Part shown: positions 1 to 64,000 of the stretch, piece by piece
How the letters are laid out: the number at the start of each line of letters is the position of its first letter
Numbering within the stretch: position 1 is the first letter of the stretch
Origin: Lenisia limosa
Taxonomy: Eukaryota; Protista; Breviatea
DNA: 64,000 bases
Reading direction: 5' to 3'
Assembly (NCBI GenBank): GCA_001655205.1
Contig: LPNZ01007335.1
Coordinates: forward strand, 1 to 64,000
Notes under the pieces: generated by a model
Told to the model about the DNA's origin: nothing
Databases searched by the model: none
Seen by the model: only the letters and a program-made list of their open reading frames with translations
Made by a program: the position numbers and the translations under genes

Positions 1-128
1 CCCCTCCACTCTTCCACGAAAATCTAATTCATCATAACTATTAATTTACATATATATAATAAATTTAACGCTTTCTTTCAACATATAGAAAAATAATTCG
101 CTACATAAACCATAAACTCGATCTTGGT

Positions 129-1990
129 ATGAGTGACCTTTTCCAATCAGCCCTTCTTGCCCTTGAGGTAGGTAGCACCATTATGTAACAACATCTATAT
201 CAATTAGTTGTGCAATTTCATTCATTCTGTCACGCACACTAATTTTTCAAAGAGGGAGCACTATTCAGAGCTAAAAAAAAGCCAGCAAACGGTTGAATCC
301 CTTCAACATATTATTGCCTGCCATGAAGACTCAGTTTGCTTCTTTGGGATATTAAAGTGATTTGTGAGGGATTTGTACAGAAATATCACATTGTAACCTA
401 TTTAGATAAGACAGCTCCAAACAGCTCTTGCTGAAACCAAGGATAGGATGGTAAGTTTGCAGGATTGTTATCAAAATTTAATGTCCTTTCATTGACAATC
501 AGGCTTGCGTTGAGGCTGAAAGGGACAATGCTATTGCTAACGCATCCAAGTTAGCCAGCTTGAAAGACGTAAGAACCAAGTTTAAAATTGTTGTCATAAT
601 CGAGCTGATCCATATCCTGTTGCATTTGGTGATATCCCTAACTATTACAGACCATTGCCGATATTGTTGTCGGGTCTGCAGGAGGAATCCCATCAATGCA
701 TCCAAGGCCTCTTGACACTGTTTGCAATGCATTTGTCTTTCCTTTGTTTTGCATATTCCAGTTGATGATAGAACCATACCACCACACCCATTAAACTAAT
801 AAGCCTCTCAAAGCAAATCACAAATATATTTTTTCCATTTTCTGGAATCAGTCGACAAAACAAATTAATATCATATGCATATCTTATATTCTAAGTAAAA
901 GTGGTGTTTTTGAGAAGTTTTCAGGATACTACTCATGTAAAAACATCCTTTTTGTTGAGCAAACAGCAATGATTTTGACAATCACTGAATGAAAAATATA
1001 CACCGTTATTCCCATTTTGAAACTACAAATGATAATAATTGAAAGGGAGTTACTTAAATAATTAGAATCATCCTTATATGTTTAGCCATTATACACTCCT
1101 CAAAAGTCGGTATCATTTGCTCCCTCCCAAAGCCAGCCTCTTTCTCAGCACACAACACCCAAGAATTATCAACCCTTCTTAAACAATATCCCTCAAACCC
1201 AATTTTCAAACGTGCCATCTTCGCTTGAGGTATGCAAAATTGGCATTGTATTGCCTCCTATCTTCCTAAAATTTACTTCACAGCCTTTGAGTAGTAGTCA
1301 AGAAGTGAAAGACCATCAGCCTCTTACTCGAAGCCAAATATACCCGACACAAGAGTCCCAAATGGTTGGCCAATGATTTGTTCGTTTGTTTATGTCAATT
1401 CTTCCAATATTGTTGACTCTGTATTAGCCTGCAGTTAATGTTGCTCCTCAAAATAATCAAGAAAGTTCTGTTGATGTCTATCATCAAGGTATTTGGGAGA
1501 ATCATTGAAGGTTAATTCTGGGCGAAGTATACTGCATGAATACATTATTTAATAGCATGAATCAAAATTGCAGATTGTTCCATCGTATTTTTATTATTTT
1601 ACATTCCAGTGAGGGCTTCTCTCTCGGATGATTCCTATTCGAAATTCACCAGCATCGTTAAGTAAGAGAATAGGGTTATCTAGGTAATACAATTTAATAT
1701 ACTATACTGATAATAACAAAATGTTATTTTTGCATTTTGCCATTCTGTTTACATCCTCAATTTCCTTCGTGTAACTCCTCGCCACCTTATTCTATAGAGA
1801 CGTAAATTCCAATCAGCTATCTCTTGAATCTGCACTGGAGAGGGTGGCAAACATTTTGCCGCCCCGACTGTTTGAAAAGGTCAAAGCCCTTTGGGTTCAG
1901 TAGATTTATAGGAATGTTATTTTATATTTGTATACCATTTATGCCTATGCTGGGGAGGCATGCAGAAAGCTGTGCGCACAGAGTTGTAAG
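129..1990 (+). CDS. Multi-exon hypothetical protein: N-terminal coiled coil, S/P/Q-rich middle, C-terminal PAH-like helical domain (resembles the plant At4g15545-like family)
   Basis: Manual splicing gives MSDLFQSALLALE|REHYSELKKSQQTVESLQHIIACHEDS|IRQLQTALAETKDRM|ACVEAERDNAIANASKLASLKD|TIADIV, then low-complexity exons (1086-1490), then VRASLSDDSYSKFTSIVK|DVNSNQLSLESALERVANILPPRLFEK. The exon link across 720-1085 and the exact stop are not resolved, so this could be two genes. Confidence 0.5.
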
Positions 1991-2215
1991 GCAAATGATT
2001 GGGTGAATTAATATTATACTTATAAGCGTGATGGACGGCTTCGGCCAGATACATCTTTATTTTTTTTATTTCTCATTGCTATATATGAAGACCAAAGAAT
2101 TACGATTCTGTAATATACATTATTCTGGATTCCACACGAAAAAAATAAAAGAAAAAAAAAACAGTTTGAAGGGATGACAATTCCCGCCAAAATAAGAAAC
2201 AACAACCACAATCAC

Positions 2216-3439
<1,224 letters not shown>

Positions 3440-3600
3440 ATTTGTTTGTAGCGATTGTTATATAAGTAATATTAAAATATAAATTAATAGTATGTGGCTT
3501 CAAAAACAAGAACTTGTTATTCATTGATAGTTTTCGAAACTTGTCGAAAATACTTAAAGGGTTCAAAAACTGCTTTTTGAACCTTTAAAACTATCATACA

Positions 3601-6600
3601 ATGACAGCTTACTTAGAACCCTTCAAGGTTGATATCGCAACCCAGGTGGCTGCCTTTGCTTCTCTTTCTGTTGAACAGGTTAAGTCTGCTATGGAGGTAT
3701 GAACTGCTCTGTTCAGGGGAATATTTACTAATTGATAATATATAGGCTCCTCGTGACCCCAAGCTTGGTGACTTTGCTGTTAACGTTGCTCGCTTTCAAA
3801 AGATGGTTAAACTCTCTGGAAAGCCCGTTGTTCTGGCCAAGGAGTGGGCCGAAAAGGTGGGAAGAAAATAGCACAATTCATTTTTTGGCTTGTGTCACTC
3901 TCATTCTCCTGGAGGTTCTAAGGGCCCTCTGATTAAGCTATTATTAGTGTGGCAGTTTACACCTCCTATATCTTCTTTTCACCTTGAGGAAGTGGCACCC
4001 TCGCACACCTCTTACTTGTTCTTCTTCCCTTCCCAATGCCCTCCTCCCCGAGTTGGTTTTAACTCGGGTCAGATCGAGAAAACCGAGTTTGTGTCATCGG
4101 CTTCTGCAGCTGGTCCCTTCATGAACTTCCGCATCAACGCCGAAAAGGCCGTACAGTGGGCCATGGGCCTTTTTTTTTTTTCTTTGTGGTTATTGTTTTT
4201 CATCTCTTTTGTTTTATTTGAAGGTCCTTTGTGTTCTTTCTTGAGCTGGTTGCACGTTTAGTTTGCTAACACAGTCAGACTCATCACAGATGCAGTCCGT
4301 GAACAAGGCGATAAGTTCGGCTGCACCAATGTCGGCGCTGGCAAGAAGGTGAGTAAACTGGCTTTACATTTTGACCTTTTTCTTATGGCTGATTTCTAAC
4401 TGCCAAGGTTGTTGTTGAGTTTTCTTCTCCCAACATTGCCAAGCCTTTCCATGCTGGTCATCTCCGTTCCACCATCATCGGTAACTTCATTGCGGTCCTT
4501 CACCGCAAGCTAGGCTATGACGTTACTACGTAAGTCACTTGAATTCTGCTATCTCTTCAACTGAAATTTATACCTTTTCTCATTCTCTCCTTAGCATCAA
4601 CTATCTTGGCGATTGGGGAAAGCAGTACGGTCTTCTTGCCCTTGGTTTCAAGCAGTTTGTGGGTTTCTTCTCTGATTTTCAACCAAAAACAAAGCGGATG
4701 ATGTAACCAAGCCCACTTCAGGTTCGGTGACCGCGAGGAGCTCAAGAAGTCCCCCATCCTTCACCTCTACCATGTTTACGTTGAGATCAACAAACTTGCT
4801 GCCGACAACCCATCGATTCACGACGAGGCCCGTGCCTACTTCAAGCTCATGGAGGAAGGGTAAGGATCTGATAAGTTATTGACAGCGCTAACAGATTACA
4901 GTTGAATTGACTTTATAGTGACGAGGAAGCTCTTTCTCTCTGGCGTGAGTTCCGTGAGCTCTCCATCGAGGAGTACAAGAAGATCTACCACCGTCTCAAC
5001 GTTGAAGTGAGTTCTCTTCGATATTGTTGAATATTTTATCAGGAAATAACATGTTACAGTTTGACGTTTACTCTGGCGAGTCGATGATGAACGAAGGCAT
5101 GCTCCGTGCCGTTGACGAGCTTACCAAGCAGGACCTCCTTGTCGAGGATAACGGCGCTATGGTAGGCGTGCCTTTGTGAGGGTTTCTTTAGTACCAAAAA
5201 AACAAATATCTCTCTTTTTTTTTGTTTTTGATTTATCGGTTTTTTACAACCTGATTGGAACACTAGTTATTGTCCTTAACCCTTTAGATTGTCGACCTCA
5301 AGGCTGACAAGGCCGGTGTTGCCCTCATCAAGAAGACTGACGGTGCTACTCTTTACATTACCAGAGATATTGCCGCAGCCACTGAGAGACATGAGAAGTA
5401 CAACTTCGACAAGGTTGGTTGGATACCGGTAGACTTCGCTGTTGATGGCTTGAAAGTTTTCATGACTCTTCAGATGTTCTACATTGTTGGTGCCCAACAG
5501 GACTACCATTTCAAGCAGCTCTTCTCTCTGCTCAAGGTTTGTGATGATTAGCTCCACCTATCAACGCAATTTTGAATGATCCTATTTTCTGACATATCTC
5601 CAGAAAATGAAATGCGATTGGTCTACCAAGTGCCAACATGTCAACTTTGGTATGGTCCGTGGAATGTCCACCCGTAAGGGTACTGTGGTCTTCCTCAATG
5701 ACATCCTTGAAGAGGCTAAGAACACCATGTATGAGAAGGTAAGCGTTGGTTATTTTTTCAACTTTTGGGCGTTTTGTTTAATCCTTGAAGATGAAGGAGA
5801 ACCAGGAGAAGTTTGACTCAATGGAAGATCCCGAGGGTGTTTCTGACATTGTTGGTGTCTCCGCTGTGATTATCCAGGACATGCAAGCCAAGGTGAGAGC
5901 AGTTGTTGTTGGCTTTTTGGGGTTGTTTTTGTCCTTTGTATGTAATTTCACAGTATGTTTGCGTTATTCTACAGGGTTACAATTACCTACCCGTTATGGA
6001 CGTCACTTACGCTGTAGCGTGTCAAGGATTATGACTTTAACTGGGACCGTATGACTGCCACAGACGGCTACACTGGTCCTTACCTTCAGGTGAGTAAAAC
6101 CAGCCTCAGTTTACTTTGCTGGATTTGACACTCACCTCATCAGTACGCCCACGCTCGTCTCTGCTCAATTGAGCGCAAATCAGGTATCTCAATGGAAGGT
6201 GAATTCGACTCATCTCTCGTTGCCAGCCACCCTGAAGTCCAAGCCCTTGCCCTTGAGATCGCCAAATACGCTGACGTTAGCCTTCCTCCTTTTCCTGTCT
6301 TCCCCTGCAACTCTTGTTGTTTGACCTCTCGTAGACTCTTGAAAGTGCCTCAAAGTCCTGCGAACCTTCTCACCTTCTCACCTACCTGTTCAACCTTGCC
6401 CATCTCATCACTTCTGGTTAGTTGGTTGACCAATGCTTTTCTGTTTCTTTGCTCCCCCCCCCCCCCNNNNNNNNNNNNNNNNNNNNNNNNNNNNNNNNNN
6501 NNNNNNNNNNNNNNNNNNNNNNNNNNNNNNNNNNNNNNNNNNNNNNNNNNNNCCTGCTGTTGCCAAAGCTCGTCTTATCTTCCTTTCTTCAGCCCGTGTC

Positions 6601-6715
6601 GTATGATGGGTTACATTGTGCCACATTTGGTCAAATCTCTTTTCAGCTCTTCACCTTTCAGGTTCTTGCTGATGGTATGAAGATCCTTGGTCTGCGCCCT
6701 CTCCAGAGCATGTAA
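3601..6715 (+). CDS. RARS: Arginyl-tRNA synthetase (fungal/RARS2-like type, no animal N-terminal extension)
   Basis: [26 protein letters not shown] (HIGH motif), [49 protein letters not shown]-terminal [13 protein letters not shown]. An assembly gap lies at ~6467-6552. Confidence 0.96.
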
Positions 6716-7025
6716 TTCTTCTTGTTTGGTCGAGGAGACTGCGCTCAATAGATGGTATATTTCAACAAGAGGAAGGACCATTCAAATGTGGATACGTATG
6801 GTGTCATTTGAAAACCATCAACAAAAACTGGGTAGCTTGCAAGTCCCTTGGGGTCTCTGGATTGAAATGGTTGAGAGATACACTGCAAAGCTCTCAAGCG
6901 TACATTTTATCAAGTCAAGACTATTCCAGAATTCCTCAATTCAATTCAACTCCCCGGCCGCGTACCTCATTTTTCACAAAAAAACAATTCAAAAAAAGAA
7001 CGTTTTTGTGATTGTTTTGTTAAGC

Positions 7026-8386
<1,361 letters not shown>

Positions 8387-8476
8387 ACGCCCTGTATTCA
8401 TTTTTCATCCTTTTCTTCAAGCGGGGACTTCTCATGGACCATGGAAAATACATTAATAAAAAGCTAGATGAAACAA

Positions 8477-11400
8477 CTACAATAATGAGGGGACGTCTTC
8501 AGCCACCTCGGCCGGCGGCTCAGGTCGAAGACTTGGGTTCCGAACGAGGGTCATCGCTTTTAGCCACCTGCAAGGTTCAAATTGGTGCTCTGGGTAGCAT
8601 CATTTCCAAATTACACTTACTAATAGTATATAGAAACTACTACTGTGTGTACATAAAAACAGTCTTATTCAAATGAGTATTAGTGGGGACCAACCTATTA
8701 CGGACAAGCCTTGCACGGGGGTTCGCCTTTCGGTGCCCACCCGGTCGTCGATGCTCTGTGTGTGTCAGCGAAGACGGAAATCAAGCAAAGTGCAAGCGTT
8801 GACCTGTTGACCCTCAAACCAGACACCAGTAATCCAATAAACACCCGCATGATCGGGTTATGGTATCGGTGATGCATGACACACAAGGCTCCAACTATAT
8901 CGTAAGAAAGACTGTCACAAAGACTAACAGGAAGAGAAAGTACTTCTGTTCAATTTCGGGTCATCCACACGAGCATATGCTCTTGCTACCTATACGAAGT
9001 GAAAACAACAGGTCACCGGGCACCTACGTTAAAAACGTATTTAATGAAGTGCCAGATAGCCTCAATGAAGCCTGCGAAGACGTATGAAAAGGACGCCATG
9101 AAGTCGTAAATGCCGAAGAGCCGACGACTGCACCGTCAAAAACTCTTCAAGGGCTGAAACTCACTAAATGATACTCTGTCGGTTGTCAGTAAGGATGTAG
9201 CGTCCACCGTTAACTATTATGAAACGTGCCCATGCACGGAAGGAGCCTGGTGTATGTGGTCAATTCAACAGTCATTCTCCTACCCAGCGTAATTGAAATG
9301 ACCAAAAGGGAAAGGAGCCACTCTTCGGCTACATCCCCCCAAAACATCAACATTCCAAATAAGGCAAGCATCAGAAAGAGGAAGAAGAACGTAATCATAA
9401 AATGAGCCGCCTTGACTGTAAGAGTCTCAAGAATATTCCATACCTGGAGGCCCGGGAAAGTCGTTACCGCCCAAGGTTGACAAATAGATCTGTCAATGGC
9501 GAATTCACCTCTTCTGAGCATGAGTACCTGAGTGTTATTCGGCACCGGAAATGTCATGCTTACATGTTCCTTAAAATTGGAGAATATAGACTTCCAAAGC
9601 CAGAGCAGATAGAGTGTTGCCAAGACGAAAGCGAATAGACATGCTTTGATCACATCGATTTCAAAATCATCAACAAATTTGGAAATCTGTCAGAGTAAAA
9701 ACACTACAAAGTGTCCAGTGGAATCCCTTGTAGCAGGGCCTACATCTTGCTGATAGGTGACGATCACAGCTGTTAACGCAGGTGACGGTTTGCCCCACCC
9801 CAAAAGCAAGCCTGAAAGTCAAAATGCTGCAAAGGAAAGTGTGTTGGACTAAACTAGATACTTGGGTATTACACACAAAAGCCCCTTGTACTTGGTAACG
9901 TGAGAGATATTTGTCCGAAAACCGCCAAAGCTGAAGGAGAAGAAGGGTCTTTGACAGAGTCAATATAGAACCTGACTTGCTGGCTAAACTCCGGGTCATC
10001 TGGACGTCAGGTGATTGCATTCGTAGACTAATAAATACTCTTATGATATACTAATAGCATATCCTTGAAAGAAGTGAAACCCTATTTGTGAACAACGACA
10101 TTTTTAGTCCACTATCTAAGTCATACCTGAGGTTTCAACAACGGCTAAAAGGGATTTGGCGGCAATTGAAGTCTCCCGCACAACCTAAAGCATAACAAAA
10201 GACTTGCGGGCAATACCTGTCGGATTTGCTGAACACCAAACTGGAACCACAGAATTCCAGCGTACATGCACGCTGCAACCATGACCATTAACTAGAGAGT
10301 AAAAGGGAAGTGAATCGATTCTCAGCATACCAGGACCCAAAGTGATAGTGCAAGCCAGAGCCTCAAGGGGAAACGGAAAGGCTTCATGAAGGCCTGAGGA
10401 TCACAATATGATTGGAATTATGAAGTAATTAGTAGCACCTGACAAAGCTGCTCATACTATCACCAAACAGTTACGTTACTACACCCACCCTATTCTGAGA
10501 GAGTGGTCCAGGGGTGTACTTTTTCTTGTACTTCATCTTCTGGTGATGTGTCATTCGGTGCCATCCTTGCACTACTGGGTTCTTCCGTCGAAAAGCGGAC
10601 TAATGAGGTGACCAACTATTGCCAATGGCAGTATCAGATGCAGTGTAGTGGCTCACTGTTTTATCCTCATCCTTGAGCCTGAAAGCTTCCTCATCTTCCG
10701 CTATTGTACTTCGATAAAATCCAAAAAATCGACCAATGGAACTACAGAAATGAGTTTTTTAATAAAAGATTGTTTGTTCCCACCTTTTCACAGAGTGTTT
10801 GATTTGATGAGGTTTATAAGAGATGTGCTGTTGGTGTGAGAAGCAGAGGAAATTACTCACCTTTCTGTCAAGGAGTTTCTTGACAAGGTTAATATCCATT
10901 TGTGACACTAAGGTTAGGGGGTATTCACCTTTCCTAGTCTTTATCTTTTCGGTGAGTTCAAAGAACCGAATAAATAAGAAGCTCACAATTTGCTTGAAAA
11001 GAGACCAGATAAAGCTGGAGCAAATGAAGATAGTGAGGCATCTCAGGGCCATGTTATAAGCGTAAAGTGGGCGGTCGTATTTACCTTCTATCGATGGCGT
11101 TTCAATACTAAGGGATAACGACCATACTGACCAACGTTATGAAGATAGCAACCGTATAGGCGACCATGAAGGCAGCTCCGACGGGAAGAAGCCACGTGCG
11201 AACGCTACACTCCTCTTAGAATTGAAAAATAACAAAGTGCTTGTATATCATATGATATCATAAACAAGGCGTGAAACGACCAAAAGACACCCTTACCTCA
11301 CCTGATAACGTTACTAAGTACAAGGGGGATGATTGGTAAAATCACAATGTAGAGCAGCATGTCAAAAGAGGCTGAAACGTAATTTTTTTTGAAAAGGTAT

Positions 11401-14400
11401 GATGAACGACGGCTGAAAAATCAATAAAAGAGACAAATTTATGTTATGATGTTCTTCATGCTGCTTTTTATACCACCACCCTCACTGAAAACGGTTATGT
11501 CGGAGTTGAGAGAATTGATAAAGCAAAACTCATGAGACGGTTCAGATGCGACACCTCCGACCTGACATGTCAGTTTTCGTTCTGTTAGGCCTCCACTTAC
11601 ATAGAATATCAGACGGTAGGTCCCTGAAAGTCCGCTAATAAACCTAGACAAGTTAGCTGGTGGAAACTGCCGAAGCAGCATAGTGAGCCCCTTACAAGAG
11701 CAGCATAGCCCCTTACGAGAACAGCATAGCCCCTTACGAGAGCAGCATAGCCCCTTACAAGAGCAGCATAGCCCCTTACGAGAACAGCATAGCCCCTTAC
11801 GAGANNNNNNNNNNNNNNNNNNNNNNNNNNNNNNNNNNNNNNNNNNNNNNNNNNNNNNNNNNNNNNNNNNNNNNNNNNNNNNNNNNNNNNNNNNNNNNNN
11901 NNNNNNNNNNNNNNNNNNNNNNNNNNNNNNNNNNNNNNNNNNNNNNNNNNNNNNGCAGCATAGTGAGCCCCTTACGAGAAGTTGTCAAACTGAAATGAGC
12001 CGTTTGCGTTTGTCGTTCCATTTGTGAAAGTGAACCGAGCAGAGTGAGTCTGTGTCCACTCTTCGCCATCCTGCATGGACCATAATGAAAGACCGGTATA
12101 AGGATGATACTATCATGAATTATTTGGGAAATTCAGTCGTGAATTAGATTTCAAATTCACTGTTATAGAAGTGAACCAACTGCACCTTCTTTTCGGCCAC
12201 AACCCTGATGACTTTGAAACCGCTTGGACTGAGTCCTGCTGGATATTCCGTCCATCCGTCTATCAAGTGAATAGCATGTCAAGTGGTGTCTAATGAAAGC
12301 CACATGTAGTATGACACAATAATTCTCTCAAATATGTTGTGACAGGTGTATCAAGCCAGCACACCAGGCAGGTAAGGGATTGCCTTGATCAAAGGCTGTT
12401 CTATTGAACTCTCGTCATTTCCTGAAGTCAAGCGGTGCTAATATGTTACTCAACCGAACAGAGAGGACCAACACAAAGCTGGCTGGAACCTCCAGCAATG
12501 ATAGCGTCGGAGACCGAAGAGGTCAGTCCAATTGGTTGTGTTTCTATTTCGACTCTGCAAGTTGTTAGGCTTTCAGACTACCCACCTTAATACAGTGTTC
12601 ACAATTCGAATTGAAGAAGAGACAGCTTCAGTCCAGCTGGTCGATCTCATGGCCAACCCGTATTTATCATCTGCCATGTTAAAATTCCTGATGCAGACGT
12701 AGTATATCATATACTATATGTTATATCCTATTTCATATCATATACTCTTCACAATTACAATGCTATATTATATCATGTTAGCAAAAACTATGAGCAGATT
12801 GATGACATGCCCCTTTGCCAACCCATATCCTGTGTAGCAGCCTGGGGGCGGAAGACAAGTCGATACATTCCGGTTTCAGCTGCGAGTATACTGGGGAGAA
12901 AGAGTACCTGAGGTAGTGTAAACCGCAACCAGAGACCAAAGTCAAACCCCAAATGAAGAAGGCAGCCACATCGTACCTCTCCAAGGTGGTTAGAAACAGC
13001 GTAATCAGGGTCAATCACAGCGTTTTTACCAACTACAAAAGAAATAAGAAACTTCACAAGCACTTTTAAGAGTTCCTTTTTGTCCCACTCCCCTCTCACG
13101 AGTTTCGAATTCCAAACAAAATGAGCGGCAACTTAAATAAATCTCATCTGGAAGAACATCCAGTGAAATGACCCCATCAGCCACTGAATATGAGTCCAAG
13201 CATGAGAAGTTACCCACGGTTATCGGAAACGTATGGCAATGCAAAGCCCATTGTCCGAGCGGCCGACTGAATGCAGTTGACACAGTCCTTTGGTGGTGAA
13301 GACAGAGAGGGGAATGCTGCTTGATAGATTCAAAAAAGACCTACTTGACTGAAACGTTGGGCTGGTTCGATTGCCACATCCAAGTCGGCGTTGCTAACCC
13401 TGTTGCCTCCCTGAAGAGGTGAGGGTAAGAAGTGCACTCACTGCAGTGTACACAAGGAGATGGAAGGGAGGCCGATCGTATCCAACTGCATGCCCTCTCT
13501 GAGCGGCTGCTGAGCGGATGTTCACAAATCGGGCTGGAGTGTCACATTCGGATTGAGTGCGGCAAGAAGACTGACCCCCTTACAATCTGTTATGAGTCTG
13601 AGATACGAAGGTTGATTGGACACTGTGAGCGACCAACTCAGGTCGAGGCGCGATGACGGCATGTCGGCCAATTGGTAGGTGATAAGCGACTAAGGAGTCA
13701 ACGAGAGGCAGTGCTAACCTGGCCTGGGATAGCGGAGTTTACTGTTATTTCAGTGAAATCTGCTTGCTCCGTCTCGGGATCAACGGTTGCAATATTACCA
13801 CTCAGTGCATCTGAAAATGTGAAAAGGCCGTCCCTATGTCAGGAAAGCTCACCATTGGTTTGACCCCTAATAACTGCCTCAATCCTAACACGACACTCTG
13901 TATGCTTTCCAGAACATGGTGCTGCAATATGAGTTGTTGTAGAGAAATGGGAACTTCAAATATCATTGAAGTTGCCCCCCCCCACGGTAGTATGCGCCTT
14001 GGAGATGTACCAAGGGCTGTGAGGCTAACGGGAAACCTGTGGAAGCAATACTAAACAGTGATAACACCAATTACCACATACCTTGCAGAACTCTCAATAA
14101 CAGAAATCTGAAGGTCCCAGACCGGACGAAACAACGTTTCCTTTATTGTCACAACAAATTATTATCATGTGTGCTTGGTAAGAGAATATATCTAAATAGT
14201 ATTACATGAATGAATCATAATATCATCACGATTTGCTTAGAGTATGTTTTAGAGTGGAAATTTGCTGACCTGAACTTTGACACATGCATCCATGTTGCCC
14301 AGAGGACATAGAATCAGCGAATACTACAGAATCAGGACAAGAAACAACGCAACGGTCCTACGTTAATATCAGTGTTGCCGGCCATGAGATAGAGAGTAGA

Positions 14401-17400
14401 GTTGAGCCGGCCGTTAGGGTCGGATGCCAGAAGAGTCGGGTAAATGCGGCAAGTCTCACTTGACTCATGAAAAATGAAGAGATTATGAGGTAAGCCGAAA
14501 CGAAAACTCACGTTGTCTCTTCAGTAGATTCACACAACACTTCCACTGTGAAGTTTGAAAGAGGAGCAGACGTCTGTGGAGATAAGACAGGGAGTTCTGA
14601 AACAAGAAAACCTTCGAGTCTTTCAACGTGGCAGTCAGAGGAAAGGGGAAGGGGTGCGTCACAGATATTGGAACAGCGGATATTGAGTCGTTCTGTATCG
14701 GAAAGATCAGGGAAAAAAAGCAAACCAGTGGTCTGGAGGTGACATCGACAGAAAAACTGTATGGATTGGCATGGATCATAAACACTTGACTAAAGGGTCA
14801 GGACCTGGACCGAAAGCGTTACCTGGTCCTGGTGTTGGCGGTGGCAATGACAACCAAACGGCCAGCGAACCAGTCCGGTACGGGCAATGTCACTGTGGAC
14901 TTGCCATTCTCCAGCGTGAAGGCGGCACTTGATGGGATATCCCTGGGGGGGGGGGGGNNNNNNNNNNNNNNNNNNNNNNNNNNNNNNNNNNNNNNNNNNN
15001 NNNNNNNNNNNNNNNNNNNNNNNNNNNNCCTGGAAACATTGCCGTATACCGAGGCTAAACTATCAGTATCTTGAAACCACAGCAACTATCAACAAACCTT
15101 GGACATTGGGGAAACTTCCATTATAATAAGATGCCCAGCAACAGGTTCAACATCCACGTTGGAGCGAAGCGTTACAACCGCCTGTCCGTTTACAGCTGTG
15201 TACTCCGAAGCACTTGGGTTCAAGTGAGCCAGAGAAGACTGGACTGGGAACACTCCAACCACGGCTAAAAGTTGTGAGTGTCCGAAGCCTCTTACCTCGG
15301 CTCACTTCCTCCCAAGTCTTCAGAAGGGGGTACCTCCTGTTCATCAATGGACACGCCTCATGCAACCTGAAAATCAACATGATACCTTGCACTTAGATTC
15401 CTTTTAAATGGCATACATTCTATGTAGAAATGAGAAAATCAAAAAAGTATCATTACACAAATAAAGGATTTCACCCGAAAAATTGCTTTGCACCCCGCGT
15501 ATACCTCATGCTGATAGTGACCATATCCCCGTGTTGAACAGCGATGTTGAGTTTACTGCCTTCAGAAACCGTCACTACAATGTCAACGCGTTCACAAGAG
15601 CCAAACTCACATAAATCATCAGGCTCAACTTCAAACTTCATAGCGACCGAACTCTACAGAATAAAAGCTGACCCAGCCACATACTTTAACAAAACTGCCC
15701 CAGCCACATACTTTATTTGCTGTAGTGAGGCAGTCAATGGGAATGTACTCGTCACTGTACTCAATTACATGGTCGTTTTGCTAAATAGGGTCAAAGGGAC
15801 ATGTAAAGAACGTTCAACAGTGTACCCAGAACTAACCACAAAAGAAGAAAAGGAGATTTCAGCACAGAGACACACTGACAATTCTGGTGCATATGATGCG
15901 TTACCACGCTGAAGCTAAAGGATTCAATTACCTTCCGTTCAGCGCCCCACCTCAATTTCCATGTCAAACACAGCCCCTGTATGGATAGTGTCGGGGACTG
16001 TCGAGTTGGCAGCTAAGTGAAGTTCCGCTTCAAACCTATCATGTCATAACTGGCGTTTGCAAAAAAGGTATCATGTGGATAAAACCTATCATGTATAACC
16101 GGCCTGCAAAAAAGCTATCTCTCGGGTGCCTCACGGTTTTTCATAGCGCTCAAGGTACGTAAACGTATTACTGAAGAAGTTTGATCGAATTCCATCAGAT
16201 CTGAAAGTTAACAGGATAACACTTAGCCAACCTTGCATAGATTTGGTATTGCCTCCCTGAATAGTTAATGAAAGGGTTACTTCGTTCCACCTACCATGTA
16301 CACCCGCAGAGAAGAAAGGGTAAATAAGCAGCTGCCCATCAGGATACGCGACCATCATCTACAAGTCAATGTTAAGCTAATTGCCACATACAGATTTGGC
16401 ATGCTTGACCTGGACAAACCCGTCATCAGGTTCAGCATGGAGGGTTACGTGGTGTTTCTCGCCAAAGCCTATTCGATAAAATCAGATAAGAGATCAGGAA
16501 ACTCACAGAAACCGTCAAAATCAGCAAATTGTATCATCAAAGGCGATTCCACTACTTCGTTTGTCTGAATGGTCACAAAGGATGCGATTAGAGTTAGGAG
16601 CAGAATAACCCTTTACATACCCGGCAAATGTCATTTGTGCATTTTGGCTCAGCCTGAATCAAAAGCAAAGCAATTCGTGTCGACACCTAAACTTGTTACC
16701 CATCTCCCAGATCCTCTACTCACCGTTATCAGAGGACCCTTAAAGAGAGCGTCACCGCTTGAGACTTCCAGTCCAAATGAACCCACTCGACTATAGCGTC
16801 AAATGGAAAAACAGAAAATTAAAACCCCTCTCCCACGCTTGCTGCGAAAAGGCCAGAACTAAAGTGGTCACTCCCTGACTGTTCGTCAGTTGCACCTCTT
16901 CAGCGTAGTGGACCTAAAGCCCAGTAAGTCTCATGTCAATCATAAAATGTACTTCCAACTATTCATACCTTTTTAGAGTATCTGAAGAAGGTAATGTCAT
17001 TGGTTGCCTGGGAAGTGGGGTAGGTCACACCATCTGAATATTAGTTCTTTCTGTACAAATTGAAGCATAAAACTACAGGCTTACTAATGGAGTAGATATT
17101 CGCTTGTACGAGTGCTCCATCCACAGGGTGACCATTTTTGTTTTTCTGCTGAATGAGTAGCTTAAGATCCTTACCACAACGACAGGAACTTGGAAGAACT
17201 CCTTTTCCATCACTTCACTTGGGAATTCTGCAGAGATGGTTCGACCCTATTTCGATCAATAGGGAAACCTATGAACAACAAAAAGAATACGAATTACCAT
17301 ATCATCGTCATTTTGAGCAATACTAAGGTATCTTGACTCTGTTGTACCCGGCAAGAAGGCTGAGATGTTGTCGATCATAAAACGAACACGCTGCAAAAGT

Positions 17401-19190
17401 CACAACTCAGCAAAATTATGTATGGGATCATCAAATATTATTACCACTAACTGCGGAACCCCTTGTTGAAGATTCAATTGTGAAAGACTTGAAAATGGCA
17501 ACTCCAAACTCGTCCACTTCGGCAGTCATTGGCGAAAACGTTGCTACAATTGTGATGAGAACTACTTGATAGTACCAAAACGCTCAATTCCTTTCAAAAT
17601 ATTTAAATAAATTTATTCACCTCGTTTTCGAACCAGCAATCAGCCTGATTCAATGAAATAGTATACTTACCGTTTACGTTACCACTGTGGTACGAGGCAA
17701 TTGTTGAAGATAAATCTGAAAGGTTGGAACAACAACAAGGGATACTCACCTCCTCCATCCACCACAGCATGTACAACACGCCCCTTCAAATTGTCGGCTC
17801 CGATCCGCAAGGACCCGACATTGAGCCGATAGCTTCCGATTGGTGTTCCCACCACTGCACGAACTGGCGGCGGGGCTGCCCCCATATACTCCACTGTCAT
17901 TTGGTTGACATGCTCAGCTGGGAATTAAGCAATGTAGGTTTCACATTGTAAATGGTTCATGCAAATCTGGATGCTCAACATACTGATGGTGATATGCATG
18001 GAGGTTCCAACGTTAACGCCACCGGAATTCGTGGTGTTAAACATCAAAATATAGGCTCCAGGCAAAACAGTTGATGTAATCAAATTCGAAAATTCAACTG
18101 TCTGAAAGCAGTAAAAAAACAAGGCAATGAGTCTGAGTCCTTATCCCTGTATGTCAAATGACAGTAAACGGCCGTGAAAATGACAAGGTTGAAAGTGAAC
18201 CCACGCCGTCCTCCAAAGTGGTGTTCATAGTGCAGCCGGATAATGTCGGACCACATGACCGCGCGTTTTGTGTTGCATATTGCGAAGGAGGGTCGTAAGC
18301 TATAAGGTAAGTAAGCGCAGAAATGTTTCATTGATCATCATGTCGCAATACAAACCATAGTGGTTGGTTCCTTGAGGCAGGATATGACTGCACCTGGCTG
18401 ATGCTTCAGATGAAGTGAATGACAGGGCTTCCAAACGACCTGATATGAAAACTCCCGACTGTGGCGTACCAGCAGCATTACGAGCAATAAGCTGGACCAT
18501 GAAATGAGGTTAAGGTCACAATTCATTTTGGGGATTGGATATGAGGGAATCCAAATATCTAATAATATTCTTGTATGAAAAGAATAAGATACCCAACATG
18601 ACCCACAATGCCACATAAACCAACCAAAATAGGCAATCCATTGAGACCATGGATGGTGGACCCTGCCTCCACGCTCAGAGGTGGTGGATGCATGAGTAAG
18701 ATCTAAACAATAAAACGGTCACATTTCCAACAACCACATTACCTCTGAAACCAATGTTGACCCTGATGTTCTGTTGGGATCAACTATTGCCAATGGAAGA
18801 AGAACTAAAGTGTCAGATTAGCGAGACTCTCACTTCCAATCGCTATTGCAAACGGCAGGATAAAGAGAAGAACGGCCAGAGACCTTGAGATAAATTGGTC
18901 GCTCACAAGGTCAAAAAAAGGCTGGATATATGTCAGAGAAAGCAGAAAAGCTGTCAAAACTGAACGGAATGGTTGCATACCTGTTGTCTATGATCAACTG
19001 GTAGGTTCAAAAGAGAGGCTTCCACTGACTCTCTCGAGTCCTGTGGACGCGGCTTTTTGTCCAAAAGATGCTCAACTTCACTAAACTGTACATATGCTTC
19101 CTGGCTTTCTTCTGGGGTGAAAGATGAGACAGGTGCCGAGTCGTCTAAAAGACAATCCCCAATGGCTGAAGAATCAATTGTATGGCTCAT
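8477..19190 (-). CDS. Giant STRA6-like (RBP-receptor family) multipass membrane protein with an N-terminal TM anchor and a large beta-rich ectodomain
   Basis: C-terminal exons give PFRFPLRLWLALSL; KACLFAFVLATLYLLWLWKSIFSNFKE..LMLRRG; YRRLFGIYDFMASFSYVFAGFIEAIWHFIKYVFNVARAYARVD; HHRYHNPIMRVF; RARLVRNR|WLKAMTLVRNPSLR. All match STRA6 motifs in order and spacing. Upstream exons (11400-18700) stay open and are beta-rich. Exons 2-3 encode a TM helix (SLAVLLFILPFAIAIGILLPLAIV). Not every ectodomain junction was resolved, so single-gene continuity is inferred. Confidence 0.8.
11644..11975 (-). repeat. Intronic 21-nt minisatellite (plus-strand unit GAGCAGCATAGCCCCTTACGA/CAA), partly in an assembly gap
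   Basis: At least 6 units are visible before the N gap, and the same flank appears after it. Each unit reads ..TC/TT|GTAAGG.. on the minus strand. Confidence 0.9.
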
Positions 19191-19347
19191 TGTCTCATTA
19201 CACTATTATTATTGCTGTCATATCAAATTCTTTCTGCTCTCACTAGTGTCTCACTACCAGTTCAAGTTGCAAGTTCATGAATCGTGTGAGGGAGGGCAAA
19301 GATGTATTATGGATATGATATATTTTCAAGTTAGGATTGAAGGGCTA

Positions 19348-19400
19348 GCGTGGGGCCTGCGTGGGGTTTGGCGTGGGGGCCTAGCAGGCTTTGTGGGCGT
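19348..19400. promoter_or_regulatory. Clustered GCGTGGGG motifs in the divergent promoter between the STRA6-like and FET genes
   Basis: GCGTGGGG at 19348, 19359 and 19371 in otherwise AT-rich intergenic DNA. The reverse-complement motif CCCACG occurs twice at 47825 and 47836 in another divergent promoter. Confidence 0.45.
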
Positions 19401-19515
19401 AATGTGGGCTTTTTTTGGGCTTTTTAGTTTGGGCCTTGCTTGAACTTGATCCCCGCCGCCGGAGGTAAAAAAAACAATTTTTTTTTAAAAAAAATCCTCT
19501 TGTCAGATTCTCAAA

Positions 19516-20961
19516 ATGAGTTCTGAGTACGCAGAGTATGATTCCTGGGCCTTTTATGATTTCTTATTTTTAGGATTGATCAAGTCTTTATCTCCGGAAT
19601 CCCTGATGATTGTAATGAGCAAGATGTTGCTGACCTCTTTGGACAAATTGGACTTGTGAAGGTAGTATTAACGAAATGAAATCAGGATTGACTTTTTATT
19701 AGGAAAATAGGAAAACACGTGGTCCCGAAGTGTATTTCTACAAGGATAAAGAAACTGGACGAAGAAAGGGAGAGGCAACTCTCACATACGTTGATCCTGA
19801 AACTTCATCTACTGCTGTTGAGTTCTTTAATGGTAAATATTAAGCCTTATTTTCCATTTTGCTTATTTGAAATAGGTGCTGAGTTAAAAGGAAAGAAGAT
19901 CACTGTTGTTCTTGCTGAGCCTCGCAAAATCCCTCCCCGTATGACAAGTGGAAATTATTTCAATAAACAACTCTATCTACATACTGTAAGGGGGTATTTG
20001 GACTTTCCCCTTGTCCTTTGTGTTTCTCAAGATCAAGTGTTTGCCGTGGGGCTAGGGCCATTAATACCCTTTCTATCGATATGTTCTGAAGTTTTACTGT
20101 TTCAGAAAGCCAATGGAAGGGCCGCGGTGGTGGAGGAGGAGGAGGATTTGCCCCCGCTCCCGCTGGAGGCAAACCTGGTGACTGGTCTTGCCCGAACTGT
20201 AACAATCTCAACTTCAAGTGGGGTAACTTTCCTTGACCCTTTGTTGAGAAAATCATTTTGTGGCTTATGTTTTGATCCTGGGTTCACAAAGTAGATTTCG
20301 TGTGAAGTGCCAGAAATGTGACACCCCGAAGCCCGGAGCAGGCATGAACGCTGGTGGAGCAGCCTCGCAAGCCGCTGCTGCTGCCGGCATGGGCTTCGGC
20401 CATGACAAGGACCAGGGTGGTGCTGACTGGACTTGCCCTAATGCTACGTGAGGGGAGGGGGGGTGCAGATTCTTGTTCAAGATCAGTGCTGACCATATAG
20501 TTGCATGAATACCAACTGGGCCAGACGCAGCAAATGCAACATGTGTGGAGAGGCCAAGCCCCAGACCTATGGTGGTGACGCAGGTGCCAGTGATGGTGGG
20601 TGGCAGTCAGGCCTTCGCAGACGATATTGCTTCATTGACCCTTTAGGTCGTGGACCCCCCCGAGCCCCCCAGGGTGACGACAGACGCGGCGGCTACGGCG
20701 GAAGNNNNNNNNNNNNNNNNNNNNNNNNNNNNNNNNNNNNNNNNNNNNNNNNNNNNNNNNNNNNNNNNNNNNNNNNNNNNNCGTGGAGGCGGTGGCAGTT
20801 ATGGCGGCGGAAGAGATCAGGGAGGTTACGGAGGCGGAAGAGATGGAGGTCAAGGAGGCTATGGGGGTGGAAGAAGGGACCAGGGAAGAGACCAAGGCTA
20901 TGGTGGCGGAAGGGACTATAACCGTGGCGGTGGACGTGATGGTTATGACCGCCGACGCTAG
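19516..20961 (+). CDS. FET-family (TAF15/FUS/EWS/Cabeza-like) RNA-binding protein: RRM, two RanBP2 zinc fingers, RGG tail
   Basis: VFISGIPDDCNEQDVADLFGQIGLVK, YKDKETGRRKGEATLTYVDP, GDWSCPNCNNLNF..R..CQKCDTPKP, ADWTCPNA|TCMNTNWARRSKCNMCGEAKP, RGG/YGG repeats. Confidence 0.9.
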
Positions 20962-21237
20962 AGAGTTGGTTTCTTGTTTCTTTTTTTGTTCTTGTGTACG
21001 GTGTGCCTGTATCTGATGTATTTGTCTTCTATTAAGCTTGTCTTTCAAATATGTGCAATCAATGCTAGGTGATAGGTGTATTTTTTTACGAATATAATAT
21101 AGCTCTACTATATATACACCTCCATGTGTGACCCTCAAATACATATCATATATACTATACATCGTAAAATTATTACACCATATCATAAACAAATACAAGC
21201 AGATCAGAATAAAAACAAAAAAGACAGAGATAGGTAC

Positions 21238-24200
21238 CTAGATTTCATTATAGAACCAGTTGTCGTCGAAGGGGATGATGGGGACACGGCTTGTGTTCAT
21301 GCCTCTTGACGCTTGGCTTCGGAAGTCGGCGGCAGAGGTCAGTCGCGACTTCCGCATTTGCATGGCAGTTCCGGGCTGTGACGTCATCAAGGGCCAACAA
21401 AAAAAAAAAAAAAAAAAANNNNNNNNNNNNNNNNNNNNNNNNNNNNNNNNNNNNNNNNNNNNNNNNNNNNNNNNNNNNNNNNNNNNNNNNNNNNATAGGC
21501 CCTCTTGTCCAAAAGCTCACTATTGGGCAAAGTGAGGAAAAGATTTTGGCCAGTATATCAATTCGACTAAATGGAAGTGGGGATGCCAGGCTAAAAAAAT
21601 AAATCAAATTCCTCACATAATCAAGCAAATCGTCCCCTCCAACCATCCTCTCATCATATTTTGCAAATAGATCTCGTTCAGATGGGAATTCATCACTATT
21701 GGGGTGAGGAGACTGAGATATGGCAGATTGTAAGACCCCCTCTCACAAGACTTCGGAAGGGTTATCTTGAAAATGTCAAAGGGGATGACCATGTCATTGT
21801 GGCCCTCTTTTTGCTCTATTCCCTAGACAGGTAATGGGGAGGGGGAGGGGGTCTCACCTTGAGATGGAGCTGGAGGGGCACTTCAGGAGGCAAGGCTTCG
21901 GATATGGTTGAGTCCACAAGAATGCCACTTTGGAGCCCTTGAGATTTTTGCATGACTGATACTGTGGAGGGTGACAAATAAACGAAAGAAGAAAGGCCTT
22001 ACATGTCGAGAAAACTCCTGTTTTATGAAGAGAATTGGCCAAGATGAAAGTGGGGATATGGCGTCCAAATACAGCAGCAACACAGGAACCTGGGTATAAT
22101 ACAACTTACACTATCAAATCAAAAGAGAATAATAAATTAATCATTGCATTTATTGCTGGAGCATCATACAATGTTCAAGACACATTCTGACATTTTGGAG
22201 TCAAATATTACTGACAATTATCAATACAAGTAATGCACATAATAACCATTTGATGAAAGCTCACCCGAAGCAATTGAAATACTACACGTGATGGACCGGT
22301 GGGTTGCCTTCCAGAAGTAGAACTGAAACTGGCCTATTGCGTGGAACAAATGGATACAAGCATCTGAATGATGAGATTCAATCTTCTGACATAGCCTCAC
22401 CAAATCTACCCATCATACCAACAACAGAGAGAGAATCACTATTGGTTTCTGGGAGTCCTCCAACGATTTCGTAGCCTACATGCAATGAAACACATGCTTG
22501 AGTATGAATTGATGTTTGCACTGAATAATACTAGAAAGTAGAAAAGATTGATGTCATTCTGCCTTTCATTTTGAATCAGGGACGACGATTCCCTCCGAAC
22601 CATTGGTGATCGGAGACGGATGAAGGTACAGAAAACTGGTGACGTATTGAACAGAATCGACAATGCACGAAAGAAACGCAAATACCTGAGAATAAAAGTA
22701 AGAACAATTTTGTACAAGACGTTGCTCACCAAGACAGGGGAAAGGAATTCAATGTTTTCGAGAGCATTGTATTCAAGCTAAAAAAGCAATAACCAGAGAG
22801 TGACTGCCATTTCAAAAGTCCGAAGTAGCCCCCCCCCCCTACTCTCGCCACAGTGATATTTCGGAAGTAGTTGATTTGGTTGTACCCGTTCTGGGGCTTC
22901 TTGACACAGCGTTTGATGAGGTACAGAGGATAGAAGTGAATAAACTGATCGGTTAGTTGGTGGTGATAGGGGTGTGGAAATACCATATCAACGGATTCGT
23001 TGTAGAGAATAGACATTGGAACTGTTACGACGTAAGCAAGTCGCCACGCAGCATCGATTGTATACGCCGCAGTCATGCAGAGAATCGTCAAGAGGACAGA
23101 GAAAGTGACTATAATATTTAGTAAGAATTGTCAATAAGAGCCTAGCCAGATAGAGTAGGACCAACTGAGGGAGACCAGATGTGCAGTCGAGCATGAGAGG
23201 AAGTAGTACATCAGTACAGATATCACGAAACATAGTGTCGGTAGAATGATGTACACCATCCACCTAAAAAAAAAACGTGAAACCAAGGAGTAAAGTAAAT
23301 GCAATAACATAACCAATACACTCACCAGAGTTGAAAATAGACAACAAAAGCGACAGATGCAACAGTAATGAAACTAAAAGGATCTGTGCAATACATCTGA
23401 AGCAATTAGTGACCAAAGCATGTGGTCATCGGGTTTGAAAAACAAAGCAGAATCCTACTTCATCAGTCGTGTCTGTGTTGATGCTATACATGTACAAAAT
23501 TGTGTTTAGAATCATCAAAAGCGGCGGCAACGTTGGTTCAATAAAACTGACAATTGCACGAGGCGGAAATTCACTCAACACAATGAAGATGGTCAATGCA
23601 ACCGACACAAAGAGTGAGAGCAAAAGTGCTAAATAGTAACACCATGGTATTTGGTCCTTACAGTAGAGTAAGAATGAAGAAAAGCCGTAACGGATAACCA
23701 TAAGCGTGAAGAGGCAGTAGCAAGCAATCTAAATATGATTTTTGCGATTGCGACGGGAAAAAAAATACACCGTACTCGGAAAATAAAAGATATCATGTGT
23801 TGCTGAATCAAGGATCAAAAACCATACCTTCCACCATTTGATATATCGAATTCGAGCGGCCTGATAATTATACTCAATAAAGGGGTCGGAGAATGGCCAA
23901 AACGCGGGAGGAGTGATCTTAGGGGATAAGATTAGACAACAACTGGCCTACCAGGACCATTGATGATAGATCTTTCAGCTCTGACGGAGGGGAAAAGCCT
24001 ATTGTCAGTCAATAGCTGACAAGTACTAACCGTCAGGGTTTTCCTTTGTTTCACCTTTGGATTCTTGATCTACATCATCCATGGATCCAGTTACTTCAGA
24101 GTGACAAGACGGAAGTGTGCCAGCCACCATCGCTCGGAAAACCTGTCAACATAATATCTCTATTGAAATGTACAATGTGTCTTAATGATGATATGAATAT

Positions 24201-27200
24201 GTATGTTGCTCCACATTCACTCACTTGGTCTGTAATAAAGGAGTCACAGGCAGAAATGATGGATTCCGTCTCTAAACAGTTATGAAGTTGTAAAAAATAA
24301 TAACAGATCCACGAGTATTTTACTTGTCTTCTTGGGTGTAATGAGCCCATTTAATAAACGCCACTCCCTCGAACCAGTTGACAGACCAAGCTACACGGTC
24401 AGATAAGACAAAGAAAGCAGAAAGATATCTTTGTGTGGATTCCAAACCTTCTTAGCGGTCAAGTGAAACGAATCTCGGCTTTGCAAAAGTGAGAACAGTA
24501 CCCATATTATAGTAAAAGAAAATAGAAATGCTCAAAAAAGGTCAAAAGTCCAGACACATACCCTTGGCTTTGTGAAGGTGAAGTTGGCGGTACCTGAGTG
24601 TAAGAAATAGAGTGAGAATTGAACAAAAAAAAAAAAAGAAGTCAAGAACCTACTTCGATAGGTGCAGAATCGGGAAGCTTTACATCCAAAAAGTGCCTGT
24701 AAAATTAGATTAATACCCAAACCAACATTAGATTCATGAAGTCAAAAGTAGAATGTTAAAAAATAATGAGAAAAAAATTTGGACTTTTAAACATAAAAGG
24801 TCTCAATGAGAAAGATCTGCCAACCCTTCGTGTCTGCCACTCGGTTCCTTGGACAACTCTGACTGATTTGGAGTACTTTTGGCTGGAACTTCTGACTGCT
24901 GTTTCTCAGAGGACAGTTCAGACTTGTTCCTTTGAAAGGATTCGTCGGATACCTTTCGACTGATCGACATATCAAGAACCGGTTCCTCCAGATATCGTGG
25001 GCCTTCCCTCTCAATAGCCTCAAGATACTCCATGTCAATACCCTCATCAACTATCACTTTTATGTTTTCTTCAGTAGTATCACTGGATTCGCTTTCACTT
25101 GATGCATCGATTTCGATGTACTTGAGGGGTACCATGAGCCCTGAAGAAGCAGAGCGGGAAATGGGAGAGGGTCTGGGTGTAGAATCATCGTCTTTGTTGG
25201 TCTCGTTAACAGAAAGTGGGCAAGGCCTGAGGGGGAGAGGGGGAGACACTCCAATCTGTTGATTCTCTTTACGAGGTTGAATGAGAAAGGCCCTTGCCTG
25301 ATTGTTGTTGATGACCATGTGCCCTAAACAGTCAAAGATGGCCGTTTCACAGATACCACACCAATCCGACCTACCAGCAACAAATATATTCACAGTGTGC
25401 ATTTTGAGGATGCCAGCACAGAATTGCTGATTGGCAATAATGTAACCTCTGGCTCCGTGATGCAAAAGTCTGCGTTTGGTAAGGGCAACGAGGGAACTGA
25501 AGCCAAAATAATTTGCCTTTCATAATTATTTCTTCATAAGTAGCGGACTCACGATATTGCCAAATAACCTCAGTTACAAATATTCTTCCTTACCTTGGTC
25601 CCAATGTGAAGATCTCGCCACCAAAGACCGGCCGAGCTGCAAGACTCCCTACTACTCCAACTGAAGGTGTCAACTCGATGAACATGCATTGGTAATTTGT
25701 GATAGAAAAAGACATCCCCACAAACTGACTGAACTTCCGGTAATACTGGATATGATCAAGTTTGGGAGAACATCCAAAAGGTCAAGAAGGAACTAAACTG
25801 TCATATCCATAAATGTGATTAGTGAGTAAAATAAGTGAATCTCACATTGAGCATTGGTGAGACAGTATCTTCAAGAGATTGGTCTAAACCGCAGCCAAAG
25901 CCAAAGCTGTATAATTACATGGGGAAGAGGTTCAAGAGAATCCTATGTAAACCATCATTAGCTTACACTTCATGGGATGACCCGCACGAAATTACTAAGG
26001 GGTGGTTGGACTTTACCTAGAGCATGATTGATTAGTATAGATATAATATAGAGATGAGAAATAAAACAAGGTTGAATCTTACTGAGTGCCTGTATCAAGT
26101 ACATTATACATATTGGTGTAAATATAATACTATGTACTTACATGTTTTTTTTGCAGTAAAAATCGTATCATATTAATAGTAATTGATAAAAGTAGAGAGT
26201 ATAATTTGTTGTTATTACATATATGACTGCCCACCTCTTCAACAGTTTCAAAGCAGTTCTTAAAGTAAGCAAGACGCCGATTGATCTGTAAAATCACATA
26301 TTTAAGAATGCTTCATCTTTGAAGAAGGAGTTTAGCCTACCGCATCTTTTGAGATAAGTTTGGAAGTTGTTGGAATAGATACAAACGCCGAAGTAGCCCT
26401 TGTGATTGGTGATGAGCCGGTTAAGTTTTTCTAGATTGAGATGAAACATCACTACTGTTAGTAATCACAAACCGTGAAGAGAAGCTTAGCTAAGGGTTTT
26501 GGAAAGATGTTATTGATCACATCAGGTACATGATTAATCTGATCATTCGCCTAGTGGATGAACACATTAAAATAAAGCGGAGAAAAAGGGACTACTACTC
26601 ACCATAAGCGCAAGAGAGACGGACGTTTTGATGCCTTCAACTCTTGACATTCGAGCAATTGTCGTAGTGATATAGATGTTGCTCATCTATGATCGTGAGT
26701 ATTTAGGATCAATAATTGCTATGACCCAAAAAAAACTTACTCTAATAAACATTGATAGTAGAGTTGCATAAAGAGAACCGCTGTAGTCCATCGTCACTAC
26801 AACAGAAACAGGCTAAGGGATGAGAACCAACAAGAGAAGGTTGCCTACATAAAGGGTGAACATGAAGTGGTGTGAGGCGTTGACACCAGGACTAAAAGCC
26901 ACGAAGATTATGAAGAGAAAATGGCACGAATTCCAAATGGTTGAATCAATAGTGGCTTCTTTCGCAGTGAAGCCAGTACAAATCAGGAGAAGTAACTACG
27001 TGGTCAAACAGGATTGTTGGACAGAACATGGAAGAAGTAGCCCACCAAAATAAACCAAAGGAAATGGATCACCCATTGTTTGACTGTCTTGGAGATGAAT
27101 ATTGTTATTAGCAAGCACAGGCAGATGGAGATCAGCGCAGGGAGAAGTGAAGATACCTGGTGGGTTAGAACAGAAACAAGGACAGAGTTGAATCTTTTGA

Positions 27201-27490
27201 GACTGAACTAATATCTACAGATAAATGAAAAATAAACGAAAGAGAAAGCGGAGGAAGGGGGGTTAAGGAGTAGATGGGACCATCCTCTTTACCTGAACGC
27301 CAGCAACGTAGTATTCAAAGAAGACTAGGAACGAAAATATGAAAACAAAGCGGTACGCAGTCTCGTGGACTTCTTTAATCCGCATTGACGGGAGCACATA
27401 CTTGTGGGCAGCAACTACGTTGGAAAAAGAGAACAAAACGGCCTCAATTGAAATATCATCACTAATAAACAGCTGTTTCAACGTCCTCAT
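21238..27490 (-). CDS. 12-TM adenylyl/guanylyl-cyclase-like protein (TM6-C1-linker-TM6-C2) with degenerate catalytic motifs
   Basis: The spliced frame appears continuous, though junctions near 25840-26220 were not fully resolved. First hydrophobic block, then VINNIFPKPLAKLL (LLxNILPxxIA-like), GVCIYSNNF and FCAGILKMHTVNIFVAG. Next an S/E-rich linker, FSDPFIEYNY and a second hydrophobic block. Then IHLFHAIGQ, SISIASGSCVAAVFGRHIPTF and MQKSQGLQSGILVDSTISEAL. Confidence 0.62.
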
Positions 27491-27924
27491 TGTGGCAAAA
27501 TGATGACAGGATGTGCTACATTGTTTGCTCAAGTGAGACAGCTGTTTCTTCTGACTCTCTCTAACCTGAGTTCTAACTCAACAACTCAACAAGCATGTGT
27601 TAACTTTTCGCAGTAAAAATAAAACAAGATCCTATTTCCGAATTCCGAGGTATCCGAGGGTCGAGAAATGATGACGTGTTTTGCCCAAGGTCAAAAACAA
27701 AAACAATCACAAATTAATCAACTAAAACGACACACACAGCAACACACAGTCCCTGCAGTATCCTGAGAGAGTGACAGTGTCTGCACGCAAATCTATCTGT
27801 TCATATCCTCTCTTCCCCTCGTCCCCCCCCCCCCCNNNNNNNNNNNNNNNNNNNNNNNNNNNNNNNNNNNNNNNNNNNNNNNNNNNNNNNNNNNNNNNNN
27901 NNNNNNNNNNNNNNNNNNNNNNNN

Positions 27925-29496
27925 ACTACAAGAGAATTTCCCACCTATCCTCACACACACCAATTGTGAAGAAGAAAGTGCTTTTGATTTGGAAGACCAT
28001 GAGGATTTGTATGACAGTGTCAGCAGCTGTGGGACGGAAGAGTATGGAGGAAAGGGGGATTACTTTGTTGTTTTATTGTTCAAATATAAATTTCCTGTAA
28101 CACAAAATAGTTCCAATAACAGTTTCTGAAGGGTTGATGCTATAGATACGATGGCGAAGACACACAGAAAATCGTGGAGACCACTGTTAACAATGGTATA
28201 TGAGCAAAGCGAGAGGCTTGCTTTCACTCTCTCTTTTTTTAACATCATCTCACCTAAAAAAGGATTTTTTTATTAGCCTCAAGTTCACTACATAGATGAG
28301 CTGGTTTGTCAACAATTTAGTGGCTCTGATCTCAAGCTGAGAAGAAGGAACTACTCCTGTGGAAAGGGTGTGGATGGATTTTTCTTTGATATGTTCAGTG
28401 ATTCAAATATTTTTGTAAAACTAACATTCCAAAGATTTTATTCGATACCAAGAGCTTCCTACCTGGCCGAAAACATACCAGCACATCAAAGAAAATGAGT
28501 TGGAGGGAGCAAGAATACGGAATACCCTAATAGTTGGAGTTCATTAGTATTACTGATTTGAAGTGGTAAGGAAATTGATTTCTTTAGCCGTCCTCAAACG
28601 AAGTTTGTTGTGAACTCAAAGATAAACGAAAAGATATCCATTTGGGCTGGTTTGTTTATTTTCCTTCTTTTCCTCCTTAACAAGCAGTTATTAGCCTTTC
28701 CTCTTCACATTGCAGGTGGAGATAGTACTAAATTAGAGTGCGACGCAATTGTCAATGCAGCCAACTCCTCTCTTATGGGTGGCGGCGGGAGTAAGTTGAT
28801 CTCAAGAGTGTCACATTTTAGTTGATGGGGCAATACATCGTGCAGCTGGAAGAGGACTCTCCAAATTTAACAGGTAAGTAGCAGGTAGTTGAAAGTTTTT
28901 ATTGATGGGAGCTCTATTTACTTTACTCTGTAGTACCCTGAATGGGTGTGATGTCGGTGAATGCAAAGTATCACCTGGTTTTTACCTCCCAGCGCAGGTG
29001 GTTGGATTTCACTCTTCTTCTTATTTTCCATTTTTCACAAGGGGGAGGGGGTTCTTCACATTCACCTTCTAGGTTGTTTTGAGTACTGTTGGTCCTCAAG
29101 TCTACAGTCAACTGACTGACAGACACGAAAAGGCGTTAGAGAAATGCTACTCATCTATTCTTGAAACCGCTACTGAAGTCAATGCACGGTCTATTGCGTT
29201 CTGCTGTATTTCAACTGGCATCTACGGCTACCCTGGAGAAAAGGCTGCTGGGGTTTGTTGATGATAACAACGCGTTTATTCTTATGGGCACTTCTCCTCC
29301 ACTTCTCACTGTTTGTAGACTGCACTTGGAGTATGTAGACGATGGCTTGATAAGGATGACAACGCAGACAAAGTGAGCCTTAAGTATATTACTTCCCGTA
29401 ATTCTTTAGGTTGATCGACTGATTTTTGTAACCTTCATGAGGAAAGACTACGACCTCTACATATCTCTGGCGAATGAGTATTTCCCCCTCAAATAA
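27925..29496 (+). CDS. MACROD: MacroD1/2-like ADP-ribose glycohydrolase (macro domain); 5' end uncertain because of the gap at 27836-27924
   Basis: KISIW|xGDSTKLECDAIVNAANSSLMGGGG|VDGAIHRAAG, GCDVGECKVSPGFYLPA, STVGP, IAFCCISTGIYGYP, VDRLIFCTF..D..LY..L..EYFP. Confidence 0.9.
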
Positions 29497-30009
29497 ATGT
29501 TAAGAAATATAAACCACTGAATACAAGCTGTGTCTTAGTGAATCATATCCAAGGTGCGGTTCAAATATCCAACATCCAACAATTTTTTTTTTTTTTGGAT
29601 ATATATGTTGGATATGTACACCAGACTGTTGGATATAAATAAAATCTTGTTTCAGAAAAAAATTTGGTGATGAGTTAGCGTTGTTGCATATGGGGGGGGG
29701 GGCAACTTCTACCTATCTCTGCTTGAGTAGTTAGCTTTAATATTGATTGATCTCAATAGCACGTCAACTTTTAGAGAAGAGACTTATATTGCGCATTTAT
29801 CTGTCCTCAGAACTTTGCTTGCGGTTCCAAGGTATGCACTACGCAAATTATCGGTTAAATGATGACTTAAACAACATAGAAATATATTGTTTCATCTAAA
29901 CCTGGTAAAAATTTCAAAAAAATTTATAGTTTATATATTTGGACCAGTACCAGACTCATATTATTTAGGCCTCAGTTGGGCCTCAGTTCGGCATTTACTC
30001 GTTGCCAAT

Positions 30010-33000
30010 ATGAGTGATGATGTAACTAAAGATAATAAAGATGGAATAGAGACTTTGGAAGGGCCTCCTAACGAGGTTATTGAAGAACCTAGTAGTGTTG
30101 AAGTCGGGGAATTCAGTGGTCTTGAGAGTGATGAGGAAAACAAGGATAATGAGAAGCAAAGTGATGGGGAATCTCCAGTTGTTTCGCCTAGTGTTTCTCC
30201 CCCAGAATCCCCTCGGCTCTCTTCTCCCTCCCCAGAGGTTCAAAAAACCGTGGGAGAAGCGAATGAGGAACCACAAACAGAATCTACTGAACAGGTTTGT
30301 TTCCTTTCCCGTTGTTCTGTTGGTTATGATTTTGTTTGATTATTTAGAAGTTGGGTGACTCTTCTAAAGAAGAGATACAACTTGAACAAGAGCAGACTAG
30401 CGAAGAAGTTGAAGGCAGTGTAGAAGATAAGAAAAATATTGTAGATGCCTCAAGCACAGTTAACAAACAGGCTGAGTATGAGGACGAGGCCGGTGACGTT
30501 GTTGAGAATGAACCTGTCATTGAAGACATCAAACATAGTAAGCTTTCGCTAGCTTTTTCCTGTTTTAATCCGCTGCTCTAATACCCAGGTTCTCAGGAAA
30601 AAGATGAACAGGTTGATTCTTCTTCTGTTGAACTGGTATGCTGGACAAGGATGGGTTAACATTATTCACCTTTTTTGATTATGTTAAATATTTCATGACT
30701 CTGTCTGAACGCTCTCCCTGAGCAATTGGAGCTTAACAGCGCGCAGACATCAGAAAAGACCGAGGATGAAGAGACTTTAGATACCACTGAGTACGACCAA
30801 CAGCAGCCTGAAGCCAGTGATATGTCGCCCCAAGATAGCGAGGCTGATGCTCAACTCATCCGACAGGAGAGTGTCGAGAACCCATCCGACTTGAAGGACC
30901 GTCCAAGGTCAAGAAGCAACAGCAGGTGCGTTTCACATCTGTCTTATCACTATTCAAGATCGGATAGGTCCCAGTCTCGCAGATCTTCTATTGTGGAAGA
31001 AATTCTCAGTTTTGAGCAATCTGCTCCTGTAGCTGCCTCACCCGATGCCGATAAACTCAGGATGCAGGTTAAGGAAGTAAGCTGCTTCTCCTTTGTGAAA
31101 ACTGCGCTTGTTTGAAACAGTATCTAAACATGCCATACATCAGTACATAACACTTCTGGGCAACGTTTTCAAGTACATTAATATTTTACACCACCAGACA
31201 GAGGCAAGAAGAGCTGCTGCTGTGTCCGCTCAAATGCAAGCAGTTCAAGAGCGAGATGACATGGTCAAGGAAAGAGACAATCTCCTTAGGAAAATTAGGT
31301 ACGTCACCTTAAATAGTCTCACAACGTAGTGGATTGGAGCAGAGTTTAGAGCATGAGAAGACGAGTTCATCACAAGTGAGAATGGGATCAACCTTGATAT
31401 CTAACTGTTAGACCCAACAAGATTGCGCTGAAATGGAAAAGTTAAAGTCAGAATGGAACAGACGCGCGACCGAAGCTGAAAAGGTTTGAAAATACTGGTA
31501 TTGGATTGTGGGGTTCAGCCAGCTCATGAAATGACGTTTTAGAAAGCACAGGAGTTGACTGAAAATGCTGCAGCCAGCGACACAGTGAACCGTGACAAAA
31601 TCCTAATTCTTGAGAAGGAGCTTTCCACAGCCAACTCAATGCTGGAGGACGAAGTATCTCTGGTGGGGGGATGGAGGGTGGCGGATGGATTGCGTGATGT
31701 TTAGCAACATAGTTTAACTTTCATAGAGAAAAGAGTTGGAGGAGAAAAACAGAAACGCCGAATTAGAGATTGTTGATATTCGAGCAAAGCTTCGAGAGGT
31801 AGGCAAGTTGTATTTGTCACAATGTTAACTATTTTTTGTTGAGGTAGATGCCCACGTTGGTTTTTCTTAGCACCTTCCAATATATAACACAAAATTTCCT
31901 TTGCCCCCCCCCCCCCNNNNNNNNNNNNNNNNNNNNNNNNNNNNNNNNNNNNNNNNNNNNNNNNNNNNNNNNNNNNNNNNNNNNNNNNNNNNNNNNNCTC
32001 CCTCCAGGATGAAACCCGGGATGGGCTTCGTTTGGAGTTCTTGACAAGAGCTGAGACAGACTGCTCCATTGCCAATAAGAAATTAGCCGAAGCCGAGGCC
32101 AAGGTCTGTACTACTCTTGCTGTTGAATGTTTTGTCACCGTCCAGAGAGAGGTTTCTGAGGACCGTCTACGTAGTGAAGAGGTCGAAAGAATGAAGGCAG
32201 TCACAGGTTTGTTTTCAGCTATCCCTAATTCCTATGACGTTCAGCACTAGAAAAGGAGCGGCTGAAGAGTGCAGACCTCGAGCAGACTCGCGAGCGGCTT
32301 GAGGCTGACCTGGCAGCAGCCGACCAGAGGATCCGCGAGGAGATGAAGGAAAGAGCCATGGTTGAAAGGGCCCATGCCGACAAGGAGCGTGACCGTCTCA
32401 AGTTGTCGTCTCAGATTGAGCAAGAAAGGAATCGCATGGATACAGTGAGAGGGGCAAATATATTTTGTGTTTGCTTGGGTGAATGTTGCCTTTGACATTT
32501 CAGATGAAGGCAGAAATTGAGAGAAAAGAACAGAAAGTTCGGCAGCTTCGAGCTAAGTATTGGGGATTTCCTTTTTGGGCTTTATTTTCACCCTTGGCAA
32601 AATGACGGAGCAGGGTGGATTCATTGGAGGAGTCGCGTTCACAATTAGAGAGCGCTAAAGCGGATCTCAATAACCAGCTCTTCCAGGCGAGAAGGTAGAG
32701 TGGCTGGTGGTATTGTGGATTTCCTTTTGTGGAAACGAACCTCCTGACTCTGCAGCACGCATGACAGGGATATGGACACAGCTGAGGCCAAATTGAAGGC
32801 TGAAGTTGACCACAGGTATGTCGTGTTCACATGTATATTCTGCTAAAAATTGGTTTTGGGGGCCTTTTTACTACCAAGGCACTCTTTTTAATTATTTAGG
32901 GAGTCAATCATCCAAACACGCAATGCCTTGGATTCTGATCTTGTTGCTACCAAAAAGAAACTTCATGAAGAAGTCAGAAGGCGAGAATTGGCTGAAGACC

Positions 33001-36000
33001 AAAATCAAATCGTTGGGGGGGGGGGGGGGNNNNNNNNNNNNNNNNNNNNNNNNNNNNNNNNNNNNNNNNNNNNNNNNNNNNNNNNNNNNNNNNNNNNNNN
33101 NNNNNNNNNNNNNNNNNNNNNNNNNNNNNNNNNNNNNNNNNNNNNNNNNNNNNNNAGGACTTGGCCAGTAGCACAGACACAAGAGCCACGGCTGAGGGTC
33201 GACTTGGCGCTCTCGAGGAAGTCCATGAAGCAACAAGAAAGGTTTCAGCTTTATATATCGTTTCTCACGTTTAAGGCGTTAGAGAAGACCACTCACAAGT
33301 TTGAGGCTGAACAGCTCAAAACTGCCCAATTGGAGAAAGATTTGACGGTAAGCTAGGCTACATTGAGTGGGGGCTGCTCAATCTATTGAACGTGATTAGG
33401 CACGAATCGAGCTAACGGACGAGCAAGCTGGACGCCTCACCTATTTAGAAGAAGTTCGAATTAAGGTCGGTAGAATAGTCACAGTGTGAAGATCATTTGC
33501 AACATATGATAATATAGTTATTATATTATGTTACTATAATATACATATCATATACTATATGCATATGATATGATATTAATAGTTTACATGTCGTACTATT
33601 GGGGCTTTTTTTCGAAGTACTTAAAATGTCGGATTTTAAAACCTAGTCTAAAGAGCGATGGTGTTCACTTAGGTGGTGTATACAAGACTGTCNNNNNNNN
33701 NNNNNNNNNNNNNNNNNNNNNNNNNNNNNNNNNNNNNNNNNNNNNNNNNNNNNNNNNNNNNNNNNNNNNNNNNNNNNNNNNNNNNNNNNNNNNNNNCTAC
33801 CAAAGAAAAAATGTAGATGTATCTATCGGTACCTTTATCCCAGCTTCTGATAGCTGTAGTATGAAGTTCAAACTCAGTCCCTTGAGGAGGAGGTCCTTCA
33901 AAGAAAAAATGCCCAAGCAAACATCTACCTTCTTCAGACTTCGGTGGATAGTGTGAGCTGGCGGCTTCCATCAGTTTTAAGAGCAATAATTATATTGACC
34001 CATTTTCCAGACTCTTGAGCGCCTTGACGCCGAAACTAGAGCTTTGAAGGCCTGTGAAACTCGGAACAAGTCTCTCCAGGAAAACAACGATGCTTTAAAG
34101 AATAAAGTTTGTATTGTCTCTTTTGTCGTTTTCTTAGCTCCATAGCTGAACTCTTCATCGGGCCAATCCCATGCTGCCGCGCTCCAAGTGGCTGACAAGA
34201 GCAAGATCATCGATGGGTTCAGAGAAAACGAAACCAGGCTGAAGACCGAAATCGACAGTAGGTGGCACCAAATGCTGCGTTTTTGACTCGACAGGCATGC
34301 AGAGTAGGCTGAGACAGATTGAGGCTCAGAAGCTGGAGTTGTTGGAAGATCGGAAGAGATCAGAAAGTGATGTCGCTACCGCCAATGTGAGCCATACTTT
34401 GGTTAAATGAATACCATATTGGAGATCTAATGGTCAGGTACGAAATGTTGCGTTGCAAGAGAGGTCAGATCAGCTCTCTAAGTCGCTACGTGATTTGAAG
34501 GTAGGAGTTAACTCAGTTGAATTGCTCTAATGGTCCAGTCTGAAGTGGTGGAGTTGAAGGCCGAAAACAGCTCGCTCAAGGAAGCAATTGAAGTTGAGGC
34601 TGCAAAGGTAGCGAAGTACAAGAGAAAACGCCTTCGTAACAAGGTTCGCAGCAGGAATTAGGTCTTTCAGTTTGAGTTCCAACTGTTCTTCTTTATTGTT
34701 TTGCTTTTTCTAGATAGACGACAAGTACGCCAGTATATATATCATATTAATTTTCATTGTAATGGACCTCCCTCAGGACGACACAATGTCGAACGCAAGT
34801 GACTGGAAAGCTCGCTTGGCATCCCTAGAAGCCAGTACAGCTCATAGTGATGAGGCCAGAGAGAAGGCGGAGAAGGAATGTGATGAAGCTTGGTACCAAT
34901 GTGAAAAAGCCAAAAAGAAGAACAAGGTAGGCCACTTGAAGGATGGCCAACTTATTGTTCAGGAACTTCTTCGTAAGTATGCCAAGTTAGAGGAAACTCT
35001 GAATGACCAGAAAGACAAAGTCAATCGGGCTGAAGGAGGTTTGTTTCTTCTAAATTCAATCATTTTAACCCTCCCAGAAATTGACAGCGGCCGGAAAGAA
35101 GCACTGTCTCAAAACCGTGAACTTCTGGCTCGCCTTCACGATGTGAGTTTCGTATTCTCAGTCCTGTTTTTTTTGGACAAGAAAATTAAATAAATCGAGG
35201 GAAACATGAGAATACAAAGGGATACCACAAACAAATCACCATAAATATTGCGGAAAGCCTTCCCCCTCACACCAGGTTTCGCCATCTTACGATTCAGGCT
35301 GAGGAGGTGACGGCACGGCTGCAAAGCGAGCTGCAGGAACACCGCCGTCTTCTACACAGTGCCCGCAGCGGCCGGCAAGCGGCTGTTGAGGACTCTAAGA
35401 CCGAACGGTTGGTGGCTTTTGGATGGCCTGCAATTTCAATTTCTGTTTTCTCCGTTTGTACGAAGCAACAACATTACGCACCCCAGGGATTCCAGTCACC
35501 AGAAGCTGATGGAGCTTGAAGGGGTCATTGTCGGGCTGAGAGAGAAGTACGCACAAGCTTCACGTTCGAAGACAAGGCTGACATCAGGTAGGGCGTTACT
35601 CCGATTTGAAACGATTCCTAATGTTTATGGTCTGATCTTTGATTTGACATTTTCACTTGATTTAGCGCTCAACCGCGCGCAAGATGACGCCAAAGAAAAC
35701 GAAGTCAAGGCCGGCCTCGAAAAACAGAAGGTAACTCGAGCTTCTGGATTGAGAGCATTCTTATTTAAAAAATGAGACTAATCTATTAGGCTCATAGATT
35801 GCGAGTTCGATTCGAAGACCTCCAGCAAAGATATGACAGACTGAAGGTGATATTTGGGCTGCCGTGGTTGTTATATCTGGTGTTGTTTCTGACTTCATGA
35901 CTTCTGCAGAAACGCCTTGTTCCCACTGGGCCACAAACAGACATGTACGGCACCCCGCTTCCGGTATGTTTGCTTGGTCAATACCTGGTAGCAGAATGAA

Positions 36001-36220
36001 ATCTGATGACTAACACTTGCAGACATCAGCTCGAATGGTGTACCCCCCAGGAACCGAAGATATGGACGCGCCCCTCGCTGCCATTGAGGCCGAGCTCAAG
36101 GTCGGAGAAAGGGGCTCTAGAGGAGAGTATTGGAAGCAATATTATGATAAAATACTGATAATACAGGCGCTCCGTATGTCGGGGGATCTAGATCCTGAAG
36201 AAGGAGAGACCCAGTCTTAA
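30010..36220 (+). CDS. Large coiled-coil protein with an acidic, disordered N-terminus (myosin-tail/golgin/centrosomal-like); more than 30 exons, three gaps
   Basis: MSDDVTKDNKDGIETLE.. E/S/P-rich start, then long heptad-rich exons (e.g. EARRAAAVSAQMQAVQERDDMVKERDNLLRK, WKARLASLEASTAHSDEAREKAEKE), ending ..DLDPEEGETQS*. Confidence 0.8.
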
Positions 36221-36388
36221 GTGTAAAGTAGTGTGGTGTATATTAGGTATTTATCCCATTTCTTGTTGAGAGATGTATTCGTTTATAGCTTTTTAATTGG
36301 AGAGTAGGGATGAGGTTTATACTTCTTGATAGAAAAAGAATAATTCATAATAATAACAAAACTACTGCACACTAAATACCCTAGATTC

Positions 36389-39300
36389 CTATGATTCTTC
36401 CAACTCATCCACACACTTTGAAGACAGAAGCTGAAGAGACTCAATCCATGTTTTCTTGTCAGAAACGTTCAGAGCCACGAAATAGACTTCATCAACCTAA
36501 AGAATCAATTTTTTAGTTAACATGAATTTTGGGAAAATAAATAGATATTACATTCTGTGGAAACGCCAACCTGTCCGCTCAACGTCACTGGTTTACCAAC
36601 AACGCCACTTGGGGGGAACCCAACCTGAATTGTCAATGCATGACTCCACCCTTCCCCAACTTGTGTTATTCTTACCTTTTTTTAATATCAACCCCCCCAC
36701 AGTGATAGAAAACGCAAGACCACGAACATCCTCTTCTGTGGCCAATTTCGGCTCGGAGTTGACTCCCAAGACAGAGGCAATTCGACGGTTTCGGCCTTAT
36801 CGGTCAAAAAAGGCACTTTGCAATTAACTCACCAGCCATGGCCTCGCACTGCGATTTGCCCCATGCCACCACGCCCGGGGCGGGGAGAAGGGCCAAATGT
36901 CTGTCATGACGCTTGCCCCGACCTGATTCTGTCAAACATGGGGCTGCACTTCGGAACAAAAAGAGGGGAAATGTCGATGAAATTCCTTTTTTGACGTGGG
37001 GGGGGGGGGTTATGAAAAACTCTGGCTCATATTTTGATACGTTGTGAGGGTTTGAAAACACCAAAATAAACAAAGCCCGGACCAGTCGCTTATGTAGAGG
37101 GGGTATTTGGCGAGCCTCATTGCTTTTTACTTATCCAGCTTACTTCGTTTGGTGTACTTTGACACCATACGGCCGCCCTTGAACCTGGCCATCAGGTCGT
37201 CGAAACGGGATCGGTCGTCTTCCAGCAGATAATCAGCGTACTTCTTAGCGCGTGCTTGCGGCGATGAAGGGGGGCTGTGGACTGGGGTCGTGACTAGAGA
37301 AATGAGTGAATCCAGGTCATGGCAACCTGGAGGAGGAAGTGGACTGGTTTCGCTGATTTTCAGGTTTTCTTGATTAAGCTCCGTCTGACTTTCGTCAAGC
37401 TCAACATCGTGCTGCTCTTCCGGAAGGCTGTCATCCTGGTCCTGGGGGGTATAAATGTGTGTATGGGGGGGAGGGGGTCATTCCGGGTTGTTAGAATCCT
37501 CACTTCAGGAGGGGTGTCATGCAGCGCGGCGCGCGAGGCTTGGGTTGACCGCATATATCGGGGAAGCTCCTTTCTGCCGGGTTAATTGAGAGACTATGGA
37601 AGAGACCCACTCTTTCTTGGCAGCTTTGGTGTCGCCTTGGTTTCTGTCCGTGGTCTTCCTTGACGATCGCTTCAAAGCATCCTGGGCCTAATGGTCAATT
37701 CTTCAGTTTACTCAAAACAAAAACTATTCTCCAGTTCCATCAACCACGATTTACCACCCACCTTTTTCTTAAGCTCAGCGTGACGATTTACCACCCACCT
37801 TTTTCTTGAGCTCAGCTTGACGATTGGCAATGTCATTCTTTTGCTTCTGTTTTGTTGTCGATGCTGGGGTGGTGCCCACCTTACGCCATACTGTGAGGTG
37901 TTAGCCCAGCCTTATATTGTGGGCTGAGGCTGAGGGGGTATTGAAAGTGTGGTGATGGAACACAATAAAGCTGTCAACATGTCATGTAACACCTCAAGAA
38001 CGTTGCAATAGCTAAATACCTTTTTGTTTCCTTGGTGGATGATGTGCTTCAGACTGCTGACTGCTTTTCTATCAAGTAAAGATTGCACCAATGAATGTGA
38101 TAAGCAGACACTTTGATGCCCATTTACTGTTTTGCTCTGAAGTGGCGCTTGCGCCTGCGTATTGCGCCGCGGTGCTACTGTGCCGTGAAGGAAAGCAAAA
38201 TCGGAATGAAGCAAGCTTAATACACCAATACCCCCAACCTGGACTGGCATCAGCCTGAGAAACACTGTCCCAGGGCGTTGCATCACCTTCAGGACTGAAA
38301 GGCGAAGGATTCGCATCTGAGAGTGAGACGCAAGCCTTGCGTGGAGCCTACCGCGGTTGTTTGTTTGCTTCCGAGCCAAATGTCGTCGGATGTCCATTGA
38401 CCGGTCTGGGCCAGCGGCAAAGGGCAGAACACCGTGCCTCGAGGACCCACTGGTACCCCGACCTGAAGGTGTGAACGGCTGCCGTTGCAAAGTGCCTTTA
38501 TTTCATATTTAAGGTACCAATAAACCACTTTTTGAAACTAAAGCAAAATGGAGAAATGGAGAAAAGTAACACCATATTATTTGTTTGTTTGTTTGGGTGG
38601 AAGGGCATTGTTCTCTATCCAATGCAGAGCAGATTTCATTCAAAACCACGCACTTGGAGAATCAACAGCCGGCGGAAGAGGGGGGTCCGCCGCCCAGAAG
38701 TCATCAGGTCCTGAGGATTAGCAAAGGCAAACCTATTGATGTGTAACAAAATTCCAAAATTTCATGAGCTATAAAAATTCAAATAATAAACCCTGTGTCC
38801 CCTTTCAGCCTACCTTGTAAGGACTCCCATAATCGGGATATGGGCCCTGAGGCTATTGAGAAGTTGTCCTCCATATTGGCCCAATCATCAAAAGTTCCTG
38901 GAGTATAACAAAACAGTAACATTCCAATTATGTAGAAGGTTTTAGAAAATTTAGTAGATAATCGAGCAATATCATACCCAAGTTGGCAGTACTGAACTGG
39001 GGGTTGCCTTGGCGTGTGAGGGCAGCAAAAAGAGATGTTTCTTTCTTGTGCTGCTTTCGTGCCAGGCGCCGCAACTATGAATGTCAATAAAAAAGTTGTT
39101 TTCATGTTGATCAAAAACAGTGCTTCCTGTCACCTCATCAACAGAAGAAGCAGGGCCATTTTGCTGCCATTCCTGTGTATCCTCTTCCTGTGTGTGTCAG
39201 ATCAATTGATAAGACAAACCTTGAAGCGAAGGTGAGCAAGCCTTGCCTCCACGTCATCCCACATATTGAAGTCAATTGCGTCACTTGCCTGCAAGGGTCA

Positions 39301-40699
39301 TGCTGTAAATAGCTACGATACAGTAAATATATAGGTATTAACCCCCCCCCCCCCTACTGCAATATAAGGGTTAAATGGTGAAGGTACCCATTTTGACTGC
39401 TGAGAATCCTCTTCAATTCGAGGCTTGGGGGGCTGAACAGGATGCAGTTCCTACAAATTAAGCCTCAATATAGCAGGCAATTCCTTTCACTATCCCAAAC
39501 CCACTTCGACAGACGAGCTTTGCACTTTAGAGAAAGCGGATCCGCCATTCTGTGACAGAACTGCCACTTTTTCTTTCGGTGATTGGAAAGCGACATCCTC
39601 CTTCACTGGCGTGGGGAAGTTGTCATCGTTCTCAGAGGCGACTGGCTCTGTGGGCGGGGCTGCAGGGTTAGAAGCAAAGGGGACTCGCCAACTTGGAAGG
39701 GGTTTGTTGGATTTCGGAGTTGGCGTTGGGGGGAGCGGTTTCGAGGGCANNNNNNNNNNNNNNNNNNNNNNNNNNNNNNNNNNNNNNNNNNNNNNNNNNN
39801 NNNNNNNNNNNNNNNNNNNNNNNNNNNNNNNNNNNNNNNNNNNNNNNNNNNNNNNNNNNNNNNNNNNNNNNNNNNNCATGATAATAAAGTCAACAGAATT
39901 TCCCATTAGAATCTAAGGTGACATCGCAGCAAACCTGTGGAGGGGAAGAAGGCCTTGGAGCCTCAACTCTCGGGTTCAACTCCTCATCGTCGATAGGCAG
40001 TGGGAGCGAAGATGTCGACACAGCTGGCGGGCTTTCAGCCTCAATATTCTCCTGGTCGGCTTGCTCCTTGCGCGCTACCTCCTGGAGAAGACTCAGCTCT
40101 TCGTCCACCTTATTACGCGTTGGAGATATAGGTTCATTGTTCTTAGTTGGGCTTGGGCTTCTTGATTTCTCTTTGACATCCTCTTGTACACCTTGATCGT
40201 GACTGTCACTCTCCTTTGGGTCTTCCTTATCTCGTACCCTTTCACGCTCTTGACGCGCCCGCTTCTCTTCCTTCCGTTGCCTCCTTTCCTCTCGGGATTC
40301 ATCATGCCGACGATGGGATCGCTTAGAATCAGGGCTGTGTCGGCGAGACCGACGCTTCTCACTTCTTTCCTTTTTCTCGGCCCTCTCATACTTGTCTTTC
40401 CTGCGTCTGTCGTCCGGGCTCAGTGAACGCCGGCGATCTTGGGATGAGTCTCTTCTATAGTAGTCATCCTCAGGTGAAGGGCTTCTGTGTCGCTGACGAG
40501 AGCTTCGGTCGCTGTGTGCAGAGGAGTGTCTGTCGTGACGGTTGTGGCGATCATGGGAACTCGAGTGAGAGTGCGAGGGCTTCCTTCTATCTTTAGAATG
40601 TCCTTTTTTAGACCTATGAGTCCGTGGGCGGGAAGGCTGCTCGTTATCGCTGTTCTTTTCATAATCATGATAATCCGGGTCCTCTCGTGAGGAACCCAT
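36389..40699 (-). CDS. RS/RD-rich N-terminus, Pro-rich linker and C-terminal PH domain protein
   Basis: The 269-aa first exon is rich in R/S/D/H. C-terminal exons FKGGRMVSKYTKR..GRGKRHDRHLALL..VVAWGKS..IASVLGV..LAFSIT..DKKTWIESLQLL show the beta-strand and terminal-helix pattern of PLC/Num1-like PH domains. Confidence 0.65.
37746..37825 (-). repeat. 37-nt tandem duplication spanning an exon end and a 5' splice site
   Basis: Two copies of AATCGTCA(A/C)GCTGAGCT(C/T)AAGAAAAAG|GTGGGTGGTA on the minus strand. Confidence 0.85.
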
Positions 40700-40885
40700 C
40701 TTACTTCAAAATAATAACACAATAACTTGTGACAACCTAACCTTATGCAAAATCGCCAAATTTTTATTTTCTCTAAATAAAAAGAGAACATGGGGGTTCC
40801 TCTGTAACACATGCCTTTTCCTTCCCGTGGAGAACAAAGCCTGCCCAGGCACCCAGGAAAGCAAATAAGGAAATAAGGAATCAAT

Positions 40886-43497
40886 ATGACATTAATGGTT
40901 TGACTTAAGTTGGAGTTTATTTTTTAGACCACTGTTTCCGGTGTTAGAGGCATCTTTGGGGAGTCTCTTTTCCCTGAAACTGTCTTTAAGTAAGCTATAT
41001 AGGCCGATGACTAATAGATTTTCTCTTTCTTACTCTCTCCGTTCCTATCAACTTCCTTGCAGAGTTCTCATTGTCTAGGTACGTTACTGCCTTCGGAAAC
41101 TATGTTTCGGAGGTTGAAACAGGAAAAAACATCGTAAGCATTTGGATTCCCTTAATTATATGTTTGTTCTGGAGGATTTCCCCGCAAGTTTTTTCCTCAC
41201 GGTTTTTCCATAGATTGTTGGCCGTGATAGCCGTATTTCAGGCCCCGCTCTTATCCCCATTGCTATTGGCGTTTTACAGGTGGGTTGAATTTCGCCCATT
41301 CCTTCCAACTATTTGCATTTGCCACTCTTATTGACCAGGGACAAGGGTTCAATGTTATTGACTGTGGAATCGTTCCCACCCCCACGGTAAGATTGGTTGT
41401 ACCATGGGAGAAGAATAAAAAAAAACATTGCCGTTTGGAGATTGGAGTATTTTTTTTGAAACAAATGACAAGAATCTTATGTCTTGTTTGTAATTGGAAA
41501 AATATGGTAAACATTTGCGTCCCTCTGAGTGGTTACTCGTCTGAATTGAAGTTGTTGATCTTTGTAGGTACAAATGCTTGTTAAACTCCATAATGCGGCT
41601 GGAGGCCTCATCATCACTTCATCCCACAACCCCAGAGAGTGGAATGGTATGCAGTCTTCTTCCAAGAAATGTGCTAATGTTGTTAGGTTTAAAGTTTGTC
41701 AGTTCTGACTCCATGTTCCTTTCCCCCGAAGGGTAGGAAAACAATGTGACAAGACTAGACTCACACTGTAGATGCAAAAAGGTCTACGCTATGGTTGATA
41801 GTAACACTTTCCGAATGCCTGAAAAAAGTGAGCACCGTTACTCTATCGGAATAGTGTAGATGTAGCTGACCTCTTTAGTCACAGCTGGTAGTGTGACAAG
41901 CATTGAGACCGCCAACGATCAACACATTGACGCGATCTTTGCTCTCAAGGTCATTGATGTGGAATCTATCCGTGCTAAAAGGTTCAAAGTTGCTCTCGAC
42001 ACCATCCAGGGTGGGCTTGACGCAATCCATGTTAATCTAACGTCGCAGGTGCTGGAGGGCCAATGATGACAAAGATCCTTGAGAGATTAGGATGCGATGT
42101 ATGATGAGGGAGTTATCAGCCCAATATGCTTCAATCTGAATCACTGGTTTGACACACTCAGGTTGTTACTATCAATGCAACTCCTTCCGGCGAGTTTGCA
42201 CATACTCCCGAAGTGAGCTACCTCTGCTTCTCTTGTCATTGTTTACCCAAATAGCCTATTCCTGCCAATCTTGGAGATCTCTGCGATCTTGTTAAGGCAG
42301 TTAAGGCCGATATCGGTTTGTGGCTTGAAGTTGGGTCGAAGCCATTCGCTTTCAATCATAATTTGTCCTTACTCGTTGGATGTTTTCACACCCAAGGTAT
42401 TGCTGTTGACCCCGATGTGGATCGCTGTGTGTTGATTGACCAAAACGGCGATCACCTAGGTGAGGAGTATACCCTCGCCATTGCTGTGGATATGTACCTC
42501 AGAAGAACACAGGCCAAGGGATTTGTTGTCAAGAATCTGTCATCTTCGAAGGCCTCAGATGAGGTGGCTGCTCGGTACGGTTGCACCTGTGTCGCCGCCC
42601 CAGTCGGCGAAATCAATGTACGTCCTGGGTTGGGAGGGTAACATTTCTTATGACCATACAGGTTGCCAATGAAATGGTCCGTCTGAATGCTGTCATTGGA
42701 GGTGGGGGGGGGGTTAAGATCAATATATTTCCTGAGTACAGGAGCTATTCACTCCTCCATTTCTCATTGCTGTATATTCACTTCTCCAGGCGAGGGCAAT
42801 GGAGGTGTCATGCTTCCGGATCTGCACATCGGCAGAGACGCTCCTCTTGCGGCTGCTATGGGTATGTTCTGGATATCTATTGACAGCTTCGGCCAGATAC
42901 AACTTTATTTTTTATTTCTCATTGCGCGATTGTGGGATAATTTACGCACCAGTTCTCCAAGCCCTTGCTGATAGTGGTACTTCCATTTCTGATCTGAAGA
43001 GCAAATTGCCCCAATGGTCTATTTACAAACTCAAAGTAGGTTAAGGTTAATGAAATATATGTGACAACGTACTTTACGTCTTAATATTGGCTACATCAAT
43101 TTGCCTTCACCTTGAAGGCACCTCTGAAGGGGATCAAGCCCGAAACCGCAATTGCGAAAATCAAGGCCAAGTGGGAGTCCCAGGTTCTTAGTCTCAATGA
43201 GAAGGTCTGAAAGCGATTCATATCAAACAAATGGTCATGTTCTCTTACCCTGCAGGACGGTCTTCGTCTTGACACAGTTGATTGGTGGGTCCATCTGAGA
43301 AGGTAGGAATAATGATTCTTTTGACTTAACCCCAAAGGTCCAACACCGAGCCCATTATTCGAGTCATTGCTGAGGCTCGTGACGAAGCAACTTCCAAAGC
43401 CATTGCTACTCAGTGGGCTGGATTGTTTTCAACGCGCCACAAAGTAATATGTCAAAGCTAACTGATCAGGTTCATGGAGGAAATTGTCAAGTGTTAA
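40886..43497 (+). CDS. Alpha-D-phosphohexomutase (phosphoglucosamine mutase/phosphomannomutase, bacterial GlmM-like subtype)
   Basis: MTLM|TTVSGVRG, IVGRDSRISG, GIVPTPT|VQ, IITSSHNPREWN|GLKF (phospho-Ser loop), GIAVDPDVDR (metal loop), VGEINV, IGG|EGNGGV, HIGRDA, DGLRLD..WWVHLR|xSNTEPIIRVIAEA. Confidence 0.93.
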
Positions 43498-43620
43498 TTA
43501 GGTACTATTGATGCTGTGTAATATGTATTCTACTGTTCTGATTAAACCAAGACATAACCTGTTGTATTAGCATGAAACAAATGTATTAACCGTAGAAACA
43601 AACATACAACAAGAATAAAA

Positions 43621-46600
43621 CTAAAGCCATGAAAGCTGATCGTACACCGTATCTCTGATCTAAAAAAAGTCAATAAGAGACAGAGAAAGGAAGGTTTCTG
43701 AAGCCTGACTAACCTGGAAGAAATCAGAGCCAAGAGAGCCTTCAACAACCACCTCCTCAGCTGCTGGCTTGGACACTACAGTGCCGGCGCCACAGGCCAA
43801 TACACCCTTCTTGAAGGTCGCCTGGATCTCACGCTTGGCAAGCGCTTCTTTGATTGTCGACAGCTTCGTCTCACCAACAAGCAGCGGCTTGAACGTGAGA
43901 ACATTACTATTAGGTCTTTAGAAGAACCCCCAGCGTACATCATCAGTAGCAGCAGTCTCAACTACCACCAATTCAGGAAGCTTAGCTGTTCTCTGCCTCT
44001 TTGGTTCGGGTTCGCCAGTTTCGTTTTCAAGGGCAATAACGTCTTCTTCCTCCTAGTGGGGTAAAAAGTACCTTTCCATGACACTCCTCCCCTCCATCAT
44101 ACGGGCATTCTGACTGTCGCATTGACAATAGCCAACGAGTAACCACCATCAAACTAAAACGGTCAGTTGGGGCAAGAACAACAGAAGTTAGCATTGATTG
44201 AAAACTGACTTGCTGGAACTGTAAACTGGCCAAGAGCGCAGGATGCACACGCACACGCGACACGAGGGAGTCAGACGTCACCTTCACGACCTCGCCTTGA
44301 CTCGGTACGTTGACGTCATGCAGAGAGGACTGTGCGGATGAAGGCAAGATAGAGTTACACCGAACGACAATCTAGTAGGAATCGAAGAATACTGAGTTCA
44401 TTGCTTGCCCATGCCTACTTTGATACAGTGCTGGCGAAGGGAACCCAGGGAGTCTGAGCTGCCATGCACGAGAACCTAGACATGTCAATACCAAAATAAT
44501 CACTGTACTTCTCATCACAATAACTTGCCACACTTCCTTTTCGCCATCATTACTACACCTTCATACCACTCGGCGCGGGGCCAAAGCGCTCACAACCGTT
44601 CTGATACTCTTGCCATCTGCACGTCCCTCAAGGTCAACGTAATGGCTCTGGGCCTTGATCGCAACAGGAAACTCAACCTGCGTGTTAGTATTACCAGCAA
44701 CTTGGATATGAACACACCTGCTCATATTTTGCTGGCAAGAGGAGAGGGTCGGTCTGTTCCTCGGCTTCTTCAACTGCCATTTCAACATCTTCGTTCTCGG
44801 CGGATTCGGATTGAAACTACTGAGTAATGGTGTGTGTGTNNNNNNNNNNNNNNNNNNNNNNNNNNNNNNNNNNNNNNNNNNNNNNNNNNNNNNNNNNNNN
44901 NNNNNNNNNNNNNNNNNNNNNNNNNNNNNNNNNNNNNNNNNNNNNNNAAGTATGTAGAGATGAGAAATAAAAATAGGTGGTGGTAATATATACAACTCTG
45001 TGCAGCTTTCTGCGTGCCCAAACCTTCTTTTGATCCTCATCCATATAGCAAGACATATCTTCGACTTCACCGTAAGTGTCCGTCATAATAACTGCAGTGA
45101 TGAGAATCAACAGAGAGAGAGATTGACTGAAACAGACCTTTCCTGTCCTTGTATGAGAAAGATGAATAGTTAGCTTCTTCGAGAGCTTCACCAAGATAGA
45201 AGGACACTTCCGCCTGAAATATAAAGATAAGCGTGGGAAATGTAAATGCGAAGTATTTCTGAGACGCACCTACCTCAACGTCAGTGAAGGCACTCTTCAC
45301 AGATAGAGAAGGCATTTCTAAAAGGTGAGTGTGTATTATAATCAAGAAATAATTGCTTCTTAGCATCAGGTCAATGGCCAATTACCATATAGTATACTAT
45401 TAGTACATGATATGCCCCACGAACCAGGAGCTTCTTCCACAACAGTTGTATTGGATTCTTCCGAGGGTTCAGCAGCACCTAAGTTGTCAAGAAGGCAAGA
45501 AATACCCATTAGTATGGGTGAGAACAGACCTGAGGTTCCGACAACCGCCTGCCTTGCAAGCTCCTCTTCAGTCAAAAGAACACGCCGTCTTGACTGAATA
45601 CTCAATTACACAGTCAATGATAATAATATATGTACGAGAAGAAAAAAAAAAGAGCAAAGCACATATATTCAAACAAGTGTCTCACTTCTTCGACCCCAAA
45701 TACTGTAACAACAATGCTTATGATAACATTATAGCCCCATTAAGACCGATTTAAAATACAACAGGTGTTAGAAAATAACAAAGTTCATCAAAATAAAGGA
45801 ACCTCACTTTGAAATGGTAGAGGGAGGGTTTGTGCTTGAGAATGTCGTAGGATGCGGTATTGGGCACGGGAGTTTCGGAGAGGAGAATAAGGTTCTAAGT
45901 AATAAGATATCAAACAATGAATATCCTTAGATGGCAAGACTTACAGCGGGGGAGGTGGCCCATTTGCAGAAAAGATCGAGGGCAAGGGATGGTTCAAGAT
46001 ATACGCCTGATGCAAGACACACCTATGGGGGTTACCAAACTCTAGGTTCATCAAATTCATAATATCACCCCTGGAAGACATCACCCCCCATACCACTGGA
46101 AGACTTCTGGACAGAAACTCAACTTCAGCAACTGATGTGCAAAGTTTCACATTCTAAACTGATAAGTCTGAATAGCTGTGTCAAGTGATAGTTTCCTGAT
46201 TAAAACCAACATACAGGGAGTGTGAAGGGGTTTTCGTTTTTCGTTTCGAACATTTGTGCCATTCGTTCTCCCATCCACTCCAACGATGATCGTGCCTGAA
46301 AAGATCAGTGGTCCAACATGAATGAGCAAAAAAACAATTCTAAAAAATGAGTTCATACGTTTTCAAGAGTTTGTCGAGGGTTATGTGAGAGAATGACGAG
46401 GTGAGCACTGTCGGCCATTTTCTTAATGGACCAAAACTGATCAAGCAGGAAAAGAGTCTCCAAAATGCGACCAGCAGGATCTACAGGAAGAAGAACGTGT
46501 CCTTTTTGTCGGATAGTCTACGAGATTAGGACATGTAAGGCCATACCCTGACGAGGGAGTCGAGGAGTGTGGCACCCCGTTGTTTTCTGGTCATTGGCTG

Positions 46601-47697
46601 AGTGGTGGCATCGCGAGAGTCCGTGATGAGCAGCGATGGTCTGCAGATTGAATGATGATGGGAATTATTGGCAGAAGGATGCTATTATCCGTTGCTGATC
46701 AGAAATAAAACAGAATTGACATTACCTCGACAAAATTTCCAGGAGAGAACCAGAGAGATGATGCTCTCTTTTATGGTCCCAATCCACAGCATACACCACA
46801 TCTTCGGTCTAGTGTGTTAATGACAGTTCACTTTGGTAGTTAATGACAGTTCCCAACATCAGCCACAACCTACTTCTTTACTAATCTTCCACACAGCACC
46901 ACCCAATAAATGACCGGCCGAGAATGGTGTAACTGTAATACCAGACCCTACATCGTAAAGACTTTGGAACAATCAACAATATGAAGCTCGAGTCACGTTA
47001 TACGCTGAATATTTGTATGACGCTAATTTCCGGGCAATCAACAAACCATTCCCAGTGAGCTGTAGAGGTTGCGAGTATTTCATTGTAGTGACAGCAGCAA
47101 ACGCCACCGTAATGTCATCAAGCCCGAAGTCCGAAAACTCTTGGTGCTCAACATGCGAGCGAAGGGCTGTTGAATGAAACAGTTTAAAAATATGTGGTAT
47201 GTCAGCTTGTGCACAGTTGAACCCCATTCATACCATCAGTTGCTGTTATGAGTCCCATATCATGGACAGGAATGGTGCAATAAATGGGAGCCTGAATGTT
47301 AAGAAGTCACTTCAACTGGCAAATACAAACCTTAAGTCCTCGTTTGACAAGATAAGGGAGAGCACCAATGTGGGAAAGAGAAGAGTGAGTAATCAGGACA
47401 ACATCAATAGTGGGGATGGCCTCCAAAACCTAAGAAGTAAACTTGCAATATTGACATGGTATTGACTTGGGATACTGCATGCAGAAGGTTTAGGAACAGT
47501 TGAAGTTGCTTACCATTTCGATCTGTTTTTGTTGAAAGTCAAAGCCCCATCCGCAATCCAAGAGGATACGACATTCATCAACCTAAAAAAGGTGGTTAGA
47601 TTCAGAGTAGGTTTGCTGAGGTTACCTCCAAGAGATAGGAGAAAGGAGAGTGCTCTCCATCAAAGACTAGCGGTGTAAACCGGACCACTGCCGTCAT
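43621..47697 (-). CDS. CPSF2: Cleavage and polyadenylation specificity factor subunit 2 (CPSF100)
   Basis: MTAVVRFTPL..YLLE|VDECRILLDCGW, FSDFGLDDITVAF..MKYSQ, EWMGERMAQMFETKNENP, RRVLLTEEEL, C-terminal GVLACG..VVVEGSLGSDFFQ|IRDTVYDQL. Confidence 0.92.
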
Positions 47698-47824
47698 TTT
47701 AAGTTTTTTTTTATATAACTAATGTGATAATCTTGTCTCTATCCGCATAAAGGTTTTTTGTGATTTTTATCCCTTATTTATAGAATGGCGTACACGCGAC
47801 CTCTCTTATTAAAACCAAAAAAAT

Positions 47825-47842
47825 CCCACGTTGATCCCACGC
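47825..47842. promoter_or_regulatory. Tandem CCCACG motifs in the CPSF2/LCP5 divergent promoter
   Basis: ATCCCACGTTGATCCCACGC with 11-nt spacing; reverse complement of the GCGTGGG motif at 19348-19378. Confidence 0.35.
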
Positions 47843-47915
47843 AAAACTAACATCTATCCTTTCGTATCATCAGTGTGTCCATATATACGTATTACAAATA
47901 AATAATATATATAAT

Positions 47916-50509
47916 ATGGTGCTTGTCCCAAAAAAGAAGAAACTTCTGAAGAAGAGTAAGCTCCCTCTCCAAGTTTTTGTCCATGTTTTTAACTTATTTT
48001 TAGAACTTAGTAACAATTCCGCTGCGAAACAGAAGCCTACCGCTGGAGCACCCGCCTCCAAAAAGGTCGTTCCAACTCCTCAAAAGAAGAAGGCGGCTCC
48101 TCTTCCTAAAAGTGAAAAGCCTCTCGGCAAACCAATTGAAAAGCCTACAGCATTTAGTGGAATATCATTGCTGAGGGGTATCAAGGCCAAAGCTCTTGTT
48201 GAAGAAAAGGACATCCAGTTCGACAGTGAGGATGAAGACAGTTCTTCTGGGTATGTTACGGATTACCTCGATTGTCTATCCCCCTTTTCGTGTTTTTTTT
48301 TACCAACATCTCACCTCTCAAGGCCTCTCATTTCTTTTCAAAAATCATTGCTTCTTGTTCTCTCGTAAAGTCCTTGTTTCACCTCCCAGGAGTGAGGTTG
48401 AGATTGAAGAGGAGATAGAAGTGACAGATAGCGAAGAGGAGGAAGAGGAGGACAGATGGGAGGATGAGGTTGAGGAACTTGTGGAAACTCAAACCATCGA
48501 AATGAAGAAGGTGAGTTTGTGTTTCTTTTTTTTTTTNNNNNNNNNNNNNNNNNNNNNNNNNNNNNNNNNNNNNNNNNNNNNNNNNNNNNNNNNNNNNNNN
48601 NTTGATGCATTTAGTTGCTTGTTGAAATCAAGGAAGCCCTTCACAAGACCCGCCAAAACATCGTATCCATGCAAAACGAGTGGGTGCTCTTGCATTAAAA
48701 AACAAAGCTTACAAACGATTTTTAGAGCTGACAAAGGAAACTATGAAGGCATTCAAGGTATCACACATTTGGATGTTAAGGTTCGATTTTGTACTGATAA
48801 CGAGCTTATCTTTTACTGCTCTCATTTTTGTAGAACCATGTCTTGATTTCCTACCTGACAAGTTTGACACAATTCATTCTCTGTAAACTGAAGGTGGGAG
48901 CATGTGAAATGTATGTACTATTTTTCATTTTTTGCTCATGTTTTAGGGTGAAAAAATTGAGGACAGTGAAGTTGTCGATATTTTGGTGAGAGTTATTCTT
49001 TTTTATTCTTTTTCTTAATTCCGTTTTGTTCTTTCTCCGCTATATAGGAAGGCTCGCAGAAAGCTGTATGGCCAGAGTTGTCAGGCAAATTACTGGGAGA
49101 ATTTAATATTTATTGTAATCCAGTGTTTCTTATAAGTGTGATGGTTTGGACGGCTCCTACCAGATAATACACCCATTTTTTTATTTCCCAGATCTACATA
49201 GTCTTTACATAAAAATTATCCCAATATTGGAATAATTATTTACAGATCCGTGATCGTGTTACTTTGGAGAAACTTCGCCCCATTGACACCAAACTTAAGT
49301 ACCAGGTGGGATATTGAGAGGACAATAGAGAAACCAGGTGGCTGGTTTGTATTATTACTTTAACAGGTGGAGGGTTAGGCTCCCAGCTTAGACTGTTTTC
49401 ATGGTTTTAGATTGAAAAATTGCTTCGAATCTCTAAAGCTGGAGTGTCAACTGGTGCTGGTGGGGGGGAATATTGATGAATTGGACTTATCTAGATTTGA
49501 AAAATAGTATTATCTCTTTTTTTTTTTAACTAAATCGCACCAAGTTGTTTAATTTACATCTCTACCTGCCTTGTGTAATGTTCGATGACCGTGAAGATGG
49601 TACGCAATTTGCACCGCGTCCAGAAGACCTGGTGTCAAAGATGGAAGATGATGCTGAGGATGATGAAGAAAAGACTGGAGAAAAGGCCGTGTACAAGGCA
49701 CCGAGACTTAGAAGTGCCCACTTTGATGACGCTAGTGGTTTGTGGTGACGTCATCTTGCTGATATTCGTGATAAAACCCTGCCTCATATTTGTAGAAATG
49801 CAGAAGGCAATCAAGGAAGAAGAAAGGCTCAGGAAGAAAGCAGCAAAGTCTCAACTTGTCAAGGATGTAAGCACAATTCTTTACAATGCTCACCAACACG
49901 ATTTGATGTTTGACTGTTTCAGGTTCAATCTGAGTTTACTAATAGGCCTGAAGAATCCGCAGTTATTGGTGGTCAATTGGGTGAGGAGGCCTCGTCATCA
50001 TTTCCTCTCCGTTTCATGCCCCATCTCAGCTGGAGTGGTGTTTATTGACGTTTAAATACTACTTTGCTTGTGTTGTTTTACTTTGCAGAAAAGAACGTGA
50101 AAGGTCGTTACAAGAAGCTTCTGGAGGAGCAGAAAGAGCGACAACAGCATGAAGAGGACTACTTTATTAGGTATTTATTTTGAAGGCAATTGATACTAAA
50201 TTCAGCCTTATTAATTCTTCAGATTGGCTACATCAAAGAAGAAACAGAAGCAGCTCAAGCATGCCCATACCCATGCTTATGAAAGCCTTCATGACCTTGT
50301 GAGTGCACTTTTCCTGGAGACTTACTTTTTAGACAAACTTCTCTGGGTTTGGTGCACTCAATGACCACAAGGACAAAAAGTCAAAAGCCTCCCTCCTCAG
50401 GCAGCAGGATGTGTCAAGAAATGAGGACTTCAAGGGTGAAGGCAAGAAGAAGAGGTGCACTCGATGGTCCTCATCTTTCCCAGTTGTAATCAACTCACAC
50501 CTCACATAA
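47916..50509 (+). CDS. NGDN: Lcp5/neuroguidin (Sas10/Utp3/C1D family, SSU processome) with a Lys-rich and acidic N-terminal extension; 3' end approximate
   Basis: KNHVLISYLTSLTQFILCKLK|GEKIEDSEVVDIL|IRDRVTLEKLRPIDTKLKYQ|IEKLL, APRPEDLV, VYKAPRL, EEDYFIRL. Confidence 0.88.
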
Positions 50510-51097
50510 TATATAGTATCGATACATATACAGTATATATATATATGCTATACAATGAAATGATTGCTTGGGGTGATCGTCAATTTATATAATTTTCCTA
50601 CTTTTTTAAAAAGTAGGTTTTTCTTTTCCCCCTGACCCCATACCCCCATACCTCATTATGTATATATTCTGTATATATTTGTGGGGTCTCTGGCGAGACT
50701 CCCTCCATAGGAAAACTCTTACATAATAACACTATATCGATAATCATAAATATTTGACGACTACCCGAGTGTTTTTTTGTGACATTGATTTGAATTGAGG
50801 GGAAGTATTGTTTTCTCTTCTCACTCCCTAGGCGACGCAGGTAGAATGTTTTGGTTATTTAGAATGTATTTTTGGCATGGTCTTATCATGGACTTTCCTG
50901 CCCTTGTTTTATTCTGGTTTTTTGTTGCCCAAAACTGGAAGGGAACACGGTGCCCCGGTGCGGCCTGAGAGGAAGAAAAAAAAAGTAAAAAAAAATTAAC
51001 CACTTATCAATCACCTTGACTGAACCAACCCCAACATTGTTGAGAACGTTAGAGACTTAAATTAAAAATCACAGTTGGTAGCAACAGAAAGATCACA

Positions 51098-52886
51098 ATG
51101 AACCTAACACCAGCGAATGCTCCGAAAACGCTGTCCAGCCGGATATCCACCATGAAGGTTGGTCTTGTTTACAGTAATGGAGTTTATCAAGCCAGTTTAT
51201 GCAAAGGGGCAGTGAAAGGAAGAACCTCAGTGCCATCAAAAAGGCTGTAGCTCCAAAACCTGCTGCCCCCACACCTCCCCCGTCAGCTTTAGAGCAGTTC
51301 GCAACAAAGTTGGTAGTTTAGGGGCCATTCAGCCTCACGTTATTTCCTTTCCTCGTGCTCACTTGATTACTAAGGTTTATTGGAATATTTGCGTTTTTTG
51401 GCTTGACAAGAGCTTTCTATTTAAAAATGTATGTAACATAAGGTTATTTTATGGAACAGTTTACATTTAACTTTAAAATCCTCATCACCCTTCTCAATGG
51501 ATTCAAGCTGTTATATTTACCTGCCCCCAGGATTGTTGTTGATCGGTCCTTTACTATCTGCTCAGCAAGAGGGGCGCATAAGGTGACAAGAAAGTCTTTT
51601 GGAAACTTCAACCCCAAGGTAACTCTCAACTTCTTTGATAAGTTTACTTTCTTTTGGTTTGATTTGTGTAGACTGAAGAGTTAGAGAAATTACACGATGA
51701 GACAAAGTAAGCTCTGTTATTTATTCTTTTGTTATTGGCATAGTATTGTTCATTGACCCTTAAAGTATGGCCATCCATGCAATAGAACAGGAGAAGAAGG
51801 AAAAGATGTCCGAAGAGGAAATGACCGAGTACTACCTCTCCATGAAGAAGGCGGCTCCGATTCCAGTGGAGGTGAGATAAGTTTCAAAATTATATTTTGA
51901 ATACATTAGGGGCAAATAAGGTGTAACAAAATGCCAATGATATGTTCACACATACCCAGAAGTGATATGATCATATGATCAACTTTCGAGTGAAAATGAT
52001 GAATGAAGATAGCACGAGAGTGTATCAGTGTATCATTGAGACTTGTTGGCAATTATCATGCAAGTGGATGGTATCATATCACTACATGGAAAACGATAGT
52101 TCATGTGAAAATGACACAAAAGTGATATAGTCCCTCAATAATTCAAGTTTGAAAGGATTCAGTTGATGACTTTTGTTTCACAATTCCCCAGGAACCCGCT
52201 AAGACTGAGTCAAATGAAACAGAAACGAAGCCGATCCCTAAGGGTTTGGGGAGGGTTATTGTAAAGCTTTTCAAACTACATAGTATAGCCTAATATATAA
52301 TTTTGTGTAATAGATCATCATTTCTGTCAATTCATGTAGGAATTAAAAAAAAATACCATCAAACACAATGTTATAAAAAATTTTAGTTAAAAAGAGATAT
52401 GTCACCAACCAGTCCATCTTTGTTGACATCAACAAATGCTCAAAAAGCGATTAGTAATCTTGTTTGCTCCACTCAAATGTAACATTTTTAAAATGTGCAA
52501 TGCTACTACAGTCATGACAGATTAAAACTGAATTATTTGAGCAGTCCACAGACATTTAGTATTTCTTTTGTCCAGGAGTTGTTGAAATAATAATATCTGA
52601 GAGGCGGTGGTCATGGAAGTACAGGTGTTTTTTGAGCCCTTGAAATAGCCTTATAATTCTTTCTCTTTGAATTGGCTTACTATTGTTGTTGTTTTTTTTG
52701 TTTTTTGACGTTTCTGATTTATTTTTAGACAAGTCTCAAATGACCGAAAAGGAGAGAGAGTTGCTGAAGATGAGAAGGAAAGCAAACAAAGCTGAGAAGA
52801 AAAAGAGAGAAAAGCATCGCAAGAATAACGAACGTCAAATCACATCAATCTCTTCAGCGACAAAAGAGAGAAGATGGAATAAGTAA
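51098..52886 (+). CDS. MPHOSPH6: M-phase phosphoprotein 6 / Mpp6 (nuclear exosome cofactor)
   Basis: LSSRISTMK|FMQR and RKSFGNFNPK|TEELEKL..MSEEEM correspond to the conserved MKFMQR and RMSFxGFNP motifs; Lys-rich C-terminus. Confidence 0.85.
51961..52130 (+). repeat. Dispersed ~170-200 bp intronic repeat, copy A (possible non-autonomous element)
   Basis: Shares GTATCATTGAGACTTG, CAATTATCAT, AGTGGATG, GAAAAxGATAGTTCA, TGTGAAAATxACxCAAAA and TGATATAGT in the same order with 55062-55270. Confidence 0.75.
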
Positions 52887-53137
52887 GACTCTTTTCGTCT
52901 ACATGTCCTTGCCGGCTGCGAATCAAGGAAGTTCAAATGTTCTGAACGTTATCCTCTATTTTTTTTTAGTTATTGTTATGCATTTATGGTTCCGCAACGG
53001 TCGATTCACAAGTTTTGCTGACAGCCACAGTGATATGTTAGAAATATACATAGCTAATTAAAAAAATGATACATCATGGCAATAAAGTACACCAACCAAG
53101 AAACAATAAACCAGAGAGAAGAACAAAGTAATCATTT

Positions 53138-56100
53138 TCACTGTGACGGTTGGCATGGACTAAGACCAACATCATCACCTGCAACAGTGGAACTGCTGTC
53201 ATTGGCTTCTTCTTTTAAGCCGTTCCTCTCAGGACTCTCGTCAAGAGAAAGGTGACGCGCTTGCCGTCCATCCAAATATGTCATGTGCTGGCAACCGGTT
53301 TCCGACCTAGACCATCACTCAAAACAAGGTTAAGATCATGACCACCTTTCCAGTTTTGCTGGGAAAGACCAAAGGTCGATGTTTGGAGGAGGCTCCTGGG
53401 TGAGGAATACCGACAGCGATGAAATGTGCACAACATGAACGAGGGGGGCTATGAGGTGAGATAATGACAAATAAAGCTGAGGTTTAGCTTACCAAGTTCT
53501 TTGACTTTCTTCGCCCACTCGGCAGTCTAAATAACATGAAATACATGGATAAAAGCAGGATACAACATCAGTTGGACTCTCACCTGAAAGAATGACCCAA
53601 TATTATGTGGGTCAGCTTCACTCGGCAGCGAAATAAGAACAAGCGTAATGCTCTGAATAAATGAGCTTCAAATGTATCGTTTGAAACACCATGGGAACAT
53701 AAAAACCCGGCCACCTCAAGAACTTCATTAGAAGGCAGTGAGTCGATGTTAAGCGGAACAACTATCGCTCCACACTAAAAGAAATCACAACTTTGAATTC
53801 GATAAAGCGTTGTAGCAGCACATACCGCCAGAAGCAGTCGATGGAAGGCCAAGGGCCGGATGCAGTCAGAAGCACTCGAACTATCCACAAGTCCCACCTT
53901 GACTCATCAGAATTAACAATCAAAGAAAAGCCAACAAAGCAATGGTGTAACCCAACATACCCTCCACCCTGCGAAAGCGCTCCGAACAGGAGTCATGCTT
54001 TCAGACACAGTGACAGCGTGTCCGTTATAAATGAATTCCTACAATTTCAATGGAATTTGGTGTGATTTTTAACACCCTTCAATATCCCGCAGATTTCGAA
54101 ATAGAACTCCCTAACCTCATCTCGTTTCGGCTTGTCTGAAGATGTGGAGTGGTGAGGAACAATGGGGAATGTAGCTGCTTTCGACTACAGGGTTAAAGGA
54201 AATGCCATCAAAAACCTTATGCGTTCAGCCTACTTTGTAATGGGACCAGCAAGGGCATGGTGGTGCATGTGATGAAGGAACAGGACCGGGCCGGGCTAGA
54301 TTCGAAATGGCTCTGATTGACTCTTGCTGCTGCGGGCTGAGGCATGACGACGGGTCCGGCTGCTGCTTGGAGCCCGGGTCGGTAGGGGGGGATACAGAGG
54401 GCGATGGGGATGACAGGACGGGAGAAGGATTGGGTGGGAGGTCAGGAAGTTCAACTTCCTTCATCTCTTTTATGGTGTCAGTTGTTTCAAGAACGGACAG
54501 TAATGTGGTAGGGACAGACACGACATTTGACAGGGCCGGGGACATGGTGCTACTGGGTGGTGGAGACGTAAAGCCGTTAGACACCATGCTTTGCGAGGTA
54601 AAGCCGCAGAGGCCACTGGTTTTGAGATAGGGCGTAGTGTCCATGAGTGGGGCAGTTGTCTGCGCTACAGGTCGGTTTAGAATCTGCTGCCACCTCTTCG
54701 GAGCTGCAATCAGCGCTGACTACAACATTGTCATTCCAAATAGAAAAGCCATTGAATTAATGCAACCTGGTCTAAAAGTGAGAAAACTTCAAAGCCACAG
54801 GAAGCAATCCCTCAATAGAAAACCCAATAATGGACCACAAAAACCCAATAATGGACCACGGATCATACCTGAGAAGGAGTGAGCTTCCTTATCGCGTTTG
54901 GATGCAGGTTATTGAGGGACCACTCTGAATGTTAATTTGTGTTACTCAACTCAACTTTTTTTGTCCTACCATATGGGCCAGGGGGGAGAAATTTTCGAGC
55001 CAAAAGACAAGCTTGAACATAATTCTGAATAGTTGAGCGATATTCTAAGCTTGCATCAGAAAGTGATATTTTGTCACATAATCACTAGTGCGTGATGACC
55101 GACATTCAAGTCGAAATGAAGAACAATGAAGGTACATCCCAAGGTATCCTAGTATCATTGAGACTTGCCGGTCAATTATCATACGAGTGGATGAGGTATC
55201 GGAATACTGTCAGGAAAATGATAGTTCACACGTGTGAAAATAACCCAAAATGTACCGGTATGATATAGTAATAGTATAAAATATATCAATATAGCTACAT
55301 GTTTATTATAGTATAATATATCATATGATATGTTGGAGTAATACTACATCACATTGATGAACAATGATAGGAAGGAGAAAGGGGTCATTAAAATGAATTT
55401 TTAAAAGTTGACTATTTTTGCAATATCCCAATTTAGAGACGCATAGTATTTCGCTCCAAGCGTTATTGATGTGAAATAATAATCATTACTCCACTCACTG
55501 TTCTCAGGACCGGACGGCCCAAAGCAACACTTCCAATAAACTTCTCAGAAAGTCTGACTCGATCTGAAATATTAACCGAATCTGCACCACTATAACCAAC
55601 CGATGATGAGATGTGTACAACGAGGGTCGAACGCATTGGTGTCTATCACGTGCCCGCCAAGCTCTTCAATTCCTTGAACATAAGATGACTGGTCAATGTC
55701 ATACTACGATGGCATGTCATTCTTCTCAATAATACTATTTTAACTATTACATATCGATATTCTGTAAGTATTGATTGTGTGTCCATGCTCAAGGTCTTGA
55801 AGGCTGATGCTGAGTCAATGCCAACCTTTCATTAATTCCTGGCGTTTGGCTCGCACAACACCGGTGAGTTGAAATCGATATATTGCCGGGTTGATTTCTC
55901 CAGAATCCGATACAGCTGAGGTGGTGAAAAAGTGGTTGAAAGCAAGTTTAGACAATACAAATTACATACGGGAAATAGAAGAGAAACCGTCCAGGACCAT
56001 CAAATTGTCTCGCCAATCTAAAACGTTAGCCATATTGTCACATCCGTTCCAATTAATACTACTCACGAGAACTGATTTCAGTCTTTATGGACTCCGTGTC

Positions 56101-58657
56101 ACTGAAGTTTGAGGACGATGAGAGCAATTCCAATGATTCACTTCGAGATTTCTTGTTCAGCCCGACTGCCAAGGGCATCCGCCTCTTGAGGTTCTTTAAA
56201 CTCTTTCGAGTGGCTTCAATAGAAGTCATGGAGCGCGAGACACAAAGAAGCCAATCAGTCTTATGATGACGCCATTGCGCTCCATGCGTGGCTACGGTCA
56301 CGTGAGACGGTACAATGTGGATGGAGGGATCTGGCTTTGCTTTGTCACTTTCAATCCTGCGGAACCATCTAACATAGCGTTGCAAGTAGTGACTGATCGC
56401 AGTAATGTCATTATCGTCTTGGCCTCCAATAAGAATGTCACTTTCCCCATCTTGTTCGGTTCCCGCGTTCCCTTTAGAAGAGAATTGGGCGCAGCATTTG
56501 GCGTCAGGGGGCGTCCACATGCTCTCGCAAAGGGGGCAGATGGGGGCAACAAGAGAAGTGTTGTGTACAGAACGTGTGTTCAGCGGGCTTGGCGGAATAT
56601 GAATTGCATCATCAGGCTGGATCACCTCCGGTTCCTCAAGGTCAGAGTCGTCCGAATCCTCGTCAGAACTCTCCTATAATGCCATGAATCAAGGGGGGCA
56701 GAAGTTACTCAAAAACCAACTCACATGAAAGCTCTGGGGGAGGACTTCAGCGTGGGTAGCAGAGTTGATAAGATGGACATCATTCATTTTGTGGGAAGTG
56801 ACTAGGGGTGAGGGGGATGCTGTGGATGGAGGAGTTCCAGCATGTACAGGGACTGGCTTGATGTTGGTTGAAAGCTGCGTATGGAACTAAAGGATGATTA
56901 AAAATTGTACGCTTCTCTACTAAAAACAATACAAAGGACCACTTCCCACCGCTTCACTTTCAGGCCAAATTTTGATCAGAAATTTAGCAGCTTGGGTTTT
57001 GTGATGGCATATGTACCAAAGTTTAACAAGTCCTTTCTGCTTCTTCTTACTCAACAATTGAGGGTTTGCTCCAGCAAAGATGAGGAGAGTTAAGACTCCA
57101 TAGAACTTCAAATGAACCTGGCGGTAAGAGTTTACTATTGGTGCATCCTTCAAACACTTAGACCCAGCATACTGCTGCTTTCAGAGGCCTTCCATTTTGA
57201 GAATTTGGATCGCATCCATGTCTAATGTCAATTAGTTTCATACAAAAAAAAACGCATAGCAGAAACACACCTGAGTAAACAGTCGACAACCGCGGTTCTT
57301 CCGAAACAGCATGCAAGACTGAGAGCCTCTGACCCAACGTCCAAAGGGTTTCCACCTGCCGGTCAAAAGAAAACTAGTTTTTACTAATGAACACAACCAG
57401 CAGCTTCTCACCTGAATGTGACAGATAATGGACAGCTCTAGTGTGTCCGCTTCTAGCGGCCCACCGAATGGCTATGTTTTGCAGCTTCATCGTGAGTATC
57501 AACAAACCCATGAAAAGTCCCAATAATTGCAATCTGATACAAAGAAAAGTTACCCACTGAGGATACTCGACTTCCTTGCTCCACAAGATACTGTACAACA
57601 TCAAGGTGTCCTTTCTCAGCACTCCTGAACAGCATGAGCGAGACCCATGCTCTCAAACCTTCTTAAGGCTTGCGACACTCGAGCACCTATATCGGCTCCT
57701 TTGGATAGCAGATACTTAACAACCTCTAAATGTCCACGACGCGCTGCCCACTATGCGGTCAAATCAGTTTTTTGCGAGTTTAAAAAGCCAAAGAACAGCC
57801 TAAAAAAAACCCCACTCTGAATGCATGGTCTGCGTGAACTCTTTGGTTACCACCTTTTTCAACTAGAAGCTTCAAGACCTATTGCATAAGTGAAGGTAAC
57901 AAAATGTTAATGGAGTCACATCTGCAGCGCATGCTCAATACCTCAAGATGTCCATTTTGCGCTGCTTCACAAACCGCATTATCGTTTCCGACCTGGGGGC
58001 TGAAGCCGGCCTACACAATGACCTCCAAACAGTAATGTATAATAATACCTCCAGTAGCATTGACACGACAGTGAGATGGCCATTGGAAACAGCGCCGAGA
58101 AGAGGGTGCAGAGTGGTGTGCTTGGGTAGTGGGACTAAAAACGTTAGCACCTTCCTAAGAGGTTCATCATACAATAAATATGAATGTAGATATGAAACTA
58201 ACATGTGAGGAGGAACTCGACCACTTCCGAACTGCCAAAGAAAGAGGCCCATTGAAGAGCAGTCTTGCCGCCAAGGTCAACCTCGTTAATTTTCAGCCCC
58301 TTTTCTCCAAGGGTGTCAACAAGCATGCTGACACAGGCGACATGATTGTATTCGCAAGAAAGACACAATGCGTCCTGCACTGAATTGAAACTGGCTTTCG
58401 CAATGGCAAGGTACACGTTTAGTACTTTGGTAAAGCCATTGGACGCTGCCCAAACAACGGGATCAGGCTGGATGGCTGTGGCTCGGAATCGAAGGAAAAG
58501 CGGCATAAGTGTATGTGGCACATGACTAAGTGGGTAGGGCCTCCTGAGGCTGGCCACCTTTTGCAGCGCAAAGTGGAGGAGGGACGGGCATGGTGGTGGG
58601 AGAAGAGACATTAGGCCAGAACTAACTATTATCAATCATTATTCGCGGTGGGCTCAT
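53138..58657 (-). CDS. Ankyrin-repeat protein with C-terminal TopBP1-BRCT7/8 (SLF1-like) tandem BRCT domains; start codon approximate
   Basis: Ankyrin repeats (VVWAASNGFTKV, DLGGKTALQWASFFGSSEVVEFLL, LHPLLGAVSNGHLTVVSMLLE). BRCT1: YRFQLTGVVRAKRQELMK|GIEELGGHVIDTNAFDPRCTHLII|DRVRLSEKFIGSVALGRPVLRT|NYVQACLLARKFLPPGPY|EW..APKRWQQIL. BRCT2: SAFAGWR|VGLVD..FHRLLLA|CGAIVV..ITLVLI. Confidence 0.8.
55062..55270 (+). repeat. Dispersed intronic repeat, copy B (antisense to its host gene)
   Basis: Collinear shared blocks with 51961-52130; lies in a ~450-nt intron of the ankyrin-BRCT gene. Confidence 0.75.
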
Positions 58658-58910
58658 GCCTATTCAATGAGGAGGTCTTCACAGGCTTCGGGGCAGAAGC
58701 AGAAAAACAACAAAGGTTCGAGTTTGACAAAGGCTAGATTCGCCCGCTGCTATATATTGAAATAATTAATAGGTGTGATAGGTGGGTGGTGGCTGGGGAG
58801 GAGCTTTTGTGGGTGTGGGGAATAGCAGGGCCGAAGATCTAGAACCCCCATGCCACTTTAAAAATGTTTTTGATTGAAAAGTTGTGTTATCATTCCTTTT
58901 TACATTATTT

Positions 58911-61190
58911 ATGACGACTACAAGTATTACTGCAATGACACCTTCATGGGCTACCATCGACCCTGAGAAGATTTCTGCCCAGAACCCTTCTCAACTCTAC
59001 AATCTTTGTGGTGGAAAATGGTGCCTCTCAAAAGAATCTACTTCTATTGTAGATCCTATGAACAATGATGAATTCATCAAAATGCCCAACACAAAGGCAA
59101 GTGAAATCACTCCTTTCATCGGTATGTTCTTGATTGTCGCTCATTGTTGCTTATATAGTTTAAATAAGGTGAAATAAGCATAATGCGGTCCTTTTCCCAT
59201 TGTTTCGGACAGTGTTCTCTTTTTTCTGACCAATTTCTGCCTTCATTGCTTCAGAATCTCTCAACTCCTGCCCAAAATCTGGGCTTCACAATCCTCACAA
59301 GAATCCGGAGCGTTATGTCATGTGGGGCGATGTCACAACCAAAATTGTGATGGAAATGAGAAAACCTGAAGTTGTTGATTATTTCGTTCGTTTAATTCAA
59401 CGCGTTTGCCCTAAACATGATGCTCAAGCCAGAGCTGAAGTTTTGGTGACTCGGTTGGTTTCTTTTTTTATCAAGTATGACTTACAACTTTAGTGCTATG
59501 TTAGAGAACTTCTGTGGTGATCAAGTTCGCTTTATGGCTAGAGGATTCGAAGTTTCTGGCAACCACTTCGGTCAAACCTCCCGAGGCCTTCGGTTGGTTT
59601 GTTTCTTGCCTTATTGCGTCTTGTTTCTACGCTCTTAGGGCAAATTGAAACCCCCTTTTCCGTTTTCTAGCTATGACATTCCTTTTTCAATAGTGATCCT
59701 TTAATCTTTTTAGTTGGCCTTACGGACCCTGTGCTCTCATTGCCCCTTTCAACTTTCCCCTGGAGATCCCTGTTCTCCAACTCATGGGAGCCGTGTACAT
59801 GGGTAACAAAGTTCTTCTGAAGTGTGCCTCAATGACCTCCTCTGTCATGGAACAGTATATCCGCCTTATGCACTACTGTGGCGCCCCAAAAACTGATATT
59901 GATCTTATTCACTGTGGTGGTGCAGTTATGGGTCAGCTCATTGAAATGGCTAAGCCCCGTCTTACCCAGGTTGGACTTTTTTTTTTTTTTTGACAGAAAT
60001 GTGTTCTTCCTCTGACTCTCTAGTTTACTGGTTCTTCTGTGGTTGCTGAAGAGCTCGCTCGTATCACCAATGGCAAGGTTAAAATTGAAGATGCTGGTTG
60101 GCGAGTAGTGATGATATTTTTTTTGCTGTTGTTGATGTTTTGTCTGACGCAATTTTGACGGATAAAGGTTTCGACGTGAAGATCATGGGCCCTGATGTTC
60201 AGGTTTGTAATCTGCTTTCAACATTTCAACATCATCTTACTTCCCATTTAGGATGTTGAGTACGTTGCCTGGCAGTGCGACCAAGACGCCTACGCTCTCA
60301 GCGGACAAAAGTGTTCAGCCCAGTCCCTCCTTATTGCACACGAAAACTGGATGAAGGCCGGACTGACTGATAAGATGGCAGCCATTGCCAGTGAGCGCAA
60401 GTTGTCCGACCTTAGCATTGGACCTGTTCTTTCACACACCACTGACGAGATCCTCAACAAGCATCTTGGCGCTATCCTCAAGATCCCTGGTAGCAAGGTC
60501 CTGATTGGAGGCAAACCTCTCGTCAACCACAAAATTCCCGAGAAGTACGCTGCTATCGAGCCCACCGCCGGTATGAGGGAAGGGTTGTTTTTTATACGAC
60601 ATAACCCGATATATTAATACATGAAATCTTTATGTTGCAACCAAGACATCGCTTACGTCGCAGTGTTTGTTCCCATGAAAGAGCTTTTGAAGAAGGAGAA
60701 CTTTGGACTTTGCACAACTGAAATCTTTGGCCCATTCCAGGTGGTCACCGAATGGAAGGATGGGGAAGAAGACCAAGTTGTCATGTGCTGCGAGAGACTC
60801 GCCCACCACCTTACCATGGCTGTAAGTGTGGTCGTTCTATCTGTACCCTCTGCATACCCTGGAGCGTTTTGACCTTACAGATCTGCTCCAACGACCCCTG
60901 CTTCATTGAACGCATGGCTGGAATGACGGTCAATGGCACCACTTACCTTGGGATCCGTGCTCGTACCACTGGCGCTCCCCAGAACCATTGGTTCGGCCCT
61001 GCTGGTGACCCACGTGGTGCTGGAATCGGAACCATCGAGTGGGTGCTCCTTCAGTTACCTTTGATCTATCACATTTCTTAATGTTTCTCACTTTCCTACT
61101 AGGGCTATCCGCTACGTTTGGTCATGCCACCGCGAACTTATTCAGGACTTTGCCGTTCCCACTGGCTGGACCCGTCCCCCTCCTTCCTAA
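58911..61190 (+). CDS. ALDH12A1: Delta-1-pyrroline-5-carboxylate dehydrogenase of the plant ALDH12 type
   Basis: SWATIDPE, CPKSGLHNP..PERYVMWGDV, RWPYGPCALIAPFNFPLEIP, EDAG|FDVKIMGPDV, DQDAYALSGQKCSAQS (catalytic Cys), EIFGPFQVVTE, RARTTGAPQNHWFGPAGDPRGAGIGT, WSCHRE. Confidence 0.95.
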
Positions 61191-61262
61191 TCCTTGTCGA
61201 ACTCCAGTTTATTTATTTATGTATGCATATATTGACTTAACACGGGATCATTGCACAAAATT

Positions 61263-64000
61263 CTATTGCTCCTCATACAAGTTAAGATTGAGGCGAAGCT
61301 GCGGTTTATAGCCCATATCGATATCGTCTTCTTCAGTCTCATCAGTCTCATCATCAGTCTCTTCTTCGTTACCTAAAGAGAGTTTAGGCAATATGTAGAA
61401 ATGAGAAAGAAAACAATGGTATCAATAGTTGACATGTCATACTCTCAAATCAATATCCAGCTAAACCATCTTTATCATACCGCTGCTGCCATGATACGGA
61501 CGCCTAACTAGAGGCTCTTCATCCGAATCCAAATATCGCCGCGTTCGCCTTTTGGGTCTTCTTGATCCTCCAATAAGCTGTAGTATTAGCAAAACCCTTT
61601 CAAGTGTAATAACTTACTTCTTGTTGTGGTGACGGTGTGCGAGGCGAAAAGGAGGAAGGTGCTGCAGATAAGCTAAAAGTGAGAAAAGGAACACTTCTCA
61701 TATCAACTGCTTTTGGCAATAACTATTGCTCTATATAATTTATAACAACGTGATTTTCCACTCTGTTAGTGAAGAAAAGACTACACTGATATGTGTTTTA
61801 CTGCTATTAATGCTTACCATGATCTATGACTGGCTCTTTCTATCAAGAAAAAAAAAATTACCAATCACTTCAAGAAAATAGAGAAATGCTAATATGTTGC
61901 ACTGGAAGCTATATACAGCATACCTGAGTGACAGTTTGGGAACTGAGGGTGCTGGAGTTCGAGAGGATACTAAATTGAGAGAGCTGACTGGGGCAGGAAC
62001 AGAGGGCACAGCTAAGGGGGAGGTAGTGGGTGGGGAAGAGTCCAGAAAAACAGGGTTGCGAGATTCGACAGGCTCAGGGACTGGTTCTTGTGGAGAAGAC
62101 CCTACTTCAGAGTTGGTACTGAGAATTTTGGTAGAATCCACCATTGGAAGGCCTTGAGACCTGAGTTCTGTTCACAATTGAAGTGAATCGTACCTTGATA
62201 GTCGACCATTGTCGACATTGCTGATGCTGCAGGAGACGGAGGGGAAGCTGTCATCGAGGCTATTGACGGAACAGGGCTAATGGGATAAGACTAGCTTGAA
62301 AATGAGGATGTTACCTTGAAAGGAAATGGGAGATTCCATATTCATCAGCGCTGTCATCAGCACTTGACATGGAAGTACTTTGGCTGGATTCGTGTTCCGA
62401 CGATTCGGGTTCCAGGGTTTCATCTGACTTGCCTTGGCTCTCAATAAGATCTTCATATCTGATAGTAAATAAAGTAGTGAGCAGCTCACCTTCGTCTTGC
62501 TTTATTGGCATTATCAGTTGCTCCACTTGTTAGAGATGGAGCGACTGACGTTTCCGGGATGAGAACACTGTCAAGCTCTAATTAATAAGACTCTACTACA
62601 CACTACACAATTGGGTGGGGGATAGCAATTCGCATACTTTTTCGCCTTGCAAGGTAAGGCCAATGTGAACCAACAACCAAAGATTTTGGCCTTGGGATAT
62701 GTATCACTTTTTTTGGTGCATTGATTTCAAACAGCAATGTCTGGGCAGATTGCAAAAGTGGCAAACGTTTGACTGTAGCAAGTCCTACAGCAGGCTTATG
62801 TTTTGAGTATGTCACATGGGTTGGAATATGCTCCCCAGCTCTGGGCACTACTCTGGAAAATAAAACAATAGGCTATCATCGCATGGTCAAAGATATCAAA
62901 AACTTTGGCAAACTCTCGTCGTCTTGCACGCTGACGCCTTCCAATGCTCTTCTCCTGTTCAATAACTTCCTCGACAGTGAGTTCGGAAACCATGGGGGTC
63001 CAATGTGTCACACTTTCGGCAGCGGGACGAATGACATTTGATACTATAATATGGTAAAGGAAGATCATACGTAAACAAGAATTAGTTGTCCACTTACACT
63101 CAGGGTCTTCTTCATCAATTTCTTTGTACTTAATTAATGTGTTTGCGGCAATCTAAAGAGTTACATCTTTTCAAACAAATACTTCTTCAACAAACCTGTT
63201 CTTTAATTGAATGGGATATCAAAGGGATAAACTCTCGTGGAAGAGAAAGATCACAACAGAGGCACGCAGCAAAGAGGTCTGGTGAATTGTGGGCTGAAGT
63301 AATATCCCTAATAGATTATCTCAGCAAGTATGCCTTTACCATTGGAAGCAGTCTTCAAGAGTTAACGAGCCAACTCGAATGTCAAGGATAATGTCAATTA
63401 ATTTGCCTTTACCAGCAGGCCTTGTAAGTTAGGAAAACTTCATCAAAAAGGAACGAAAAAAGAGGAGGGCAAACCGTTCAGCTGCAAAAAGAATGTTTTG
63501 CGGTGAAAAAGCGCGAACTTGGCGGACAATATCCATTTCCACTTGTTTGAGAACACTAGGGCTGACATCGTGATCCTAGAAAAGTAAGAAATCAGACTGT
63601 GCTTCCAAAAAGCATCCGCTCACTTCACAAATAATTTTTGCGAGTTCCACGAAGGAGATTTGGGGGTCGTGGCAATTCCAGGTCACTGTTTCAGTGACTT
63701 TGCTGGTTCCGGTGTCAAATTCTAACCGCAGTGGAATTATCATTTCTAGAAATTAATAAAAAGGAGAATTTCGCCCAATCAACCCCTATTGAAAAAAAAA
63801 AAGGTATCGCAAAAATAAGTAATGGATGGAAATAAGGTAAGCGTGCGCAAAAAATAGTCTCATTGTTGTTTCAAGGTCAAAAGTTCAAACAATAAATATA
63901 ATAACAAACCTTTTTTGGGAATCAGAGGAGTGATACCAACTTCGTCTGTAACTTCAGCAAGAGTGGGTGGAGGTGGTATTGGGGTTGGATCTCTATTAGT
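61263..64000 (-). CDS. SMARCB1: SNF5/SMARCB1/Sfh1-family chromatin-remodelling subunit (5' end outside the window) with a long disordered C-terminal tail
   Basis: Repeat 1: TETVTWNCHDPQISFVELAKIIC|EDHDV..VEMDIVRQV. Repeat 2: DIRVGSLTLEDCFQW|DITSAHNSPDLFAACLCCDLSLPREFIPLISHSIKEQ. C-terminal helix: WTPMVSELTVEEVIEQEKSIGRRQRARRR. Confidence 0.82.

Follow-up and report, generated by a model that had tools for sequence, protein, structure and literature searches.

The minus strand of the 64,000-nucleotide stretch of Lenisia limosa DNA analysed here (the window) carries a giant gene that is real, expressed and spliced. The chances are about even that its product is one multi-pass protein of ~2,000 aa, in which the second half of a C-terminal membrane module is a remote relative of STRA6/RBPR2. 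For that second half, a remote relationship to the STRA6/RBPR2 retinol-receptor family is the most likely reading, plausible but unproven. STRA6 is the receptor for retinol-binding protein (RBP), and STRA6 and STRA6L (RBPR2) belong to the Pfam family RBP_receptor (PF14752; TCDB 2.A.90), with 5SY1 as the zebrafish structure.

Gene structure and expression

The coding region runs from an ATG at 19190 to a TAG at 8477 and is divided by the splice model into 66 exons, with a median intron of 55 nt, that encode 1,998 aa (Table 1); both ends agree exactly with those of the multi-exon minus-strand gene (8477-19190) proposed in an earlier note on this DNA. That note had also asked for a gene model built with RNA, and polyA-RNA contigs (run X1), which map spliced on the minus strand of the gene, supplied 20 introns for it: 17 as listed joints and three deduced from loose ends. 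All 20 are of the GT..AG type and measure 31-152 nt, apart from a single one of 332 nt; we infer four further introns beyond them. The model is a splice-aware dynamic programme anchored on the RNA joints and was improved by a branch-site feature. Early models built without this feature, which spliced to excess or kept in-frame introns, were rejected. Run without RNA anchors, the splice model recovered 18 of 22 known introns.

All parts of the gene have positive in-frame codon scores, just one frame is open in each of the four spliced RNA contigs, and between 10760 and 8642 the RNA-supported mRNA forms a single ORF; the longest stop-free stretch anywhere in the window is 271 aa. The polyA-RNA contigs give no coverage of 16630-19190 or of 11991-12502. 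At the 5′ end, an in-frame stop lies just upstream of ATG 19190, the start selected by the splice model, and at the 3′ end RNA contig 1 (482 nt, of which 479 were placed) is compatible with a 5-nt overhang into the terminal exon.

Both assembly gaps are harmless to the reading frame. The gap at 11805-11954 is flanked by a 21-nt tandem repeat and sits within the intron 11644-11975, across which an RNA contig connects 11976 to 11643. At the gap 14958-15028, an RNA contig connects 14945 to 15029 with just TAT in between, and the frame is open across the join; the run of 12 G before it (14946-14957) has the look of an artefact at a contig end.

Table 1. Features of the giant gene, listed from the start codon to the stop codon
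Feature	Position	Strand	Basis
Whole coding region	8477..19190	-	Splice-aware dynamic programming with RNA joints as anchors
First exon: ATG 19190, ~70 acidic hydrophilic residues, predicted cytosolic N-terminus	18981..19190	-	Model only, without RNA
N-terminal signal-anchor helix, two exons, hydropathy peak 2.8	18743..18921	-	Predicted, without RNA
Ectodomain exons: ~1,300 aa with 14 Cys and 11 N-x-S/T sequons; no recognised domain	11486..18742	-	
Poly-G run and N gap, three letters in RNA instead	14946..15028	.	RNA contig
Intron with N gap 11805-11954 and 21-nt tandem repeat (11686-11804)	11644..11975	-	Loose RNA end at 11643 matches 11976-11990
First membrane bundle: three hydrophobic helices right after the ectodomain	10861..11371	-	Hydropathy; RNA contig for helices 1 and 2
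Lys/Arg-rich basic loop of ~130 aa, predicted cytosolic, ending YTP	10400..10860	-	RNA-supported ORF, hydropathy
Exon with FRFPLRL opening a long helix	10331..10393	-	RNA-supported; contains PFRFPLRLWLALSL
Largest exon (134 aa): three hydrophobic helices and a 40-aa loop	9284..9686	-	RNA-supported ORF, splice model, hydropathy
Last hydrophobic/amphipathic segment, proposed in the earlier note as counterpart of the STRA6 intramembrane helix	8929..9127	-	RNA-supported
Exon with HNPIMRVFIGLLV	8820..8894	-	RNA-supported
Terminal exon: RWLKAMTLVRNPSL, then stop TAG 8479-8477	8477..8567	-	Splice from donor 8694 to acceptor 8568 keeps the reading frame

Link between ectodomain and membrane exons

The ectodomain and the transmembrane exons had been assigned to one gene. 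For the last ~60 residues of the ectodomain, RNA bears this out: a single contig ties the exons at the end of the ectodomain to those of helices 1 and 2 of the membrane module through the joints 11975/11644, 11600/11562, 11485/11372 and 11301/11205. Upstream of these residues the connection is a path of the splice model, and across the RNA-free stretch 12502-11991 the frame-keeping path scores 18.4 against 0.8 ± 7.9 in shuffles (5 of 300 as good).

With a connecting path that beats 98% of shuffles, it is quite improbable that the region holds two genes instead, an upstream type-II membrane or secreted protein extending from 19190 to ~12446 and a separate STRA6-like protein of ordinary size starting from ATG 12076. 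The downstream protein would have ~705 aa, close to the size of STRA6 (670 aa in 5sy1_A), with an 82-aa extracellular N-terminus; its ATG is in frame, and the upstream frame, if unspliced at 12473, ends at a stop at 12448-12446. The motif N-G-x-x-x-F ... G-x-Y-x-L immediately ahead of helix 1, however, recurs in RNA-supported exons at 15.0-15.2 kb, so that translation from 12076 would probably truncate a domain. The RNA itself points both ways: depth shows no steady fall upstream of 12 kb (2.0, then 3.2, 2.3 and 4.0) and 11991-12502 is without any contig, as two genes would allow, but the position where the upstream 3′ UTR would be expected is also without RNA.

Layout of the protein

As a single protein, the chain would consist of a cytosolic N-terminus, a signal-anchor helix, an extracellular orphan region and the membrane module of ~620 aa. 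The extra N-terminal anchor helix suggested in the earlier note is predicted from its hydropathy peak (Table 1), and the ectodomain, for which ~1,500 or more aa had been claimed, comes to ~1,300 aa in the gene model. Spliced RNA contigs at 16338-16629, 14873-15224, 12503-13056 and 11486-11643 lie in the ectodomain, with one open frame each. The ectodomain is an orphan and probably beta-rich. Pfam scans of 10 ectodomain pieces gave no match, and clear internal repeats were found neither by all-against-all BLAST of the pieces nor by a small HMM from three motif copies, which returned its seeds only.

Many transmembrane helices had been expected at the 3′ end of the gene, and hydrophobic helices do extend across 11371-8820. 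The hydropathy-based positive-inside topology has ~3 + 4 helices followed by a last amphipathic segment, and it places the basic loop and the tail inside. STRA6 has nine membrane helices (5 + 4) plus an intramembrane helix, its N-terminus outside and its C-terminus inside. The module is similar in size to STRA6 (~620 aa and 670 aa, respectively) and, in this predicted topology, of the same helix parity, although ~3 helices precede the loop here and five do so in STRA6. The largest exon may include a retained in-frame 36-nt intron at 9528-9563; an AlphaFold model of this exon alone has two long helices (pTM 0.42) and is uninformative for a fold search.

Motif comparison with STRA6

The resemblance to STRA6 was originally drawn from a human sequence. 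The human block used there is true STRA6 (it matches 5sy1_A 485-527 with E 1.4e-7), and the peptides quoted from the gene are all present: PFRFPLRLWLALSL in exon 10393-10331, the 43-aa block in exons 9127-9024 and 8985-8929, and HNPIMRVF in exon 8894-8820. A fourth motif, Q-[LI]-V-x-S-F at the TM5 end, proved not to be shared by zebrafish and was dropped.

Five zebrafish STRA6 segments, taken from PDB alignments, were tested as a collinear chain on the membrane module. The segments were selected on the likeness of their human counterparts to the module, and this hand-picking for resemblance makes the shuffle p-values optimistic. With the hand-picked segments, the chain is collinear on the module and scores 170 against 120 ± 8 and 123 ± 8 in shuffles (z ~6), with 0 of 6,000 reaching 170. 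Four ectodomain windows score 110-116, 81 natural ORF chunks score 114 ± 7 with a maximum of 136, and the native segment order of the zebrafish chain ranks first of 120.

Three stretches stand above shuffles. FRFPLRL, a conserved TM6-start motif of the P-L-K-L type that opens the helix following the long loop, corresponds to zebrafish STRA6 FRFPLKL (269-275) at the start of TM6 (shuffle p ~0.03); the human counterpart is presumably FHLPLKL, and YTP precedes the motif in zebrafish and human STRA6 as well. In the tail, HNPIMRVFIGLLV corresponds to zebrafish STRA6 SHPVMKAFCGLLL at 556-568, within an HP-x-M-x-x-F-x-GLL helix (shuffle p ~0.006). At the extreme C-terminus, RWLKAMTLVRNPSL resembles, at motif level, HWQLLYTLVNNPSL of the zebrafish 5k8q_B peptide (shuffle p ~0.0003-0.001). 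The 5K8Q peptide has 29 residues (zebrafish, molecule Zgc:136689), and 5K8Q is presumably the STRA6 peptide in complex with calmodulin. The likeness of the HP-x-M-x-x-F-x-GLL helix, the other putative calmodulin-binding one, is likewise at motif level (HNPIMRVFIGLL and zebrafish SHPVMKAFCGLL). The three stretches sit in the same contexts as in STRA6: one opens TM6 behind the long cytosolic loop, one forms the first helix beyond the last membrane segment, and one lies at the very C-terminus. Of the blocks first put forward, those around FRFPL and HNPIMRVF hold up at these p-values, and the 43-aa block of the intramembrane helix does not; its best offset is at the expected place, with a score at chance (shuffle p 0.25-0.9). 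The zebrafish TM5 segment also scores at chance level on the module.

The STRA6-like half would begin with the FRFPLRL helix, continue with four helices and the final amphipathic segment, and end in a basic tail with two helices. The module shares with STRA6 a long, predicted cytosolic loop whose end carries YTP ... F-[RH]-[FL]-P-L-[KR]-L, where a helix starts; four helices and a last amphipathic segment come next in both, and the tail has HP-x-M-x-x-F-x-GLL ahead of R-x-[RH]-W-x4-TL[LV]-x-NP[ST]L, again as in STRA6. Unlike STRA6, the protein has a 9-aa insertion between YTP and FRFPL, a shorter linker between the two tail helices, and an extra N-terminal anchor helix with an ectodomain of ~1,300 aa where STRA6 has ~50 residues.

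Remote homology of the C-terminal half is plausible, if unproven, because three stretches outscore shuffles, follow one another as they should and belong to a chain at this z-score. It is rather unlikely, by comparison, that the module has nothing to do with STRA6 and is an orphan multi-pass protein specific to its lineage, its matches due to chance or to convergent basic amphipathic calmodulin-binding helices. Such an origin would fit the uniformly negative unbiased searches, the chance score of the main block in the earlier note, the spurious fourth motif, the hand-picking of the tested segments and the different helix count of the first membrane bundle; it fits poorly with three independent motifs that exceed shuffles, correctly ordered and in the correct structural contexts, and with a chain that scores above all natural controls.

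Database searches and other receptor types

Pfam scans of 34 single exons or stop-free pieces, in which HMMER filters conceal matches above E ~0.25, detected no profile-level match to RBP_receptor (PF14752). Their sole match was a weak one of the terminal exon to CaATP_NAI (E 0.028, 14.4 bits, under the 25-bit cut-off). A phmmer search of five exons against the PDB gave no STRA6 or other match at E up to 10. Searched against 1.84 billion representative proteins by phmmer and by a word index, the 134-aa exon retrieved only its own unspliced ORF, P0001. This ORF traces to an ENA contig annotated prokaryote-style. A JGI metagenome scan gave no match, and Rfam none in the 64-kb window. The recognised exons are those of PGM/PMM and ALDH only.

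The CaATP_NAI match only suggests a calmodulin-binding character for the terminal exon. The N-terminal autoinhibitory domain of plant ACA-type Ca2+-ATPases (PF12515) is weakly like this exon, both being basic, amphipathic and of the calmodulin-binding kind; these pumps are another class of protein, and the domain occupies another position in them.

Polycystin-1-like receptors, which have a large ectodomain plus 11 membrane helices, share the overall plan, in which a multi-pass module comes after a very large ectodomain. Their helix pattern differs, and no signal of REJ, GPS, PLAT or PKD_channel emerged from the pieces scanned here. In language-model features, the 134-aa exon lies nearest to the Ion_trans, PKD_channel and SK_channel clusters, with no RBP_receptor cluster among the best matches listed, as would suit a cation channel of the TRP or polycystin kind that bears a large ectodomain. 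The scores of 0.6-0.79 are nevertheless within the range of shuffled proteins, and recognition is low (1734). The putative pore helix is followed by another helix after only ~5 residues, too short a gap to accommodate a selectivity filter; no Pfam channel family was matched, nor was a PLAT, REJ or GPS domain in the pieces scanned, and a channel is very improbable.

Implications for the STRA6 family

Members of the RBP_receptor family are documented from chordates, the family tree also includes cnidarian sequences, and its history outside chordates is barely charted (PMC3184775); our literature search found no report of the STRA6 family outside animals. The role of STRA6 without RBP and the reason for its bound calmodulin are open questions (PMC5954442).

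By analogy with the vertebrate receptor, the calmodulin-bound membrane module would form a lipid-exposed cleft, through which a hydrophobic ligand would pass between the outside and the bilayer. The ectodomain, in cis, would either replace the soluble carrier docking on vertebrate STRA6 or serve in adhesion or sensing. More tentatively, and on balance doubtfully, there may be a multigene family of such giant receptors, each with a STRA6-type module, calmodulin-binding helices and a cis ectodomain of ~1,300 aa in place of the soluble carrier.

If the similarity is due to chance, the gene simply encodes a large orphan membrane protein, and its splicing is well documented. If the relationship is true, a relative with the TM6 motif, both putative calmodulin-binding helices and its own huge ectodomain would offer a carrier-free system for studying the fold. 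The origin of the family would then shift to well before vertebrate retinoid transport, and the STRA6 fold and its control by calmodulin would predate the transport of retinol in vertebrates.

Transcription and splicing of the gene

The existence of a minus-strand gene with the limits proposed in the earlier note is confirmed: the final model begins and ends exactly at those positions, with an ATG at 19190 and a TAG at 8479-8477, and comprises 66 exons encoding 1,998 aa. The stretch is present in two public sequencing runs: X1, a polyA RNA library that serves as the RNA source for splice joints, and X2, whose library kind is unrecorded and in which all sampled words occur. X1 contigs match the gene region solely as spliced pieces. 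Seventeen splice joints are read directly from contig alignments, and three more come from loose contig ends matched by letters at 11191, 11976 and 16622. All 20 are GT..AG on the minus strand, with introns of 31-152 nt in 19 cases and 332 nt in one. Introns at 8756-16620 are tiny (mode 31-40 nt, 22 introns) and have no marked pyrimidine tract; in 18 of the 22 examined, a branch-like T[GTA]A[CT] motif lies 10-13 nt 5' of the AG. In most animals, introns are unlike these, which are very short and have the branch site set close to the AG. Joining the RNA-supported exons from 10760 down yields a single frame that stays open as far as a TAG at 8642; in the upstream part, the four spliced RNA contigs each have exactly one frame that is open from end to end.

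The model was built by a splice-aware dynamic programme that was anchored on the RNA joints and combined codon log-odds (trained on the coding sequence that RNA supports), a branch feature and matrices for donors and acceptors. Run unanchored, the programme recovers 18 of 22 known introns, so exons lacking RNA support are roughly 80% reliable. Four more introns follow from contig arithmetic. For introns 11562-11600 and 11372-11485, the predicted covered lengths of 119 and 70 nt (ratio 0.588) correspond to observed depths of 1.21 and 0.71 (ratio 0.587); intron 12908-12976 is deduced from depths of 2.08 and 0.47, and intron 8568-8694 from RNA contig 1 (479 of 482 nt placed), which fits a 5-nt overhang into the terminal exon. 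Codon scores are positive in frame (0.17-0.45 bit per codon) and negative off frame in every fifth of the gene, a pattern that is weak evidence because the programme itself selects for it. Within the largest exon (134 aa, 9284-9686), a possible in-frame intron of 36 nt (9528-9563, GTAAGC...TAAC...CAG), where RNA contig coverage is zero, may be retained or spliced out.

The assembly gap at 11805-11954 lies inside intron 11644-11975; the RNA contig ending at 11643 runs on into the letters of 11976-11990. An intronic 21-nt tandem repeat at 11686-11804 (at least 5.7 copies, 93% alike) extends into the run of N and, lying against the gap, probably caused the break. At the gap 14958-15028, the RNA contig reads 14873-14945, TAT, 15029-15054, an intron and 15098-15224, and insertion of the three RNA letters keeps the frame open over the join. 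The RNA lacks the 12 G at the edge of the N run (14946-14957), which seem to be an artefact of sequencing or of a contig end, not genuine sequence. Within the ectodomain region, a short tandem duplication of 27 nt (15664-15715, 1.9 copies) spans the boundary between predicted exon 15780-15712, at its 3' side, and the next intron.

At 8300-8496, an RNA contig has a word depth of about 257, against 2-26 for the gene studied here. It stops at about 8496, covers the final ~20 nt of the terminal exon and probably represents the 3' end of a highly expressed neighbour, in which case the ends of both genes would overlap. Elsewhere, the window holds exons of a phosphoglucomutase/phosphomannomutase-family gene (42255-42638, plus strand) and of an aldehyde dehydrogenase gene (60252-60614, plus strand); the ENA contig annotation adds a piece of arginyl-tRNA synthetase near 5649-5858 (plus strand) and a faint Ras-like match near 2796-3086 (minus strand).

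Predicted architecture and continuity of the protein

The predicted protein opens with ~75 hydrophilic residues and a strong anchor helix, followed by an ectodomain of ~1,300 residues that has no hydrophobic helices and contains 14 Cys and 11 sequons. Three helices within ~95 residues then lead to a Lys/Arg-rich loop of ~130 aa, a long helix starting FRFPLRL and ~95 residues in which a single stretch is weakly hydrophobic; the chain ends with another three helices, a final hydrophobic, amphipathic segment and an Arg-rich tail of ~100 aa. The positive-inside rule would place both the loop and the tail in the cytosol and the large region outside. Pfam scans of pieces of the ectodomain and of the N-terminal anchor give no match. 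In language-model features the ectodomain weakly resembles Ig-like beta sandwiches; a search for internal repeats found none that convince, and 'Ig-like repeats' is not a supported description.

The earlier note joined this ectodomain to the membrane module, and for the juxtamembrane part the junction stands: a single RNA contig links the last ectodomain exons with helices 1 and 2, so the module carries at least that part. Further upstream, RNA coverage is zero over 11991-12502, where an ATG in frame at 12076, together with a stop that may lie at 12446, would suit two separate genes, an upstream ectodomain protein and a downstream membrane protein. Such a division is unlikely. Across 11991-12502 the best frame-keeping splice path scores 18.4, compared with 0.8±7.9 in shuffled interiors (5 of 300 as good).

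Similarity to STRA6

The earlier note recognised STRA6 in four peptides compared with the human protein. All four are found, each within RNA-supported exons, and the resemblance survives in part: three matches stand in order and a chain of five zebrafish segments outscores every shuffle, but exon-wise profile and PDB searches give nothing. The human block of the note's best match aligns with the intramembrane helix of zebrafish STRA6 (chain 5sy1_A; E 1.4e-7) and, judged by that alignment, is real STRA6 sequence. The other segments in the table, including the 29-residue peptide crystallised in 5K8Q, the STRA6 calmodulin-binding helix, were obtained via four more short human pieces.

Zebrafish STRA6 segments scored on the spliced membrane module against shuffles
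Zebrafish segment	Region	Match (here vs zebrafish)	Shuffle p
177-210	TM5	nothing above chance	about 0.55
256-294	TM6 start	FRFPLRL vs FRFPLKL	about 0.03
485-527	intramembrane helix	best block of the earlier note	0.25-0.9
539-571	post-membrane helix	HNPIMRVFIGLL vs SHPVMKAFCGLL	about 0.006
5k8q_B peptide	calmodulin-binding helix	RWLKAMTLVRNPSL vs HWQLLYTLVNNPSL	about 0.0003-0.001

The block on which the earlier note leaned most is thus no better than chance. The three good matches (TM6 start, post-membrane helix and 5k8q_B peptide) occur in the order and contexts seen in STRA6. On the module, the five segments reach 170 in their best collinear chain, whereas composition shuffles give 120±8 and 123±8 (maxima 152 and 160; 0 of 6,000 reach 170), four ectodomain windows 110-116, and 81 natural ORF chunks of the window 114±7 (maximum 136); among the 120 orders of the segments, the native one comes first. 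As the zebrafish segments were picked for apparent similarity, a rough correction (3 of about 17) brings p near 1e-4 to 1e-5, weakened further because the earlier note was free to choose from many families. Another apparent match, at the TM5 end, did not survive comparison with the actual zebrafish sequence, which shows the ease with which such matches arise. The first membrane bundle has ~3 helices here, in contrast with 5 in STRA6.

Unbiased searches of the module were run exon by exon. Pfam scans of every module exon yield no RBP_receptor match, and phmmer searches of five exons against the PDB (E up to 10), a word-index search and a JGI contig scan are all empty; phmmer with the 134-aa exon against 1.84 billion representatives returns its own ORF only. 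These negatives are weak because short exons give little power and HMMER filters hide matches at E above about 0.25. Language-model features of the 134-aa exon lean weakly toward ion-channel pores, not RBP_receptor, with scores within the shuffled-sequence range, and AlphaFold on this exon alone is uninformative. In Pfam, the terminal exon weakly matches the autoinhibitory domain through which Ca-ATPases bind calmodulin (E 0.028).

Implications for the STRA6 family

STRA6 forms a dimer with calmodulin bound to it and receives retinol from RBP (PMC5954442). STRA6 and STRA6L are known in chordates, and the family trees of one survey include cnidarian sequences (PMC3184775). A limited literature search found no family member beyond animals or with a giant ectodomain, an absence that is not proof. 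Overall, the STRA6 interpretation is partly supported: the C-terminal half is probably a true remote relative of STRA6, and the full statement, a single giant fusion protein of which half is STRA6-like, has about an even chance of being right. Pending a profile or structure test, the gene product would most likely be a variant of the STRA6 family with a new architecture.
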